Assembly: GCF_013004595.1 (NCBI RefSeq)
Contig: NZ_JABEMC010000004.1
Span: 186,001 to 250,000, forward strand
Length of the DNA stretch: 64,000 bases
Direction: 5' to 3'
From: Brevibacterium luteolum
GTDB taxonomy: Bacteria > Actinomycetota > Actinomycetes > Actinomycetales > Brevibacteriaceae
The notes under the pieces are model-generated. The model searched no databases. It saw only the letters and a list, made by a program, of their open reading frames with translations, and was not told the origin of the DNA. The position numbers and the translations under genes were made by a program. Shown here one piece after another: positions 1 to 64,000 of the stretch (positions within the stretch are counted from its first letter, which is position 1; each line of letters begins with the position of its first letter).

Positions 1-154
1 CGCCTCGGTGCTGGCGGGCCGGAAGCTCGCTGACTTCTGCGGATGGCCGGCAACAGGCAGGTGAACTCCTCCTCAATTCTGTGCAGCCGACATGCCTGTG
101 GTGACGGGGGCGTAAGAACACGGCATAATTGATTGCCGACCAGAAAGGCGGAAG

Positions 155-2398
155 GTGAGCGAAGAGACCGAGATCAGCCACGAACAGCAGCACCTCAACA
201 CCGTCTACGCGCGTCTCGACGCGTTGCGTGAGGAGACCGCTGCCAGCCTTAACCACGTGCGCCGGACGCATGTCGGGGGCAACCACCAGAACCGTTCCGA
301 ACGCGATGCCTTCGCAAGCATGTATGAGGATCAGCTCATCCGCCTGCGCAATGCCGAAGAGGGGCTGTGCTTCGGCCGCATCGACACCGTCACCGGCGCC
401 ACAACCTACATCGGGCGCATCGGGATCTCCGCTCAGGACCGCACCCAGCTGCTGATGGACTGGCGGGCCCCGGCCAGCGAGCCGTTCTACCGCGCGACTG
501 CCGAGAACCCAGGTGACCTCACCCGCCGCCGGCACATCGCTACGCGACGCCGCCGAGTCATCAGCGTCGAGGACGATGTCCTCGACCTGTCGGCGCTCAG
601 TGCCCAGCAGCGCGCCGGGCTGCACGGCGAAGGCGCTCTCATCGCCTCCCTCGACGCCCATCGCACCGGCCGGATGGGCGACATCGTCGCAACTATCCAG
701 TCCGAACAGGACCGCATCATCCGCCGTCCCCTCGATCGGCTCGTGGTCGTACAGGGCGGACCGGGGACCGGCAAGACCGCAGTCGCGCTGCACCGCGCGG
801 CCTACCTGCTGTACCAGCACCGGGAGCGCATCGCAAAATCCGGTGTGCTGCTCATCGGGCCCTCGCCGGTATTCCTCAAGTACATCGAGCAGGTGCTGCC
901 CAGCCTCGGTGAGACCGGTGCCGTGCTGCTGACCCCCGGTCAGCTCATGCCCGAGGTCAACGCCACCGCCCACGACACCGCGCCAACGGCTGCGGTCAAG
1001 GGCGACCTGCGGATGGTTGAGGTCATCAAGCGGGCGGTGCGCGCCTACCAGCGGGTGCCCGACGAGCCGCAGCAGCTCAAGACGATCAGCCACACGATCA
1101 CCATGACCCCGGCGATGGTCAAGGAGGCCCAAGACCGGGCACGCCGCAGCGGCAAGCCGCACAACGGGGCGCGCCTGACCTTCGTCAAGCATCTGCTCAG
1201 CCTCCTCGCCGGAGCGCTGGCAGCTGCCAAGCACTACGAGCCCACGCCCGAGGTGCTCGCTGAGCTGACCGACGAGCTGCGCCGGGCCCGCGACGTGCGG
1301 GTGGCGATCAACCTGTGCTGGCTGCCGCTGAGCCCGCGCGGAGTGCTCGATGCCCTGCTGAGCAAGCCGCACCGGCTGGTGCCTGCCGCCGATGGGATCC
1401 TCCGTATCGAGGAGATGGCCCTCATCCGCCGTGCCCGCGGCGGGAAGATCACCGTTGAGGATGTGCCGCTGCTCGACGAGATCGCTGAGCTCATCGGGCC
1501 CAGCAGCGAGGTGCTCGAAGCCCAGGAGCAGGCCGGCACCCCGAATGCGGAGCTGGAGTACGCCCAGGCGGTCCTTGAGATGACCGGCACGGGTGACATG
1601 GTCTCAGCCGAGACGATCTCCCAGCGCTACCAGCAGGACACCGATGAGCGCACGCTGGCCGAACGGGCCGCGCAGGACCGGGAGTGGACCTACGGTCACC
1701 TCGTGGTCGACGAGGCGCAGGAGCTCAGCCCCATGCAGTGGCGGGTGCTGTTCCGGCGGGTGCCGAGCAAATCGGCGACAGTCGTCGGCGATCTTGCCCA
1801 GGCGTCGACGATGGATGCGACCCGCACCTGGTCCTCGGTGCTAGCCCCGCATGTCGGCGATCGCTTCGAGATGGAGGAGCTGACGGTCTCCTACCGGACG
1901 CCCGGACGCATCATGACGGTGGCCAACGAGCTGCTGCAGGAGTACTTCCCGCAGCTCTCCGTGCCTTCACCGGTGCGTGAGGGCACCTATGATCCGCTGG
2001 CTGAGGGCTTCGCCGACATCGAGTCGCTGTGCCGTCAGCTGCCGGAGATCGTACGCAGCGAACGCGCCGAACTCGGCGGCGGCCAGCTGGCTGTCATCGC
2101 GATGCCTGAGCACGTCGATCGTGTCGTGGCGGCGCTGGCATCTGATCCTGATGTCGACTTCGCTGCAGGTCCCGCCGGCATCGATCACGCCGTCGCGGTC
2201 CTCGATCCCAGTGAGGTCCGGGGCCTCGAATTCGACAGCGTCATCATCGTCGATCCGGCCTCGATCGCCCCTGCCGGCAGTGCGGCAGGAGTCGGGCAGC
2301 TGTATGTGTCGCTGACCCGTTCGACGGCACGGCTGAGGATCCTCAGCATCGGCGATTCGGTCCTCGCACCGTTCATCGCAGCAGCGGACCGCACATAA
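155..2398 (+). CDS. helD: HelD-family RNA polymerase recycling ATPase (UvrD/SF1-like)
   Basis: 747 aa; FGRID, YIGRIG, DWRAP, IVATIQSEQDRIIR, Walker A GGPGTGKT, ALHRAAYLLY, DEAQE, RGLEFD, LYVSLTR; SD-like AGAAAGG before GTG. Confidence 0.88.
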   Translation: MSEETEISHEQQHLNTVYARLDALREETAASLNHVRRTHVGGNHQNRSERDAFASMYEDQLIRLRNAEEGLCFGRIDTVTGATTYIGRIGISAQDRTQLLMDWRAPASEPFYRATAENPGDLTRRRHIATRRRRVISVEDDVLDLSALSAQQRAGLHGEGALIASLDAHRTGRMGDIVATIQSEQDRIIRRPLDRLVVVQGGPGTGKTAVALHRAAYLLYQHRERIAKSGVLLIGPSPVFLKYIEQVLPSLGETGAVLLTPGQLMPEVNATAHDTAPTAAVKGDLRMVEVIKRAVRAYQRVPDEPQQLKTISHTITMTPAMVKEAQDRARRSGKPHNGARLTFVKHLLSLLAGALAAAKHYEPTPEVLAELTDELRRARDVRVAINLCWLPLSPRGVLDALLSKPHRLVPAADGILRIEEMALIRRARGGKITVEDVPLLDEIAELIGPSSEVLEAQEQAGTPNAELEYAQAVLEMTGTGDMVSAETISQRYQQDTDERTLAERAAQDREWTYGHLVVDEAQELSPMQWRVLFRRVPSKSATVVGDLAQASTMDATRTWSSVLAPHVGDRFEMEELTVSYRTPGRIMTVANELLQEYFPQLSVPSPVREGTYDPLAEGFADIESLCRQLPEIVRSERAELGGGQLAVIAMPEHVDRVVAALASDPDVDFAAGPAGIDHAVAVLDPSEVRGLEFDSVIIVDPASIAPAGSAAGVGQLYVSLTRSTARLRILSIGDSVLAPFIAAADRT

Positions 2399-2407
2399 GA
2401 TCCGTTC

Positions 2408-2449
2408 GCGCCTCGGCAGCCTCATCGGCTGCTGAGGCGCTCGATCTTT
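2408..2449 (+). terminator. Probable intrinsic terminator of helD
   Basis: 14-bp stem gcgcctcggcagcc/ggctgctgaggcgc (one G-U on + strand) about 10 nt after the stop, followed by tcgatcttt. Confidence 0.65.
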
Positions 2450-2454
2450 GGGGC

Positions 2455-2522
2455 AAATTAAAAGCCGCCCGTGGCGTCGGCTTCCCCTCCGATGCCACAG
2501 GCGGCGTGCGCCTTGGGCGCAC
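2455..2522 (-). ncRNA. Candidate ~65-nt two-hairpin small RNA (alternatively the terminator of the nrdR transcript)
   Basis: Minus strand: -10-like TAAGAT (2533-2528), hairpin GUGCGCC-caa-GGCGCAC, 17-bp stem with loop AGGGGAAG, then UUUUAAUUU. Confidence 0.45.
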
Positions 2523-2607
2523 GTTTTATCTTACACTTACTTCTGGTCGTTTCACGAACCGGATCCAGCTTCTTCTCACAATTCGTTCAGCCGGGTGAGC
2601 GGGATGC

Positions 2608-3066
2608 TCATGCTTCTTCGTCGCGCTCGGCGCGCAGCGATTCGATCGCGGCTTCGAAGTCCTCCAACGAGTCGAAGCTCTGGTAGACGCTGGCGAATCG
2701 CAGGTAGGCGACCTGGTCGAGTTCGCGCAGCGGTTCCAGGATCGCCAGGCCGACCTCGTCGGCCTCGATCTCGGCGATGCCCTGGGAGCGGATCTTCTCC
2801 TCGACCTGCTGGGCGAGTTTGGCCAGATCGTCCTCCCCGACCGGTCGGCCCTGGCATGCTTTGCGCACACCGGCAACGACTTTCTGCCGGGAGAACTCCT
2901 CGGACACGCCTGAGCGCTTGACGACCGACAGGCTGGTGGTTTCCATGGTGGTGAACCGGCGGGAGCACTGCGGGCACTGACGGCGACGGCGGATCGACGA
3001 GCCGTCCTCAGCCGTGCGCGAGTCGACGACGCGTGAGTCAGGGTGGCGGCAGAACGGGCAGTGCAT
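2608..3066 (-). CDS. nrdR: Transcriptional repressor NrdR
   Basis: [15 protein letters not shown] zinc ribbon, ATP-cone, [15 protein letters not shown] overlap with hisD stop. Confidence 0.97.
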
Positions 3067-4406
3067 CAGGCCTCCATTCCCGGCTTGCCGCGGCGCAGCC
3101 GGACGGCCTCGCCGTGGGCGAGCAGGTCTTCTGCGGCTGCCAGCGTTTCGATGTGGTCGGCGACCTCGGCCAGTGCCGCAGCTGGGTAGTCGATGATCTG
3201 GCTTCCCTTGAGGAAGGACTGCACGCCGAGTGCTGAGGCGTAGGCGGCGGTTCCGCTGGTGGGCAGCACGTGGTTCGACCCGGCGCAGTAGTCGCCGAGG
3301 GCCACCGGTGAGAACGGGCCGATGAACACAGCACCGGCGTTGGTGATCTGCTCGGCTGCTGCCTGCGGGTCGCTGACGAGCACTTCGACATGCTCACCAG
3401 CGTAGGCGTTGACGACGGCCAGCCCGGCCTGCCGGGAGGCGACCTTGAGGATCGCGGACTGCTCCCCGGAAAGTGCGGTGCGGATGCGTTCGGAATGCGC
3501 AGCAGCAGCTGCCTGGCGCGCGATCTCCTGCTGCACGGCGTCGATGAGGTCCTGGCTCTCGGTGACGAGCACGGAGGCGGCCATCGGGTCGTGTTCGGCC
3601 TGGCTGATGAGATCGGCTGCCACAAGTGCTGGGTCTGCGGTGTCGTCGGCGAGGATGATGATCTCAGTCGGGCCGGCGATCGTGTCGATGCCGACGACTG
3701 AGCGCACCCGTGCCTTGGCGGCTGCGACGAAGGCGTTGCCGGGTCCGGTGATGAGGTCGACCGGTTCGAGTTCTTCGCCGTCGTCGAATCCGTGGGCCAG
3801 TGCGGCGACAGACTGGGCGCCTCCCATGGCCCACACCTCGTCGATGCCGAGCAGGGCGGCAGCGGCGAGCACTGTCGGGTGGGGCAGGCCGTTGGCCTGC
3901 GGGGGCGAGACAATGGCGATCGAGTCGACGCCGGCGGCCTGGGCGGGAACAGCGTTCATGATGACGGTCGAGGGGTAGACGGCCAGCCCCCCGGGGACGT
4001 AGAGGCCGACGCGTTCGACCGGCAGCCAGCGCGATGTCACGGAGCCGCCGCCGGAGAATGTCGTCGTGGCTGAGGAACGCCGATCGTTCTCAGCGACTTC
4101 CCGGCAGCGGCGGATGGTCTCCTCCAGTGCTGCGCGCAGTCCGGCATCGAGGTTCTCGCAGGCAGCGGTGAGCTCCTCGGCGGGCACGCGCAGCAGGTCC
4201 GGGCTGACGGAGTCGAACTTCTGTGTGTACTCCAGCACGGCAGCGCGGCCGCGGGTCTCGACGTCGTCGACGATCGGGATGACCGCCTCGGCTGCGGAGG
4301 CTGAATCGAGGCGGGCACGCGGCACGGACCGGCGCAGCGTGCGGCGGTCGAGCGGCGTGTCGGTGAGGTCGAGGACATTCATGAGCGCGTGAGTCACGCG
4401 CTCCAT
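3066..4406 (-). CDS. hisD: Histidinol dehydrogenase
   Basis: [44 protein letters not shown]; exact start uncertain (4406 or 4382). Confidence 0.96.
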
Positions 4407-4473
4407 TCTACGTCCTCTGCTTTCCTGCCGTCCGGTGCCCCAAGCTGCGAGAAGGTGCGGCCGCTGCTGTCGA

Positions 4474-7400
4474 TCAGAAGATCGACGTGGTTGCTGGGGT
4501 GGTGAGGCAGCTGGGTCCGAGCAGGCCCTTGAGATCGCCGAACAGGCTCGGGTCTGCTGTCACCCGCAGGCCGCGGTCGAGACGCATGATCGTCGTGCGG
4601 TCGCGGTTCGTCAGGCACAGCCGCACCTCGGTCTGTCCGGGGTTGGCCTGCAGGATCATCTTGAGGTTCTCGACGAGGTCCGGTGTGCAGCGTTCGACCG
4701 GCATCGACACGTACAGCGGCCGGTCGGCGCGGTCGGTGACGTCCGGGATCGTCATCGACATCGCCATGAGCGAGGTCGGCCGGTCATCGGAGCGGCGGAT
4801 GCGGCCGGTGACGGTGATGACGAGGTCATTGGTCAGCAGGGTGGCCACCGGCTCGTAGGTGTCGCCGAAGAACATCACCTCCATGCTCGCTTCGAGGTCT
4901 TCGATCGTGACGATCGCGTACGGGCGACCGGAGTTCTTCGAGACCTTCCGCGAGACCTGGGTGATCATGCCGCAGATCTTTGTCTGGGATCCATCCTGGC
5001 GCTTATTCTCCGGGTCGAGCAGCTGCGCGATCGAACCCTCGGATTCTGACTGCAGGATGTCCTCGAGCCCGTTGAGCGGATGGTCGGAGACGTAGAGACC
5101 GAGCATCTCGCGCTCGAAGGCCAGCAGCTCCTTCTTCTCCCACTCGGTGCGCTCGGGGATCTTGACGGCAAAGCTCGACTCGTCCTCTTCGCCGAGGCCG
5201 GCGAACAGGTCGAACTGGCCTGCGGCCTCCTGGCGCTTGACGCCGATGACAGCATCGACTGCTTCTTCGTGGATCTCAACAAGGCTGCGCCGGTTGTGGT
5301 CGAGGGAGTCGAAAGCGCCGGCCTTGATGAGCGATTCGATGGTGCGCTTGTTGCACACCTGGCTGGGCACCTTGTCGAGGAAGTCGTTGAAGGAGGTGAA
5401 CTTCCCCTTCTCCTGCCGGGCGTCGACGATGCCTTGGACAACGTTGGTGCCGACATTGCGGACTGCTCCCATGCCGAAGCGGATGTCGTCGCCGACTGGG
5501 GTGAAGTTGTTGGCTGATTCGTTGACGTCCGGTGGCAGCACGGTGATGTGCATGCGCCGGCACTCGCTGAGGTAGAGAGCCAGCTTGTCCTTGTTGTCCC
5601 CGACTGAGGTCAGCAGGGCTGCCATGTACTCGGCCGGGTAGTGGGCCTTGAGGTAGGCCGTCCAGTAGGACACGAGCCCGTAGGCGGCCGAGTGGGCCTT
5701 GTTGAAGGCGTAGTCGGAGAAGGGCAGCAGGATGTCCCACAGTGCTTGCGCAGCCTCTTCGGAGTAGCCGCGTTCCTTCATGCCGCCGAAGAACCCGACC
5801 TGCTGCTTGTCCAGCTCGGCTTTCTTCTTCTTGCCCATCGCGCGACGCAGAATGTCTGCCTGACCGAGTGAGTAGCCGGCCACCTTCTGCGCGATCGCCA
5901 TCACCTGCTCCTGATAGATGATGAGGCCGTAGGTGGTGTCGAGGATCTCGGCCAGCGGTTCGGCGAGCTCAGGGTGGATCGGAGTGATCTCCTGCAGGCC
6001 GTTCTTGCGCAGCGCGAAGTTCGTGTGCGAGTCGGCACCCATCGGGCCGGGACGGTACAGCGCGATCGTTGCGGAGATGTCTTCGAAGTTGTCCGGGCGC
6101 ATCATGCGCAGCAGGCCGCGCAGTCCACCGCCGTCGAGCTGGAAGACTCCCAGCGTGTCACCACGGGAGAGCAGCTTGTACGACTCCGCATCGTCAAGGG
6201 CCAGATGTTCGAGGTCGAGATCGAAGTCCTTGTTCAGCCGGATGTTCTCGATCGCATCGGAGATGATCGTGAGGTTGCGCAGGCCGAGGAAGTCCATCTT
6301 GATGAGGCCGAGGCCCTCACAGGTGGGGTAGTCGAACTGCGTAATGACCTGGCCGTCCTGGAACCGGCGCATGATCGGGATGACGTCGATGATCGGGTCA
6401 GAGGACATGATGACCCCGGCGGCGTGCACGCCCCACCCGCGCTTGAGGCCTTCAAGGCCCTTGGCGGTCTCGAAGGTCTCCCGCGCCTCGGGGTCGGTTT
6501 CCAGCAGTTCGCGGAACTCCCCTGCCTCGCCGTAGCGCGGTGCTTTGGGCTCTTCGATATCGGCCAGCGGGATGTCCTTGGCCATGACTGCCGGTGGCAG
6601 CGCCTTCGTCAGCTTCTCGCCGAGGGAGAACGGCTTGCCCATGATGCGGGCGGAGTCCTTGAGCGCCTGCTTGGTCTTGATGGTGCCGTAGGTGACGATC
6701 ATTGCTACGCGCTCGTCGCCGTACTTCTCGGTGACGTAGTCGATGACTTCGCCGCGGCGGCGATCATCGAAGTCGACGTCGAAGTCGGGCATCGACACAC
6801 GGTCGGGGTTGAGGAACCGCTCGAAGATCAGTCCGTGCTCCAGCGGGTCGAGGTCGGTGATGCGCAGGGCGTAGGCGACCATCGAACCGGCACCCGAACC
6901 GCGGCCGGGGCCCACGCGGATGCCGTTCTCCTTCGACCAGTTGATGAAGTCGGCGACGACGAGGAAGTAGCCGGGGAAGCCCATCGAGATGATGACGTCG
7001 AGCTCGTAGTCGGCCTGTTTGCGCACATCGTCGGAGATGCCGTTGGGGTAGCGGTAGTGCAGGCCCTTCTCGACTTCCTTGACCAGCCATGAGGTCTCGT
7101 CCTCACCGGGCGGGCAGGGGAACTGGGGCATGTAGTTGGCGCTGGTGTCGAAGGAGATCTCGCAGCGTTCGGCGATCTCGAGGGTGTTGTTGCACGCCTC
7201 GGGCATCTCCTTGAACAGTGCGCGCATCTCCGCTGGCGTCTTGAGGTAGTAGCCGGAGCCGGAGAAGGCGAAGCGGCTGCCGCCCTGGTCGTAGGTCGGT
7301 TCGATGAGCTTCGAACCCGACTGCAGGGCCAGCAGCGCTTCGTGGGCCTTGGCGTCGGATTCGTGGGTGTAGTGCAGGTCGTTGGTGGCCACCAGCGGCA

Positions 7401-8046
7401 GGCCGAGATCCTTCGACAGGCGCAGCAGATCCTTGACCACACGGCGCTCGATCGTCAGGCCGTGGTCCATGATCTCGCAATAGTAGTTGTCCTTGCCGAA
7501 GATGTCGCGGAACTCCGATGCGGCCTTGACGGCTTCGTCGTACTGGCCCAGCCGCAGTCGCGTCTGCACCTCGCCTGAGGGGCAGCCGGTGGTGGCGATG
7601 AGGCCCTCGGAGTAGGTGTTGAGCAGTTCGCGGTCCAGGCGCGGGTACTTGGCGAATGCGGAGTCGAGGCTGGCCAGCGAGGAGGCCTTGAAGAGGTTGC
7701 GCATGCCGGTGTTGTTCTCCGCCAGCAGCGTCTTGTGCGTGTAGGCGCCGCCGCCGGAAACGTCGTCGCCGCGCTGGCTCTCATCGGTGCGCCACTTCAC
7801 ACGGGTCTTGTCGGTGCGTGCGGTGCCGGGAGTCAGGTACGCCTCGACGCCGATGATCGGCTTGATGCCGGCGTCGGTGGCCTGCTTCCAGAAGTCGAAG
7901 GCGCCGAAGAGGTAGCCGTGGTCGGTGGTGGCGATGGCGTTCATCCCCGAGGCCCTCGTCGCCTGCATCAGGTCGCCCAGGCGGGCGGCTCCATCGAGCA
8001 TCGAGTACTCGGTGTGCACGTGCAGATGTACGAAATCCTCAGCCAC
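4474..8046 (-). CDS. dnaE: DNA polymerase III alpha subunit
   Basis: FVHLHVHTEYSMLDG PHP domain, GPGRGSGAGS, MPDFDVDF, KMDFLGL, YAFNKAH; 1190 aa, no intein-sized insertion. Confidence 0.98.
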   Translation of the reverse strand: MAEDFVHLHVHTEYSMLDGAARLGDLMQATRASGMNAIATTDHGYLFGAFDFWKQATDAGIKPIIGVEAYLTPGTARTDKTRVKWRTDESQRGDDVSGGGAYTHKTLLAENNTGMRNLFKASSLASLDSAFAKYPRLDRELLNTYSEGLIATTGCPSGEVQTRLRLGQYDEAVKAASEFRDIFGKDNYYCEIMDHGLTIERRVVKDLLRLSKDLGLPLVATNDLHYTHESDAKAHEALLALQSGSKLIEPTYDQGGSRFAFSGSGYYLKTPAEMRALFKEMPEACNNTLEIAERCEISFDTSANYMPQFPCPPGEDETSWLVKEVEKGLHYRYPNGISDDVRKQADYELDVIISMGFPGYFLVVADFINWSKENGIRVGPGRGSGAGSMVAYALRITDLDPLEHGLIFERFLNPDRVSMPDFDVDFDDRRRGEVIDYVTEKYGDERVAMIVTYGTIKTKQALKDSARIMGKPFSLGEKLTKALPPAVMAKDIPLADIEEPKAPRYGEAGEFRELLETDPEARETFETAKGLEGLKRGWGVHAAGVIMSSDPIIDVIPIMRRFQDGQVITQFDYPTCEGLGLIKMDFLGLRNLTIISDAIENIRLNKDFDLDLEHLALDDAESYKLLSRGDTLGVFQLDGGGLRGLLRMMRPDNFEDISATIALYRPGPMGADSHTNFALRKNGLQEITPIHPELAEPLAEILDTTYGLIIYQEQVMAIAQKVAGYSLGQADILRRAMGKKKKAELDKQQVGFFGGMKERGYSEEAAQALWDILLPFSDYAFNKAHSAAYGLVSYWTAYLKAHYPAEYMAALLTSVGDNKDKLALYLSECRRMHITVLPPDVNESANNFTPVGDDIRFGMGAVRNVGTNVVQGIVDARQEKGKFTSFNDFLDKVPSQVCNKRTIESLIKAGAFDSLDHNRRSLVEIHEEAVDAVIGVKRQEAAGQFDLFAGLGEEDESSFAVKIPERTEWEKKELLAFEREMLGLYVSDHPLNGLEDILQSESEGSIAQLLDPENKRQDGSQTKICGMITQVSRKVSKNSGRPYAIVTIEDLEASMEVMFFGDTYEPVATLLTNDLVITVTGRIRRSDDRPTSLMAMSMTIPDVTDRADRPLYVSMPVERCTPDLVENLKMILQANPGQTEVRLCLTNRDRTTIMRLDRGLRVTADPSLFGDLKGLLGPSCLTTPATTSIF

Positions 8047-8149
8047 GGATCCTCTTTCTCACAGTCGGCATGTCCCGCTCCCGGCGACTCACACCAGTCT
8101 ATCGATCGTCACGGACATCGCGGCTGTGAGATGGGCCCGTTTCGCTCGT

Positions 8150-9079
8150 TCACCCCTGGGCGACGCGCAACAGGTCGAGCGCGGTCTGCAGATCTTCCGG
8201 ATAGTCGCTGGTGAACTCGACCCACTCCCCTGTCTCGGGGTGGGTGAACCCGAGTTCGACAGCGTGCAGCCACTGGCGTTCGAGTCCGAGCTTCTTCGCC
8301 AGCACCGGGTCGGCGCCGTAGGGCAGGTCACCGCAGCATGGGTGCTTGGTGGCGGCCATGTGGACGCGGATCTGGTGGGTGCGGCCGGTCTCCAACTGGA
8401 CTTCGAGCAGGGTTGCCGAGCGGTACGCTTCGATGACTTCGTAGTGGGTCACGGCGTGTTTGCCGTCGGTGCGCACGGCGTAGAGCCCGTCGCGGCGCAG
8501 GTTGCGTCCGATCGGCGCTTCGATCGTGCCGATGACAGGATCGGGAAGTCCCTGGACGAGCGCGTGGTAGGTCTTCTTGACGGTGCGCTGCTTGAACGCC
8601 CGCTTAAGCACGGAGTAGGCGTGTTCGCCTTTGGCCACGACCATGACACCGGAGGTGCCGACGTCGAGGCGGTGGACGATGCCCTGGCGTTCGGCCGCGC
8701 CCGAGGTGGCGATGTCGTATCCGGCGGCGACGAGACCGCCGATGGCGGTCGGGCCGTGCCATCCTGCCGCTGAGTGGGCGGCGACACCGATCGGCTTGTC
8801 GATGACGACGAACGCGTCGTCATCGTAGATGATCTTCATGCCCGGCACCGGTTCGGCGTCGATGCCCAGCGGTTCGGGCTCGGCTGGCATCTGCACGTCG
8901 ATGCGGGAGCCGGCGATGAGGCGCTCGGACTTGCCGACGACGGTGTCGTTGACGCGCACGCCGTCATCGGCGGCGATGGCAGCTGCTGCCGACCGGGACA
9001 GGCCGAGCAGCCGGCTGAGGGCCACATCGACCCGTTCGCCTTCGAGACCTTCGGGAACGAGGAATGATCGCTCGGTCAT
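8150..9079 (-). CDS. rluD: RluA-family 23S rRNA pseudouridine synthase (RluD-like)
   Basis: S4-like N-terminus, [27 protein letters not shown] at 9079 overlaps lspA stop (ATGA). Confidence 0.92.
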
Positions 9080-9630
9080 GGCTGCGCTCGCGCCTCCTCT
9101 GTAGGGGTGTCGTAGTCGCCGCCGGATGACTGGTCGTCTCCGGCGGCGGTGCCGTCGACGCCGATGTTGCGCAGGGTCGTGAGCACGATGGTCACAGCGG
9201 CAGCCGAGATTGCGATGTCGGCGACGTTGCAGACGAAGAAGTACAGGTCGATGAAGTCGACGACGGCGCCGTGGAAGAAGCCCGGTGGCCGAAACAGCCG
9301 GTCGACGAGGTTTCCGGTCAGGCCGCCGAGCAGCATTCCCAGGCCGGCCGTCCATGCGCGGGAGCCGAGCTTGCGGCTGACGACGAGGATGGCGATGAAG
9401 ACGCCGATGGCGATGAGAGCGAACAGCCAGGTGGTGTTCTCTCCCATGCCGAGGGCGGCACCGGGATTGCGGTAGAACGTGAAGCCGGCGAGTTCGCCGA
9501 TGACCGGGATGCGCTCACGGCCTTCGAGGGTCTGAACGGCGATGAATTTCGTCAGCTGGTCGACGGCGAGCACGGCGATGGCGATGGCGAACAGCACGAT
9601 GCGCAGACGTCGGTTGCTCGTCTGCGGCAC
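9076..9630 (-). CDS. lspA: Lipoprotein signal peptidase II
   Basis: [36 protein letters not shown] at 9630 preceded by GAGGAGG. Confidence 0.95.
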
Positions 9631-9700
9631 GGGTGTCCTCCTCGGTTCGGCGATACAGCTGTCCATCATACCGATGACCGGCAGCTTCGCACACACGCGC

Positions 9701-9732
9701 AACGGCCGGCCGCCTCATGGCGGCCGGCCGTT
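9701..9732 (-). terminator. Hairpin/terminator downstream of divIVA
   Basis: Perfect 14-bp inverted repeat aacggccggccgcc-tcat-ggcggccggccgtt. Confidence 0.7.
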
Positions 9733-9778
9733 CCGGCTGGACCTTGTGACTCAGCGTGGGTGAGTCATCTCAGGTGCC

Positions 9779-10645
9779 TCAGATCGAGTGACCCGGCTGC
9801 TGGTTGCCGCCGAGGGTCTCCGGTGCCAGCGATCCGGAGTTCTCCAGTTCGCGCAGCTGATCGGTGAGGTAGCTCTTGAGGCGGGTGCGGTACTGGCGCT
9901 CGAAGTTCTGCAGTCCGTCGATCTCGCGCTCGAGGCTGGTCTTTTGGCTCTCCAGGGTGCTGAGGGTGTCGTCGCGCTTCTTCTCAGCGTCCTTGACGAT
10001 CTGGTCGGCTTCGGCGCGGGCCTCGGAGATGAGCTTGTCGCGGATGCGCTCACCTTCGGCGACGTGCTCGTCGTGCAGGCGCTGGGCCAGCGAGATGAGG
10101 CCGTGGGCGTCCTGGTCGCCTCCGCCTGCTCCACCGGCGACAGCACCGACAGCGGCACCGGTTCCGGCTGCAGCGGCGTTGGAGCCGAAGCCGTTGGTGG
10201 CAGCGCCCTGCTGGGTCTGCTGCGGCTTCTCCTCAGCCTGCTCGCGCGATTCGTCTGCCGACTGCTGCGGGGCGACCAGCGGCGAGGCGGCCTGCTCCTT
10301 CTTCTCCTCGGCAGGGGTCTCCTTGACGTCCTGCTCCAAAACAGCGGCGGGCATCGCCTGGGTTGCCTGCGGATCCTCAGCGGTCTGCTGGGCGGCCGGC
10401 TGCGATCCGATCGTCTGGGCGCCGGTCTGCTCGGTGCCTGCAGCACCCTGTCCCTGGCTCAGCTCCTGGTTGCGCTGCTCGCACGCCGAGAGCTTCTGAC
10501 GCAGCTCGTCGTTCTCCTGGTAGAGGCGACGGAGTTCGAGGACGACTTCGTCGAGGAAGTCATCGACTTCCTCCTGGTCGTATCCTTCGCGGAACTTCAC
10601 GTGCTGGAACCGCTTATTGACAACATCTTGAGGCGTAAGCGCCAT
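9779..10645 (-). CDS. divIVA: DivIVA/Wag31 polar growth scaffold
   Basis: MALTPQDVVNKRF...GYDQEEVDDFLD DivIVA domain; C-terminal coiled coil FERQYRTRLKSYL. Confidence 0.95.
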   Translation of the reverse strand: MALTPQDVVNKRFQHVKFREGYDQEEVDDFLDEVVLELRRLYQENDELRQKLSACEQRNQELSQGQGAAGTEQTGAQTIGSQPAAQQTAEDPQATQAMPAAVLEQDVKETPAEEKKEQAASPLVAPQQSADESREQAEEKPQQTQQGAATNGFGSNAAAAGTGAAVGAVAGGAGGGDQDAHGLISLAQRLHDEHVAEGERIRDKLISEARAEADQIVKDAEKKRDDTLSTLESQKTSLEREIDGLQNFERQYRTRLKSYLTDQLRELENSGSLAPETLGGNQQPGHSI

Positions 10646-10909
10646 GAGGCCACCTTCGATCGGAAATCGTCTTTACTCTACTGTTATACAACAGATGTCG
10701 ATGCCACTGTACAGCAACGCCAGCTTATTTGTCGTGCAGGCTTTGCCATGATTCGCATCATAATACGCCTTGTGCTTAAGTCGGGTCTCTACCCCGGGCG
10801 CGGCGCGGAATCCATCACCTGCTCGATATTGCAGTTCTGTCATATTCACCCGAGGCGAATACCTGCATTCACAAACCGGCGGCTGATTTCACGACTGTGA
10901 AAGGGAATG

Positions 10910-11209
10910 TCACATTCCCTGGGCTGCGAGGCTGAAGAACACACCGGCGAGGATCTGCACTGCGATGAACACGAGGATGAAGCCCAGGTCCAGGGAGATC
11001 TGGCCGAGGCGCAGCGGCGGGATGATCCGGCGCACGAGCTTCACCGGCGGGTCGGTGAGCGTGTAGATGATCTCGGCGAGTACGAGGATGAAGCCGGTGG
11101 GCCGCCAGTCACGTGCGAACACCTGGATGAGGTCGATGACGACCCGCGCCAGGAGCACGAAGACGTACAGGCTCAAAGCCTGGCCGATGATCCAAAACAG
11201 CAATGACAC
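10910..11209 (-). CDS. yggT: YggT-family membrane protein (YlmG/SepG-like)
   Basis: LTDPPVKLVRRIIPPLRLGQISLDLGF motif; 99 aa hydrophobic; position between sepF and divIVA. Confidence 0.92.
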   Translation of the reverse strand: MSLLFWIIGQALSLYVFVLLARVVIDLIQVFARDWRPTGFILVLAEIIYTLTDPPVKLVRRIIPPLRLGQISLDLGFILVFIAVQILAGVFFSLAAQGM

Positions 11210-11234
11210 GAAGGCTTCTCCTGAGGGAACGCAG

Positions 11235-11266
11235 ACGGCGGACTACATTCAAGCGTAGTCCGCCGT
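11235..11266 (-). terminator. Hairpin between sepF and yggT (terminator or stabilising stem)
   Basis: 12-bp inverted repeat acggcggactac/gtagtccgccgt. Confidence 0.5.
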
Positions 11267-11310
11267 TGCTGTTAATGCCGAACCGGGAGCCGCAGCTGCG
11301 GCCAGACGCC

Positions 11311-11817
11311 TCAGCTCTGGTTGAAGAAGCTGGCCTGATGGTCTCCTGCGGCTTCTTCGGTCGATACTTCGATCGACTCGGGGGTGAGGAGGAACACATT
11401 GTTGGTGACCTTCTCGATGGATCCGCGCAGGCCGAAGATGAGGCCGGCGGAGAAGTCGACGAGGCGCTTGGAGTTCGCCTCGTCCATTGCCGAGAGGTTC
11501 ATGATGACCGGCACGCCGTCGCGGAAGGCGGTGCCGATGGCCTTGGCGTCGTTGTAGCTGCGGGGATGGATCGTCTGAATGCGCTGCATGGCGGTGGCCG
11601 GTGCACTTTCCACGGGACGAACGGACGGGCGGATCGGGGTGACAGCAGCAGCCGGCGGCTCGAACGGCTCAGGTTCGGCCTCGAGGCCGTCGTCAGCGTA
11701 GTCGTCGTACTCGTCCTCATAGGTACGGCGCTGTTCGGTGGGCTGATGACGCAGGTCCTGCTCGTCGTAGTCCTCGACGAATCCCAGGTAGCTGCCGATC
11801 TTCTTGAGAGCGGACAT
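11311..11817 (-). CDS. sepF: Cell division protein SepF
   Basis: Amphipathic N-terminus MSALKKIGSYLG; PRSYNDAKAIG, PVIMNL, KRLVDFSAGL, VFLLTP; GAGGAG SD. Confidence 0.96.
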   Translation of the reverse strand: MSALKKIGSYLGFVEDYDEQDLRHQPTEQRRTYEDEYDDYADDGLEAEPEPFEPPAAAVTPIRPSVRPVESAPATAMQRIQTIHPRSYNDAKAIGTAFRDGVPVIMNLSAMDEANSKRLVDFSAGLIFGLRGSIEKVTNNVFLLTPESIEVSTEEAAGDHQASFFNQS

Positions 11818-11918
11818 GGGCGACTCCTCGTGATTGCGGGCGTCCTTCGCGGTTCGACATGCAAAGGTCTTAGTGAGAACGTACCCCACTGGCAGGTGAT
11901 GGCCGGGAAAGCGCTGCG

Positions 11919-11931
11919 GGCGTGTCGAAAG
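11919..11931 (-). promoter_or_regulatory. Candidate WhiA-type box upstream of sepF
   Basis: CTTTCGACACGCC, GACAC 38 nt upstream of a -10-like TACGTT (11883-11878); near-identical copy upstream of ftsZ. Confidence 0.5.
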
Positions 11932-11945
11932 TTCGGGTGAAGTTC

Positions 11946-12710
11946 TCACCGCGGCTGTGCGGTGGGCTCCATCCAGATGACACCTGCGAATCGGCCGGTG
12001 ACGGCGTCGCGTCGGTAGGAGAACAGGTCGGGGCTGTCGTAGGTGCAGGCCGAGACCCAGCGCTCAAGCCGCACGCCTTCCCGGCGCAGCTGCTCGGCCA
12101 CTCCGGCGGCGACGTCGATGGCTGGGGTGCCCTCGGCCGAGACCGAGGCGGCGACCGGTTCGATCTCGCCGATCTCCTCGCGCAGTTCGACCGGCACCTC
12201 GTAGCGTCGCGGGGAGATCGAGGGGCCGATGATCGCAGCGATGTTGTCCGCCCCACGCTCACGCATCGACTCGACAGCAGCGCCGACGACGCCTGCGGCC
12301 ATGCCCTTGCGCCCGGCGTGGACGCTGGCGATGACCCCGGCATCCGGGTCGGCCAGCAGCACCGGAGTGCAGTCGGCGACGAGGACGGCGAGACCGAGGA
12401 GGGTCGATGAGGTCACCTGGGCATCCGCTTCGACGGTGTCGAGCGAGACGGACGAATTGAGGTCATCGAGATCGACGGTGTGCACGGCGGTGCCGTGGAC
12501 CTGGGAGGTGAAGCTCAGCCGGTCGGCCTGCAGGCCCAGCACCTGGGCGAGCATATTGCGGTTGGCTGTCACCGCCGAGTCGTCGTCGCCGACTCCGCGC
12601 CCGAGGTTGAGCGAGTTGTAGGGAGGAACGGAATAGCCGCCCCATCGGTCCGAGAACGCCGCGTGGGCCACGCGGTGAGTTCCCGGAACGACGAAGCGGC
12701 TGTGCAGCAC
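11946..12710 (-). CDS. pgeF: PgeF/YfiH laccase-domain protein (peptidoglycan editing factor / purine nucleoside phosphorylase)
   Basis: SLNLG, QVHG, ADCTPVLL, HAGRKG, GPSI, FSYRR..TGRF; immediately downstream of ftsZ. Confidence 0.93.
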   Translation of the reverse strand: MLHSRFVVPGTHRVAHAAFSDRWGGYSVPPYNSLNLGRGVGDDDSAVTANRNMLAQVLGLQADRLSFTSQVHGTAVHTVDLDDLNSSVSLDTVEADAQVTSSTLLGLAVLVADCTPVLLADPDAGVIASVHAGRKGMAAGVVGAAVESMRERGADNIAAIIGPSISPRRYEVPVELREEIGEIEPVAASVSAEGTPAIDVAAGVAEQLRREGVRLERWVSACTYDSPDLFSYRRDAVTGRFAGVIWMEPTAQPR

Positions 12711-12725
12711 GAGGCCGTCCCTGTC

Positions 12726-14012
12726 TTATTTGAGGAAGTCGGGGATGTCGAGGTCGTCGTCGAAGCTGTCGACCTTCTCATCCGGCAGCTCGCGCGGAAC
12801 CGGGGGTGCAGATTCCTCGCTGGAACCGGCCGAAGCCGAGGCATCGTCCGATCCGCTCGACGAAGAGTCTTCCGAGCGCAGGCTGTATGGGCCAGCCTGG
12901 GTGCCCGAATCGCTGGCGGCAGCACCTGCGGCCGCACCGGCGCCGGCGGCTGCCGCACCGACGGCGGCGGGCTGGTTGCCGGATTCGCTGCGGCCGGCGT
13001 CTGCCGAACGGCGGTCCTCCGACGACTTGCTGGCTGCCAGCGACGGCGAGCCCTCCACAGCGCCGACCGGCGTGTCGAAGCCGGCGGCGATGACGGTGAT
13101 GCGGCATTCGTCGCCGAGGTTGTCGTCGATGACGGTGCCGAAGATGATGTTGGCTTCCGGGTGCGCGGCTTCCTGCACGAGGCGGGCGGCCTCGTTGATC
13201 TCGAACAGGCCGAGGTCGGATCCGCCCTGGATGCTCAGCAGCACGCCGTGGGCGCCTTCGATGCTGGCTTCGAGCAGCGGCGAGGCGATTGCGGCCTCGG
13301 CTGCCTGCACGGCACGGTCGTCGCCGACGGCGGAGCCGATGCCCATGAGCGCTGTGCCGGCGTCCTGCATGACGGACTTGACGTCGGCGAAGTCGAGGTT
13401 GATCATGCCCGGCGTCGAGATGAGGTCGGTGATGCCCTGCACGCCCGAGCGCAGCACCTCGTCAGCGGACTGGAAGGCCTCGATGACCGACACGTTGCGG
13501 TCCGAGATCGACAGCAGCCGGTCGTTCGGTATGACGATGAGGGTGTCGACTTCCTCGCGGAGGTCGGCGATGCCCTTCTCCGCCTGGGCCGAGCGGCGCC
13601 GGCCTTCGAAGGTGAACGGGCGGGTGACGACACCGATGGTCAGGGCGCCGAGGCCGCGAGCGATGCGGGCGACGACAGGTGCTGCACCGGTGCCGGTGCC
13701 GCCGCCTTCGCCAGCGGTGACGAAGACCATGTCGGCGCCTTCGAGCGCTTCGGTGATGGCCTCTTCGGAGTCCTCTGCGGCCTTGCGCCCGATCTCCGGG
13801 TCGGCTCCGGCGCCGAGCCCGCGAGTGAGGTCGCGGCCGATCTCGAGCTTCAGGTCAGCTTCGGAAAGGAGCAGCGCTTGTGCGTCGGTGTTGATTGCGA
13901 TGAATTCGACGCCTTTGAGGCCGACGTCGATCATCCGTTGGACAGCGTTGACACCGCCGCCGCCGGTACCGGCAACCTTGATGTCCGCTCCGGATTGTGG
14001 GAATTCAGCCAA
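12726..14012 (-). CDS. ftsZ: Cell division GTPase FtsZ
   Basis: [30 protein letters not shown]-terminal DIPDFLK; TTG start after AGAGGA. Confidence 0.99.
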
Positions 14013-14117
14013 GTCGGTTTCCTCTTTCGACGCATCGGGCCCATGCGGGCGTGTGGGCCTATTTTGCCTTCATGTCGACGCTATGACCCGCTCCCCCTCA
14101 GCGCAACTCTCGCACGC

Positions 14118-14130
14118 GGTGTGTCGAAAG
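14118..14130 (-). promoter_or_regulatory. Candidate WhiA-type box upstream of ftsZ
   Basis: CTTTCGACACACC, GACAC 37 nt upstream of a -10-like TAGCGT (14083-14078). Confidence 0.5.
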
Positions 14131-14171
14131 CTTCTGCCCCGGCAGGCCCGATCGGTGCGCCGGGCGGGAGC

Positions 14172-14927
14172 TTATGAGGTGACCGGCACCTCGGGCACGG
14201 AGACGTCGATCGTCTGCGCATCGGTATCGATGAGCTTGGAGGCGATGTCGAATTTGCGGGCGGCGTCCTCGGCGCTGCCGAATCGGATCGTCACCGGGGA
14301 GGCGTCTTCGCCGGGGCTGTAGTCGATTTCGATCTTCTCCGGATCACTGGCGCGCACGACGCTGATCTGCTCGGGCACCCCGTCAGGCAGTTCGTCGAGC
14401 AGTGCCAGTGCGGCGCTGATCGTCTCCTTGCGGTCGGCTCCGGCGGTGAGTTCGAGGCGGGCCAGTCCGTCGGGTTCGCCGGTGACGGTGTCGATCGTCG
14501 TGCCGGTGGCATCGACGCGGTCCCAGCCGGAGCCTGCGCGCACGGCGATAAGCGGGGTGCGGTCGGTGACCGTGATGGACAGAGCGCGCGGGCCGGCCCA
14601 GCGGGCCTTCGCCGAGGCGGCCTTCGGCAGACGCTTGAGGGCGGCCTTCTCGACTGCACCGGGCATCGCCTGCGGCAGCGGGGTGCCGGACCAATCGGCC
14701 AGCACCGCTTCTTCGATCTGCTCGGCGGTGTAGAACTCCGTCGCCTTGGCTTTGACGCTGGTGATCGCCAGCACCGGGGAGAACCAGGCGGCGGCCAGCA
14801 GCCCGATGATGACCGCGGCGCTGCCGGCGATGACGAGGAGGCGTGTGAGCCGGGCGCGGCGGCGGGCGGCGAGCCGGTCGGACAGGCTCGCGGTCGCCTC
14901 GGTGCTGCCGGTGTGCGTCTGCGTCAT
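14172..14927 (-). CDS. ftsQ: Cell division protein FtsQ/DivIB
   Basis: Basic N-tail, single TM, WFSPVLAITSV POTRA start, C-terminal IDVSVPEVP; between murC and ftsZ. Confidence 0.88.
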   Translation of the reverse strand: MTQTHTGSTEATASLSDRLAARRRARLTRLLVIAGSAAVIIGLLAAAWFSPVLAITSVKAKATEFYTAEQIEEAVLADWSGTPLPQAMPGAVEKAALKRLPKAASAKARWAGPRALSITVTDRTPLIAVRAGSGWDRVDATGTTIDTVTGEPDGLARLELTAGADRKETISAALALLDELPDGVPEQISVVRASDPEKIEIDYSPGEDASPVTIRFGSAEDAARKFDIASKLIDTDAQTIDVSVPEVPVTS

Positions 14928-14937
14928 CGCCTGCCGG

Positions 14938-16350
14938 TCACCAGGCCGTTTCGAGTGCGGCGACGATCTCGGGGCCGAGGATCGTGACATCGCCGGCGCC
15001 GATGGTGATGACGATGTCGCCGGGCTGGACGCGGGAGACGACGGTCGGCACGGCATCGGAGAAGGCCGGCAGGAAGGTGGCGTTGTCGTGCGGGACCTCC
15101 TCGGCGACGATCGCGCCGGTCACCCCCGGGATCGGGTCCTCGCGGGCGGGGAACACGTCGAGGACGATCGCCTCATCGGCGATGCCAAGCGCCTGACCGA
15201 ACTCCTGCTTGAAGTTCTGGGTGCGGCTGAACAGGTGCGGCTGGAAGATCGCGTGCACCCGCCCGCCGGGCGCCACGACCGAGCGGGCGGCGGTGAGCAC
15301 CGCGCTGACCTCGGTCGGGTGGTGGGCGTAGTCGTCGTAGACGCGCACACCGTGGGCGGTGCCGCGCAGCTCGAAGCGCCGGCGAGTGCCGCCGAATCCG
15401 GCCAGGCCCGCAACAGCGGCATCGAGGTCGCCGCCGAGGTGGTGGACGACGCAGAGTGCGGCGGTGGCGTTGGCGGCGTTGTAGGCGCCGGGCTGCTGAA
15501 GTTCGACGTCGAGGTCACGGCCGTCGAGGGTGACGGTGAAGGCGGTGCCGACCTCGCCGGGGCGCAGGTCGGTGATCGGCACATCGGCGGTCTCGGCGAA
15601 TCCGTAGGTGACGACGGTGGTGCCCTCAGCGGCGGCTTGGGCTGCGATCTCGCGGGATCCGGCGTCGTCGGCGCAGGCGATGAGCACACCGCCGCGGCTG
15701 CGCACGTGGCTGGCGAAGTCGACGAAGGCCTGGCGCACACCAGCCCAGTCGCCGTAGTGGTCGAGGTGGTCGGCCTCGGCGTTTGTGATGACGGCGACGG
15801 CCGGTTCGTAGAGCAGGAAGGAGCCGTCGGATTCGTCGGCTTCGGCGATGAACGCCTCGCCGCTGCCGTCGTGGGCGTTGGTGCCCGAGGCGGTGAGCAC
15901 TCCCCCGATGACGAACGACGGGTCCCCGCCGCCGGCCTGCAGGGCGACCGTCGTCATCGATGTCGTCGTCGTCTTGCCGTGAGTGCCGGCGATGGCGACA
16001 GTCGTGCGTGCGTGCATGAGGCCTGCGAGTGCCGCTGAGCGGTGGATGATGCGCAGGCCCTTGTCGCGGGCGGCGGCCAGTTCGGGGTTGTCCTGGCGGA
16101 TGGCTGAGGAGACGACGACGGTGTCGACGTCGGCGATGTTCTCTGCCCGCTGGCCGATCGCGATCTCCGCGCCGAGGGCGCGCAGGGCTGCAACGACCGA
16201 GGAGTCCTTCGCATCGGAGCCGGTGACGGTCATGCCGCGCATGAGCATGATCCGGGCGATGCCGGACATGCCGGCGCCGCCGATGCCGATGAAGTGGACG
16301 CGGCCGAGTTCAGCGGCCGGGATGATCGGCGTGTCAGGGGCTGCTGCCAT
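14938..16350 (-). CDS. murC: UDP-N-acetylmuramate-L-alanine ligase
   Basis: HFIGIGGAGMSGIA, GTHGKTTTT, EADESDGSF, DDYAHHPTE, FQPH. Confidence 0.98.
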   Translation of the reverse strand: MAAAPDTPIIPAAELGRVHFIGIGGAGMSGIARIMLMRGMTVTGSDAKDSSVVAALRALGAEIAIGQRAENIADVDTVVVSSAIRQDNPELAAARDKGLRIIHRSAALAGLMHARTTVAIAGTHGKTTTTSMTTVALQAGGGDPSFVIGGVLTASGTNAHDGSGEAFIAEADESDGSFLLYEPAVAVITNAEADHLDHYGDWAGVRQAFVDFASHVRSRGGVLIACADDAGSREIAAQAAAEGTTVVTYGFAETADVPITDLRPGEVGTAFTVTLDGRDLDVELQQPGAYNAANATAALCVVHHLGGDLDAAVAGLAGFGGTRRRFELRGTAHGVRVYDDYAHHPTEVSAVLTAARSVVAPGGRVHAIFQPHLFSRTQNFKQEFGQALGIADEAIVLDVFPAREDPIPGVTGAIVAEEVPHDNATFLPAFSDAVPTVVSRVQPGDIVITIGAGDVTILGPEIVAALETAW

Positions 16351-16353
16351 CTG

Positions 16354-17523
16354 TCAGTCGTCCTTTGTGCGTTCTTTGCGGTTGAGCAGTTCCGGCGGGT
16401 ACGGCCGGTGCGGATGCTCCCGGCCGAGGGCCGCATACATCTTATGCACCATCGTGCGGGCGGCTGCCATCGGGAAGTCGGCGGCCAGGGCGGTTTCGCT
16501 CATCGCCTGCAGGCGCGCCGGGTCGGTCAGCAGCGGCAGGATCGTGCCGGTGACCGCGCCCGTGTCGAAGTCGGCGTTGTCGATCATGAGTGCCGCGCCG
16601 GATTCGACAAGGCCCGCGGCGTTGAGGCGCTGCTCGCCGTTGCCGATCGCCAGCGGCACGAACACCGTCGGCACTCCGGTGATCGACACCTCGGCGACGG
16701 TCCCGGCACCGGAGCGGGCTATGAGCAGGTCGGCGGCCAGATAGGCGTTGTGCATCCCGTCGACGTATTCGACGACGTGGTAGTCCGGGACCGAGGCGGC
16801 TGCTTGGGCGACGTCTGCGGCCTTGCCGGCGCCGGTGATGTGGAGGATCTGCACGGCTGCTGCCGCGATGTTCTCGATCGCTCCGGCGAAGGCTTCGTTG
16901 AGCCGCTGGGCGCCGGACGATCCGCCGGTCACCACGAGGGTCGGCAGGTCTTCGCGCAGACCGAGATGCTGGCGTGCGGCGGCCCGCTGGGCGGGGTCGG
17001 TGTAGTCGACGAGTTCGATCTGAGAGCGGATCGGCATGCCGACCTGGCTGCCCTTGAGCGGGGTGCCGGAGAAGGTGTAGCCGATGTTGGCCGCAGGCGT
17101 GAAGCCGGCGCCGAGGCGGTTGGCCAGTCCCGGCCGGGCGTTGGCTTCGTGGATGATGACCGGGATCTTCGCGAGTTTGGCAGCCAGGTAGGCCGGCGGG
17201 CAGACGTAGCCGCCGACTCCGACGACGATGTCGACGTGGCGGTCGCGGATGAGCCGGCGGACCTTGCGCACGGTGCCGGCCAGCCGCCCGGGGAAGCGCA
17301 GCAGGTCGGTGTCGATGCTGCGCGGGGCGGGCACCTTGTCGATGGTGACGAGTTCGAAGCCGGCTTCGGGTACGAGGCGGGTCTCCAGGCCGGCGGGCGT
17401 GCCGAGCATGATGATCTCAGCTTCCGGGTCCTGGAATCTCAGGTCCTCGGCGATGGCGAGCATCGGGGCGACGTGGCCGGTGGTGCCGCCGCCGGCGAAC
17501 AGGGCTGTCAGGGGTCGGGTCAT
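16354..17523 (-). CDS. murG: Lipid II GlcNAc transferase
   Basis: GGGTTGHVAP, GGYV, HEANARPGLAN, TGGSSGA, RSGAGTVAE; ATGA overlap with ftsW. Confidence 0.97.
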   Translation of the reverse strand: MTRPLTALFAGGGTTGHVAPMLAIAEDLRFQDPEAEIIMLGTPAGLETRLVPEAGFELVTIDKVPAPRSIDTDLLRFPGRLAGTVRKVRRLIRDRHVDIVVGVGGYVCPPAYLAAKLAKIPVIIHEANARPGLANRLGAGFTPAANIGYTFSGTPLKGSQVGMPIRSQIELVDYTDPAQRAAARQHLGLREDLPTLVVTGGSSGAQRLNEAFAGAIENIAAAAVQILHITGAGKAADVAQAAASVPDYHVVEYVDGMHNAYLAADLLIARSGAGTVAEVSITGVPTVFVPLAIGNGEQRLNAAGLVESGAALMIDNADFDTGAVTGTILPLLTDPARLQAMSETALAADFPMAAARTMVHKMYAALGREHPHRPYPPELLNRKERTKDD

Positions 17524-18818
17524 GTCCTCTTCTTCTTCCGTAGGCGCAGCGGTGAGGAGGCGAGCACGGCCAGGGATTCGCGCACCCGGGCGTTCTGGGC
17601 GCGCATCGCCTCCTGCGCCCCGGATTCGGCGCGCGCGAAGGCGAGCACGACCCCGGCGGCGATGCAGGTGGCCAGCAGTGCGGAGCCGCCGTAGGAGACG
17701 AAGGGCAGCGGCACGCCGATGACCGGCAGCACCCCGGAGACGACGCCGATGTTGACGAGTGCCTGGCCGATGAGCCACATGAAGATCCCGGCGGTGGCGG
17801 CCTGGATCATCCGGTCGTCGGTGCGCAGCACGATGCGGATGAGGCCGTAGCCGAGCACGGAGAACAGCAGCAGCACTGCCACGGAACCGAGCAGGCCGAG
17901 CTCTTCGCCGATGATCGCGAAGATGAAGTCGTTGTGCGCCTCGGGCAGCCACAGCCACTTCTCCCTGGAGGCGCCGAGTCCCACGCCGAACCAGCCGCCG
18001 GAGGCCAGGGCGAATAGTCCGTGGTTGGACTGCCAGTGCTGGCCGAGTGGGTCCATCGCCTCGTTCTCGTGGCCGACGAACATCGCGCGGATGCGGGCCA
18101 TGCGGTTGGCACTCGTGATCACGAGGAGGGTGACGACGGCGGCGATGCCGAGGAAGGCGGTGATGAGGTAGCGCCACGGCAGTCCGGCGACGAACACGGT
18201 GCCCAGTGCGGTGGCCATGACGATGAGGGCGGTGCCGAGGTCGCGTCCGGCGAGCACGAGCCCGAGGACTGCGACGAGTCCGATGATGGCGGGCATGAGC
18301 TCTTTGAGGGAGGTGAGCTTAGCGGCCTTGTGGGCGAAGAACGTCGCCAGCCAGATCGCCAGGGCGACTTTGGTGAATTCGGCGGGCTGGCCCTGGAAGC
18401 CGCCGATCTTGATCCAGCCGGCGTTGCCCTGCACCTCGTGGCCGAGCCCGGGAACCAGCGGCAGGGTCTGCAGCGCGAGCGCGCTGATGAAGATGATCGG
18501 TGCGGCCTTCTTGAACCAGGCCACCGGTGCGTAGGACAACGCGATCATCACCGTCACGCCGATGAGGGCGTAGATGCCCTGCCGGTTGAACACGGAGAAC
18601 GAGGAGCCCTCACCGGCCCGGTAGGCGGTGATCGAGGAGGCCGAGAGCACCATGATGAGGCCGAAGCCGATGAGTGAGAGCACGGAGATGAACACAAGGT
18701 AGTAGCTCGTGACCGGCAGATTCAGCAGCCGGCGCAGGCTGGCCATCACGCCGGTCTCGCGCGAGAAGTCAGCCGCGCGCGTCCGCCGGGTCTCGGCATC
18801 GTGTCGCAGCGAGGCCAT
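17520..18818 (-). CDS. ftsW: SEDS peptidoglycan glycosyltransferase FtsW
   Basis: Multi-TM; QPAEFTK, DLGT, LPEAHNDFIFAIIGEELG, GVPLPFVSYGGS. Confidence 0.97.
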   Translation of the reverse strand: MASLRHDAETRRTRAADFSRETGVMASLRRLLNLPVTSYYLVFISVLSLIGFGLIMVLSASSITAYRAGEGSSFSVFNRQGIYALIGVTVMIALSYAPVAWFKKAAPIIFISALALQTLPLVPGLGHEVQGNAGWIKIGGFQGQPAEFTKVALAIWLATFFAHKAAKLTSLKELMPAIIGLVAVLGLVLAGRDLGTALIVMATALGTVFVAGLPWRYLITAFLGIAAVVTLLVITSANRMARIRAMFVGHENEAMDPLGQHWQSNHGLFALASGGWFGVGLGASREKWLWLPEAHNDFIFAIIGEELGLLGSVAVLLLFSVLGYGLIRIVLRTDDRMIQAATAGIFMWLIGQALVNIGVVSGVLPVIGVPLPFVSYGGSALLATCIAAGVVLAFARAESGAQEAMRAQNARVRESLAVLASSPLRLRKKKRT

Positions 18819-18819
18819 C

Positions 18820-20472
18820 TCAGCTCACCTGATCCTGCACGGCTGAGGCGAACAGCGTGCCGCGGGTGCCGTAGTTGAGGAACTGGTCCATGCTCGCTGC
18901 TGCCGGGGCGAGCAGCACGGTGTCGCCGTCTGCGGCCAGGTCGGCGGCAGCGGCGACGGCAGCGCGCATGATCGCCTCGCCCCGCCGGGTCTCATCGGCC
19001 GGGCCCGAGGTGCCGGTCGCCTCGCCTGCGCCGGTGGCCGGGTCGACGCGCACGAGCGGCACCGCAGGTGCGTGCTCGGCAAGCACCTGCGTGTAGGGGT
19101 CGGGGTCGGTGCCGATGAGCACGACACCGCGCAGCCGGTGGGCGTGGGTGCTGATGAGCTCAGTGAGGTCGGCGCCCTTCGTCAGGCCGCCGGCGATCCA
19201 CACGATCGATTCGGCAGCGGCCAGTGCGGCGTCGGCTGCATGCGGGTTGGTGGCCTTGGAGTCGTTGATCCAGCGCACTCCCCCGGCCTCGGCGACGACG
19301 GCCATCCGGTGATCGGCCGGCTGGTGGGTGCGCAGGCCCTCGCGCACGGCCGCCGGTGGGATGTCGATGCTGCGGGCCAGCGCTGCTGCGGCCAGTGCAT
19401 TGGCGATCTGGTGGGGTGCGGCCGGGGTCCCGGGGTTGCCGGCGGCGATGGCGACGTCGTCGAGGGAGCCGAGTTCGGCGGCTGTGGACTGCCGGTTGTG
19501 CAGGTAGGCGCGGTCGACGAGCACCCCGTCGACGACGCCGAACTCGCCGGGTGCCGGCATGCCGGAGGTGAAACCGATGGCCCGGGCGCCTGCGATGACC
19601 TCGGCGTCCTCGACGAGCCGGCGGGTGGCCGGGTCGTCGACGTTGTAGACGCAGGAGGCGGCGACATTGGTGTAGGCGCGGGCCTTGTCGGCGCAGTAGT
19701 CGGCGTAGCTGCCGTGCCAGTCGACGTGGTCTGCTGCCAGGTTGAGCACGGCGGCGGCGTGCGCGCTCATCGAGTACTGCCAGTGCAGCTGGAAGCTCGA
19801 CAGTTCGATGGCCAGCACCTCGGCGGCGGGGTCGAGGACAGCCTCGATGAGCGGCTGGCCGATGTTGCCGCAGGCTTTGGCGTGCAGGCCGGCGGCGGTG
19901 AGCATCGAGGCGAGCATCGAGGTCGTCGTGGTCTTGCCGTTGGTGCCGGTGACGACGAGCCAGGGTGCGGTGTTGTGGCCGCGCACCCGCCAGGCGAGTT
20001 CGACTTCGCCGATGACGGGGATGCCGCGGGCGTGGGCGGCCGTGAAGATCGGGTGGTCCGGCCGCCAGCCCGGTGAGGTGACGACGAGGTCGGGGGCCGC
20101 ACCGGCTGCGCTGGTCGGCAGGTCGGTGACGTGTTCGGGTCCGCGCCGGATGTCGACGTCGAAGACGGAGAGGATCGTCTCCCATTCGCTGAGGTCGCGT
20201 TCGGCATCGCTGTCGACGACAATGACGTCGGCGTGGCGTTCGGCCAGGTGGACGGCCGTCGGGAAGCCGGAGACTCCCAGGCCGGTGACGACGATGGTGA
20301 GTCCGTGCAGGCTTTGGGTCGGTCCGTGCAGGGCTGCCGGGATGTTCTCGGCGTGCGGGTAGTCGACCGGCTCCCAGCCCTCGGGGTGCAGGGGCAGCTC
20401 GGCGGCCGGCGGGGGTGAGAAGGTCATCCCGGCCAGCGGGTTGTCCGGGCTGCCGTGGCTGTCAGCGGGCAA
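18820..20472 (-). CDS. murD: UDP-MurNAc-L-Ala-D-glutamate ligase
   Basis: GLGVSG, SPG, VTGTNGKTTTT, ELSSFQL, DHVDWH, NDSKATN; start uncertain (TTG 20472 or ATG 20427). Confidence 0.96.
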   Translation of the reverse strand: MPADSHGSPDNPLAGMTFSPPPAAELPLHPEGWEPVDYPHAENIPAALHGPTQSLHGLTIVVTGLGVSGFPTAVHLAERHADVIVVDSDAERDLSEWETILSVFDVDIRRGPEHVTDLPTSAAGAAPDLVVTSPGWRPDHPIFTAAHARGIPVIGEVELAWRVRGHNTAPWLVVTGTNGKTTTTSMLASMLTAAGLHAKACGNIGQPLIEAVLDPAAEVLAIELSSFQLHWQYSMSAHAAAVLNLAADHVDWHGSYADYCADKARAYTNVAASCVYNVDDPATRRLVEDAEVIAGARAIGFTSGMPAPGEFGVVDGVLVDRAYLHNRQSTAAELGSLDDVAIAAGNPGTPAAPHQIANALAAAALARSIDIPPAAVREGLRTHQPADHRMAVVAEAGGVRWINDSKATNPHAADAALAAAESIVWIAGGLTKGADLTELISTHAHRLRGVVLIGTDPDPYTQVLAEHAPAVPLVRVDPATGAGEATGTSGPADETRRGEAIMRAAVAAAADLAADGDTVLLAPAAASMDQFLNYGTRGTLFASAVQDQVS

Positions 20473-21553
20473 GGTTGGACACCCATTCGGCGTAGAAGAG
20501 TGCGATCGCGCCGACGACGAAGAGCACGGCGATGATCCAGAAGCGCACGACGATCGTCACCTCGCCCCAGCCCTTGAGCTCGAAGTGGTGCTGCAGCGGT
20601 GCCATGCGGAAGACGCGTTTGCCGGTGAGCTTGTAGGAGGCGACCTGGATGATAACGCTGAGGGTGATGATGACGAACAGGCCGCCCATGACGACGAGCA
20701 GCAGTTCGGTGCGCGACATGATCGCCAGGCCGCCGATCGCACCGCCGATCGCCAGCGAGCCGGTGTCGCCCATGAAGATCTTCGCCGGTGAGGTGTTCCA
20801 CCACAGGAAGCCGATGCAGGCTGCAGCCAGGGCCGCCGCGACAATGGTGAGGTCGCGGGGGTCGCGGACCTCGTAGCAGCCGGCGCGGGCTTGGGACATG
20901 AGCGAGCAGTTCTGCGTCGACTGCCAGGTGTTGATCATGACGTAGCCGAGGAACACGACGGCTGAGGCGCCGGCTGCCAGGCCGTCGAGGCCGTCTGTGA
21001 GGTTCACGGCGTTGGACACGGCGGTGATGATGAGGTTGGCCCACACGATGAACAGCACTGTGCCGAAGATGACGCCGGCGAAGGCGAGGTCGACACTGGT
21101 GTCGCGGATGAAGGAGATCGCCGAGGACGCCGGGGTCACGCCGTAGCGGTTGGGGAAGTTGAGCGCGAGGATCGCGAAGGTGATGCCGACGAAGCCCTGG
21201 CCGATGATCTTGCCGCGCGGGCGCAGGCCCAGGGACCGCTGTTTGGAGACCTTGATGTAGTCGTCGAGGAAGCCGATCGCGCCGAGCCCGGCGGCCAGCC
21301 ACAGCACGAGCAGTCCCGAGACCGTCGGCCAGGAGCCGGTAACGAGATGGGCGATGAGATAGGAGGCGATCGTCGCCGAGACGATGACGACGCCGCCCAT
21401 CGTCGGGGTGCCGCGTTTGGTGGCGTGTGATTCGGGTCCGTCGTCGCGGATGAACTGGCCGTAGCCGCGGCGGACGAGCTGGCGGATGTAGACCGGGGTG
21501 CCGACGAGCGTGAACAACAGGCTCAGGCACGCGGCGAGCACGACTGCGATCAT
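20462..21553 (-). CDS. mraY: Phospho-N-acetylmuramoyl-pentapeptide transferase
   Basis: KRGTPTMGG, GFLDDYIK, NAVNLTDGLDGL, IFMGDTGS, MAPLQHHFE. Confidence 0.98.
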   Translation of the reverse strand: MIAVVLAACLSLLFTLVGTPVYIRQLVRRGYGQFIRDDGPESHATKRGTPTMGGVVIVSATIASYLIAHLVTGSWPTVSGLLVLWLAAGLGAIGFLDDYIKVSKQRSLGLRPRGKIIGQGFVGITFAILALNFPNRYGVTPASSAISFIRDTSVDLAFAGVIFGTVLFIVWANLIITAVSNAVNLTDGLDGLAAGASAVVFLGYVMINTWQSTQNCSLMSQARAGCYEVRDPRDLTIVAAALAAACIGFLWWNTSPAKIFMGDTGSLAIGGAIGGLAIMSRTELLLVVMGGLFVIITLSVIIQVASYKLTGKRVFRMAPLQHHFELKGWGEVTIVVRFWIIAVLFVVGAIALFYAEWVSNLAR

Positions 21554-23001
21554 TGGGCCCCCGAGATTCCGGCGATCTCATCGCCGAGGTAGCGCAGTCC
21601 GGCATCGCGTGAGGACTTGAACAGCACGATGTCGCCGGGCTGCAGCTCGGCGTTGAGCAGGTCGCGGGCCTCGGCGACGGTGGCCACCCAGGCGGCCTCG
21701 CTACCCCAGGAGCCTTCGAGGTGGGCTGCCTGATAGATCGGGCGGGCGCCTTCGCCGACGGCGATCGTGCGGTTGATGTTGAGCCGCACAGCCTGCCGGC
21801 CGACGGTGTCGTGGGCGGTGACGGAGTCCTCGCCGAGTTCGAGCATCTCTCCGAGCACGGCGACGGTCCGCCTGGGCGGAGTCTCGTCGTCGCCGCGGCC
21901 CATCGCCGCCAGCGTCTTGAGCGCTGCGGCCATGGAGTCGGGGTTGGCGTTGTAGGCGTCGTTGAGCACGGTCACGCCGCTGGGCGAGTCGATGAGCTCC
22001 ATCCGCCACCGGCTAGCAGCACCGGAGGTGCCCAGGGTCGTTGCGATGGTCCGCGATTCGACACCGCACAGGTGGGCGACGGCGGCTGCGGCGAGGGCAT
22101 TGTCGACGTGGTGCTCACCGAGCAGGGCGAGTTCGACCGGCTGGGGCTCCTCGTCGGGCAGCTGCAGCTGAAACGACGTCCGGCCCGAGGCGTGTGATTC
22201 GATGTCGCCGGCGCGCACGACCGGTGCGCCCTCGGAGCCGGGGTTCGAGGAGAACCACAGGGTGTTGACGCCGGGAGCGAGCACATCGTGCATCGCGCGC
22301 ACCCTGGCGTCATCGGCGTTGAGGACGGCCCAGCCGCCGCTGGTGAGCGATTCGACGAGCTCAGACTTGGCCCGTGCGGTGTTCTCCACGGAGCCGAACA
22401 CGCCAGAGTGGGCGCTGCCGACGTTGAGCTCGACGGCGATGTCGGGGCGGATGAGGGAGGTGAGGTAGGCGAGGTTGCCGATCGTGCGTGCGCCCATCTC
22501 CAGGACAAGGAACCGGGTCGATTCGTCTGCCCGCAGTGCGGTCAGCGGCACCCCGACTTCGTTGTTGTAGGAGTTCGGCGGCCACACGGTCTCCCCCACC
22601 GACAGCAGCAGGTCAGACGTCAGATCCTTGACGGTGGTTTTTCCTGCTGAGCCGGTGATGGCGATGACGGTGAGTTCGCCGGATTCGCGCAGCGCGGCGA
22701 CGTTGAGGGAGGCGAGCTGGCCGAGCGCTGCGGTGGCGTCGGCGACGTGCAGTGTCGGCAGGTGCTCACCGTCGACGGCGGGCACCGCCTCGGCGATGAC
22801 GAGCACGGCCCCGGCTTCGACGGCTGCCGGGGCGAAGGTGATCCCGTCGGTCTGCTCACCGCGCCGGGCGACGTAGATGTCGCCGGGGCTGACATCGCGG
22901 GAATCGGTGACGACCCCGCCGGTGAGCATCGTGTCTTCAGATACGCCGTACAGGCTGCCCTTGAGGGCAGCGGCGACTTCTCCTGCAGAAAAACTCTTCA
23001 T
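21550..23001 (-). CDS. murF: UDP-MurNAc-tripeptide-D-Ala-D-Ala ligase
   Basis: DSR, ITGSAGKTTVKD, NNEVGVP, EMGAR, NDAYNANPDSM, LGEMLELG; ATG at 23001 just after murE stop. Confidence 0.96.
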   Translation of the reverse strand: MKSFSAGEVAAALKGSLYGVSEDTMLTGGVVTDSRDVSPGDIYVARRGEQTDGITFAPAAVEAGAVLVIAEAVPAVDGEHLPTLHVADATAALGQLASLNVAALRESGELTVIAITGSAGKTTVKDLTSDLLLSVGETVWPPNSYNNEVGVPLTALRADESTRFLVLEMGARTIGNLAYLTSLIRPDIAVELNVGSAHSGVFGSVENTARAKSELVESLTSGGWAVLNADDARVRAMHDVLAPGVNTLWFSSNPGSEGAPVVRAGDIESHASGRTSFQLQLPDEEPQPVELALLGEHHVDNALAAAAVAHLCGVESRTIATTLGTSGAASRWRMELIDSPSGVTVLNDAYNANPDSMAAALKTLAAMGRGDDETPPRRTVAVLGEMLELGEDSVTAHDTVGRQAVRLNINRTIAVGEGARPIYQAAHLEGSWGSEAAWVATVAEARDLLNAELQPGDIVLFKSSRDAGLRYLGDEIAGISGAQ

Positions 23002-23002
23002 A

Positions 23003-24538
23003 TCAATCCTGAACTCTACCTGCTGCAACGCCCGAAGGCCGTGAAGCGCAGGCCCGGCGAGTGTGTTCTCGGTCATCGAAGGGGTGGACGACCCCGCCGA
23101 TCTCCTGGCCGGTCTCGTGCCCCTTCCCGGCCACGAGAAGGGTGCCGGTCTCCCCTGCTGCTGCGACGCCGGCGATGATCGCCTCAGACCGGGCGGGGAT
23201 CTCCTCGATGCGGGTGGCGCGGGCCGTTCCCGAGGCGCGGGCCGCCTCGGCACCGGAGCGCACCGCAGCGCGGATGGCGGCGGGGTCTTCGGAGCGGGGG
23301 TTGTCGTCGGTGACGATGACGACGTCGGCACCGCGGGCAGCGGCAGCACCCATATCGGCGCGCTTGGAGGGGTCGCGGTCGCCGCCGGCGCCGCAGACGA
23401 TGACGAGCGGGCGGCCGGATTCGGCCAGGCCGCCGAGCACCTGGGTGATGGCGTCAGGGGTGTGAGAGTAGTCGACGACGGCCAGCGGGGCTGCGCCGTT
23501 GACCTGTTCCATGCGTCCGGGCACGGTGACCTCGAAGGAGCCGGCGACGGCTGCCAGCGCGTCGAGGTCGGTGCCGGATTCGAGCAGCAGGGCCAGGGCC
23601 AGGGCGGTGTTGGCGACGTTGAAGCTGCCCGGCAGCGGGGCGCGGGCGGGAAGTGTTCCGGCTGGTGTGTGCAGGGTGAAGTGCGGGCCGGACTCGTCGG
23701 CGATGAGGTAGGTGGGGTTCTCGGCGGTCTCGCGGGAGATCGTGGCGACCGGCACCTCGGCGATGGCCGCCAGGCGGCGGCTGTAGTCATCGGCGAGCAT
23801 GATGACCCCGCGGTCGGAGAACGCCGGGGTGAACAGGGTGGCCTTGGCCTGGAAGTACTCCTCCATGCTGGCGTGGAAGTCGAGGTGGTCCTGGCTGAGG
23901 TTGGTGAACCCGGCAACAGGGAAGTGCGCGCCGTCGACGCGGTGCTGGGCCAGGGCGTGGGAGGAGACCTCCATCGCACACGTGTCGACGCCGGCTGAGC
24001 GCATGCGGGCGAACAGGGCGTGCAGCTCAGGGGCCTCAGGTGTGGTGCGCACGGCTGGCTGCGTCTGCCCGGCGATTGTCGTGGCGACGGTGCCGATGAG
24101 CCCGGTGGTCCGTCCCAGGGCGGTGAGCAGGCCGTCGAGGATGTAGCTCGTCGTGGTCTTGCCGTTGGTGCCGGTGATGCCCAGCAGCTGTGGAACATCC
24201 GGGTCGGTGCCGTAGATCTGGGCGGCTATGCTGCCCAGGCGTGCGCGCGGGCTCTCGGTGATGAGCAGGCACAGCTCATCGAGGGCCGGGGCTGCCGAGT
24301 CGGCAGCGAGGGCGGTTTCGATCATCTGCTGGCCGGCCGGGTCGGTGAGGATTGCCCGGACGCCTGCGGTGATGAGGGATGGGGCGAACTGGGCGCCGTG
24401 GACGTTGGCGCCGGGCAGGGCCGCGTACAGCCAGCCGGGCTGGGTCTGCCGCGAGTCGTGGCTGACGCCGTGCACCTCGGTGTCGGCCGGGCCGGTGACC
24501 GCGACGTCGTCCGGCAGCTGCAGTTCGGTGATCCGCAT
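23003..24538 (-). CDS. murE: UDP-MurNAc-dipeptide meso-diaminopimelate ligase
   Basis: GITGTNGKTTT, RTTPE, MEVSSH, DHLDFH, PGRME, GDRD, DDNPR (DAP-type), AGKGHE; TAATG overlap with ftsI. Confidence 0.96.
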   Translation of the reverse strand: MRITELQLPDDVAVTGPADTEVHGVSHDSRQTQPGWLYAALPGANVHGAQFAPSLITAGVRAILTDPAGQQMIETALAADSAAPALDELCLLITESPRARLGSIAAQIYGTDPDVPQLLGITGTNGKTTTSYILDGLLTALGRTTGLIGTVATTIAGQTQPAVRTTPEAPELHALFARMRSAGVDTCAMEVSSHALAQHRVDGAHFPVAGFTNLSQDHLDFHASMEEYFQAKATLFTPAFSDRGVIMLADDYSRRLAAIAEVPVATISRETAENPTYLIADESGPHFTLHTPAGTLPARAPLPGSFNVANTALALALLLESGTDLDALAAVAGSFEVTVPGRMEQVNGAAPLAVVDYSHTPDAITQVLGGLAESGRPLVIVCGAGGDRDPSKRADMGAAAARGADVVIVTDDNPRSEDPAAIRAAVRSGAEAARASGTARATRIEEIPARSEAIIAGVAAAGETGTLLVAGKGHETGQEIGGVVHPFDDREHTRRACASRPSGVAAGRVQD

Positions 24539-26535
24539 TACTTCCATTCCCCTGGGTAGAGATCGGGTTCCTCGGTCGATGGTGGCACACCCATATGACG
24601 CAGGGTGAATCCCGCGACGTCGGAGAACACCGGGGCCGCTGCGGTGCCGCCGTAGTAGCCCTTGCGGGGCCGCTGCAGGGTCACTGACACAGCGATCTTC
24701 GGGTCCTCGGCCGGTGCCGCACCGACAAAGGAAGCAGTGTAGCCGTCATAGCCGGGTCCGTTCTCATTCGGCGCCTGCGCAGTGCCGGTCTTGCCTGCCA
24801 CCCGGTAGCCGGGGATCTGCGCGGACTGGCCGGTGCCCTCGGCGACGACGCCTTCGAGCATGCGCATGAGTTCGCCTGCCGCTTTTTCGCTGATGACCTG
24901 TTCGGGATCGGCTGGTGCGATATCGGTCACGCGGCCGGAATCGTCGACGGTGCCGGTCACGAGCTGCGGGGCGACCTTCTTCCCGCCGTTGGCGATGGTG
25001 GCCATCGCCCCGGTCGTCTGCAGTGAGGTGGCTGCCACGCCCTGGCCGAACATGACGGTGTACTTGGTGCGGCCGTCCCATTCATCCGGCGGGTAGAGCA
25101 GGCCGCGGGTGGTGCCGGGGAAGTCGATGCCGCTGGGCTGGCCGAAGCCGAACTTCGTCAGATACTCGTAGCGCTCCTCAAGGGAGAGCTTGTCGCCGGA
25201 GAGGATCGTGCCGGTGTTCGAAGACTCTTCTAAGATCCCGGCGACGGTGAGCTTCTGGTCCGGGTGGCTGCTGGAGTCGCGGAACTCCTCGCCGTTGGGT
25301 GCCTTCCACTTTTCGGGCACGACGAACTTGTCGGTCGGGGTGGCTTTGCCGGTGTCGAGCAGCGCTGCGGCGGTGACCATCTTGGCAGTCGAGCCGGGTT
25401 CGAAGGAGCCGGAGAAGATCCGTGATCCGCGGTCTTCGGCATCAGCCTTGCCGGGGTTGTTCGGGTCGACGCTCGGGGCTTCGGCGGCGGCGATGATCCG
25501 TCCGGTGCCGACTTCGAAGATCGTCACGGTGCCCCATTCGGCTTCGTGCTTCTTGACCTGGTCGGCGATCGCCTGCTGGGCGTAGTACTGCACATCGGAG
25601 TCGAGGCTCAGCTGCAGGCCCTGGCCGTTCTGGGCTGGGGTGATGTTCGAGTCGCCGAGCGGGATGATGTCGCCGGACAGGCCGCGCTCGTACTGCTGTT
25701 CGCCGTCGCGGCCGCGCAGGGTGCCGTCATGCTGGAGTTCGAGGCCGGCCAGCGCCTGCCCGTCGGAGCCGACGAAGCCGAGCAGATTGCCGCCGACCGC
25801 ACCGGCCGGGTATGAGCGGATGGCGTACTCGTCGGCGGTGATGCCGGGGATGTCGCGGGCCTTGATCGCCTGCCACACCTCGGCGGTGATGCCATCGGCG
25901 ACGACCGACCACTGCCGGTCGCCGTGCAGCATCGGATACAGCAGGCCCGGATCGGTGTCGAGGTCTTCTGCCAGCTGTTCGGCGGCACCCCAGGCACCGA
26001 TGATGACGCCGTCCTTGTTCTTGTACTTGCCGACGTTCTGCTGGTCGGCGACCAGCCGGTAGCGCACCGCGTTGTCGGCCAGCACGGTGCCGTCGGCGGC
26101 GAGGATGACGCCGCGGGAGGCCGGCAGGGACAGGGTCACGAGCCGGGAGTCGAGTGCCCGCTCAGCGAGCCTGCGGGTGTCCATCCCCTGGATGTAGAAC
26201 AGCTTGCCGGTGATCGCGATGATGAGAAGCACGGCGCAGATGGCGAGGAACTTCATCCGCTTCTGCGGGTCGGCCACCCGGGCCGGTTTGGGCGTACGGG
26301 TCTTCGGCTTCGCTGTCACCGGTGTGCGCTTGGGTCCGGTGGTCCGGCGGACAGGCTTCTTCTGGGCGGTGGCTGTCGTGCTGCGCGAGGTGCTGCCGGA
26401 GGCGCGAGTGCTGCCAGCTGCCCGCGCGCCACCGCTGCCGGTGCGGGCTGGTCGCTTCGCTGACCGGCTGGCGGGTCGTCGCCGCGGGGAAGCGCCGGTG
26501 CGTGCGGCGGTCTTCCGCTTCTGCGGCTTGCCCAT
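24538..26535 (-). CDS. ftsI: Class B penicillin-binding protein FtsI/PbpB
   Basis: K/R-rich cytoplasmic tail, single TM, RGVI, EPGSTAK (SxxK), SSN, KTGTA. Confidence 0.96.
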   Translation of the reverse strand: MGKPQKRKTAARTGASPRRRPASRSAKRPARTGSGGARAAGSTRASGSTSRSTTATAQKKPVRRTTGPKRTPVTAKPKTRTPKPARVADPQKRMKFLAICAVLLIIAITGKLFYIQGMDTRRLAERALDSRLVTLSLPASRGVILAADGTVLADNAVRYRLVADQQNVGKYKNKDGVIIGAWGAAEQLAEDLDTDPGLLYPMLHGDRQWSVVADGITAEVWQAIKARDIPGITADEYAIRSYPAGAVGGNLLGFVGSDGQALAGLELQHDGTLRGRDGEQQYERGLSGDIIPLGDSNITPAQNGQGLQLSLDSDVQYYAQQAIADQVKKHEAEWGTVTIFEVGTGRIIAAAEAPSVDPNNPGKADAEDRGSRIFSGSFEPGSTAKMVTAAALLDTGKATPTDKFVVPEKWKAPNGEEFRDSSSHPDQKLTVAGILEESSNTGTILSGDKLSLEERYEYLTKFGFGQPSGIDFPGTTRGLLYPPDEWDGRTKYTVMFGQGVAATSLQTTGAMATIANGGKKVAPQLVTGTVDDSGRVTDIAPADPEQVISEKAAGELMRMLEGVVAEGTGQSAQIPGYRVAGKTGTAQAPNENGPGYDGYTASFVGAAPAEDPKIAVSVTLQRPRKGYYGGTAAAPVFSDVAGFTLRHMGVPPSTEEPDLYPGEWK

Positions 26536-26615
26536 GACGTCTGCTCCCCCTTGCTGTCCGGCTCTCTGGCTGTTCGGCCTGTGTGGTCTGCGGCCCCCGA
26601 GCACCGGTTCCGGTG

Positions 26616-27185
26616 TCAGCGCGGGACGGTGAGCTGCGGCGGGCTGAGCTCCTCTGCGCCGGAGTCGCCGACGGCCGGGAGCTTCTCATCTGATCGTAGG
26701 TTCGGGCGGACGGCTTCACGGGTATCGGCACGCGGGCCCGGCACCTTTTCTGCTGAGCCTTCGCTGAGAGCCGGCACCTCTCCGGGGTCGATAACGGACC
26801 CGTCGGACAGGCGCAGGTACTTCACATGCGTCGGCTGGTGCATGCCCATCTCCTCGGCCGCTTTAGTGATCGACTGCGGGCTTTCGCGGTAGGAGATGTC
26901 CTCGGTGAGCCGGTCGCGTTCACTGTGCAGCGCCCGCTGTTCGGCGGTGAGCTTCTCGACCTGGAAGGAGCTGTGGGAGATGAAGATGTTCAAAAGCAGC
27001 ACGGCGACCAGACCGAAGAGCAGCAGCCCGACGAACACGAGGCTGGCAGGTGTGCGGCGCTTGGCCAGGCCCGGAACGATGAGCTTGAGGCGGGAGGCCT
27101 CGCTGCGGGTCAGCGGCGCGGTGAGTGAGCGTGCCGGGCGGGATGGGGCGGCGGAGGTCGTGACGGCGCGGGCGACGGGACTCAT
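26616..27185 (-). CDS. ftsL: FtsL-like septum protein
   Basis: One TM followed by coiled coil ending SPQSITKAAEEMGM; between rsmH and ftsI. Confidence 0.8.
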   Translation of the reverse strand: MSPVARAVTTSAAPSRPARSLTAPLTRSEASRLKLIVPGLAKRRTPASLVFVGLLLFGLVAVLLLNIFISHSSFQVEKLTAEQRALHSERDRLTEDISYRESPQSITKAAEEMGMHQPTHVKYLRLSDGSVIDPGEVPALSEGSAEKVPGPRADTREAVRPNLRSDEKLPAVGDSGAEELSPPQLTVPR

Positions 27186-28198
27186 GAGGAACGGTCACCT
27201 TTCATCTGCGATGCTGCTGTCTTCTTGGTATCCGTGTGGCGGGTCTTCTGTACGGCCCGCAGGCGCACGGAGGCGGCCCGCGGGTTGATCTCGATCTCCT
27301 CTGCCGGGGCCTTCTCGGCCCCGCGGGTCAGCGCGCTCAGCCACGGCTGCAGGTCCGGTGGGATGACCGGCAGGTCGGCTGGTGCCTGGCTTTCGAGTCC
27401 TGCCCGGAAGGCGCGCTTGACGATCGTGTCCTCCAGGGACTGGTAGGACTCGACGACGACGACTCCGCCGACGTGCACGGCTTCGAGTGCCTGGTTCAGT
27501 GCTGAGCGGAGGATGTCGAGTTCGGCGTTGACCTCGATGCGCAGGGCCTGGAAGGTGCGCTTGGCCGGATGTGAGCGGTTGCGCTGCCCGGCCGGCTGCG
27601 GGATGACGCGCTGGAGCATCGCCACGAGCTGATCGGAGGTCTCCCACGGCGTCTCGTCGCGATCGGTCACGATGACGCGGGCGATCTTGCGGGCGTAGCG
27701 TTCTTCGCCGTAGTCGCGCAGGATGCGGGTGAGCTCAGCTTCCGGGTAGGTGTTGAGCACTTCGGCGGCGGTGAGCTCATCACCGGGATCCATGCGCATG
27801 TCCAGCGGAGCGGAGCGGGCGTAGCTGAAGCCGCGGGCGTCTTCGTCGAGGTGCATCGAGGAGACCCCGAGGTCGAAGAGCACCCCGCTGACTCCGGTGT
27901 GCCCGGCACGGGCGATAACCGAGGCCATCTCGTCGTCGGTGGCGTGGAAAGCCTGGAAGCGCTCTCCGTATCCGGCCAGGCGCTTGCCGGCGATCTCGAG
28001 AGCTGTCGGGTCGCGGTCGATGCCGATGAGCTGGACCTGTGGGAAGGCTTCGAGGATGCCCTCGGAATGCCCACCTGCCCCGAGCGTTGCGTCGACGATG
28101 ACCGGGGTGGTGCCCTCCGCCTCGGCGGCGGCGACCCCATGGCCCAGGAGCTCGACACAGCGCTCAAGCAGGACGGGGGTGTGCGGTGCCTGTGCCAT
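27182..28198 (-). CDS. rsmH: 16S rRNA m4C1402 methyltransferase RsmH (MraW)
   Basis: HTPVLL, DATLGAGGHS, DRD, DLGVSS, RGFSY, PLDMRM, FQALRIEVN, SLED. Confidence 0.98.
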   Translation of the reverse strand: MAQAPHTPVLLERCVELLGHGVAAAEAEGTTPVIVDATLGAGGHSEGILEAFPQVQLIGIDRDPTALEIAGKRLAGYGERFQAFHATDDEMASVIARAGHTGVSGVLFDLGVSSMHLDEDARGFSYARSAPLDMRMDPGDELTAAEVLNTYPEAELTRILRDYGEERYARKIARVIVTDRDETPWETSDQLVAMLQRVIPQPAGQRNRSHPAKRTFQALRIEVNAELDILRSALNQALEAVHVGGVVVVESYQSLEDTIVKRAFRAGLESQAPADLPVIPPDLQPWLSALTRGAEKAPAEEIEINPRAASVRLRAVQKTRHTDTKKTAASQMKGDRSS

Positions 28199-28255
28199 GT
28201 CTCCTCCTCTTCATCGTCGAGCGGTGATGGTGCTGGTCGCGGTGGTGCTGCGTGC

Positions 28256-28377
28256 CGCTGGGACCAGAACCTCGTCCGCCTGTGCCCTGCCACCGGGGAA
28301 GTGCGTCAGGACCGGAGGGCTTTGGAACCGGGGAAGTATCCCAAAACCACCAGGCGGGCGAGGATCTCAGCCCAGCG
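28256..28377 (-). ncRNA. mraW RNA motif-like cis element between mraZ and rsmH
   Basis: Long closing stem (cgctggg/cccagcg, cctcgtccgcctg/caggcgggcgagg) enclosing two hairpins that each carry ACUUCCCCGGU; location and CUUCCCC loop match the described actinobacterial mraW motif. Confidence 0.8.
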
Positions 28378-28378
28378 A

Positions 28379-28810
28379 CTAGATCACACCGGGAATCACC
28401 TCGTCGGACCGATCGGCGAAGCCCTGCTCGGTCTCTGCCAGGTAGGTCTCCCATGTCGGTGCATCCCAGATCTCTGCACGGTTGCCCATGCCGATGACTG
28501 CGACGTCGCGATCCAGGCCGGCGTAGCGGCGCAGGATCTGCGGAACGGTGATGCGCCCCTGCTTATCCGGTTGTTCTGCGGAGGCTCCGGAGAGGAAGAC
28601 GCGCAGGTAGTCCCGCGCTTCCTTGCTCGTCATCGGCGCCGATCGCATCTGCTCGTGGACGGTCTCGAACTCCCGCGTGGAGAACAGGGTGAGGCAGCGC
28701 TCCTGGCCGCGGGTGAGAACGAGACCGTTCTCAAGCTCGTTGCGAAACTTCGCAGGCAGGATGAGCCGACCTTTGTCATCAAGGCGCAGGAGATGCGTCC
28801 CCAAGAACAT
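28379..28810 (-). CDS. mraZ: Division/cell wall cluster repressor MraZ
   Basis: [20 protein letters not shown], second DKQGRI repeat, EIWD; GAAAGGGGTG SD. Confidence 0.98.
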
Positions 28811-28850
28811 GTCGCTCACCCCTTTCGAAACCATCTGGTTCCGATAGCAA

Positions 28851-28874
28851 CCACTGTACTCCACTTCCCCCCAC
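28851..28874 (-). promoter_or_regulatory. MraZ-type operator: three GTGG boxes at 10-bp period
   Basis: Minus strand GTGGggggaaGTGGagtacaGTGG directly upstream of mraZ. Confidence 0.8.
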
Positions 28875-29058
28875 CTTTTCTATACATCTGCCTATGTCTG
28901 GCCAATTTCTCTCTGTTTTCGCTGGTCAGATAGGTGGTGGAAAGTGGGGTTTTTGGGCAGAGAACCCGTGCCCGAGGCGGTGGCTGGGCGGGCTGCAGGG
29001 CGCTTGCGGCCGTCGCCGGGGCGGTCGCGGGCCTGATTTGGCGGGTTCTGGGGGCTGT

Positions 29059-29133
29059 GTGGAGGGATGTGGGGTGGCCGGTGGTGGGAAGTGGGGTGAG
29101 GGGTGGAGAGGGGTGGAGAGGCGGGTGAGGTGG
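29059..29133 (+). repeat. Second array of phased GTGG repeats, opposite orientation, upstream of the MoxR operon
   Basis: GTGG-N6-GTGG pairs at 29059/29069, 29081/29091, 29103/29113 (22-bp period); another pair at 28934/28944. Confidence 0.6.
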
Positions 29134-29166
29134 AGTCGAACCGCCTCGTCGGGGACAATGGAGCCT

Positions 29167-30288
29167 ATGAGCATTCCGAGCGATCCGCAGCAGCCGCTTT
29201 CGCGCCGCCAGGCCCGCGAGTCCGGCTATCCCGTCCCACAGTCGCAGCAGCCCGCCCACGGTTCATCGGCGGTCGGGTCGCAGCCGAGCGGAGCCCAGGC
29301 TCCGTTCATCAGCAGCCAGCCGGCGGCCCCGGCAGGCCAGCAGGGCGTTGATCCGCGCATCCAGCATGTCCAGCGGATCGCCGAGAACGCCCGCCAGGCG
29401 ATGAACTCGGTGCTCGACGGCAAGGACCGGGTCGTGCAGATCGCGCTCATCACGCTGCTGGCCGGCGGCCACCTGCTGCTTGAGGATGTGCCCGGTGTCG
29501 GCAAGACGCTGCTGGCCAAGTCGCTCGGCCGGGTCGTCGACGGTTCGGTCAAGCGCATCCAGTTCACCCCGGACCTGCTGCCCAGCGATGTCATCGGCGT
29601 CAACCTGTTCAACCAGGAGTCCCGCCACTTCGAGTTCCGGCCCGGCCCGGTGTTCGCCAACATCGTCATCGCCGATGAGATCAACCGCGCCTCGCCCAAG
29701 ACCCAGTCGGCGATGCTGGAGTGCATGGCCGAATCCCAGGCCAGCATCGACGGCACCACCTATCCCCTGCCGGCGCCGTTCATGGTCGTGGCCACCCAGA
29801 ACCCCATCGACATGGAGGGCACCTATTCGCTGCCCGAAGCCCAGCGCGACCGCTTCACCGCCCGTGTGTCGATCGGCTACCCCGATCAGGCCTCGGAGAT
29901 CGAGCTGCTCGACCACCACGTCGACCACGACCCGCTGGCCAAGCTGCCGGCGGTGACCTCGCTCGATGAGATCATGCAGGCCCGCGAGATCGTCCGCCAC
30001 ATCGGCGCGACCCACGAGCTGCGCGCCTACATCGTCGCCCTGCTCGAAGCCACCCGCAACGACCCGGCCGTGGCACTGGGCTCCTCCCCGCGCGGCGGCG
30101 TGCAGCTGCTGCGCGCAGCGAAGGCCCATGCAGTGCTGCACGGCCGCGGCTACGCCACCCCGGCCGATGTCCAGGCGCTGGCCGTGGACGTGCTCGCCCA
30201 CCGGATCATCACCCATGACGGGGAGGACCACGACCACGCAGCGGAGATCATCCGGGCGACGCTGAGCCGCACGCCCGTGCGCTCATGA
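29167..30288 (+). CDS. MoxR-family AAA+ ATPase
   Basis: GHLLLEDVPGVGKT, RIQFTPDLLPSD, ADEINRASPKTQSA, ATQNP, LPEAQRDRF, SPRG. Confidence 0.95.
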   Translation: MSIPSDPQQPLSRRQARESGYPVPQSQQPAHGSSAVGSQPSGAQAPFISSQPAAPAGQQGVDPRIQHVQRIAENARQAMNSVLDGKDRVVQIALITLLAGGHLLLEDVPGVGKTLLAKSLGRVVDGSVKRIQFTPDLLPSDVIGVNLFNQESRHFEFRPGPVFANIVIADEINRASPKTQSAMLECMAESQASIDGTTYPLPAPFMVVATQNPIDMEGTYSLPEAQRDRFTARVSIGYPDQASEIELLDHHVDHDPLAKLPAVTSLDEIMQAREIVRHIGATHELRAYIVALLEATRNDPAVALGSSPRGGVQLLRAAKAHAVLHGRGYATPADVQALAVDVLAHRIITHDGEDHDHAAEIIRATLSRTPVRS

Positions 30289-31433
30289 GGCTCACCACCT
30301 CGGGGTTCGTCTTCCTCATCGCCGGCATCGCGCTCATCATCTCCGCGTACCGGTTCTCACTGCCGGGCATGCTGCCGGCCGGGATCCTGCTCATCGGGCT
30401 CGTCGCCCTCAGCCTGTTGCTGGCGATCATCACGAGCCGCCGGATGGAGGTCACACTCTCAGCGGCTGTCCGCAGCGTCGACGGCACCCCCGTCGCCGAG
30501 GTGGGCCGCCCGCTGCTGCTGCGCGCGGCCCTGCGCAACCGGACCCCGCTGCCGATCGGCCCCTTCGGCGTCGACCTGGCCTTCCGGCCGGGTCTCGGTG
30601 AGGACCAGGGCGTCCGGGTGCCGGGCATCGGCGCCTCGTCCTCAGTGACCGTCGAGGCCGAATGCACCCCCACCCAGCGCGGGGTCAGCGGCGTCGACGG
30701 GGTTGCCGTGTCCTTTGAGGGCCCCTTCGGGCTCTCGGCGGTCTCGCACACGCTGCTGCGCGGCTACGACATCGCCGTCGCCCCGCGCCTGGAGCAGATG
30801 CCCAGGCCGCCCAAGGCCGGGCTCGCCCAGCCGATGGCCGACACCTCCCGCGCACTGCGCGGGGGCACGAGCCGGGACTTCGACACCCGCGAGTACGTCC
30901 CCGGTGACGACCTGCGCCATATCCACTGGACGTCGACTGCCCGCCATGACGAGCTCATGGTCCGCCACGAAGCCGAAGAGGAACATCCGTTCGCGGTCAT
31001 CCTGCTCGACACCGCCGGTGCCGGGGAGCATCCCGATCCGGCCGCCGAGGTGCTCATCTCAGCCGTCCAGTCGCTGGCCTCGGTGTACTTCTCCGCCGGC
31101 TACGAGGTGCTGTGCTGCATCGACGGCACGCTGCATCCGGTGCGCGAGACCCGCGGGGCCGAGCGCCTGCGCCTGGCCCTGGCCAGCTACGAGACCGGCG
31201 GCACCGAACTCCCGGGCACCCTGCGCGGGGCCTCCGGTGCTGCCGATGTCGCGGTGTGCGCGATGACCCCACAGCGGGCGAGCGCACTGGAGTCGGCCCT
31301 GCCGCGGGGCACCCGCAGCCGCCGGCTCATCGCCGCCGACCTCGACCTCGACGCCGGCGGTGTCGACGGTGTGTGCGCCACCGGGCATGCGATCCCGCAG
31401 GAATGGAAGCGACTGGGAAGGAGGCGCAGGTGA
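30285..31433 (+). CDS. DUF58 domain membrane protein
   Basis: Two N-terminal TMs; REYVPGDDLRHIHWTSTAR..ELMVR; ATGA overlap with moxR. Confidence 0.92.
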   Translation: MRLTTSGFVFLIAGIALIISAYRFSLPGMLPAGILLIGLVALSLLLAIITSRRMEVTLSAAVRSVDGTPVAEVGRPLLLRAALRNRTPLPIGPFGVDLAFRPGLGEDQGVRVPGIGASSSVTVEAECTPTQRGVSGVDGVAVSFEGPFGLSAVSHTLLRGYDIAVAPRLEQMPRPPKAGLAQPMADTSRALRGGTSRDFDTREYVPGDDLRHIHWTSTARHDELMVRHEAEEEHPFAVILLDTAGAGEHPDPAAEVLISAVQSLASVYFSAGYEVLCCIDGTLHPVRETRGAERLRLALASYETGGTELPGTLRGASGAADVAVCAMTPQRASALESALPRGTRSRRLIAADLDLDAGGVDGVCATGHAIPQEWKRLGRRRR

Positions 31434-33643
31434 ACTCGCGTCAGTGGATCGGCACTCTGGCCGTCATCGCCTCGATGTCCCTGCTGGCGGTGGCGATGTG
31501 GAGTGTGTTCATCGACTTCAACTGGTTGCCGCCGGTGCTCATCATCGTGCTCGTCGTCGCACTCTCCGGTGCGCTGCTGCGCATGAGCTCCCGCATCCAG
31601 GCTTCTGGCCTGACGGTGCTGCTGCAGCTGGTCATCGGCCTCATCACCGTGCTCATCCTGTGTGTGCCGCACACTCTGGCGTTCGGGATCCTGCCGACGC
31701 CGGGGTCGATGCTCGAGCTGTTCGCTCAGCTCGGCAGCGGCATCGACGACATGTACAAGGTCATCGCGCCTGCCGATTCGACTCCTGGCTTCACGACGAT
31801 CCTCATCGTCGGCTTCGGGCTCATCACCATGCTCATCGACGGGCTCGTCTCCGATCTGCATGTGCCCAAGGTCGCCGGTGTGCTGCTGCTGCTCGTCTAC
31901 TGCATCCCGGTGTTCCTGGCACCCAATGAGCTGCGGTGGTGGCACTTCGCTGCCGTCGGTGCTGCGTTCATCGTGCTCATGCTCGCCCCGTACTTCGAGC
32001 AGGCGGAGTCGTTCGGCCCGCTGCCCCCGTTGCTTGCCGGCGGTCTGGCGCTGCTGCTCGGCGTCGGCATCCCGGTGCTGCTGCCCGATGTCTCGGTGCG
32101 CCCGCCCCGGCAGTCGCAGCAGGCCGACATCACCGTCGTCAACCCGTTTCTCGATCTGCGCAGCAACCTCGCCGATCAGAGCGACAAACCGGTCTTCGCC
32201 TATTCCAGCAGCGACCCGCTGCAGCCGCCGATCCGGCTGACCTCGGTCTCGGAGTTCGACGGGCAGACATGGAAGCCAGCCGAGTTCGACATCGACCCCT
32301 TCGCCATCGCGGTGGACGGGCTGCCGAACCCGCAGGGCGTCAGCACGGATACGACGACGACTGAGCAGACGATGAATGTCAACGTCGGCGGCTTCGACCA
32401 GTCCTATCTGCCTGCGCCGTATGCGCCGTCGCAGATCGACGGGGTGTCCCGGCGCTGGATCTTCGACAAGGACACGCTCACGATCGTCGGAAACGGAGAG
32501 ATCGCCGCCGATCAGGAGTACAGCGTCACCTACACCTCGGTCGAGCCGACGGCTGAGGAGCTCGAATCCTCCCAGCCGGTCTCGGCAGGCCAGTTCGCTG
32601 ACACCCTCGCGCTGCCCGATGATATGCCCGCCGTCGTCGGCGACACCGCTGACGAAGTCACCGCCGGTGCCCGCAATCAGTGGGAGCAGGCCGTCATGCT
32701 GCAGGAGTACTTCCGTTCGGATCAGTTCGAGTACTCCCTCGACGCACCTGAGGAAGCCTCCAGCGATGCGATCGCTGACTTCCTGTCGGAGAAGGCCGGC
32801 TACTGTGTGCAGTTCTCCGGGGCGATGACGGCGATGGCACGCTCGCTCGGCATCCCTGCCCGCATCGCCGTCGGGTTCGCTCCCGGTGAGGAGACCGGGG
32901 AGAACGCCTATGAGGTGGCGATGTCGGATGCGCACGCCTGGCCCGAGCTGTACTTCGACGGCATCGGCTGGGTGCGCTTCGAGCCCACCCCCGGCGGCCC
33001 GGCCGGCACTCCCCCGCCGTGGTCGCAGACCGACGGCAGCGCAGGTGCTGAGGACGAGCCGACGGAAGAGCCGACCGAGGAGACCACAGAAGAGGACACC
33101 GAGGAGCCGACAGCTGCAGAGACCACTCCGGCAGCCGAGGACGAGACCGCTGGATCCGACGCCGATTCCGAAGGCATGTCCCTGTGGTGGATCCCGCTGG
33201 CGATCCTGGCCGTCCTCCTGCTGGCCGCACTGCCGGCGCTGGTGCGCATCCTGCAGCGCCGCAAGCGTCTGGGTGAGCCGCTTGACCCCGAGTCGGTGTG
33301 GGAGGAGATCCATGCCCTCGGCGTCGACTACAAGCTGGCGCCGGCCTCTTCGCTGCCGGTGCGCGAGCACCTCAACGAGCTGCGCAATGCAGTTGCCGAG
33401 CAGTCGGCCGACGGCGATGCCGACTACCTGCCGGCTGTGTTCGAGGATCTCGGAGAGGCTGTCGACCAGGCGCGCTATCTCGACCGCTCGCGCAGCGACC
33501 TCAAGCATGCGGCGCCGCACATCGACAAGGCCGGTATCGATGAGGCCGTCGAGTCGGTTCGCGCGCACTACGATCGCGTGGCCCCGCGCAGCACCTCGCT
33601 GCTTGCCCGCCTGTGGCCAGCCAGCGTGTTCCACCGCCGCTAG
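31430..33643 (+). CDS. Membrane transglutaminase-like protein (TgpA-type)
   Basis: Multi-TM N-terminus; GYCVQFS (Cys), ARSLGIPARIAVGF, HAWPELYF (His), WVRFEPTP; acidic linker plus TM; GTGA overlap. Confidence 0.92.
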   Translation: MNSRQWIGTLAVIASMSLLAVAMWSVFIDFNWLPPVLIIVLVVALSGALLRMSSRIQASGLTVLLQLVIGLITVLILCVPHTLAFGILPTPGSMLELFAQLGSGIDDMYKVIAPADSTPGFTTILIVGFGLITMLIDGLVSDLHVPKVAGVLLLLVYCIPVFLAPNELRWWHFAAVGAAFIVLMLAPYFEQAESFGPLPPLLAGGLALLLGVGIPVLLPDVSVRPPRQSQQADITVVNPFLDLRSNLADQSDKPVFAYSSSDPLQPPIRLTSVSEFDGQTWKPAEFDIDPFAIAVDGLPNPQGVSTDTTTTEQTMNVNVGGFDQSYLPAPYAPSQIDGVSRRWIFDKDTLTIVGNGEIAADQEYSVTYTSVEPTAEELESSQPVSAGQFADTLALPDDMPAVVGDTADEVTAGARNQWEQAVMLQEYFRSDQFEYSLDAPEEASSDAIADFLSEKAGYCVQFSGAMTAMARSLGIPARIAVGFAPGEETGENAYEVAMSDAHAWPELYFDGIGWVRFEPTPGGPAGTPPPWSQTDGSAGAEDEPTEEPTEETTEEDTEEPTAAETTPAAEDETAGSDADSEGMSLWWIPLAILAVLLLAALPALVRILQRRKRLGEPLDPESVWEEIHALGVDYKLAPASSLPVREHLNELRNAVAEQSADGDADYLPAVFEDLGEAVDQARYLDRSRSDLKHAAPHIDKAGIDEAVESVRAHYDRVAPRSTSLLARLWPASVFHRR

Positions 33644-33849
33644 CCACTGTCCGCAGGCATCGCCTGCACCATGGGCACGGCGTCCAGCCGGGTCCTGCAG
33701 AGCGCAGGATCCGGCTGGTGCTCATTCCGGCACCGGCTTATGCTCTGATATCGCCTGCGAAATCCGCTCATTAGCCGCGGATGTCCACGGCAGGAACTCC
33801 TGACGGAAGCTTCTGCGGCGCGCATCGGCCTGAGGTTGAGGCAAAGAGA

Positions 33850-33879
33850 AGATCCCGCCGGTGGTGCCGAGCGGGATCT
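33850..33879 (-). terminator. Probable terminator after DUF3040 gene
   Basis: agatcccgc/gcgggatct stem followed on the minus strand by tctcttt. Confidence 0.55.
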
Positions 33880-33907
33880 GTTGTCAGAGAAATCTGGGGC
33901 AGGCGGA

Positions 33908-34318
33908 TCATTCTCCGCGGCGGCGCTTCTCCCAGCGGTCTTCGAGACGATCCATGAAGCTGCTGGATCCTGCAGTGCTGCCGGCTGAGGCCTTGGCGGT
34001 CGTGGCGTTCTGGACGTTGCCCTTGGGTGCGCTGCCGGACCCGCCGTTGACGGCCCAGTAACCACTGGCGACCATCACCGCGAATCCGATGACACCGCCG
34101 ACAGCGCCGAACGGCATGCCGAAGAAGTAGATGGAGGCAATCGTGATGGCGATGCCCGCCAGCAGGCCGAGCACGCCGATGACGAACCGCTTGGCTGAAA
34201 CCGATCCCCCGCCGGACGGACGCGGCTGCGAGATGTTCTGGGCAAAGCGGGGGTCCTCACTGCGCAGCTGCTGCTCAAGCTGGTCCAGTAGCTGCTGTTC
34301 ATGTTCTGAGAGTGGCAT
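33908..34318 (-). CDS. DUF3040 membrane protein
   Basis: MPLSEHEQQLLDQLEQQL..EDPRFA, two TMs, FMDRLEDRWEKRR; AAGGGGG SD. Confidence 0.9.
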   Translation of the reverse strand: MPLSEHEQQLLDQLEQQLRSEDPRFAQNISQPRPSGGGSVSAKRFVIGVLGLLAGIAITIASIYFFGMPFGAVGGVIGFAVMVASGYWAVNGGSGSAPKGNVQNATTAKASAGSTAGSSSFMDRLEDRWEKRRRGE

Positions 34319-34454
34319 GGTAGCCCCCTTCACCTGCGCGCTCGAAAAGTCGTACCTCAATGATAGTCCTTTCGACCCTGTTTCGGCATCTCGGAATTGA
34401 CCTGGCGAGCATACTCTGACCAGGTTCACAGCCCAGACGCCGATGGATGGGAGA

Positions 34455-35705
34455 TCACTGCCCGTCGGTCGTCTCTCCGCGCCGCGGTTCCAGCAAGGAC
34501 GCCTGCCCGATGACGGCGTTGCCGAACTTCCTGCGCACCTCGTCGAGGGCGACTTCAGCATCGCGCGGAGAGCGGTCTGGCTCATCGAGGGTGGCCTGTC
34601 GTCCGGCAGCATCGCGATCGATGACATCGGCTGCGCGCAGACCCAGCAGGCGGACCGGTTCGCGGTGCTCGGCATAGAGGCGTCTGAGCAGCGGCAGCAG
34701 CGCGGCATGGATCTCAGCTGCGACATCGGTCGGCGCCGGGAGTGTGACCTGCCGGCTGAAGGTGCGGAAGTCGTGCAGCCGGAACTTCAGGCCCACCGTC
34801 CCTGTCACGATCTCCTCGCGACGCAGACGCCCTGCCACCCCGTTGGCCAGCCGCAGCAGTTCGCGCTCGAGGCTGGGCAGGTCGGCGATGTCGGCAGGGA
34901 AGGTGTGTTCGGCGCTGACCGTGTGCTCCTTGGCGGAGTCGTGAATGGTGCGCGAGTCGATACCGCGGGCAAAACCGTGAACCGTCGCACCGAAGGATCC
35001 GAGAGTCTGCGCCGCCCAGCCGGCATCGGCGTCGGCCAGCTGGCCGATCGTCGTGATGCCGTACCTGCGCAGGGTCTCCTCCAGCTTCGCTCCCACCCCA
35101 GGCAGCGCTTCGATCGGCATCGGGGCTAGGAACTGCTGGGTGCGCGCGACCGGGACGACGAGCAGCCCGTCGGGCTTGGCCCGGGCGGAGGCGAGTTTGG
35201 CGACCACCATCGTCGCGGCTACCCCGATCGAGGCGGTCAGCCCGGTGCGCTTGGTGATCTCTGCGCGCAGGCCGGCGGCGATGTCGGCTGGCCGGCCGAG
35301 CCGGCGCAGCGCGGAAGTGACGTCGACATATCCCTCGTCAACGCTGACCTTGGTGAACTCGTCGGTCACTTCGGCGATGATGTCGAAGACCTGCCGTGAG
35401 TAGTGCGAGTAGGCACCACGAGAGGGCGGGATGACGGTGGCCTGCGGGCACAGCTGCACCGCACGTGACATCGGCATCGCGGCGTGGATCCCGTACTCGC
35501 GGGCCTCGTAGCTGGCTGACACGCAGACACCGCGGCCGGCGCGGCCGCCGACGATGACCGGTGTGCCGCGCAGCTCGGGCCGGGTGAGCAGTTCGACGGA
35601 GACGAAGAAGGCGTCCATGTCCAGGTGCAACATGGTGCATCCGGTGTCGTCGGTGCCGAGCGCCGCGAGATCTCCGCCCGAGCGGGCGAGCTGCTTTCGA
35701 CTCAT
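34455..35705 (-). CDS. dinB: DNA polymerase IV (Y-family)
   Basis: HLDMDAFFVSVE, SYEAR, SVDEGYVD, AKPDG, LPGVG; ATG at 35705 after AGGAG. Confidence 0.95.
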   Translation of the reverse strand: MSRKQLARSGGDLAALGTDDTGCTMLHLDMDAFFVSVELLTRPELRGTPVIVGGRAGRGVCVSASYEAREYGIHAAMPMSRAVQLCPQATVIPPSRGAYSHYSRQVFDIIAEVTDEFTKVSVDEGYVDVTSALRRLGRPADIAAGLRAEITKRTGLTASIGVAATMVVAKLASARAKPDGLLVVPVARTQQFLAPMPIEALPGVGAKLEETLRRYGITTIGQLADADAGWAAQTLGSFGATVHGFARGIDSRTIHDSAKEHTVSAEHTFPADIADLPSLERELLRLANGVAGRLRREEIVTGTVGLKFRLHDFRTFSRQVTLPAPTDVAAEIHAALLPLLRRLYAEHREPVRLLGLRAADVIDRDAAGRQATLDEPDRSPRDAEVALDEVRRKFGNAVIGQASLLEPRRGETTDGQ

Positions 35706-35732
35706 GTCTCTCCTGGGCGCTAGTCTGGAAGC

Positions 35733-36329
35733 ATGATACAACGCACTGCTCTGACGACTTCGGCCCTCGCAGTCTCCGCCGCGCTCATCCTCTCCGGCTG
35801 CACCGGAGACGATACCCCTGAGTCCGAGGAGCAGACAGCCACGGAAACCGCTGCCGCTGAGAATGAGGAGACCGAAGCCGCAGACGGTGACGAGCAGACC
35901 GCATACGGCGAGCTCATCGACGGCTTCCCGGACACGATCGAGCCGCTGCCTGAAGCCGAGATCGTCTCCTCCACCCTCAGCCCTGCCGACGAGCAGGCTG
36001 CTGAGGGCGAAGAGGCTGAGGCTACTGAGGCACCCGAAGGTGAGGACGGCGCTGAAGCCGAGAATCCGCAGGCTGACAGCGAGCGGATCGGCGTGTCCCT
36101 CGTCCAGCTGAGCGAGAAGTCCGAAGAGGAGATCATCAAGTTCTACACCGACTCCCTCAAAGACAAGGGCTTCGAGACAGTCGGCGACGCCGCCAAGGAA
36201 GGCGACGTCACCACGCAGACCTTCCACGACACCAAGAACGACCAGACCCTGTCCCTGACCGTCGGGCCCGGACCTGACGATGACACCAACAATCGACAGG
36301 TCACCGTCGGCGGGGTCGTGCTGCGATGA
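35733..36329 (+). CDS. Acidic lipoprotein of unknown function
   Basis: Signal peptide with lipobox LSGC; very E/D-rich; ATGA overlap with next gene. Confidence 0.8.
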   Translation: MIQRTALTTSALAVSAALILSGCTGDDTPESEEQTATETAAAENEETEAADGDEQTAYGELIDGFPDTIEPLPEAEIVSSTLSPADEQAAEGEEAEATEAPEGEDGAEAENPQADSERIGVSLVQLSEKSEEEIIKFYTDSLKDKGFETVGDAAKEGDVTTQTFHDTKNDQTLSLTVGPGPDDDTNNRQVTVGGVVLR

Positions 36330-37453
36330 GCGCAGCCGCCACCACCGTCACCGCACTCACACCCGCAGACGAGGTCATCGCCGCAGTCGACGCCGTCATC
36401 GACGAGCACCTGCAGACCACCGCCGCGCGCATGGCCGAGATCTCACCGGTCACCGATGAGCTCATCGACCCGATCTGCGCATTCAGCGCCAAGGGCAAGC
36501 GGATCCGGGCACTCATCACCTGGTGGGGCTACGAGCTGGCTGGCGGCACCGACGCCGCGAAATCCGGCATCGCCCACACCGCTGCCGGGGTCGAGCTACT
36601 GCATGCCGCAGCCCTCATCCACGACGACATCATCGACGATTCCGAGACGCGCCGCGGCCAGCCGGCCGTGCACACGTACTTTCGGGCGATGCACCGCGAC
36701 CGTGACTGGACCGGTGACGCGGTGCTGTTCGGCGATGGCGCTGCGATCATCGCCGGGGACCTGTGCCTGAGCCTGAGCGAAGAGCTCTTCAGCGCCTCAG
36801 CGCTGGCGGCCTCGGCCACCGCCGAGGCGGTGCGCCGCCACAACGACTTCCGTCGCGATGTCATGGTCGGCCAGTATCTCGACATCCGCCTGCAGGCCGC
36901 ACCGGTCGCCGGTGATGAGCTGTTGCCGCGCGCCGATGAAGTGCTGACCTACAAGTCAGCGAAGTACTCCGTCGAGCAGCCGCTGCTGCTCGGCGCCGCC
37001 CTGGCCGGTGCCGACACCGCGCTGCTGAGCGCGCTTTCGGACTTCGGCCTGCCGCTGGGCCGGGCATTCCAGCTGCGCGATGACGAACTCGGCGTCTTCG
37101 GCGACCCAGACGTGACCGGCAAGCCGGCCGGTGATGACCTGCGGCAGGGCAAGAAGACCGTCCTCATCGGACTGACTCTGCAGGCACTGTCCAACGGTGA
37201 CGATGCGTCAGCCGATCAGGCCGACTGGCTTATGCGCCGGCTCGGGCAGCCGGATCTCAGCCTGGACGAGCTGCAGCAGATGAAGGATCTCATCGGGTCC
37301 TGCGGGGCGCTGGAGAAGTTCGAAGCCGAGATCGACGCACAGCTCACTGCCGCCCACCAGGGGCTCGACGCTCTGGCCGCCCACGGCATCAGCGATGCCG
37401 CCCGCGAGCAGCTGGCGCAGTATGCGCTCCTGCTCACGCGCCGCTCAGCCTGA
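36326..37453 (+). CDS. Polyprenyl (probably geranylgeranyl) diphosphate synthase
   Basis: GKRIR, LIHDDIIDDSETRRG, KSAKY, AFQLRDD, DDLRQGKKT. Confidence 0.93.
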   Translation: MSAAATTVTALTPADEVIAAVDAVIDEHLQTTAARMAEISPVTDELIDPICAFSAKGKRIRALITWWGYELAGGTDAAKSGIAHTAAGVELLHAAALIHDDIIDDSETRRGQPAVHTYFRAMHRDRDWTGDAVLFGDGAAIIAGDLCLSLSEELFSASALAASATAEAVRRHNDFRRDVMVGQYLDIRLQAAPVAGDELLPRADEVLTYKSAKYSVEQPLLLGAALAGADTALLSALSDFGLPLGRAFQLRDDELGVFGDPDVTGKPAGDDLRQGKKTVLIGLTLQALSNGDDASADQADWLMRRLGQPDLSLDELQQMKDLIGSCGALEKFEAEIDAQLTAAHQGLDALAAHGISDAAREQLAQYALLLTRRSA

Positions 37454-37457
37454 GTCC

Positions 37458-37868
37458 TCAGACGGCCAGCGCCTGCGCGCGGCGCCGGACCTCTTTCTTC
37501 GATCCCGTGCGCAGCAGGTCGATCGGCCGACCCGGCAGCGAATCATCAGGGGTGAACAGCCAGACGATGGCCTCTTCATCGGGGAAGCCGGCATCGGCCA
37601 GCAACATGAGGGTGCCCTGCAGGTTCTTGACCGGAGCGTCGCCGTCGATGAAGAGCGCGGGCACCTTGAAGACCTTCGGCGAACCGTGCTTGAAGCCGAT
37701 AAGCGCCCGATCTTCGACCAGACGGCGGACCTTCGAGATCCCCAGCCCTGTCTGCTCGGCGATGTCCGGCAGCGGCAGCCATTCGTCGACGAGTGCCAGC
37801 GCCTGCGCAGAATGGTCGGGCGAACCTGCCTGCTGGGATGAGCCGGAAGCGGCGGTTGAATCAGTCAC
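37458..37868 (-). CDS. Rv2175c-family DNA-binding protein
   Basis: WLPLPDIAE HTH-like segment, VPALF, LQGTLMLLADAG, WLF, EVRRRAQALA; synteny with polyprenyl synthase and pknL; start approximate. Confidence 0.85.
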   Translation of the reverse strand: MTDSTAASGSSQQAGSPDHSAQALALVDEWLPLPDIAEQTGLGISKVRRLVEDRALIGFKHGSPKVFKVPALFIDGDAPVKNLQGTLMLLADAGFPDEEAIVWLFTPDDSLPGRPIDLLRTGSKKEVRRRAQALAV

Positions 37869-37991
37869 AGATCTCAGGATAGTACCGACACGCCGAGTGC
37901 GCATGCTCGCACGTGTGGCGCAGCGCAGTCGTTAAGCTGGGATCAACTGTAACCGCAGCTTGTCTTCCCCCATCAGAACTGCAGGTCGTAC

Positions 37992-39146
37992 ATGAACAGG
38001 GCATCGCACCGCCCGCCGCACGGACGGGCGCGACAGACAACGGCTCGGGCTGCCGTCCCGTCGCCGTTGACCGTGGCATCGCATTTCGCATCCCAGCAGG
38101 CCGCACAGCATCTCCCTGTTGCTGACGAGCATGCCCCTGCAGCGCCCGAAACGACGACCGATCCGAACCTGCAGCCGGGCTTCAGCCCCGCCTTCACACC
38201 GCGCGCCACGCCCGCCTCCGATGCCCAGCCGGGATTCACCTCGGGCACGGTCAGCGAGGCCATCCCGGTCACCCACGGCGGACGCAGCTACAAGGTCCGC
38301 ACCGGCGACACCCTCATCTCGATCGCCAAACGCCACGGAGTCTCCGCCCCAGCGATCGTCGAACTCAACGACCTGCGCGGCCGCAGCGCGGTGCGGCCTG
38401 GACAGATCCTGTCGCTGCCGGCGAAGAACATCCACCAGCAGCGCACCGCCGGCCACCGGGTCGCCGCAGGCGAGACCCTCGAAGCGATCGCCGAGCGCTA
38501 CCAGATCTCGGTGCCGGCCCTGCAGGACGCCAACGCAATGGGCGACTCGACAGTCATCCGCGAAGGCGAGCTGCTCGCACTCTCCGGTTCCGGGGCCACC
38601 TCGAACCGTGCCCGGCAGCATGTCCCGGCAGCCGAGCTGCCGCAGCTGCCCACCGACCACCGCGGCACCCCGTACCCGGCCGAAGTGCTCGCTGCAGCCC
38701 GGCACAACAAGTGGATCCTCCAGCAGCGTCCCGTACTGCCGAAGCGCGACATCGCCGCGATGGTCCGCGGGATCGCCGACTACCTCGGAGTCGATGAGCA
38801 CCTCGCCTCCGCCCTGGCCCAGCAGGAGTCCGGGATGCGCCAGCAGGTCGTGTCCCCGGTCAACGCGATCGGCGTCATGCAGGTGACCCCGCGCGCCGGA
38901 GCCTGGGCCGCCGAGCTGCTCGGCGAACCGGTCGACATCCTCGACACCGCCGAGAACATCCGCGCCGGCCTGGCGATCCTGCGCTGGCTGCTCGAACGCA
39001 CAGGCTCCGAAGCCGAGGCGCTGGCCGGCTACTACCAGGGCCTCGCCTCGGTCGCGGCGCACGGACAGCACCGCGACACGCGCCGCTTCGTCCACAACGT
39101 CCAGGTGACCGCCGAACGATTCCGCAGCCAGGAGAGCACATCATGA
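37992..39146 (+). CDS. Two-LysM, lytic transglycosylase (SLT-like) domain protein
   Basis: YKVRTGDTLISIAKRHGV and HRVAAGETLEAIAERYQI LysM repeats; ALAQQESG, AIGVMQV, AGYYQG SLT motifs. Confidence 0.9.
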   Translation: MNRASHRPPHGRARQTTARAAVPSPLTVASHFASQQAAQHLPVADEHAPAAPETTTDPNLQPGFSPAFTPRATPASDAQPGFTSGTVSEAIPVTHGGRSYKVRTGDTLISIAKRHGVSAPAIVELNDLRGRSAVRPGQILSLPAKNIHQQRTAGHRVAAGETLEAIAERYQISVPALQDANAMGDSTVIREGELLALSGSGATSNRARQHVPAAELPQLPTDHRGTPYPAEVLAAARHNKWILQQRPVLPKRDIAAMVRGIADYLGVDEHLASALAQQESGMRQQVVSPVNAIGVMQVTPRAGAWAAELLGEPVDILDTAENIRAGLAILRWLLERTGSEAEALAGYYQGLASVAAHGQHRDTRRFVHNVQVTAERFRSQESTS

Positions 39147-41026
39147 AGACCCTGCACGATCCGCTGCTCGGTGTCGTTCTCAACGAGCGCTACCGAGTCG
39201 AGTCCGTCATCGCCCGCGGTGGCATGGCGATGGTCTACCGCGGCACCGACCTGCGCCTGGATCGCGAGGTCGCGATCAAGGTCATGCACCAGCACCTGCT
39301 CGACGACGAGACGTTCGTCGAGCGGTTCCGCCGTGAGGCCATCCACGCTGCCCGGCTCAGCCACCCGAACCTCATCGCCGTCCACGACCAGGGCTCTGAC
39401 GGCCAGGCCGTGTACCTCGTGATGGACTACCTGGAGTCGGTGACGCTGCGCAAGGAGCTCAAGCACCGCGGCAGCCTCACCCCGCGTCAGGCGATTGTCG
39501 TGACCGATGCGATCCTCGCCGCACTCGAGGCGGTCCATGGTGCCGGCATCATCCACCGTGACCTGAAGCCGGACAATGTGCTGCTCGGCACCGACGGGCA
39601 GATCAAGCTCGCGGATTTCGGTCTGGCGCGCGCGGTAAGCACGTCGACGACGACGAAGACGCTCATCGGCACTGTCGGCTATGTCGCACCCGAGCTCGTC
39701 ACGCGCACCGGCGCTGATGAGCGCACTGATCTCTACACGGTCGGGATCATGCTCTACGAGATGCTCACCGGCAGCCAGCCCTACACCGACGATGTGCCGA
39801 TCCAGGTCGCCTACCGTCACGTCCACGACACAGTTCCCGCGCCCTCTGAGGCGGTTGCCGGGGTCAGCCCGACTCTCGATGCGATCGTGCTGTGGGCGAC
39901 TTCCCGCAAGCCGGAGGACCGACCCGCTGATGCGAGCGAGCTGCGCCTGGCGCTGGCCGAGGCGCGCACGCAGCTGAGCGAGGAGGAGCTCGATCTCGCT
40001 GAAGGCAGCGGCGCACCCGTTGTCGATGCGCCGGTGCTCACCGCCACGATCACCATCGAGGACGGCGATCCGGCCGAGCCGCGGCAGAAGGAGCCGAAGG
40101 CCCGCACTGACGAGATCCCCTACCTCGCCGATGACGAAGACGACGAGGCCGCCAGTTCGCCTGGCGCTCCTGGCCCACTGGCTCCGGCTGCTGCCGCAGC
40201 TGCTCGGTCTGCCGCTCCGGCGAAGAGCCCGGAGCACGGGGGCCGCAGCCGCCGGCGCACCCGCACAGCACTCGGCCTGACAGCAGCAGCTGCCGTCATC
40301 GCACTGGCGGGATGGGGTGCCGTCGCCTCAATCGAGACGACCGCCGAGGTGCCGGCCGCTGTTGCCGGCCAGGAGCAGGCCGATGTCGTCTCCGCACTCA
40401 AGACCGCCGGTTTCACCACTGCCACGCGGGAGGAGTTCAGTACGGCAGTCCCGGCCGGGAAGGTCATCGGCACCGATCCGGCAGCCGGCACCGAACTCGA
40501 CAAGGACGCCGTCGTCACGGTCCTGGTCTCGAAGGGCGAGGAGCTCTTCGCAGCCCCCGATGTGTCCAAGATGACCGAAAGCGAAGCCCGCTCGGCGATC
40601 GAGGGAGCCTCGCTGCAGGTGGGTGCGGTCGACCGTAAGCACTCCAGCTCCGTGCCTGAGGGCTCGGTCATCTCCCAGTCACTGGAGCGCGGCGAAGAGG
40701 TGGCCAAGGGAACCGAGATCGACCTGGTCGTCTCCAAGGGTGCTGAACCGCTCGTCATCCCGGATGTCACGGGAGTCTCGTATGAGGTCGCCTATGGCCG
40801 TCTCGCCCGGATGGGCCTGCGGATCGCCAAGGACGAGGTCTACAGCGATCACACTCCGAAGGGCGATGTCGTCGCGCACTATCCGAAGGCTGCTGCGAAG
40901 AAGAACCCCGGTGATCTCGTCATCCTGAAGGTCTCGAAGGGCAAGGAGCCCGATAAGCCGAAGGATGATGAGAAGAAGGACGAGGACAAGAAATCCGAGG
41001 AGAAGAAGTCCGACGACGGCAGCTGA
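39143..41026 (+). CDS. pknL: Hanks-type Ser/Thr kinase with three PASTA domains (PknL-like)
   Basis: IARGGMAMVY, VAIK, HRDLKPDNVL, DFGLAR, YVAPE; one TM; three PASTA-like repeats; symbol from synteny with the Rv2175c homolog. Confidence 0.88.
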   Translation: MKTLHDPLLGVVLNERYRVESVIARGGMAMVYRGTDLRLDREVAIKVMHQHLLDDETFVERFRREAIHAARLSHPNLIAVHDQGSDGQAVYLVMDYLESVTLRKELKHRGSLTPRQAIVVTDAILAALEAVHGAGIIHRDLKPDNVLLGTDGQIKLADFGLARAVSTSTTTKTLIGTVGYVAPELVTRTGADERTDLYTVGIMLYEMLTGSQPYTDDVPIQVAYRHVHDTVPAPSEAVAGVSPTLDAIVLWATSRKPEDRPADASELRLALAEARTQLSEEELDLAEGSGAPVVDAPVLTATITIEDGDPAEPRQKEPKARTDEIPYLADDEDDEAASSPGAPGPLAPAAAAAARSAAPAKSPEHGGRSRRRTRTALGLTAAAAVIALAGWGAVASIETTAEVPAAVAGQEQADVVSALKTAGFTTATREEFSTAVPAGKVIGTDPAAGTELDKDAVVTVLVSKGEELFAAPDVSKMTESEARSAIEGASLQVGAVDRKHSSSVPEGSVISQSLERGEEVAKGTEIDLVVSKGAEPLVIPDVTGVSYEVAYGRLARMGLRIAKDEVYSDHTPKGDVVAHYPKAAAKKNPGDLVILKVSKGKEPDKPKDDEKKDEDKKSEEKKSDDGS

Positions 41027-41056
41027 GCCCAGCTGCCGCCGCGGAAACCGTCAGCT

Positions 41057-42082
41057 TCAGACGAGGCTGGTGAGCACCTCGGCTGCCGTGTCGATCTGCT
41101 CGGGTGAGACATCTCGGTGGGTGACGAGCCGGACGCTGTTCTCCCCCATCACCGAGACCCGCACATTGCGCTCAGCTGCCTGAGCGGCGAACTGCTCGGC
41201 ATCCACTGCCAGATCGCTGAGGTCGAGGAAGACGATGTTCGTATCCACGGTCTCCGGATCGACGATGCCCTCGCGGGTCGCTGCCAGTGCGTCGGCGAGT
41301 TGCCGGGCGTGGGCATTGTCATCGGCAAGGCCATCGACGTGGTTGTCGAGGGCGTAAAGGCCTGCGGCGGCGAGGATGCCGGCCTGGCGCATGGCGCCTC
41401 CGTAGCGCTTGCGCAGCAGGCGGGTCTTCTCGATGATCTCCGCGCTGCCGACGAGCACGCTGCCGACCGGTGCGCCCAGGCCCTTGGACAGGCACAGGGA
41501 GACAGTGTCAGCCTGCCGGCCGTATTCGTCTGCCGAGATCCCTGTGGCCGCACACGCGTTGAGCAGGCGTGCACCGTCCATGTGGACGGCGACACCGGCT
41601 GCTGCGGTCTCTCGCCTGAGTGTGCGCAGCTCGTCGATGTCGGCGATGCGTCCGCCGCCGAAGTTGTGGGTGTTCTCCACCGAGATCGCCGCGGTTCCGA
41701 CCTGGTGGTAGCCGCGCGGGCGGCTCATAAGTGCGAGTGCGTCGGCGGCGGTGAAGGTGCCATCGGGTGAGACCCAGGTCCGGGAGGTGACTCCTGCCAG
41801 GGCGGCATGACCGCCCGCTTCAGCGCGCAGGACGTGTGCCTGGGATTCGGCGATGAGCTCCCAGCCGGGTGCGACCAGTGCGGCGACACCGAGCATGTTC
41901 GTCATCGAACCCGAGGGGCAGAAGATGCCGGCCTCGTGTCCGAGCAGCACGGCAACGCGGGCTTCGAGTGCGTTGATCGTCGGGTCTTCGCCGTAGACGT
42001 CGTCGCCGACTTCGGCGTCCATCATCGCCTGGCGCATCGCAGCATCCGGGCGGGTGACGGTGTCTGATCGCAGGTCGATCAT
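41057..42082 (-). CDS. ltaE: Low-specificity L-threonine aldolase
   Basis: DLRSDTVT, VGDDVYGEDPT, ENTHN, HMDGARL, CLSKGLGAPVGS. Confidence 0.93.
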   Translation of the reverse strand: MIDLRSDTVTRPDAAMRQAMMDAEVGDDVYGEDPTINALEARVAVLLGHEAGIFCPSGSMTNMLGVAALVAPGWELIAESQAHVLRAEAGGHAALAGVTSRTWVSPDGTFTAADALALMSRPRGYHQVGTAAISVENTHNFGGGRIADIDELRTLRRETAAAGVAVHMDGARLLNACAATGISADEYGRQADTVSLCLSKGLGAPVGSVLVGSAEIIEKTRLLRKRYGGAMRQAGILAAAGLYALDNHVDGLADDNAHARQLADALAATREGIVDPETVDTNIVFLDLSDLAVDAEQFAAQAAERNVRVSVMGENSVRLVTHRDVSPEQIDTAAEVLTSLV

Positions 42083-42140
42083 CGTGCGGTCTCCTGAGCT
42101 GGTGGTGGGGTGGCAGGCAGCGTGGCAGGCTGCCTGCGGG

Positions 42141-43541
42141 TCATCCGTGTTCCTGCTGGTGTTTGGTGAGGTATTCGGCGACCTGGAATGCCATTTCGAG
42201 CGACTGGTCATGGTTCAGGCGCGGGTCGACGAGCGTTTCGTAGCGGCGGCGCAGACCCTCGTCGTCGATCTCGCTGGCTCCGCCGAGCACCTCGGTGACG
42301 TCATCACCGGTGAGTTCGATGTGCAGGCCGCCGGGGATGGTGCCGGCGTCGTAGTGCGCGTCGAAGAACCCGGCGACCTCTGCCATGACATCTTCGAACC
42401 GGCGGGTCTTGTACCCGGTGTTCGAGGTGATGGTGTTGCCGTGCATCGGGTCGCAGACCCACGTGACGTGCGGCAGCTGGTCGCCGACCTGGCTGAGCAG
42501 GCGCGGCAGGCCTTCGCGGATCTTCTCCGCACCCATGCGCGTGATGAACGTCAGTCGGCCCGGCTCTGCTTCGGGATCGAGCTTCTCTGCCAGGGCCATG
42601 GCGTCATCGTAGGTGGCGTTCGGGCCGAGCTTGACGCCGATCGGGTTGCGCACACGGGAGAGGAAGTCGACGTGGGCGGAGTCGAGCTGGCGGGTCCGTT
42701 CCCCGATCCACAGGAAGTGACCGGACACGTCGTACGGGTCGCCGGTGCGCGAGTCGATGCGGGTGAGTGCCCGCTCGTATTCGAGCAGCAGGGCTTCGTG
42801 GGCGGAGAAGAACTCGACCGATTTGAGGCTGTCGAAGTCAGCGCCGCATGCGGCCATGAACTTCAGCGCCCGGTCGATCTCGCGGGCCATCTGCTCGTAG
42901 CGGTGGTAGTTCGGATTCGAGCCGAGGAAGCCGCGGTTCCAGTCGTGGACCAGTCGCAGGTCGGCGAAACCGCCGGTGGTGAAGGCACGGATGAGGTTGA
43001 GGGTCGACGAGGAGATGTTGTAGGCCTCGAGCAGCCGGTTAGGATCGTGCCGCCGCGCTTCGGGCGTGAACTCGTAGCTGTTGACGATGTCACCACGGTA
43101 GCTCGGCAGCTCAACACCCTCGCGCACCTCGGTGTCCGAAGAGCGCGGCTTGGCGAACTGGCCGGCCATCCGGCCGATCTTCACCACCGGCAGGGATCCG
43201 CCGTAGGTGAGCACGGCAGCCATCTGCAGCACGGTCTGCACCCGGCGGCGGATACGGTCGGCATCGGCGTCGGCGAAGGACTCAGCGCAGTCACCGCCGG
43301 CGAGCACGAAGGCCTCGCCGCGGCTGGCGGCTGCGATGCGCTCGGTGAGCTTGTCGGCCTCACCGGCGAAGATGAGGGGCGGAACGGAGCGCAGCCGCTC
43401 GAGAACGGCAGCGAGTTCGTCTGCATCCTCGTACGTCGGCTGCTGGCGAGGCGACATGGAGCGCCAGGCGTCGAGTCCTTTGATGGTCTCTTCGCTGGCT
43501 TCTGCCTGTCCGGCGGCCTGGTAGACGCGGCTGATGTTCAC
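42141..43541 (-). CDS. Class II DAHP synthase
   Basis: GGDCAESF, GRMAGQFAKPRS, HEALLL, WIGERTR, CDPMHGNT, DPRLN; GTG after GAAGGA. Confidence 0.95.
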   Translation of the reverse strand: MNISRVYQAAGQAEASEETIKGLDAWRSMSPRQQPTYEDADELAAVLERLRSVPPLIFAGEADKLTERIAAASRGEAFVLAGGDCAESFADADADRIRRRVQTVLQMAAVLTYGGSLPVVKIGRMAGQFAKPRSSDTEVREGVELPSYRGDIVNSYEFTPEARRHDPNRLLEAYNISSSTLNLIRAFTTGGFADLRLVHDWNRGFLGSNPNYHRYEQMAREIDRALKFMAACGADFDSLKSVEFFSAHEALLLEYERALTRIDSRTGDPYDVSGHFLWIGERTRQLDSAHVDFLSRVRNPIGVKLGPNATYDDAMALAEKLDPEAEPGRLTFITRMGAEKIREGLPRLLSQVGDQLPHVTWVCDPMHGNTITSNTGYKTRRFEDVMAEVAGFFDAHYDAGTIPGGLHIELTGDDVTEVLGGASEIDDEGLRRRYETLVDPRLNHDQSLEMAFQVAEYLTKHQQEHG

Positions 43542-43647
43542 AGTATGTGTTCCTTCGATCGATGGTGATGCCGATGCGGCCATGGTCTCACGGCGGCATC
43601 GGCACGCAGGTGTGGTGTCCGGTGTGCGAACGGCGGGGTGGGAAAGC

Positions 43648-44124
43648 TCAGCTTTCGCCTTCGAAGTCCTCCGGTGAGACGTGGTCGAGGAAGTCGCGGA
43701 ACTGTGCGACCTCCTCTTCGTCTGCTTCGGGCGCTTCGATGCCGTTCTCCTGGATGAGCTGCTCATCGGCCAGCACGGGGCATTCGGCGATGAGGGCGAG
43801 TGCGACAGCGTCAGACGGGCGGGCGGCGATCGTCTTTCCGTCTGAGGTGTGCAGCTCGGCGAGGAAGGTGTGGTTCTCCTTGCCGGTGATGACCACCTCG
43901 GTCAGTTCGGCCCCGTACGACTCGAGGATGTCGAGCATGAGGTGGTGGCTCAGCGGCCGCGGCGGTGTCAGGCCGCGCTGGGCGATGCCGATGGCATTGG
44001 CTTCGGCCGTGCCGATCCAGATCGGCAGATAGCGCGGCAGATACAGGGCCTTGAGCAGCAGAATCGGCTGGTTGGCGGGCAACTCGATGCGCACCCCGAC
44101 GACTTCGACGCTGACGTAGGCCAT
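43648..44124 (-). CDS. Bifunctional nuclease family protein (DUF151)
   Basis: LPIWIG..EA, PRPLSHHL, ARPSDAVALAL, FRDFLDHVSPEDF. Confidence 0.92.
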   Translation of the reverse strand: MAYVSVEVVGVRIELPANQPILLLKALYLPRYLPIWIGTAEANAIGIAQRGLTPPRPLSHHLMLDILESYGAELTEVVITGKENHTFLAELHTSDGKTIAARPSDAVALALIAECPVLADEQLIQENGIEAPEADEEEVAQFRDFLDHVSPEDFEGES

Positions 44125-44129
44125 TTCGC

Positions 44130-45161
44130 TCAGCTGCTGCGCGGACGCTGCTGGAAGATCATCCGGAACTTCCCGATCTGCACATCAGCGCCGTTCTGCA
44201 GCTCGATCGAATCGATGAGCTGGCGGCCCACGTAGGTGCCGTTGAGCGAACCGGTATCGCGCAGGGTGAATCCGCTCGGGGTGCGGACGAACTCAGCGTG
44301 CTTGCGCGAGACGGTCACGTCATCGAGGAAGATGTCGGCATTCGGGCTGCGACCGACGGTCACCACATCGGTGTCGAGCAGGATCTGCGCGCCGGCGTCG
44401 GGCCCGGAGACGACGACGAGGAGCGCATCGGTCTCCGGCAGGTGGTTGAGGTCGGAGACCGGGTGGATCTCACCGGTGCGCGGGTCGAGGATGCTCGGCA
44501 CCGGCTGATCGTGACCGCCGACCGGCTGGTTGCCGTAGGCATTCGGCGAGGCCTGCGTGCCGGCTTCAGGCTGGCCGCCCTGCGGCTGCGAGCCGTAGCC
44601 CTGCTGCTGCGGGTCCGACGCCTGCGGGGCCCCGTAGCCAGGCTGGGAGCCGAAGCCCTGCTGGTCCTGCGGGTATCCCTGCTGCGGCTGCGAACCGTAC
44701 TGAGGCTGGGGCTGTGAGCCGAACTGCTGCGGCTGTGCACCGGAGTCGTACTGCTGGGGGTAACCCTGCTGCGGCTGCGAACCGTAAGCCGGCTGGCTGC
44801 CCTGCTGCTGCGGCTGTGAGCCGTACTGCTGCTGGGGCTGTGAGCCGAACTGCTGCGGCTGAGCACCGGAGTCGTACTGCGGCTGGTCGCCGTAGGGCTG
44901 CTGCGAGCCGTAGCCGGGCTGCGAGCCGTACGGCTGCTGAGCGGCAGGTCCGCTGCCATACTGCTGGGCGCCGTAGCCGGGCTGCTGCGAGGCGGCGGCA
45001 GGCTGCTCACCGGCGGCATGGGAGCCGCCCTGGTTCTGATTCGGGTCAGTCTGGTTCTCACCGGTCTGGTACGGGAAAGCGCGCGGTTCGCGGGCGGACT
45101 CGTCGCCGCCGTACCACGGAGTCTGTCCCGCCTCATCCTGCGGGTAGTTCTGCTGGGACAT
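44130..45161 (-). CDS. garA: GarA/OdhI-type FHA protein with long Q/G/P/S/Y low-complexity N-terminus
   Basis: GRSPNADIFLDDVTVSRKHAEF, GSLNGTYV, VQIGKFR; directly downstream of gcvH (TGATG overlap), as for mycobacterial garA. Confidence 0.85.
   Translation of the reverse strand: MSQQNYPQDEAGQTPWYGGDESAREPRAFPYQTGENQTDPNQNQGGSHAAGEQPAAASQQPGYGAQQYGSGPAAQQPYGSQPGYGSQQPYGDQPQYDSGAQPQQFGSQPQQQYGSQPQQQGSQPAYGSQPQQGYPQQYDSGAQPQQFGSQPQPQYGSQPQQGYPQDQQGFGSQPGYGAPQASDPQQQGYGSQPQGGQPEAGTQASPNAYGNQPVGGHDQPVPSILDPRTGEIHPVSDLNHLPETDALLVVVSGPDAGAQILLDTDVVTVGRSPNADIFLDDVTVSRKHAEFVRTPSGFTLRDTGSLNGTYVGRQLIDSIELQNGADVQIGKFRMIFQQRPRSS
44705..44880 (-). repeat. Intragenic 50-bp direct repeat pair within the low-complexity region
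   Basis: 44705-44754 and 44831-44880 match at 49/50 nt; 126-bp (42-codon) offset. Confidence 0.9.
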
Positions 45162-45565
45162 CAGGCTCCCTCGCTTTCCACTGCTGCGGCGTACGCATCT
45201 GCATCCATGAGCGTATCAAGCTCAGAGGCATCGCTGAGCTCGACGTCGAAGAGCCATCCCTCACCATAGGGATCGGAGTTGATGACTTCCGGGGCGTCTT
45301 CGAGGGACTCATTGACGGCGATGACCTCACCGCTGACCGGCGCGACGATGTCGGAGACGCTCTTGGTGCTCTCGACCTCGCCGCAGTTCTCGTTTGCCGT
45401 GACACTGTCACCCACATCGGGGAGGTCGACGAACACGACGTCGCCGAGCTGATCCTGCGCGAAATCGGAGATGCCCACACGCACGACAGATCCCTCACGA
45501 GTCTCGGTGACCCACTCGTGGTCACGCGAATACCGCAGTGAGGCTGGGAAGGTCAGGTCGGGCAT
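45161..45565 (-). CDS. gcvH: Glycine cleavage system H protein
   Basis: HEWV, GISDFAQDQLGDVVFVDLP, VESTKSVSD lipoyl Lys, INSDPYGEGW. Confidence 0.97.
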   Translation of the reverse strand: MPDLTFPASLRYSRDHEWVTETREGSVVRVGISDFAQDQLGDVVFVDLPDVGDSVTANENCGEVESTKSVSDIVAPVSGEVIAVNESLEDAPEVINSDPYGEGWLFDVELSDASELDTLMDADAYAAAVESEGA

Positions 45566-45673
45566 TTTGTCTCCTGCTCATCGTTGTGGTGTACCCAGCA
45601 TAACTGGTCAACAGAATGAAGATAACACTAGAGCAACATCACAGAAACCGTGCATGCGAAAACGCGTGCGAGG

Positions 45674-46564
45674 TCATCCGCTGCCCAGCTGCGGGACGAT
45701 GCTGTCGATATCGAGGCTCGTCTCCTGATTGATGGTCATCGCACCGCCGCGCTTCTCAACCGTGTCGTAGATGCCGCCGGGGATGCGCAGGGCGGTGTCC
45801 ATCGTGTCCGGCTGCCCGATCGCCTGGATCCGGATCGGCAGGTCCACCGGTTCGCCGTCGATCTCCAGACCGCCGGTCGGGGTGTCGGTGAAGTAGGTGG
45901 ACACGACGACGCGGTGCCCGCCGATCTCGATCGCCTCGGCCCCGGCATCGCGCAGCTCCTGAACCAAAGTCACGAGATTCGAGGCGCTGAGCTGGCCGGG
46001 CTGGGCGGTGATCGTCACATCGACGCCAGGCCCTGTCACCGGGACGGTGCCGGTGATGATCTGCATCGACCGGGCCCGCTCCTCAGCCTGCTTCTGCGCG
46101 GCCTCCTGCTGGTTCGTCGATGACCGCAGCTCGTCCTCATCGCGGCGCAGCGACGCGGATTCCTGCTCGAGGCGCTGATTGCGGGAATCGACGTCGCCGA
46201 GGATGCGGATGAGCTCGGGTTCGGACAGCTGCGAGAACCCGGCGTCCTCGGCCTGCTGCAGCTGGGCAACGAACGCAAAGCCCAGCAGCGCACACAGCAC
46301 ACCGGCCAGCAGCTGGGAGCGGTTGGCCCGGAATTTCAGCGCACTGGCGAGCCGGCCGACGACGTCGCGCCGGGAGCCGGCGTCCTCGGGCTCGGGATTG
46401 GGACCGGGCCCACGAGGAGCGGTATCTGCATCCGCGACCTTCGCCTCGGGACCGGGTTCGGGCACCGGCTTGCCCTGCTCGCGGGCCAGGGCCTCGCGCC
46501 GGGTCAGCGGCCGCTCCTCCGGGCTCGGCTGCTGGGCGCTCATGTCTTCGTCTCGATCAGCCAT
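45674..46564 (-). CDS. DUF881 domain protein
   Basis: TM, coiled coil, VTGPGV, ELRDAGAEAI, IQAIG, IPGG. Confidence 0.9.
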   Translation of the reverse strand: MADRDEDMSAQQPSPEERPLTRREALAREQGKPVPEPGPEAKVADADTAPRGPGPNPEPEDAGSRRDVVGRLASALKFRANRSQLLAGVLCALLGFAFVAQLQQAEDAGFSQLSEPELIRILGDVDSRNQRLEQESASLRRDEDELRSSTNQQEAAQKQAEERARSMQIITGTVPVTGPGVDVTITAQPGQLSASNLVTLVQELRDAGAEAIEIGGHRVVVSTYFTDTPTGGLEIDGEPVDLPIRIQAIGQPDTMDTALRIPGGIYDTVEKRGGAMTINQETSLDIDSIVPQLGSG

Positions 46565-46567
46565 CGG

Positions 46568-46900
46568 TCACGCCTTGAACAGCTGCCGGCGGATCGCGGC
46601 AGCGTTGGTGAAGATGCGGATGCCGAGGACGACGACGACGCCGGTCGACAGCTGCGAGCCGACGCCGAGCTTGTCGCCGAGGAAGACGATGAGGGCGGCG
46701 ACGAGCGAGTTGGAGAAGAACGAGATGACGAAGACGCGGTCGTCGAAGTTGCCCGAGAGCACCGCGCGCAGACCGCCGGCGAGCGCGTCGAGGGCGGCGA
46801 CCACGGCGATCGGCAGATACGGCTGGATGACGGCGGGCACTTCGGGATCGAGGACGATCCCGAGGATGATGCCGATGATGAGCCCGATGATCGCGATCAC
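46568..46900 (-). CDS. Small basic protein family (Sbp/DUF1290)
   Basis: PYLPIAVVAALDA..GG, FFSN, GIRIFTNAAAIRR; between two DUF881 genes. Confidence 0.92.
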   Translation of the reverse strand: MIAIIGLIIGIILGIVLDPEVPAVIQPYLPIAVVAALDALAGGLRAVLSGNFDDRVFVISFFSNSLVAALIVFLGDKLGVGSQLSTGVVVVLGIRIFTNAAAIRRQLFKA

Positions 46901-47802
46901 TGTCTCTCCTCAGAGTCTGCCGGTTCTTGGCCCTTCGGCTGAGCGTACCGGGATTGTGAGAGCTCGGCTGCCGGGACCGTGACCTCGGCGGAGGTCGAGG
47001 CGGAGTAGCCGATCCCGTAGTCCTTGCTGATGGTGGCCAGATAGCTGGCCGCCTGGGTCTGGTCGAGGCGGTCGATGAGGTCTTCCGGGCCGACGGCGAC
47101 GACCTCATACGGTGGGCGCAGCGGGTCGTAGTTGACGAGGATCGCCCCGCCTGCGCTGCGCACCGCCGAGGTGGTGGTGATCCGGTGGTCGTTGACGGCC
47201 ACGGCGTAGGCGCCCGAGGCGAACATCGCGTTGATGACTGCCTGGATGTCCTCGTCGTGGACCTTATTGGCTTCCGGTGGGGCCGCCCGCGGATCGTTGT
47301 CCAGGGCGCTCGTGTCCTGGTCGGTGAGTGTCAGCGTCACGCCGGGCCCGGTGACTGGGGTGAGCGCGGCCCGTTCGGCGAGTGCGTCGAGTTCGCTGCT
47401 GCGATCCTCACCGAGCGCTGTTGTCTGTGCTTCGTTGAGCCGGGCGGCGCGCCGCTCGTTGGAGGCGGCGAGGTCCTCGTTCTCCTGCGAGCGCTGTTCG
47501 ATCTGCTCGATGAGGTAGTCCGATGTCGTGCGCTCTCCCCCGCTGCCGCGGGTCAGCTGGACGACGGCGATCGAGCCGGTGAGCCCGAGGAACACGGCGA
47601 CGATGCCGGCGATGAGCTTGGTACTCGGCCGTTTCGGTGCCCCGGACTTGGCTGCCAGTTCGTAGTCCGGTTCAGGGGTGCGCAGCCACAGCGATTCGAG
47701 CAGCGAGGACGAATACGACTCGCGCTGGCCGTCGGTGCCGCGGGAGGTCACGCGGCGTTCGGCGAACCGGCGGGCGCGCCGGAAGCGCTTCGTCTCGGGC
47801 AT
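46897..47802 (-). CDS. DUF881 domain protein
   Basis: TM, coiled coil, VTGPGVTLTLTD, D.DIQAVIN, SAVRSAGGAILV, PPYEVVAVG. Confidence 0.9.
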   Translation of the reverse strand: MPETKRFRRARRFAERRVTSRGTDGQRESYSSSLLESLWLRTPEPDYELAAKSGAPKRPSTKLIAGIVAVFLGLTGSIAVVQLTRGSGGERTTSDYLIEQIEQRSQENEDLAASNERRAARLNEAQTTALGEDRSSELDALAERAALTPVTGPGVTLTLTDQDTSALDNDPRAAPPEANKVHDEDIQAVINAMFASGAYAVAVNDHRITTTSAVRSAGGAILVNYDPLRPPYEVVAVGPEDLIDRLDQTQAASYLATISKDYGIGYSASTSAEVTVPAAELSQSRYAQPKGQEPADSEERQ

Positions 47803-47971
47803 CCGGCGGCCTCCTCTCGTTCATCGCATCCGGGTGCGCACATGACTGCGCGCAGCACATCGAGGCCCGCCAGGGGGACCGGTGCGCAGCAGCATGCTGA
47901 GACCGATCATCTCATGACCCCTCGACACGGATGCGGCGGCTGTGAGGTGCGCCGCAGCCGGGCGGGAGTTT

Positions 47972-48000
47972 TTGCTCCAGCCGAAGTGCCGATATACAGT
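47972..48000 (+). promoter_or_regulatory. Probable sigma-A promoter of tRNA-Pro
   Basis: TTGCTC-17 nt-TACAGT, 40 nt upstream of the tRNA. Confidence 0.55.
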
Positions 48001-48040
48001 TAGACGAGCCGATTGACAGGTCCGCCTGCATGATCGGCAT

Positions 48041-48117
48041 CGGGCTATGGCGCAGCTTGGTAGCGCGCTGCACTGGGGGTGCAGAGGTCGTGGGTTCGAA
48101 TCCCGCTAGCCCGACCA
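48041..48117 (+). tRNA. tRNA-Pro (anticodon GGG)
   Basis: 77 nt; acceptor CGGGCTA/TAGCCCG, anticodon arm CTGCA-CTGGGGG-TGCAG, T-loop GGTTCGAATCC, encoded CCA. Confidence 0.97.
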
Positions 48118-48122
48118 GCGAT

Positions 48123-48153
48123 GAGGGCCCCGGTCACCGACCGGGGCTCTTTC
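48123..48153. terminator. Terminator between tRNA-Pro and the convergent dedA gene
   Basis: gagggccccggtc-acc-gaccggggctctttc. Confidence 0.7.
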
Positions 48154-48199
48154 GCATCTGCAGGATTGCCGGGGAACGCTGCGACGGTTCGCGCCGGGT

Positions 48200-48694
48200 T
48201 CAGGCCTCAGGTTCCGGTTCCGGCTCAGCCTCGGCGCGGCGCAGGCCGATCGTCAGCCCGACGATCGCAGCGACGAACACAGCACTGAGCCCGAGAGTGA
48301 CAGCTGGGTTCTCCCGGTAGGCAGTGGCGACCGCGCTGAGGCCGACGAGCCCGACGGTCGAGTAGATGAGCGCCCACACCGCCCCGCCTATTCCCAGGGC
48401 CGGCAGATAGCGGCGCAGGCTCATGCCGATCGATCCGGCAGCGAGGTTGACGACCGTCTGCACGCCGATGAGCAGGAAGCTCACCGCCACTGCTGCCGCC
48501 CCATAGCGGCGCAGCAGCTGCTCGGCGTGCTGATAGCGACCCGACTGCATGATCCGCTCGACCCGCTGGATGCGGCTGACACCGCGCCGGGCGAGCCTGC
48601 CGAGCAGGTAGGTGCCGCCGGCACGGAAGATGATGACGGCATACATGATGAGCCACACGACGAAGAGCGGCAGCGGCCAGTCAGCGGGATTCAC
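48200..48694 (-). CDS. DedA/VTT-family membrane protein
   Basis: RAGGTYLLGR, LRRYGAAAVAVSFLLIGVQT.VN.AAG, RYLPAL..G..VWALIY. Confidence 0.85.
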   Translation of the reverse strand: MNPADWPLPLFVVWLIMYAVIIFRAGGTYLLGRLARRGVSRIQRVERIMQSGRYQHAEQLLRRYGAAAVAVSFLLIGVQTVVNLAAGSIGMSLRRYLPALGIGGAVWALIYSTVGLVGLSAVATAYRENPAVTLGLSAVFVAAIVGLTIGLRRAEAEPEPEPEA

Positions 48695-48857
48695 CGCTCC
48701 ATCGTAGACCCTCACTTCGGTTCTCCTCACCTGCAGAACCCGGCATCCGGTGTGAGCTTGCCTACCCCAGGCTCCGGCCCGGTGCTCCCGCGCTGCCACC
48801 CGGCCACGGGCTAGGATTCACTCAGAGCCCGTCTGAGCCCGGAGGAACCACATCATC

Positions 48858-51800
48858 GTGCATGCACCGCAGTTCCCGGGAGCGCACCTCGCTGCCCCTG
48901 AACGCACGCTCATCGACATCCTCATCGACGTCGCAGCCCAGCACCCGGAAGCACCAGCCCTTGACGACGGTGTGCGCTCCATCAGCTACACCCAGCTGCT
49001 GGAGGCGATGCGCGACTTCGGCCACCAGCTCCACGCCGCCGGTGTCGGCCCCGGCGACAAGGTCGGCGTGCGCGTCCCCTCAGGCACCCTCGACCTCTAC
49101 ATTGCGATCCTCTCGACCCTCATGATCGGCGCAGCCTACGTCCCCGTCGACGTCGACGACCCGGATGAGCGGGCCGCCACCGTGTTCTCCGAAGCCGCCG
49201 TCACTGCGATCGTCACCGCCGGGCTGCAGATCGAGTCGCGCCGCGACCCCGCGACCGAGGCGGTGCCCGCCCTGCGTGCCCCGGAGCCTGATGATGACTG
49301 CTGGGTGATCTTCACCTCCGGTTCGACCGGCAAACCCAAAGGCGTGGCCGTCACCCACCGCTCAGCTGCCGCCTTCGTCGACGCCGAAGCGCGGATCTTC
49401 TGCCAAGACGAGCCGATCGGCCCCGGCGACCGGGTGCTCGCAGGCCTCTCGGTGGCCTTCGATGCCAGCTGCGAGGAGATGTGGCTGGCCTGGGCGCACG
49501 GTGCCTGTCTCGTGCCCGCCCCGCGCGCACTTGTGAAGTCCGGCATGGATCTCGGCCCCTGGCTGGCCGGCCGGCGCATCAGCATCGTCTCGACCGTGCC
49601 CACCCTGGCGGCCCTGTGGCCGGCCGAGACGCTTGAAAGCGTCCGGCTGCTCATCTTCGGCGGCGAGGCCTGCCCACCGGAGCTCGCCCAGCGGCTGTCC
49701 GATGGCACCCGCGAGGTGTGGAACACCTATGGGCCGACCGAGGCGACCGTCGTCGCCTGCGCCGCCCCGCTCGGCGGGCCCGGTCCGGTGCGCATCGGCC
49801 TGCCGCTCGACGGCTGGGACCTCGCCATCGTCGACTCCGAGGGCATCCCGGTTGCCGAAGGCGAGACCGGTGAGCTCATCATCGGCGGCGTCGGCCTGGC
49901 CCGCTACCTCGACCCGGCCAAGGATGCCGAGAAGTACGCACCCATGCCCACCCTCGGCTGGCAGCGCGCCTACCGCTCCGGCGACCTCGTCGTCAACGAC
50001 CCGGACGGGCTGCTGTTCGTCGGCCGCGCCGATGAGCAGATCAAGCTCGGCGGCCGCCGCATCGAACTCGGTGAGATCGACGCCGCCCTCCAGGCGCTGC
50101 CCGGTGTCGCCGGCGGAGCTGCCGCAGTCAAGGACACCCCGGCTGGCACCCAGCTGCTCATCGGCTATCTCGCTCCAGCCGACACCTCGGCGCCGGCGCC
50201 CCTGACCGGCTGGGAGGCACAGCTGCGCGAGGTGCTGCCACCGGCGCTCGTCCCCCGCCTGGCGGTCGTCGACAGGCTGCCGACGAAGACCTCGGGCAAG
50301 GTCGACCGCAATGCTCTGCCGTGGCCGTTGGAGGAGATCCTCGATGACGACTCCGGGGAGGCCGTGCCCGAGGAGGCCGCCTGGATCGCCGAGCAGTGGC
50401 AGGCCGTCCTCGGCGGCCGGCCCGGCATGGACACCGACTTCTTCACCGCCGGCGGCGGCTCGCTGGCTGCCGCCCAGCTCGTCTCCCGACTGCGCGCCCG
50501 CCACACCTCGATCACCGTCGGCGATGTCTACTCCCGGCCGCGCTTCGGTGCACTGGCCGAACTCTGCCTGGGCGAAGAGGGCGCCGCCAGCCCCGTCGCC
50601 GGCCGGCACCGGGACGTCACCCGCACCCGCCGGTCGATGCAGTGGCTGCAGACCCTGCTCGGCATGCTGCTGCACATCCTGGCCGGCATGCGCTGGGTCG
50701 TCCTCGTCATGGGCGGTGCCAACCTCGCCGCCTGGCAGGGCGCTCCGCTCATCACCACCCCGTGGTGGCTCATCATCGCCCTGTGGCTCGTGTTCGTCTC
50801 CGGCTGGGGCCGGATGCTCGTCTCGGCTCTCGCCGCCCGCGCCCTCATGGCAGGTGTGAAACCCGGGGTGTATCCGCGTTCGGGCAGCGTGCACCTGAGG
50901 CTCTGGCTGGCCGAGAGCATCCAGGACCTCGCCGCCGCCGTCTCGGTCGCCAACGCCCCCTGGGTGACGTGGTATGCCCGGCTGCTGGGCAACAAGATCG
51001 GCCGCGACGTCGACATGCACACCATCCCGCCGGTCACCGGCCTGCTGACGATCGCCCGCGGTGCGGCCGTCGAACCCGAAGTCGACCTCAAGGGCTGGTG
51101 GGTCGACGGCGACCTGCTGCGCATCGGCACCATCGACATCGGCCGCGACGCCACCGTCGGGGCACGCTCAACACTCATGCCCGGCACCCGCATCGGCCAA
51201 GACGCCCACGTCGAACCCGGCTCCGCGGTGACCGGGAAGGTGCGCAAGAACCAGGTGTTCTCCGGCTCACCGGCCGTGCGCATCGGCAAGAAGAAGCGCA
51301 CCTGGCCCGACCCGCCCGACCGGCGTGCGCGCACGCCATTCCTGTTCTACGCCCTCGGCTCCCAGCTGCACGCCCTCATCCCCTACATCGCACTCATCCC
51401 CGGGATCGCGCTCATGCTGGCACTCACCGGGCCCGAGGTGTTCGCCCAGCCGCTGACGCTGCTCGCCTGGGCACCAGTACAGGCGCTCATCTGGTTCCTC
51501 ACCACCGCACTGCTCGTCGTCGTCTCGGTGCGCACCTTAGCGATCGGGATGCGCGAGGGCCTGTTCCCGGTCCGGTCGATGATGGGCTTCAGGCTGTGGG
51601 CCACCGAGCGGATCCTCGATATGGCCCGCGACCTGCTCTTCCCGCTGTATGCCAGCCTGTTCACCCCGATCTGGCTGCGCATCCTGGGAGCGAAGGTCGG
51701 CCGCAACGTCGAAGTCTCCACCGTCCTGCTTGTGCCCTCGATGACGCAGATCGCCTCCGGGGCGTTCCTGGCCGATGACACGATGGTCGCCTCCTATGAG

Positions 51801-52850
51801 CTCGGCCACGGCTGGATGCGCATCGGCCGGGCCAAGGTCGGCAAACGCGCCTTCCTCGGCAACTCCGGCATCGCCGCAGCCGGACGCCGCGTGCCGAAGA
51901 ACGCGCTTGTCGCCGTGCTCTCAGCCGCACCGATCAAGGCTAAGAAGGGCAGCTCGTGGATCGGCTCCCCGCCGGTCGAGCTGCGCCGCAGCGAAGTTGA
52001 TGCCGATGAGGCCCTGACCTACAACCCGCCTGTCCGCCTCAAGGTCGCCCGCGGCTGCTGGGAAGTGCTGCGCGGCCTGTCCGTCATCACCGCAGGCCTG
52101 CTCATCACCGGGCTGCTCATCACGCTCTACGGACTGCTCGCAGCCGGTGCCGCACTCGCCGAGGCGACCGGCGCCTCGGCAGCGGTGCTGGCACCCCTGA
52201 CGCTCGTCATCGGCTCCGGTGTCGTCATGATGGCCACCGGAGCTGTGGCCGCCGGGGTCGCGGTCATCGTCAAGTGGATCTTCGTCGGCCGCACCGGGCC
52301 GAGCGAGCATCCGCTGTGGTCGAGCTTCATCTGGCGCAACGAGGTCGCCGACTGCTTCGTCGAGCTCATCGCCGCCCCGTGGTTCGCCCGAACCGCCGTC
52401 GGCACCCCGGCACTCGTGTGGTTCCTGCGCGCCCTCGGCGCCAAGATCGGCCACGGCGTGTGGTGTGAGACCTACTGGCTGCCTGAGGCCGACCTCGTGA
52501 CACTGTCCGACAACTCCACAGTCAACCGCGGCTGTGTCGTCCAGACCCACCTGTTCCACGACCGGGTGATGTCCCTGGACACCGTCACCCTCGATGCGGG
52601 TGCCACACTCGGGCCCAACAGCGTCATCCTGCCAGCGGCCAGGATCGGCCAGGCCGCCACCGTCGGGCCGACCTCGCTGGTCATGCGCGGGGAGTTCGTG
52701 CCCCCGCACGCCTACTTCTCCGGCAACCCCGTCGTCCCGTGGATCGACGCCCCGCCCCTGCCGGAGACCCCGCACCGGCCCGAACCGGCCGGCACAGAAC
52801 GCACCACCTGCCCACCTGAGACCCCGACCGATTCCGAGGACACCCGTTGA
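48858..52850 (+). CDS. pls: Pls/PosA-family single-module membrane NRPS (epsilon-poly-L-lysine synthetase-like)
   Basis: A domain (FTSGSTGKPKG, FDAS, NTYGPTE, YRSGD, GRADEQIK, SGKVDR), carrier domain DFFTAGGGSL, three TM pairs alternating with three beta-helix repeats (RLLGNKIG, RILGAKVG, RALGAKIG..QTHLFHDR); no C or TE domain. Confidence 0.9.
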   Translation: MHAPQFPGAHLAAPERTLIDILIDVAAQHPEAPALDDGVRSISYTQLLEAMRDFGHQLHAAGVGPGDKVGVRVPSGTLDLYIAILSTLMIGAAYVPVDVDDPDERAATVFSEAAVTAIVTAGLQIESRRDPATEAVPALRAPEPDDDCWVIFTSGSTGKPKGVAVTHRSAAAFVDAEARIFCQDEPIGPGDRVLAGLSVAFDASCEEMWLAWAHGACLVPAPRALVKSGMDLGPWLAGRRISIVSTVPTLAALWPAETLESVRLLIFGGEACPPELAQRLSDGTREVWNTYGPTEATVVACAAPLGGPGPVRIGLPLDGWDLAIVDSEGIPVAEGETGELIIGGVGLARYLDPAKDAEKYAPMPTLGWQRAYRSGDLVVNDPDGLLFVGRADEQIKLGGRRIELGEIDAALQALPGVAGGAAAVKDTPAGTQLLIGYLAPADTSAPAPLTGWEAQLREVLPPALVPRLAVVDRLPTKTSGKVDRNALPWPLEEILDDDSGEAVPEEAAWIAEQWQAVLGGRPGMDTDFFTAGGGSLAAAQLVSRLRARHTSITVGDVYSRPRFGALAELCLGEEGAASPVAGRHRDVTRTRRSMQWLQTLLGMLLHILAGMRWVVLVMGGANLAAWQGAPLITTPWWLIIALWLVFVSGWGRMLVSALAARALMAGVKPGVYPRSGSVHLRLWLAESIQDLAAAVSVANAPWVTWYARLLGNKIGRDVDMHTIPPVTGLLTIARGAAVEPEVDLKGWWVDGDLLRIGTIDIGRDATVGARSTLMPGTRIGQDAHVEPGSAVTGKVRKNQVFSGSPAVRIGKKKRTWPDPPDRRARTPFLFYALGSQLHALIPYIALIPGIALMLALTGPEVFAQPLTLLAWAPVQALIWFLTTALLVVVSVRTLAIGMREGLFPVRSMMGFRLWATERILDMARDLLFPLYASLFTPIWLRILGAKVGRNVEVSTVLLVPSMTQIASGAFLADDTMVASYELGHGWMRIGRAKVGKRAFLGNSGIAAAGRRVPKNALVAVLSAAPIKAKKGSSWIGSPPVELRRSEVDADEALTYNPPVRLKVARGCWEVLRGLSVITAGLLITGLLITLYGLLAAGAALAEATGASAAVLAPLTLVIGSGVVMMATGAVAAGVAVIVKWIFVGRTGPSEHPLWSSFIWRNEVADCFVELIAAPWFARTAVGTPALVWFLRALGAKIGHGVWCETYWLPEADLVTLSDNSTVNRGCVVQTHLFHDRVMSLDTVTLDAGATLGPNSVILPAARIGQAATVGPTSLVMRGEFVPPHAYFSGNPVVPWIDAPPLPETPHRPEPAGTERTTCPPETPTDSEDTR

Positions 52851-54154
52851 CCGCTGTCGACTCCTACACACCTGACTCCGGCACCACCATGCTGCGGGTC
52901 GAGCACTACGACCTCACGCTCGACTACCGCATCGCCCCCAACCGGCTCGCCGGCCATGCGCGGCTGCGGGTCCGCCTGCTGGAGGACAGCAGCGCCTTCG
53001 AACTCGACCTGGCCGGCCTGCAGGTGTCCAAGGCGATCGTCGACGGCACCCGCGCCCGGTGGCGGCAGCGCGGCCGCAAGCTCATCGTCCAGCCCCGCCG
53101 GGCCTATCAGCGCGGCAGCCTGGCCACCGTCGAGATCTCCTATGCCGGCAATCCGCAGCCGGCGATGGGCATGTGGGGTGATGTCGGCTGGGAGGAGCTG
53201 ACCGACGGGGTGCTCGTCGCCGGTCAGCCCAACGGGGCGGCCACCTGGTTCCCGTGCAACGACCACCCTTCGAACAAGGCCGACTTCCGCATCTCTGTCC
53301 TCGTCGAATCGCCCTACACGGTCATCTCCAACGGCCGGCTCGTGAGCACCTCCCGCAAGGCCGGGCGCACCCGCTGGGTGTGGGAGTCCCAGGCGCCGCT
53401 GGCCCCGTACCTGGCGACCGTGCAGATCGGGCAGTACGAGACGACCGAGCTGGCACCGGCCCAGCGGCCGGGCCCGGTGCCGATGAGCATCGCCTGCTCA
53501 CGCGGACTCCGGGAGCGCGCCCAGCGTGCCCTGAGCAAGCAGCACGACATGATGCGCATCTTCAGCGACTGGTTCGGCCCGTATCCCTTCGAGCACTACG
53601 GCGTCGTCATCACCGATGACGTGCTCGAGATCCCGCTGGAGTCCCAGCCACTGTCGATCCTGGGACCGAACCACCTGGCCGCGACCTGGGAAGCCGAACG
53701 GCTCGTCGCCCACGAGATGGCCCACCAGTGGTTCGGCAATTCGCTCACCCTCACCCACTGGTCGGACATCTGGCTCAATGAGGGCTTCGCCTGCTACTCC
53801 GAATGGCTGTGGGCCCAGGCCGCCGGGCGCGGTCGCACCGATGAGCTCGCCCGCATCCACTGGGATCTGCTCGAGCGCCAGCGCCAGGATCTGGTGCTGG
53901 CCGACCCAGGCCCAGCCGAGATGTTCGATGATCGGATCTATAAGCGCGGGGCGCTGACACTGCACGCCCTGAGGCTGCACATCGGCGATGAGTGGTTCCG
54001 GCGGCTGCTGCGCGGCTGGACGCAGCGCTACCGGCACGGCTACGTCACGACCGCCGACTTCCTCGCCCTCGCAGCAGAGGTCACCGGCTCCTCGGTCGCG
54101 CCGATCGTCGACCCGTGGCTGTACGAGGAGAAGCTGCCGCTGCTGCCGAACTGA
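52847..54154 (+). CDS. M1-family zinc aminopeptidase (Pld-like)
   Basis: WFPCNDHP, HEMAHQWFGN...WLNEGFA (HExxH-x18-E), IYKRGA; TTGA overlap with pls; no signal peptide. Confidence 0.92.
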   Translation: MTAVDSYTPDSGTTMLRVEHYDLTLDYRIAPNRLAGHARLRVRLLEDSSAFELDLAGLQVSKAIVDGTRARWRQRGRKLIVQPRRAYQRGSLATVEISYAGNPQPAMGMWGDVGWEELTDGVLVAGQPNGAATWFPCNDHPSNKADFRISVLVESPYTVISNGRLVSTSRKAGRTRWVWESQAPLAPYLATVQIGQYETTELAPAQRPGPVPMSIACSRGLRERAQRALSKQHDMMRIFSDWFGPYPFEHYGVVITDDVLEIPLESQPLSILGPNHLAATWEAERLVAHEMAHQWFGNSLTLTHWSDIWLNEGFACYSEWLWAQAAGRGRTDELARIHWDLLERQRQDLVLADPGPAEMFDDRIYKRGALTLHALRLHIGDEWFRRLLRGWTQRYRHGYVTTADFLALAAEVTGSSVAPIVDPWLYEEKLPLLPN

Positions 54155-54190
54155 CCGGCCCCCCGCCGCACGCGCTGGCAGGTTGTGGGC

Positions 54191-54685
54191 TCAGAGCTGT
54201 TTGAGCATGACATCGCCGTCGCCGGAGCGGCCGATGTTGGAGAATCCGAGCTGAGTGTAGAGGTGCTTGGACATGTTCCCGTCGGACACCGACAGGCTGA
54301 CCGCCGAATATCCGGACACAGCCGCGAGCCGGCACAGCGTGTGCAGCAGCTGGCGGCCAGCGCCCTTGGCCTGGAAATCCGGTTTCACGGCGATGGACAC
54401 CTCGGGAATGTCATCGGCCACCCAGCCGTAGCCAGGCGGATCGCTCAGCAGCCGGCACCAGGCCGCACCGACCGGCTGGTTCTCCTCGTCCCAGGCGATG
54501 ACGGCGATGTCGCCGTCGCGGCCCCAGCCGTCGATGTAGGCGGAGAGCTGGTCGTCGGCTTCGATGACTGAGGCATCGAGCTCAGGGGCGCCGGGCGACC
54601 AATTGATGCACTGCAGCAGGAAGGGCAGCAGCAGCTCGCGTGCTTCTGCCGGCATGCGGTCTGCTGGCAGCGGTGTGATGTGCAT
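54191..54685 (-). CDS. GNAT-family N-acetyltransferase
   Basis: VGAAWCR, GYGWV, PEVSIAVKPDFQAKGAGRQL, SLSV..GN...LYTQLGF. Confidence 0.88.
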   Translation of the reverse strand: MHITPLPADRMPAEARELLLPFLLQCINWSPGAPELDASVIEADDQLSAYIDGWGRDGDIAVIAWDEENQPVGAAWCRLLSDPPGYGWVADDIPEVSIAVKPDFQAKGAGRQLLHTLCRLAAVSGYSAVSLSVSDGNMSKHLYTQLGFSNIGRSGDGDVMLKQL

Positions 54686-54761
54686 GGGTGTCCTCTCCGT
54701 CTTCGGCCTCCACCAGCGTAATCGCAGTCAGCACGAAGTCTGTGCAGATTCCGCCTGCTGA

Positions 54762-56093
54762 TCAGGAGCGTCCGGCAACCGCCTCGGCGCGGCGGATCCA
54801 GGCGTCGTTGCGGACCCGGAAGCCCAGGCCGATTGCGCGCAGGGCGACAAAGCCGATGCCGAAGCAGGCCCACAGCACCGTCACCGTCGGCCACTGGGTG
54901 TAGATGAGCGCGAGGATGCCACAGTAGCCGAGGAAGGCGGCCAGCTGCGCGAAAGCGAGATAGCGGGCGTCTTCAGCACCCATGAGCACGCCGTCGAGGG
55001 TGAAGACGTACCCGGCGATCGGCATGCTGATGGCCAGCACGATGACAAGCGGGGTCAGCAGGCCGCGCACCTCCGGATCGGAGGTGAACACGAACCCGAT
55101 GAGCGGTGAGACAGCGGCGAGGATGATGCCGACGAGGACGCCGAAGCCGATCCCCCACTGGATGAGCCGCCGGTTGATCGCAGCCACCCGTTCGCGGTTG
55201 CGGTAGCCCAGCTGCAGGCCGATCATCGCCTGCCCGGCGATGGCGAGCGCGTCGAGGACGAGGGCCAGGGAGTTGAACAGCGTCTGGATGATCTGGATCG
55301 CGGCCAGCTGGACGGTGCCCAGACTGGTGGCGAGCACGATGAGGACGATCATCGCTCCGCGCAGGGACATATTGCGCATGAGCAGCCAGCCCGACGTGCG
55401 GGCTGAGGCGAGCACTCCGGACCAGTCCGGGCGAATCGGTGCGTGATGGCGGCGGGCGGCACGCACGGCGATGACGAGGTAGATCGAGCACATCCCGACA
55501 TGCGCCATGACTGAGCCGAGTGCGGAGCCGGCCACGCCCATGCCGAGGCCGTAGATGAACAGCGCATTGAGACCGATGTTGGCGAGGAACCCGCCGACGG
55601 CGACGTAGAGCGGGGTCTTGGTGTCCTGCAGTCCGCGCAGCAGCCCGGTGGCGGCAATGACGGTGAGCATGAACGGCAGTCCCCACCAGGAGATCGCAAG
55701 ATACGCATGGGCGCCGGCTGCCACCTCGGGAGCGGGGTTGAACCAGCTGATCGGCAGCTGAAGCAGCGGCAGTCCTGCTGCCAGCAGGATGAGCGAAGTC
55801 AGCAGCGCCAGCCAGATGCCGTCGAAGCCGGCGCCGATCGCTGCCGGGGTGTTGCCTTCGCCGAGTCTGCGGGCGACCCGCGGAGTGGTGGCGTAGGCGA
55901 GGAAGATCATGAGGCCGAGCACCGTCTGGATGATCGTCGAGGCGATCGCCAGCGCACCCAGCGATGCCGGTCCCAGGTGGCCGACCATCGCGGTGTCGGC
56001 GAGCAGGAAGACCGGCTCGGCGGCCAGCGCTCCGAGTGCCGGCAGCGCGAGGGCGAGGATCTCCTTGTCGAGGAAGCGGTTGCGGGTGGTGAT
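54762..56093 (-). CDS. MATE-family (DinF-like) efflux transporter
   Basis: ILALALPALGALAAEP..DTAMVGHLG, LRGLQDTKTP, LDALAIAGQ, DGVLMGA.D; about 12 TMs; start codon unresolved. Confidence 0.9.
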   Translation of the reverse strand: MTTRNRFLDKEILALALPALGALAAEPVFLLADTAMVGHLGPASLGALAIASTIIQTVLGLMIFLAYATTPRVARRLGEGNTPAAIGAGFDGIWLALLTSLILLAAGLPLLQLPISWFNPAPEVAAGAHAYLAISWWGLPFMLTVIAATGLLRGLQDTKTPLYVAVGGFLANIGLNALFIYGLGMGVAGSALGSVMAHVGMCSIYLVIAVRAARRHHAPIRPDWSGVLASARTSGWLLMRNMSLRGAMIVLIVLATSLGTVQLAAIQIIQTLFNSLALVLDALAIAGQAMIGLQLGYRNRERVAAINRRLIQWGIGFGVLVGIILAAVSPLIGFVFTSDPEVRGLLTPLVIVLAISMPIAGYVFTLDGVLMGAEDARYLAFAQLAAFLGYCGILALIYTQWPTVTVLWACFGIGFVALRAIGLGFRVRNDAWIRRAEAVAGRS

Positions 56094-56132
56094 CGGTGGG
56101 GCCTTTCGACGGGCGGTGGGGCTCGGACATGC

Positions 56133-56166
56133 CAAGAGGCGGATGCCGGGTGGCATCCGCCTCTTG
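56133..56166 (-). terminator. Hairpin after the acyl-CoA ligase gene
   Basis: Perfect 15-bp stem caagaggcggatgcc/ggcatccgcctcttg with 4-nt loop. Confidence 0.7.
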
Positions 56167-56211
56167 ATCATAGTCCCGCAGGTGTGTGCGGGAGCGGTTC
56201 GAGACTGTGAC

Positions 56212-57885
56212 TCAGCTCGCCTCGCTGGAGGCCTGCTCGGCTCCGATGCGGCGCATCTCGCGGCGCAGGATCTTGCCCGAGGCGGTCTTGGGCAGCGCTT
56301 CGATGAAGTTGACGTGGCGCGGGGCCTTGTAGGAGGCCAGGTGCTCACGGCAGTAGGCGACGAGTTCGTCCTCGGTGGCCTCAGCGCCGGGCTGGAGGCT
56401 GACGAAGGCGGTGACGGATTCGCCGCGGTACTCATCGGGCACGCCGACGACGGCGGCTTCGAGGACGGCCGGGTGGGTGTAGAGGACGTCTTCGACCTCG
56501 CGCGGCCAGACCTTGAAGCCGGCGGCGTTGATCATGTCCTTTTTGCGGTCGACGATGAACACCCAGCCGTCTTCGTCCATGAATCCGACGTCGCCGGTCT
56601 TGAGCTCCCCGTCGGGGATCTCCGAGGCCGAGGCGCCGGGGTTGTTGATGTACTGGCTGACGACCATCGGGCCGCGCACGCAGATCTCGCCGACCTCGCG
56701 GGGGCCGAGTTCGTTGCCCTCGTCGTCGAGGACGCGCACGACGGTGTCGGGCACCGGCAGTCCGCAGGACAGGTTGCCGCTGTCGGGGTCGACTGGGGCG
56801 CGCATGCCCGGCGGGACGACGACGCACTGGGCGGTCGTCTCGGTCAGTCCGTAGCCCTGGCCGATGTAGTGGCCGGTGCGCTCCTCGAACTTCCGCACGA
56901 TCGCATCGGGCAACGGCGCGCCGCCGGACATGAGCGACTTGAAGGAGTCGAAGGCGTCGGTGTCGAAGGTCGGGTGTGCCAGCAGCGCCATGTACGCGGT
57001 GGCCGGGCCGGCCATGTACTGCGGCTTCTCGCGGCGGAAGATCTCCAGGGTGCTGGCCGGTTCGAACCGGTAGTTCATCGCCAGGGCCGCGCCTATGGCG
57101 ACAGAGGCGATGAACTGGCAGACGAAGCCGGTGATGTGGAAGACCGGTGCGAGGGTGAAGATGACGTCGTTTTCGTCCAGACCCTGGTGGATGCCCAGGG
57201 ACAGGGAGTTGACGCTGACACCGCGGTGGGTCACCGCCGCGCCCTTCGACCGGCCGGAGGTGCCGGAGGTGTAGCCGATGATCGCGGTGTCATCGGGGCT
57301 GAGCTCAGGGGCGGGCACCGAGCGGCCCTCGTTGGCCTTGACGACGTCGAGGAGCTCTTCGCAGCCGGTGTCGTAGTGGTCGGCGAAGATCCCGAAGATG
57401 CGCTCATCGTTCGTCGTCTGGAAGTCGGTGTCCTGACACGTGAGCACCCATTCGAGGTCCTGGCTGTAGTTCTTGACCCGGTCGAGGTAGGCCGCAGCGG
57501 AGACGACGAGGCCGCGGATGCCGGAGTCGGCGAAGATGTGGCTGAGCTCGTCGCGGTACATCGGGTTGAGCGGCACCGGGATCGCACCGACCTTCCACGC
57601 CCCGAACACGGCGATGTGGTAGTGCGGGGTGTTCTGCAGGTACACGCCGATCCGGTCGCCCTTGCCGATGCCCTTGTCGGTCAGCCAGGTGGCGTAGGCG
57701 TCGGTCTGCCGATCGACCTCGGCCCATGTCGGTTCGTAGCCGAAGTAGGTGATGGCGCGGCGGTTGGGGAACTTCTCGACCGTCTCGCGCAGCAGCGCGT
57801 CACCGGTGGTGTGCGGGACGGGCTCATTGAGCTGGGACAGGTGGCTGTAGGTCTTGAGCCAGGGGCGGGTCTCCGAAATGCTCAT
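56212..57885 (-). CDS. Long-chain acyl-CoA synthetase
   Basis: YTSGTSGRSKG, GYGLTE, TGDVG, DRKKDMI, LPKTASGKI. Confidence 0.93.
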   Translation of the reverse strand: MSISETRPWLKTYSHLSQLNEPVPHTTGDALLRETVEKFPNRRAITYFGYEPTWAEVDRQTDAYATWLTDKGIGKGDRIGVYLQNTPHYHIAVFGAWKVGAIPVPLNPMYRDELSHIFADSGIRGLVVSAAAYLDRVKNYSQDLEWVLTCQDTDFQTTNDERIFGIFADHYDTGCEELLDVVKANEGRSVPAPELSPDDTAIIGYTSGTSGRSKGAAVTHRGVSVNSLSLGIHQGLDENDVIFTLAPVFHITGFVCQFIASVAIGAALAMNYRFEPASTLEIFRREKPQYMAGPATAYMALLAHPTFDTDAFDSFKSLMSGGAPLPDAIVRKFEERTGHYIGQGYGLTETTAQCVVVPPGMRAPVDPDSGNLSCGLPVPDTVVRVLDDEGNELGPREVGEICVRGPMVVSQYINNPGASASEIPDGELKTGDVGFMDEDGWVFIVDRKKDMINAAGFKVWPREVEDVLYTHPAVLEAAVVGVPDEYRGESVTAFVSLQPGAEATEDELVAYCREHLASYKAPRHVNFIEALPKTASGKILRREMRRIGAEQASSEAS

Positions 57886-57968
57886 CGTCTCTCCTCGGAT
57901 CGTCATGTTCGGAATTCGGGGTGTGCCCGGCGGTCAGCGGTGACCGCCGGGCGCAGGCCGGCTGATGA

Positions 57969-59168
57969 TCAGCAGACCTCGAAGAGCCCGGCGGCGCCCA
58001 TGCCGCCGCCGATGCACATCGTGACGACGACGAACTTGGCGCCGCGTCGCTTGCCTTCGATGAGGGCGTGGCCGGTGAGCCGGGCACCGGTCATGCCGTA
58101 GGGGTGGCCGACGGAGATGCCGCCGCCGTCGACGTTGTAGCGCTCGGGGTCGATGCCGAGGCGGTCGCGGCAGTACAGCGCCTGCACGGCGAAGGCTTCG
58201 TTGAGCTCCCACAGGTCGATGTCGTCGACACTCAGGCCGTGCTGGTCGAGCAGCTTCGGCACGGCGAAGACCGGGCCGATGCCCATCTCGTCCGGCTCGC
58301 AGCCGGCGACAGCCATGCCGCGGTAGATGCCCAGCGGTTCGAGTCCGCGGCGGGAGGCCTCGTCATCGGACATGAGGACAGCAGCCGAGGCGCCGTCGGA
58401 GAGCTGCGAGGCGTTGCCGGCGGTGATCGACGGGTGGGTGGAGGCGACACCGGGTTCGAGCACCGGGTTGAGGCTGGCGAGGCCCTCCAGGGTGGTCTGC
58501 GGGCGGTTGCCCTCGTCCTTGGTCAGGGTGACGGTCTTCTCGGAGATCTCCTTGGTCTCCTTGTCCTGGACCAGCTGCACGGACTCCAGCGGCACGATCT
58601 CCTCATCGAGGCGCCCGGCCTCCTGGGCAGCGGCGGTGCGCATCTGGGATTCGTAGGCGTAGGCGTCCTGGTCTTCGCGGGAGACTTCGTAGCGTTCGGC
58701 GACGACCTCGGCGGTGTGGAGCATCGGCAGGTACAGGCCCGGGATGTTCTCGACCAGCCACGGGTCCTTGGCGCGGAAGGTGTTCATCTTGTCGTTCTGG
58801 ACGAGCGAGACCGATTCGACGCCGCCGCCGACGGCGATCTTCATCCCGTCGTGGATGATCTGCTTGGCAGCCGTCGCGATCGCCATGAGGCCCGAGGAGC
58901 ACTGCCGGTCGAGCGTCATGCCCGACACGGTGACGGGCAGGCCGGCGCGCAGGGCGGCCTGGCGGGCGATGTTGCCGCTCTGGGAGCCCTGCTGGAGGGC
59001 CGCACCGAGGATGACGTCGTCGACGTCGGCGCCCTCAATGCCAGCGCGCTCGACGGCATGGCGGATGGCGTGGCCGGCGAGTTCCTGCGGCTGGGTGTTG
59101 TTGAAGGCTCCGCGATAGGCCTTGCCGATCGGGGTGCGGGCGGTGGAGACGATGACTGCGTCTGTCAT
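57969..59168 (-). CDS. Acetyl-CoA C-acyltransferase (thiolase)
   Basis: [36 protein letters not shown]. Confidence 0.96.
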
Positions 59169-59226
59169 GGGTGTCCTTTCTGGATGACGAGGGGCGCCTC
59201 GCCAGTCTATTTCGTCTGTGTGATCC

Positions 59227-60363
59227 TCAGCACGTCGGAAGTTCGAGGAGTTCGGCCAGGGCTGCGCGGTTGTTAGCCGGGTGCCCGAGGATGAGTTCGC
59301 CGGCCTTGGCCCGCTTGAGCAGCAGGTGGACCGGATATTCCCAGGTCATGCCGTTGCCGCCGTGCAGCTGCACGGCTTCCTCGGCAGCCTGCACGGCGAC
59401 TGGGGCGGTGTAGGCGAGCGCGGTGAGTGCGCAGATCTGGGCTTCGTGCAGGTCCTCTCCGCCGTGCTGCCAGTTCGCTGCCGTCTGGGCGGCGTAGGTG
59501 GCGGCGGCATCGGCCTGGCTGACGGCCAGCCAGAGATCGGCCAGCCGGTGCTTGATCGCCTGGTAGGAGCCGATCGCGCGGCCGAACTGCACGCGGGTGC
59601 GCACATAGTCCAGGGTCGTGGAGAACGCCTGGGCTGCGGTGCCGGCGAGTTCGGCCGCGAGCGCCACCTGCCCGGCCAGCGTCGCGGCGGTGGCCGCTGC
59701 CTCCGCCTCGGGCCCGGTGGCGATGACCCGTGCGGCAGCACCCTCGACGGTGACGTCGGCGAGCCTGCGGGTCTCATCGAGGCTGAGGAAAGGCGCGATA
59801 CGAGCATCTGCCGGGTCGATGACGACGATCGTCGTGTCCTCCCCGCTGCCGATGACGGCGATGAGGTCATCAGCGCCGTCGGCTTCCATGACGCCTGCCA
59901 CGGTGCCGCTGACGTGGACCGTCCCTGCATGCTCCGCGCCCGAGGCGTCACTCGCCTCAAGCCCGCTCGTCAGGGTGGAGCTGGTGGCGGGGAAGGCGAC
60001 GGCGGCGTAGCGCTCACCGGCAGCCAGGGCGGCTGCCAGTTCGAAGTCCCCGGCGTGGGTGACGAGCGTGGTGGCGATGACGCCGGAGGTGAGGAAGCGC
60101 AGCGGTGCGGCATGCCGGCCGATCGCGTGGGCGACGACAGCGGCCTCGGCGAGGCTGGCGCCGGCTCCGCCGTCTGCTTCGGGCACGAGCAGCCCGGCAA
60201 GGCCGAGTTCGCGTGCCCACCCGTCGTTGAGCTCACGGGAGGCGACAGCTGGGTCGTCGTAGACCTCGGCGACGGTGCCGGGATCGCAGCGTTCGGTGAG
60301 GAACGCGCGCACGGTGCGCCTGAGGTCGGCGGCCAGCTCGGTTTCGAGCATCTCGATGGTCAT
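59227..60363 (-). CDS. Acyl-CoA dehydrogenase, short/partner subunit type
   Basis: [31 protein letters not shown] overlap with upstream ACAD. Confidence 0.9.
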
Positions 60364-61547
60364 TTGGGCAGGTCCTTAAACGGCAGGTCTTTGTCGGTGC
60401 GGTGTTCGCCGGGCAGGCCGAGGACGCGTTCGGCGATGATGTTGCGGATGATCTCGCTGGTCCCGCCTTCGATCGAGTTGCCTTTGGCGCGCAGGTACCG
60501 GTAGACCGGCGTGCGGCCGGTCATCGAGTAGTGCTCGGGCCGGCGCATCCCGTAGCTGTCGTGGCGCAGCCCGTCGACACCGCGCATGCGCACATCGAGA
60601 GCCGAGAGCTGCTGAGCGTTGCGGGCGAATGACAGCTTCGCACCCGAGCCTTCGGGTCCGGGCTGGCCGGCGGCGACCTGCTGGGCGGTGCGCTCTGCGA
60701 GCATCCGGGCGGTCTCGGACTCGACCCACAGGCGCATGAGCTCATCGTGCAGCAGCGGGTCGCGGACCTCGGGCTGTTCGCGCCAGGCCTTCGTCACAAC
60801 CCCGAGCATGCCGCCTTCCCGGGGTGCTCCCCCGCCGATGGCGACCCGTTCGTTATTCAGCGTCGTGTTCGCGATCTTCCAGCCCTCACCGGGCTCACCG
60901 AGCCGCATCGAGGCAGGCACGGGCACATCGGTGAGGAAGACTTCGTTGAACTCGGCCTCACCGGTGATCTGGCGCAGCCCACGGGTCTCGACACCGGGGG
61001 CGTACATGTCGAGCAGGAAGTAGCTCAGCCCACGGTGCTTGGGCACGGTCGGGTCGGTGCGGGCGATGAGGATCGCGAGATCGGCGTTGTGCGCTCCGGA
61101 GGTCCACACCTTCTGCCCGGTCACGCGGTAGGTGTCCCCGTCGAGGACGGCCTTCGTGGCGACGGCGGCGAGGTCGGAGCCGGCGCCGGGTTCGCTGAAG
61201 AGCTGGCAGACGATCGTCTCGAGCGTGTAGATGCGTTTGAGCCACGTCTTCTGCTCATCAGTGCCGTAGCCGGCGATCGTCGGGGCGGCCATGCCGAAGC
61301 CGATCGCGTTGTCGTGCCGGTCTGGGCGGTGCAGTCCGGCGGCGTCGACGGCGGCATCGGCGTAGTCCTGCAGGCTCGCCGAGACGCCGAGGCCGCCGGC
61401 GCCTGGCGGGAAGTTCACCCAGGCCAGGCCGTGGTCGTAGAGCAGTCCGGCGTGCGCGGCCTTCGACTCGGCGTCGGCGCCGGTGAGCCCGGCGGCCGCG
61501 GCTGTGGCTGCCGCGACCGCCTCGTCAATGCGTGCGTGTTCGCTCAC
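60360..61547 (-). CDS. Acyl-CoA dehydrogenase
   Basis: CQLFSEPGAGSDLA, GQKVWTS, FNEVFL, SIEGGTSEI.RNIIAERVLGLP. Confidence 0.93.
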   Translation of the reverse strand: MSEHARIDEAVAAATAAAAGLTGADAESKAAHAGLLYDHGLAWVNFPPGAGGLGVSASLQDYADAAVDAAGLHRPDRHDNAIGFGMAAPTIAGYGTDEQKTWLKRIYTLETIVCQLFSEPGAGSDLAAVATKAVLDGDTYRVTGQKVWTSGAHNADLAILIARTDPTVPKHRGLSYFLLDMYAPGVETRGLRQITGEAEFNEVFLTDVPVPASMRLGEPGEGWKIANTTLNNERVAIGGGAPREGGMLGVVTKAWREQPEVRDPLLHDELMRLWVESETARMLAERTAQQVAAGQPGPEGSGAKLSFARNAQQLSALDVRMRGVDGLRHDSYGMRRPEHYSMTGRTPVYRYLRAKGNSIEGGTSEIIRNIIAERVLGLPGEHRTDKDLPFKDLPK

Positions 61548-61551
61548 CAGG

Positions 61552-62304
61552 TCAGTCCTTGGGTCCGCCGGCGACGTAGATGACCTGGCCGGAGACGAAG
61601 CCGGCTCCTTCGCTGGCGAGGAACGATGCGGTGTGGGCGATGTCCTCGGGCTTGCCGGAGCGGGCGACCGGGATCTGGCTGACGGCCATGGCGACGAAGT
61701 CGTCGAACTCGACGCCGACGCGCTCGGCGGTCGCCTTCGTCATATCGGTTTCGATGAAGCCCGGGGCGATCGCGTTGGCGGTGACGCCGAACTTGCCGAG
61801 CTCAATCGCATACGTCTTCGTCATCCCCTGGATGCCGGCCTTGGCGGCCGAGTAGTTCGTCTGTCCGCGGTTGCCCAGCGCCGAGGTCGAGGACATCGAG
61901 ATGATGCGGCCGAACTTCTGCTCGACCATATGGGACTGGCAGGCCTTGGTCATGAGGAAGTTGCCGGTCAGGTGGACGTCGAGGACCTTGGTGAAGTCGG
62001 CCGGGGTCATCTTGAACAGCAGGTTGTCCTTGATGATGCCGGCGTTGTTGACGAGCACAGTCGGGGCGCCGAGCTCCTCAGCGGTGCGCTGAACGGCGGC
62101 GTTGGCCTGGTCCTCATCGGTGATGTCGGCACCGATGCCGATGGCCTGTCCGCCGGTTGCGCCGATGCGGGCGACGACATCGCTGCAGGCGTCTTCGCTC
62201 AGGTCGACGACGGCGACCTTCATGCCGTCGGCGGCCAGCCGCTCGGCGATCGCGGCGCCGATGCCGCGGGCGCCTCCGGTGACGATGGCGGTGCGCTGGG
62301 TCAT
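61552..62304 (-). CDS. FabG-like short-chain dehydrogenase (3-oxoacyl reductase)
   Basis: TGGARGIG, NNAG, YSAAK, PGFIET; GAAGGAG SD. Confidence 0.93.
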   Translation of the reverse strand: MTQRTAIVTGGARGIGAAIAERLAADGMKVAVVDLSEDACSDVVARIGATGGQAIGIGADITDEDQANAAVQRTAEELGAPTVLVNNAGIIKDNLLFKMTPADFTKVLDVHLTGNFLMTKACQSHMVEQKFGRIISMSSTSALGNRGQTNYSAAKAGIQGMTKTYAIELGKFGVTANAIAPGFIETDMTKATAERVGVEFDDFVAMAVSQIPVARSGKPEDIAHTASFLASEGAGFVSGQVIYVAGGPKD

Positions 62305-62350
62305 AAGTTCTCCTTCAGGTTCGGGGTGTGTGGTCAGGTGGTTGTCCGGG

Positions 62351-63556
62351 TCAGGATGCGTACTTGCGCAGCTCACGGCGGGCGATGGTCATCTTGTGGA
62401 CCTCATCGGCGCCGTCGACGATCCGCAGGGTGCGGGCGTGGGCGTACATCTCGGCCAGTGGGAAGTCGTCGGTGACGCCGGCTCCACCGTGGACCTGGAT
62501 CGCTCGGTCGATGACGCTCAGGGCGACCTTCGGCGCTGCGACCTTGATCTCGGAGATGAGGTTGCGGGCCTCCTTGTTGCCGACCTTGTCCATCATGTCA
62601 GCGGCATGCAGGGTCAGCAGGCGGGCCTGGTCGATGTCGACGCGGGATTCGGCGATCCAGTCCTGAATGTTGTCTTTGGCTGCCAGCGGCTCGCCGAAGA
62701 CCACCCGTTCATGGGCGCGGCGGCACATGGATTCCAGAGCGCGTTCGGCCATGCCGATGGCGCGCATGCAATGGTGGATGCGGCCAGGACCGAGGCGGGC
62801 CTGGGAGATCGCGAATCCCTCGCCTTCGCCCTTGAGCACGTCCTTGGCCTCGACGCGCACATCGGTGAAGGTCACTTCGGCGTGGCTTTCGCGGTCAAGA
62901 TAGCCGAACACCGGCAGGGAGCGGACGATCTCGACACCGGGGGCGTCGGTGGGCACGACCATCATCGACTGCTGGCGGTGCTTCTCGGCGTTCGGGTCGG
63001 TCTTGCCCATGACGATGAGGACCGTGCAGTCCGGGCGGGCGCCATTGGAGGTGAACCATTTGCGGCCGTTGAGGAGGTAGCCGTCGCCGTCCTTCTCCAT
63101 GCGCATCTCGATGTTGGTGGCATCCGAGCTGGCCACAGCCGGTTCGGTCATCGCGAACCCGGAGGCGATCTCACCGTCGAGCAGCGGGCGCAGGTACTTC
63201 TCCTTGTGCTCATCGGTGCCGAAGAGCGTGAGAACCTCCATGTTGCCAGTGTCGGGGGCGTTGCAGTTCGTCGCCTCAGGCGCCAGGTTCGGTGAACGGC
63301 CCATGATCTCGGCCAGTGGGGCGTATTCGAGGTTCGTCAGGCCCGGGCCCCATTCCTCGTGCGGGTGGAAGAGGTTCCACAGTCCTCGGGATCGGGCTTC
63401 GCCCTTGAGCTCCTGGAGGATCGGCGGGACGGCATGCGGGTCATCCTGGGCTGCCATCTGCTCGCGGTAGACGGGTTCGGCTGGATAGATGTGGGAGTCC
63501 ATGAAGGACTCCAGCTTCTCGCGCAGCTCCTTGGCGCGGTCGGTCTCGTCGAACAT
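62351..63556 (-). CDS. Acyl-CoA dehydrogenase (ACAD10/11-like subfamily)
   Basis: [56 protein letters not shown]. Confidence 0.93.
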
Positions 63557-63570
63557 CGCTGGCCTTTCTC

Positions 63571-63999
63571 TCAGGTGTTCTCGTGTGTGCGGGCCTCGGC
63601 TTTGAGCCGGACCTGGTAGCGGCGCATGCCGCGCAGCCATCGGTCGTAGTCGGAGCCCTTCATCTGGAACATCTCGGCGACTTCCGGGTGGGGCAGGATG
63701 AGGAACGTGCCGTCGTGGATCGCGTCCATGACGCAGGTGGCGACGTATTCGGGACTGAGCACCTCGCCGGATTCGGCGACCGAGCGGCTGGCAACGCGTT
63801 CGGCGGGGTCCTCGCTGTCGAGCCCGGCCATGAGCAGTTCGGTGCGCACGCCCATCGGGCACAGGCAGGCGACCTGGATGCCGTCATCGCCGTAGGTGAT
63901 GGACAGCCATTCGGCGAAGGCGAGCGCGGCGTGCTTGGACACCGCGTAGCCGGCCTGCCCGATCTGGGTCAGCAGGCCCGCCGCCGAGGCGGTGGAGAC
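63571..63999 (-). CDS. Short-chain dehydrogenase, 5'-truncated by window end
   Basis: Frame reads ...[24 protein letters not shown] (YxxxK), LCPMGVRT. Confidence 0.85.
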
Positions 64000-64000
64000 G

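Follow-up and report, generated by a model that had tools for sequence, protein, structure and literature searches.

Results

The gap between helD and nrdR

The DNA analysed here (the window) is a stretch of 64,000 nucleotides from Brevibacterium luteolum. Near its start a UvrD/HelD-like gene and nrdR run towards each other, and their stop codons are separated by a gap of 209 bp (2399-2607), in which we found all three of the hairpins that an earlier note on this DNA had described, including a stem at 2408-2440 (Table 1). That stem is probably the terminator of the helD-like gene itself and lies outside the nrdR-linked RNA; the two are not conserved together, because the neighbouring gene on that side differs between species.

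The rest of the gap, read on the minus strand, consists of the TAAGAT box, five bases, a short hairpin, a long hairpin with the loop AGGGGAAG (CTTCCCCT on the plus strand) and the tail UUUUAAUUU. The 17-pair stem of the long hairpin contains one A.C mismatch. The minus-strand RNA from 2527 to 2450 folds at -47.3 kcal/mol (z -5.6), a value that none of 200 shuffles equalled, and the plus strand folds nearly equally (-46.5 kcal/mol, z -5.1). The stem is followed by UUUUAAUUU, as it would be in an intrinsic terminator, yet a consensus scan made no minus-strand call here, and in our reading the scan seems to need an unbroken stem beside the loop; on the plus strand, it marks 2503-2525 as terminator-like. 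An Rfam search of the whole window found only a tRNA above threshold, and a cmscan of 2350-2660 on both strands at E values up to 10 gave neither mraW nor any other relevant match. The Rfam search that the earlier note had proposed thus places the nrdR-linked element in no family.

Table 1. Features of the window discussed in the text
Feature	Position	Strand	Basis or remark
UvrD/HelD-like ORF	155..2398	+	Pfam matches
Hairpin right after the helD-like stop	2408..2440	+	separate from the nrdR-linked RNA
U-rich tail UUUUAAUUU, predicted 3' end	2455..2463	-	sequence
Main hairpin, 17-pair stem and 8-nt loop AGGGGAAG (2481-2488)	2464..2505	-	fold and alignment A1
5' hairpin A, 7 bp, 3-nt loop	2506..2522	-	predicted transcript start ~2522
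-10-like box TAAGAT	2528..2533	-	sequence and comparison; putative promoter function
nrdR, the gene always preceding the hairpin	2608..3066	-	Pfam Zn_ribbon_NrdR E 2.9e-21, ATP-cone E 7.1e-19
mraZ-rsmH leader, mraW-type RNA, two hairpin loops ACUUCCCCG	28254..28379	-	predicted pairing partner

Conservation and covariation of the nrdR-linked hairpin

When 40 relatives were searched at the DNA level, the part of the spacer that matched was the hairpin itself, the spacer being otherwise unconserved. The sequence TCGGCTTCCCCTCCG is identical in 24 loci and the stems differ, and no Brevibacterium genome out of 25 (22, then three more) lacks the hairpin. An alignment of 36 distinct hairpin sequences (A1) has compensatory changes at 14 of the 17 stem pairs, with 89.4% of cells pairing; this covariation was equalled by none of 500 shuffles and approached by no slid register of the alignment. 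The loop and its three closing pairs are invariant in A1, and the GGGGAAG core is never altered. The earlier note had suggested such an alignment and had counted a drifting loop on freely varying stems against its candidate RNA; the pattern found is the opposite. The short 5' hairpin A has changes on both sides at five of seven pairs (23 sequences) and is absent at L013 and L027, both of them Brevibacterium genomes in which the main hairpin comes next after the box, with the U tail behind it. A U-rich tail follows on the hairpin strand in most Brevibacterium sequences and was not seen in several other families.

We built a covariance model (R1) from the hairpin alignment and scanned it against genomes of the order and the class. 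It matched in 49 of 151 order genomes, covering 17 of 24 families and 26 of 64 genera, mostly as a single copy per genome, and gave no match in the other 102; similar hairpins of the R1 type occur in 25 of 151 genomes of the class. In a sample anchored on NrdR (80 named loci), the hairpin lies 3' of nrdR in all six Brevibacterium and all three Brachybacterium loci, and was not seen at Streptomyces, Cellulomonas, Microbacterium and other loci. The exact 14-mer is found in 159 of 401 order genomes; 14 of 30 fetched loci are coding (Gly-Phe-Pro-Ser codons), as are two extra copies in this genome. Because its sites are partly coding, the 14-mer was dropped as a count marker and the covariance model was used for the counts instead. 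Judged by its conservation, place and covariation, the nrdR-linked element is a new conserved structured RNA and no chance terminator.

Linkage to nrdR and choice of strand

In each of the best 28 loci of the order scan, the hairpin lies downstream of nrdR and on its strand (loop AGGGGAAG in 27, UGGGGAAG in one), and the same strand and place were found for 16 of 16 hairpin-type loci in the exact 14-mer set. In two families (loci L017 and L030) the hairpin, with the loop UGGGGAAG, lies in the nrdR-nrdJ spacer, and it shares its strand with both genes (NrdJ identified by NF005122, E 1e-234); at a further locus (L063) it follows nrdJ. Since the stem starts 1-3 nt past the nrdR stop codon in most families, the hairpin would be an mRNA tail there rather than a separate gene; being on the mRNA strand directly after the stop, it has in these other families the placement of a 3'UTR element. 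In the window the stem lies ~100 nt from the nrdR stop, with the TAAGAT box in between, and in one genome (G020) the whole unit has moved ~4 kb away from nrdR with its box intact.

For 9 of the 36 hairpins the fold is better by 4-11 kcal/mol on the nrdR strand, and for a few it is better on the opposite strand (by 1.7 kcal/mol in one Brevibacterium subgroup and 5.9 at locus L038). A position that looks like a G.U pair of the other strand is mismatched in many families, as G.A, A.G, U.C or A.C, and because it carries such varied non-pairs we read it as a conserved internal mismatch and not as an other-strand wobble. The earlier note had held that the sequence leaves the strand undecidable, and for the window taken by itself that is borne out (-47.3 versus -46.5 kcal/mol); the nrdR and nrdJ context across families, however, settles the minus strand as the predicted RNA strand.

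Exactly one TAnnnT lies 5-8 nt ahead of the first hairpin in all 25 distinct Brevibacterium and Brachybacterium sequences. It occurs in ten variants, 23 of the 25 sequences having TAnnAT, and in alignment A2 (23 sequences) the T, A, A and T of the box are invariant. The TAAGAT box, the start near 2522, the two hairpins and the U tail proposed in the earlier note are accordingly not peculiar to the window, in which all are present, and are kept across the genus. A sigma-70 consensus scan gave no match. In Brevibacterium the RNA likely has its own promoter; such a promoter, the mark of an independently transcribed small RNA, is seen here by comparison only.

The mraW leader and its CUUCCCC loops

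About 25 kb from nrdR, the minus strand of the mraZ-rsmH spacer (MraZ and RsmH identified by NCBIfam) contains CUUCCCC at 28330-28336 and 28295-28301. Both sites lie in hairpin loops within a long helix and are exact complements of GGGGAAG, just as the earlier note had read them. The Rfam model of the mraW RNA motif (RF01746) matches this leader at 28247-28338 below threshold (23.2 bits versus 50, E 0.014). In the available text of the papers that treat it, the motif appears as a table entry in Weinberg et al. 2010 (PMC2864571), has the loop 5'-CUUCCCC-3' and a second copy near mur genes (PMC4607514), forms part of a transcribed 5'UTR in C. glutamicum (PMC4046766) and is said to have a function that is still unknown (PMC5640933). 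The loop is strongly kept in our samples: 25 of 25 Brevibacterium genomes retain both copies, on stems that covary, and each of 30 loci has CUUCCCC in a hairpin loop ahead of rsmH. It also precedes rsmH in 9 of 11 further families. Of 59 genomes sampled from the class, 52 have it, 41 of them no more than 300 nt ahead of the gene and the remaining 11 no more than 1400 nt ahead; the search was negative in two, and in five just 300 nt were read. The loop is still CUUCCCC in genomes that have no nrdR hairpin (e.g., G037 and G038) and in six class genomes that have no DUF3145 gene (see below), and therefore neither GGGGAAG RNA is the sole cause of its conservation.

A complementarity of 7 bp is short, as the earlier note had cautioned. 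The window contains 13 copies of the GGGGAAG/CUUCCCC 7-mer against an expected 7.6 +/- 2.5, a number that 6 of 100 shuffles reach, and the genome contains 365; the 7-mer alone is not rare, and it is conservation that exceeds chance. Ordering the 365 CTTCCCC sites by the length of the flanking stem puts the nrdR hairpin and both mraW hairpins at the top (ranks 1, 2 and joint 3); by thermodynamic accessibility alone the two mraW sites rank 20 and 140 and are not singled out. The predicted GGGGAAG:CUUCCCC duplex has 7 bp and -13.1 kcal/mol, and the two loops have the arrangement of a kissing contact, being complementary and each borne on a predicted stable hairpin. The invariant stretch in each RNA is exactly the mutually complementary 7-mer, and the base flanking GGGGAAG varies among A, U and C. 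A GGGGAAG at 28864-28870, in three GTGG repeats before mraZ, was considered as a partner in cis and rejected, as it is not kept in relatives. Upstream of dnaE (4474..8046, minus strand) the window contains no CTTCCCC site.

The DUF3145 leader and other GGGGAAG loops

This genome has another GGGGAAG loop in the 5' leader of a DUF3145 gene (G000:C15:201665-202159), just upstream of 201665, on a hairpin whose lower stem contains the ribosome-binding site. The leader hairpin has the form CG(U/C)-N-GGGGAAG-(A/G)CG, and its (N)GGGGAAG loop is present at all 30 loci of a first set of relatives and in 8 of 9 further families, together 38 of 39, and in 51 of the 52 class genomes that have the gene, a count that leaves out two unpublished genomes. 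A search of 65 genomes from other classes gave no DUF3145, the literature names it without a function, and Rfam gave no match at five of its leaders (E<=0.1).

Hairpins with the same loop stand before a small HTH_17 gene (nine loci in five families, Pfam having been run on three) and in a DUF3263 leader. One family has a U-tailed GGGGAAG hairpin between a sigma-factor gene and a kinase gene, probably a small RNA, and another has a U-tailed, terminator-like one after a membrane-protein gene. All further loops from the class scan and the genome-wide scan can be read as GGGGAAG on the sense strand, and Rfam gave no match at 18 loci with such hairpins. By sequence comparison, the nrdR-linked hairpin is one of a wider set of GGGGAAG-loop hairpins. 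Neither this wider set nor the linkage to nrdR or the mRNA-tail position in most families appeared in the earlier note.

Matched changes in the two loops

In one relative (G026), rsmH is preceded by AUUCCCC, and the DUF3145 leader reads GGGGAAU. We sampled the family of this relative with 31 genomes of 30 genera and five more (Table 2). Nine genomes carry a compensated pair, G:C to U:A, and the AGGGAAA/AUUCCCU genome carries a second one at the opposite duplex end, G:C to A:U; it should be noted that both covariation events are GC-to-AT changes within one family of low-GC, AT-drifting genomes. Both loops could be read in 117 genomes, 100 of which combine GGGGAAG with CUUCCCC; all 17 with changes belong to this family, and the 81 genomes outside it (38 relatives and 43 further class genomes) are all unchanged. 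The two RNAs, whose loci are separated by 36-58 kb, changed within the same genomes and at positions that would pair with each other. The terminal pair is sometimes lost (A:A in five genomes, U:C in one, A:C in one), at a predicted mismatch cost of ~2 kcal/mol. We regard these changes as good, though not conclusive, evidence that GGGGAAG and CUUCCCC pair in trans in the case of the DUF3145 leader.

Table 2. Loop combinations in the family of G026
DUF3145 leader	rsmH leader	Genomes
GGGGAAG	CUUCCCC	19
GGGGAAU	AUUCCCC	9
GGGGAAU	CUUCCCC	1
GGGGAAA	AUUCCCC	5
GGGGAAA	CUUCCCC	1
AGGGAAA	AUUCCCU	1

The nrdR hairpin is present in 7 of the 31 genomes, always with an unchanged loop, and no nrdR hairpin with a changed loop was found in the sample; none lies downstream of nrdR in G026, G193, G374, G029 or G038. 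Weak matches of the model in this family were set aside, three of the five given loci having proved on reading to be ordinary terminators.

Discussion

Based on these results, the best explanation of the element is a conserved RNA of ~67 nt with two hairpins, encoded on the minus strand between helD and nrdR, and with a GGGGAAG loop that likely kisses the CUUCCCC loops of the mraW leader, a reading that we consider plausible and to which we assign a probability of about 0.5. Its predicted 5' end is near 2522, ~6 nt past the conserved TAnnAT box, and its predicted 3' end is near 2456 in the U-rich tail; Brevibacterium would make it as a transcript of its own, and other families would make it as the last part of the nrdR or nrdR-nrdJ mRNA. 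Its invariant loop would form a 7-bp kissing contact with the mraZ-rsmH leader, which in Brevibacterium has two CUUCCCC loops. For the nrdR-linked RNA itself, this pairing is proposed by analogy: if the DUF3145 leader pairs with the mraW loops, then the nrdR-linked RNA, which presents the same 7-mer on a very stable stem, can do so too. Most likely it would compete with the DUF3145 leader for these loops or supplement it, and the nrdR locus, and with it deoxynucleotide supply, would thereby be coupled to how the rsmH/division operon and DUF3145 are expressed. Control may also run in the reverse direction, from the mraW leader to the nrdR tail.

A protein or another factor might instead read the GGGGAAG loop, so that the nrdR tail, the DUF3145 leader and the other hairpins would be its regulon and the complementarity to mraW irrelevant here. 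We hold this to be unlikely, but it has several observations in its favour: the same loop recurs in unrelated mRNA contexts (DUF3145, HTH_17 and DUF3263 leaders, and terminator-like hairpins in two families), mraW loops persist without the nrdR hairpin or the DUF3145 gene, and some of the changed loop pairs are non-complementary (five A:A). Such a factor, for which there is no identified candidate protein, would however leave unexplained the matched changes at pairing positions in the same genomes (117 read), and what is invariant in either loop coincides exactly with the complementary 7-mer. We consider it improbable that the hairpin is a mere terminator or 3'-end protector of nrdR (and, convergently, of helD), with a structural loop that plays no role in trans. 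The start of the stem a few bases from the nrdR stop in most families would suit that function, as would the GC-rich stem with U's behind it, seen in the window and in many sequences of the genus, and the terminator-like plus strand at 2503-2525; it is nevertheless abnormal for a terminator that the loop is invariant over 17 families while the stems covary, the U tail is missing in several families, the hairpin lies inside the nrdR-nrdJ operon in two, a conserved -10-like box separates it from nrdR in Brevibacterium and Brachybacterium, and the same loop is found in 5' leaders.

The other strand would yield an RNA with the loop CUUCCCCU, either a third mraW-like hairpin or, as the earlier note had suggested, a decoy for whatever binds the mraW loop. 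The window folds about equally well on both strands, and the plus strand folds better in the Brevibacterium subgroup (1.7 kcal/mol) and at L038 (5.9) mentioned above. Against this stand the orientation, which is that of nrdR at every one of the 28 and the 16 loci described above, and the intercistronic position between nrdR and nrdJ on the strand of those genes, and on this context we reject the decoy; in addition, TAnnAT makes a -10 box on the minus strand only and would make a poor U tail on the plus strand in most species, and no Rfam mraW match appears at E values up to 10. A plus-strand RNA is thus very improbable.

Like the mraW RNA, the nrdR-linked RNA is an actinobacterial hairpin with a covarying stem and an invariant 7-nt loop; it differs in having the complementary loop, GGGGAAG, and in lying 3' of nrdR and not 5' of rsmH. 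With a transcribed strand that reads GGGGAAG, at a site ~25 kb from rsmH, it was rejected as a member of the mraW family, and mraW is its candidate partner. With the DUF3145 leader it shares the GGGGAAG core, a stable hairpin and the same genomes, whereas the latter is a 5' leader and not a gene tail, has the closing pairs CGU/ACG or CGC/GCG where the nrdR hairpin has CGG/CCG, and is class-wide where the nrdR hairpin is patchy. Another small actinobacterial RNA with two hairpins is 6C RNA (RF01066), whose loops are thought to be a pairing surface. Its loops are runs of C (CCCCCC, in four other genomes) and not GGGGAAG, and we rejected it as a partner, as its model has no match in this genome and C-run loops would give only ~5 bp. 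Recognition through short complementary hairpin loops of 6-9 nt is established in the kissing antisense pairs OxyS-fhlA, ColE1 RNA I-RNA II and CopA-CopT. Pairs of the OxyS-fhlA type have been proven by binding and mutation, while the contact of the nrdR-linked RNA is predicted, and its partners are chromosomal and conserved across the class. Small RNAs derived from 3'UTRs are also known, among them s-SodF of Streptomyces (PMC3919588) and NarS (PMC7038943). As far as the available text of these reports goes, the nrdR hairpin resembles them in forming the 3' end of the nrdR mRNA in most families, from which it could be released to act in trans, and differs from them in the promoter-like box that precedes the RNA in Brevibacterium and Brachybacterium.

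A literature search that covered main texts returned no description of an nrdR-linked RNA, a GGGGAAG loop or a partner of mraW, and the available text of a dRNA-seq paper on nrdRJ in Cutibacterium (P. acnes; PMC3848588) makes no mention of a hairpin. The two undescribed RNAs, with loops exactly complementary to those of mraW and as invariant, would be its first candidate partners, and the matched changes would be the first comparative evidence that such loops pair in trans. The function of the mraW motif, which has been on record as conserved since 2010 without a known role, thereby becomes a question that can be approached experimentally, and a new connection is suggested between the nrdR locus with its control of ribonucleotide reductase, the leader of the division and cell-wall operon, and DUF3145, a class-specific protein.

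More tentatively, and in our estimate somewhat short of an even chance, these RNAs may belong to a loop-loop network across the Actinomycetes, in which GGGGAAG RNAs dock through seven base pairs on CUUCCCC leaders and so couple nucleotide supply, division and genes of unknown function. On its GGGGAAG side the DUF3145 leader would be found throughout the class; part of one order would add the nrdR/nrdJ tail or a small RNA descended from it, and other groups would add the leaders of small HTH_17 and DUF3263 genes. Its CUUCCCC side would comprise mraW before the division and wall operon, plus others. In such a network Brevibacterium would have, in its nrdR-linked RNA, a competitor that stands alone, and the mraW motif would serve as an RNA-sensing leader. 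Control of the RNA's own putative promoter by NrdR, which we also considered, is unsupported, there being no NrdR-box pair at the promoter-like box; the NrdR boxes of this genome, ACACATGATCTAGGGGT and ACACAACATCTAGTGGT, stand 31 nt apart ahead of nrdH.

A shared loop before DUF3145 and its variation with the rsmH leader

The loop AGGGGAAG of the RNA that follows nrdR recurs in the 5' leader preceding DUF3145, which lies outside the window in the same genome (contig C15); there, a hairpin carrying this loop is immediately preceded by a TATGCT box and holds the ribosome-binding site in its lower stem. This leader element has no Rfam entry and is kept class-wide, being found in 51 of the 52 class genomes that have the gene. 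In one family of relatives (f3; loci L285, L294-L303 and L413-L475) its loop and the loop before rsmH are altered jointly: nine genomes pair GGGGAAU in the DUF3145 leader with AUUCCCC before rsmH, and one pairs AGGGAAA with AUUCCCU. Uncompensated changes also occur in f3, with GGGGAAA facing AUUCCCC in five genomes and further single mixed loop combinations in two.

On the CUUCCCC side, the Brevibacterium rsmH leader has two CUUCCCC hairpins in tandem, both contained within a single long helix. The single-hairpin Rfam mraW model gives this leader 23.2 bits, far under the threshold of 50, so genome annotation would miss it. Upstream of mraZ, three GTGG repeats with 10-nt spacing (GTGGGGGGAA GTGGAGTACA GTGGTTGC) directly follow a TATAGA box; the pattern is kept in relatives and resembles an MraZ operator. 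No CTTCCCC site was found upstream of dnaE in the window, where the minus-strand order is dnaE, hisD, nrdR and then the RNA. Elsewhere in this genome, the nrdH-nrdI-nrdE-nrdF cluster is preceded by two palindromes resembling NrdR boxes, ACACATGATCTAGGGGT and ACACAACATCTAGTGGT, with 31 nt between them.

Locations of the features described
Feature	Sequence	Position	Strand
dnaE-hisD-nrdR-RNA	window	2608-8046	-
rsmH leader	window	28254-28379	-
GTGG repeats before mraZ	window	28845-28880	-
DUF3145 leader hairpin	contig C15	~201600-201664 (locus L254, 310-365)	
NrdR-box-like palindromes	contig C18	~160 nt 5' of nrdH start	
GGGGAAG site	contig C10	~3130	
Inverted duplication by the RNA unit	locus L013 (genome G022)	~1730-1960	
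Hairpin before HTH_17 gene	loci L068, L070, L072, L073, L075, L078, L080, L086, L087	~25-45 nt 5' of gene	
Candidate small RNA (family f32)	loci L069, L071, L076, L077, L081	between ECF sigma-factor and kinase genes	opposite to these genes

The loop in other gene contexts

Other orders carry a long hairpin with a GG-AGGGGAAG-CC loop ahead of a small excisionase-like HTH_17 gene, which is flanked on one side by a deacetylase-like gene (identified by its C-terminal peptide alone) and on the other by another conserved gene. Another family, f32, probably encodes a small RNA of ~95 nt with a conserved CTAATGA box and GGUGUGUCG at its 5' end; its 3' end is a U-tailed hairpin, again with the loop AGGGGAAG. 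At locus L065 (genome G520), a GGGGAAG-loop hairpin separates an SSB-like gene from a small ORF, after which comes a tyrosine integrase, so the hairpin is apparently carried by a mobile element.

Unusual arrangements were also seen for the nrdR-linked RNA itself. In one genome (L013) the normal unit adjoins an inverted duplication that forms a perfect palindrome of ~70 bp, at whose centre this loop occurs once more. In another (locus L018, genome G020) the complete unit, comprising the box and both hairpins, lies ~4 kb from nrdR, compared with the usual ~100 nt.

Finally, the stretch around the GGGGAAG site of contig C10 seems to resemble the 5' domain of 23S rRNA; if so, this site would be one more conserved complement of CUUCCCC.
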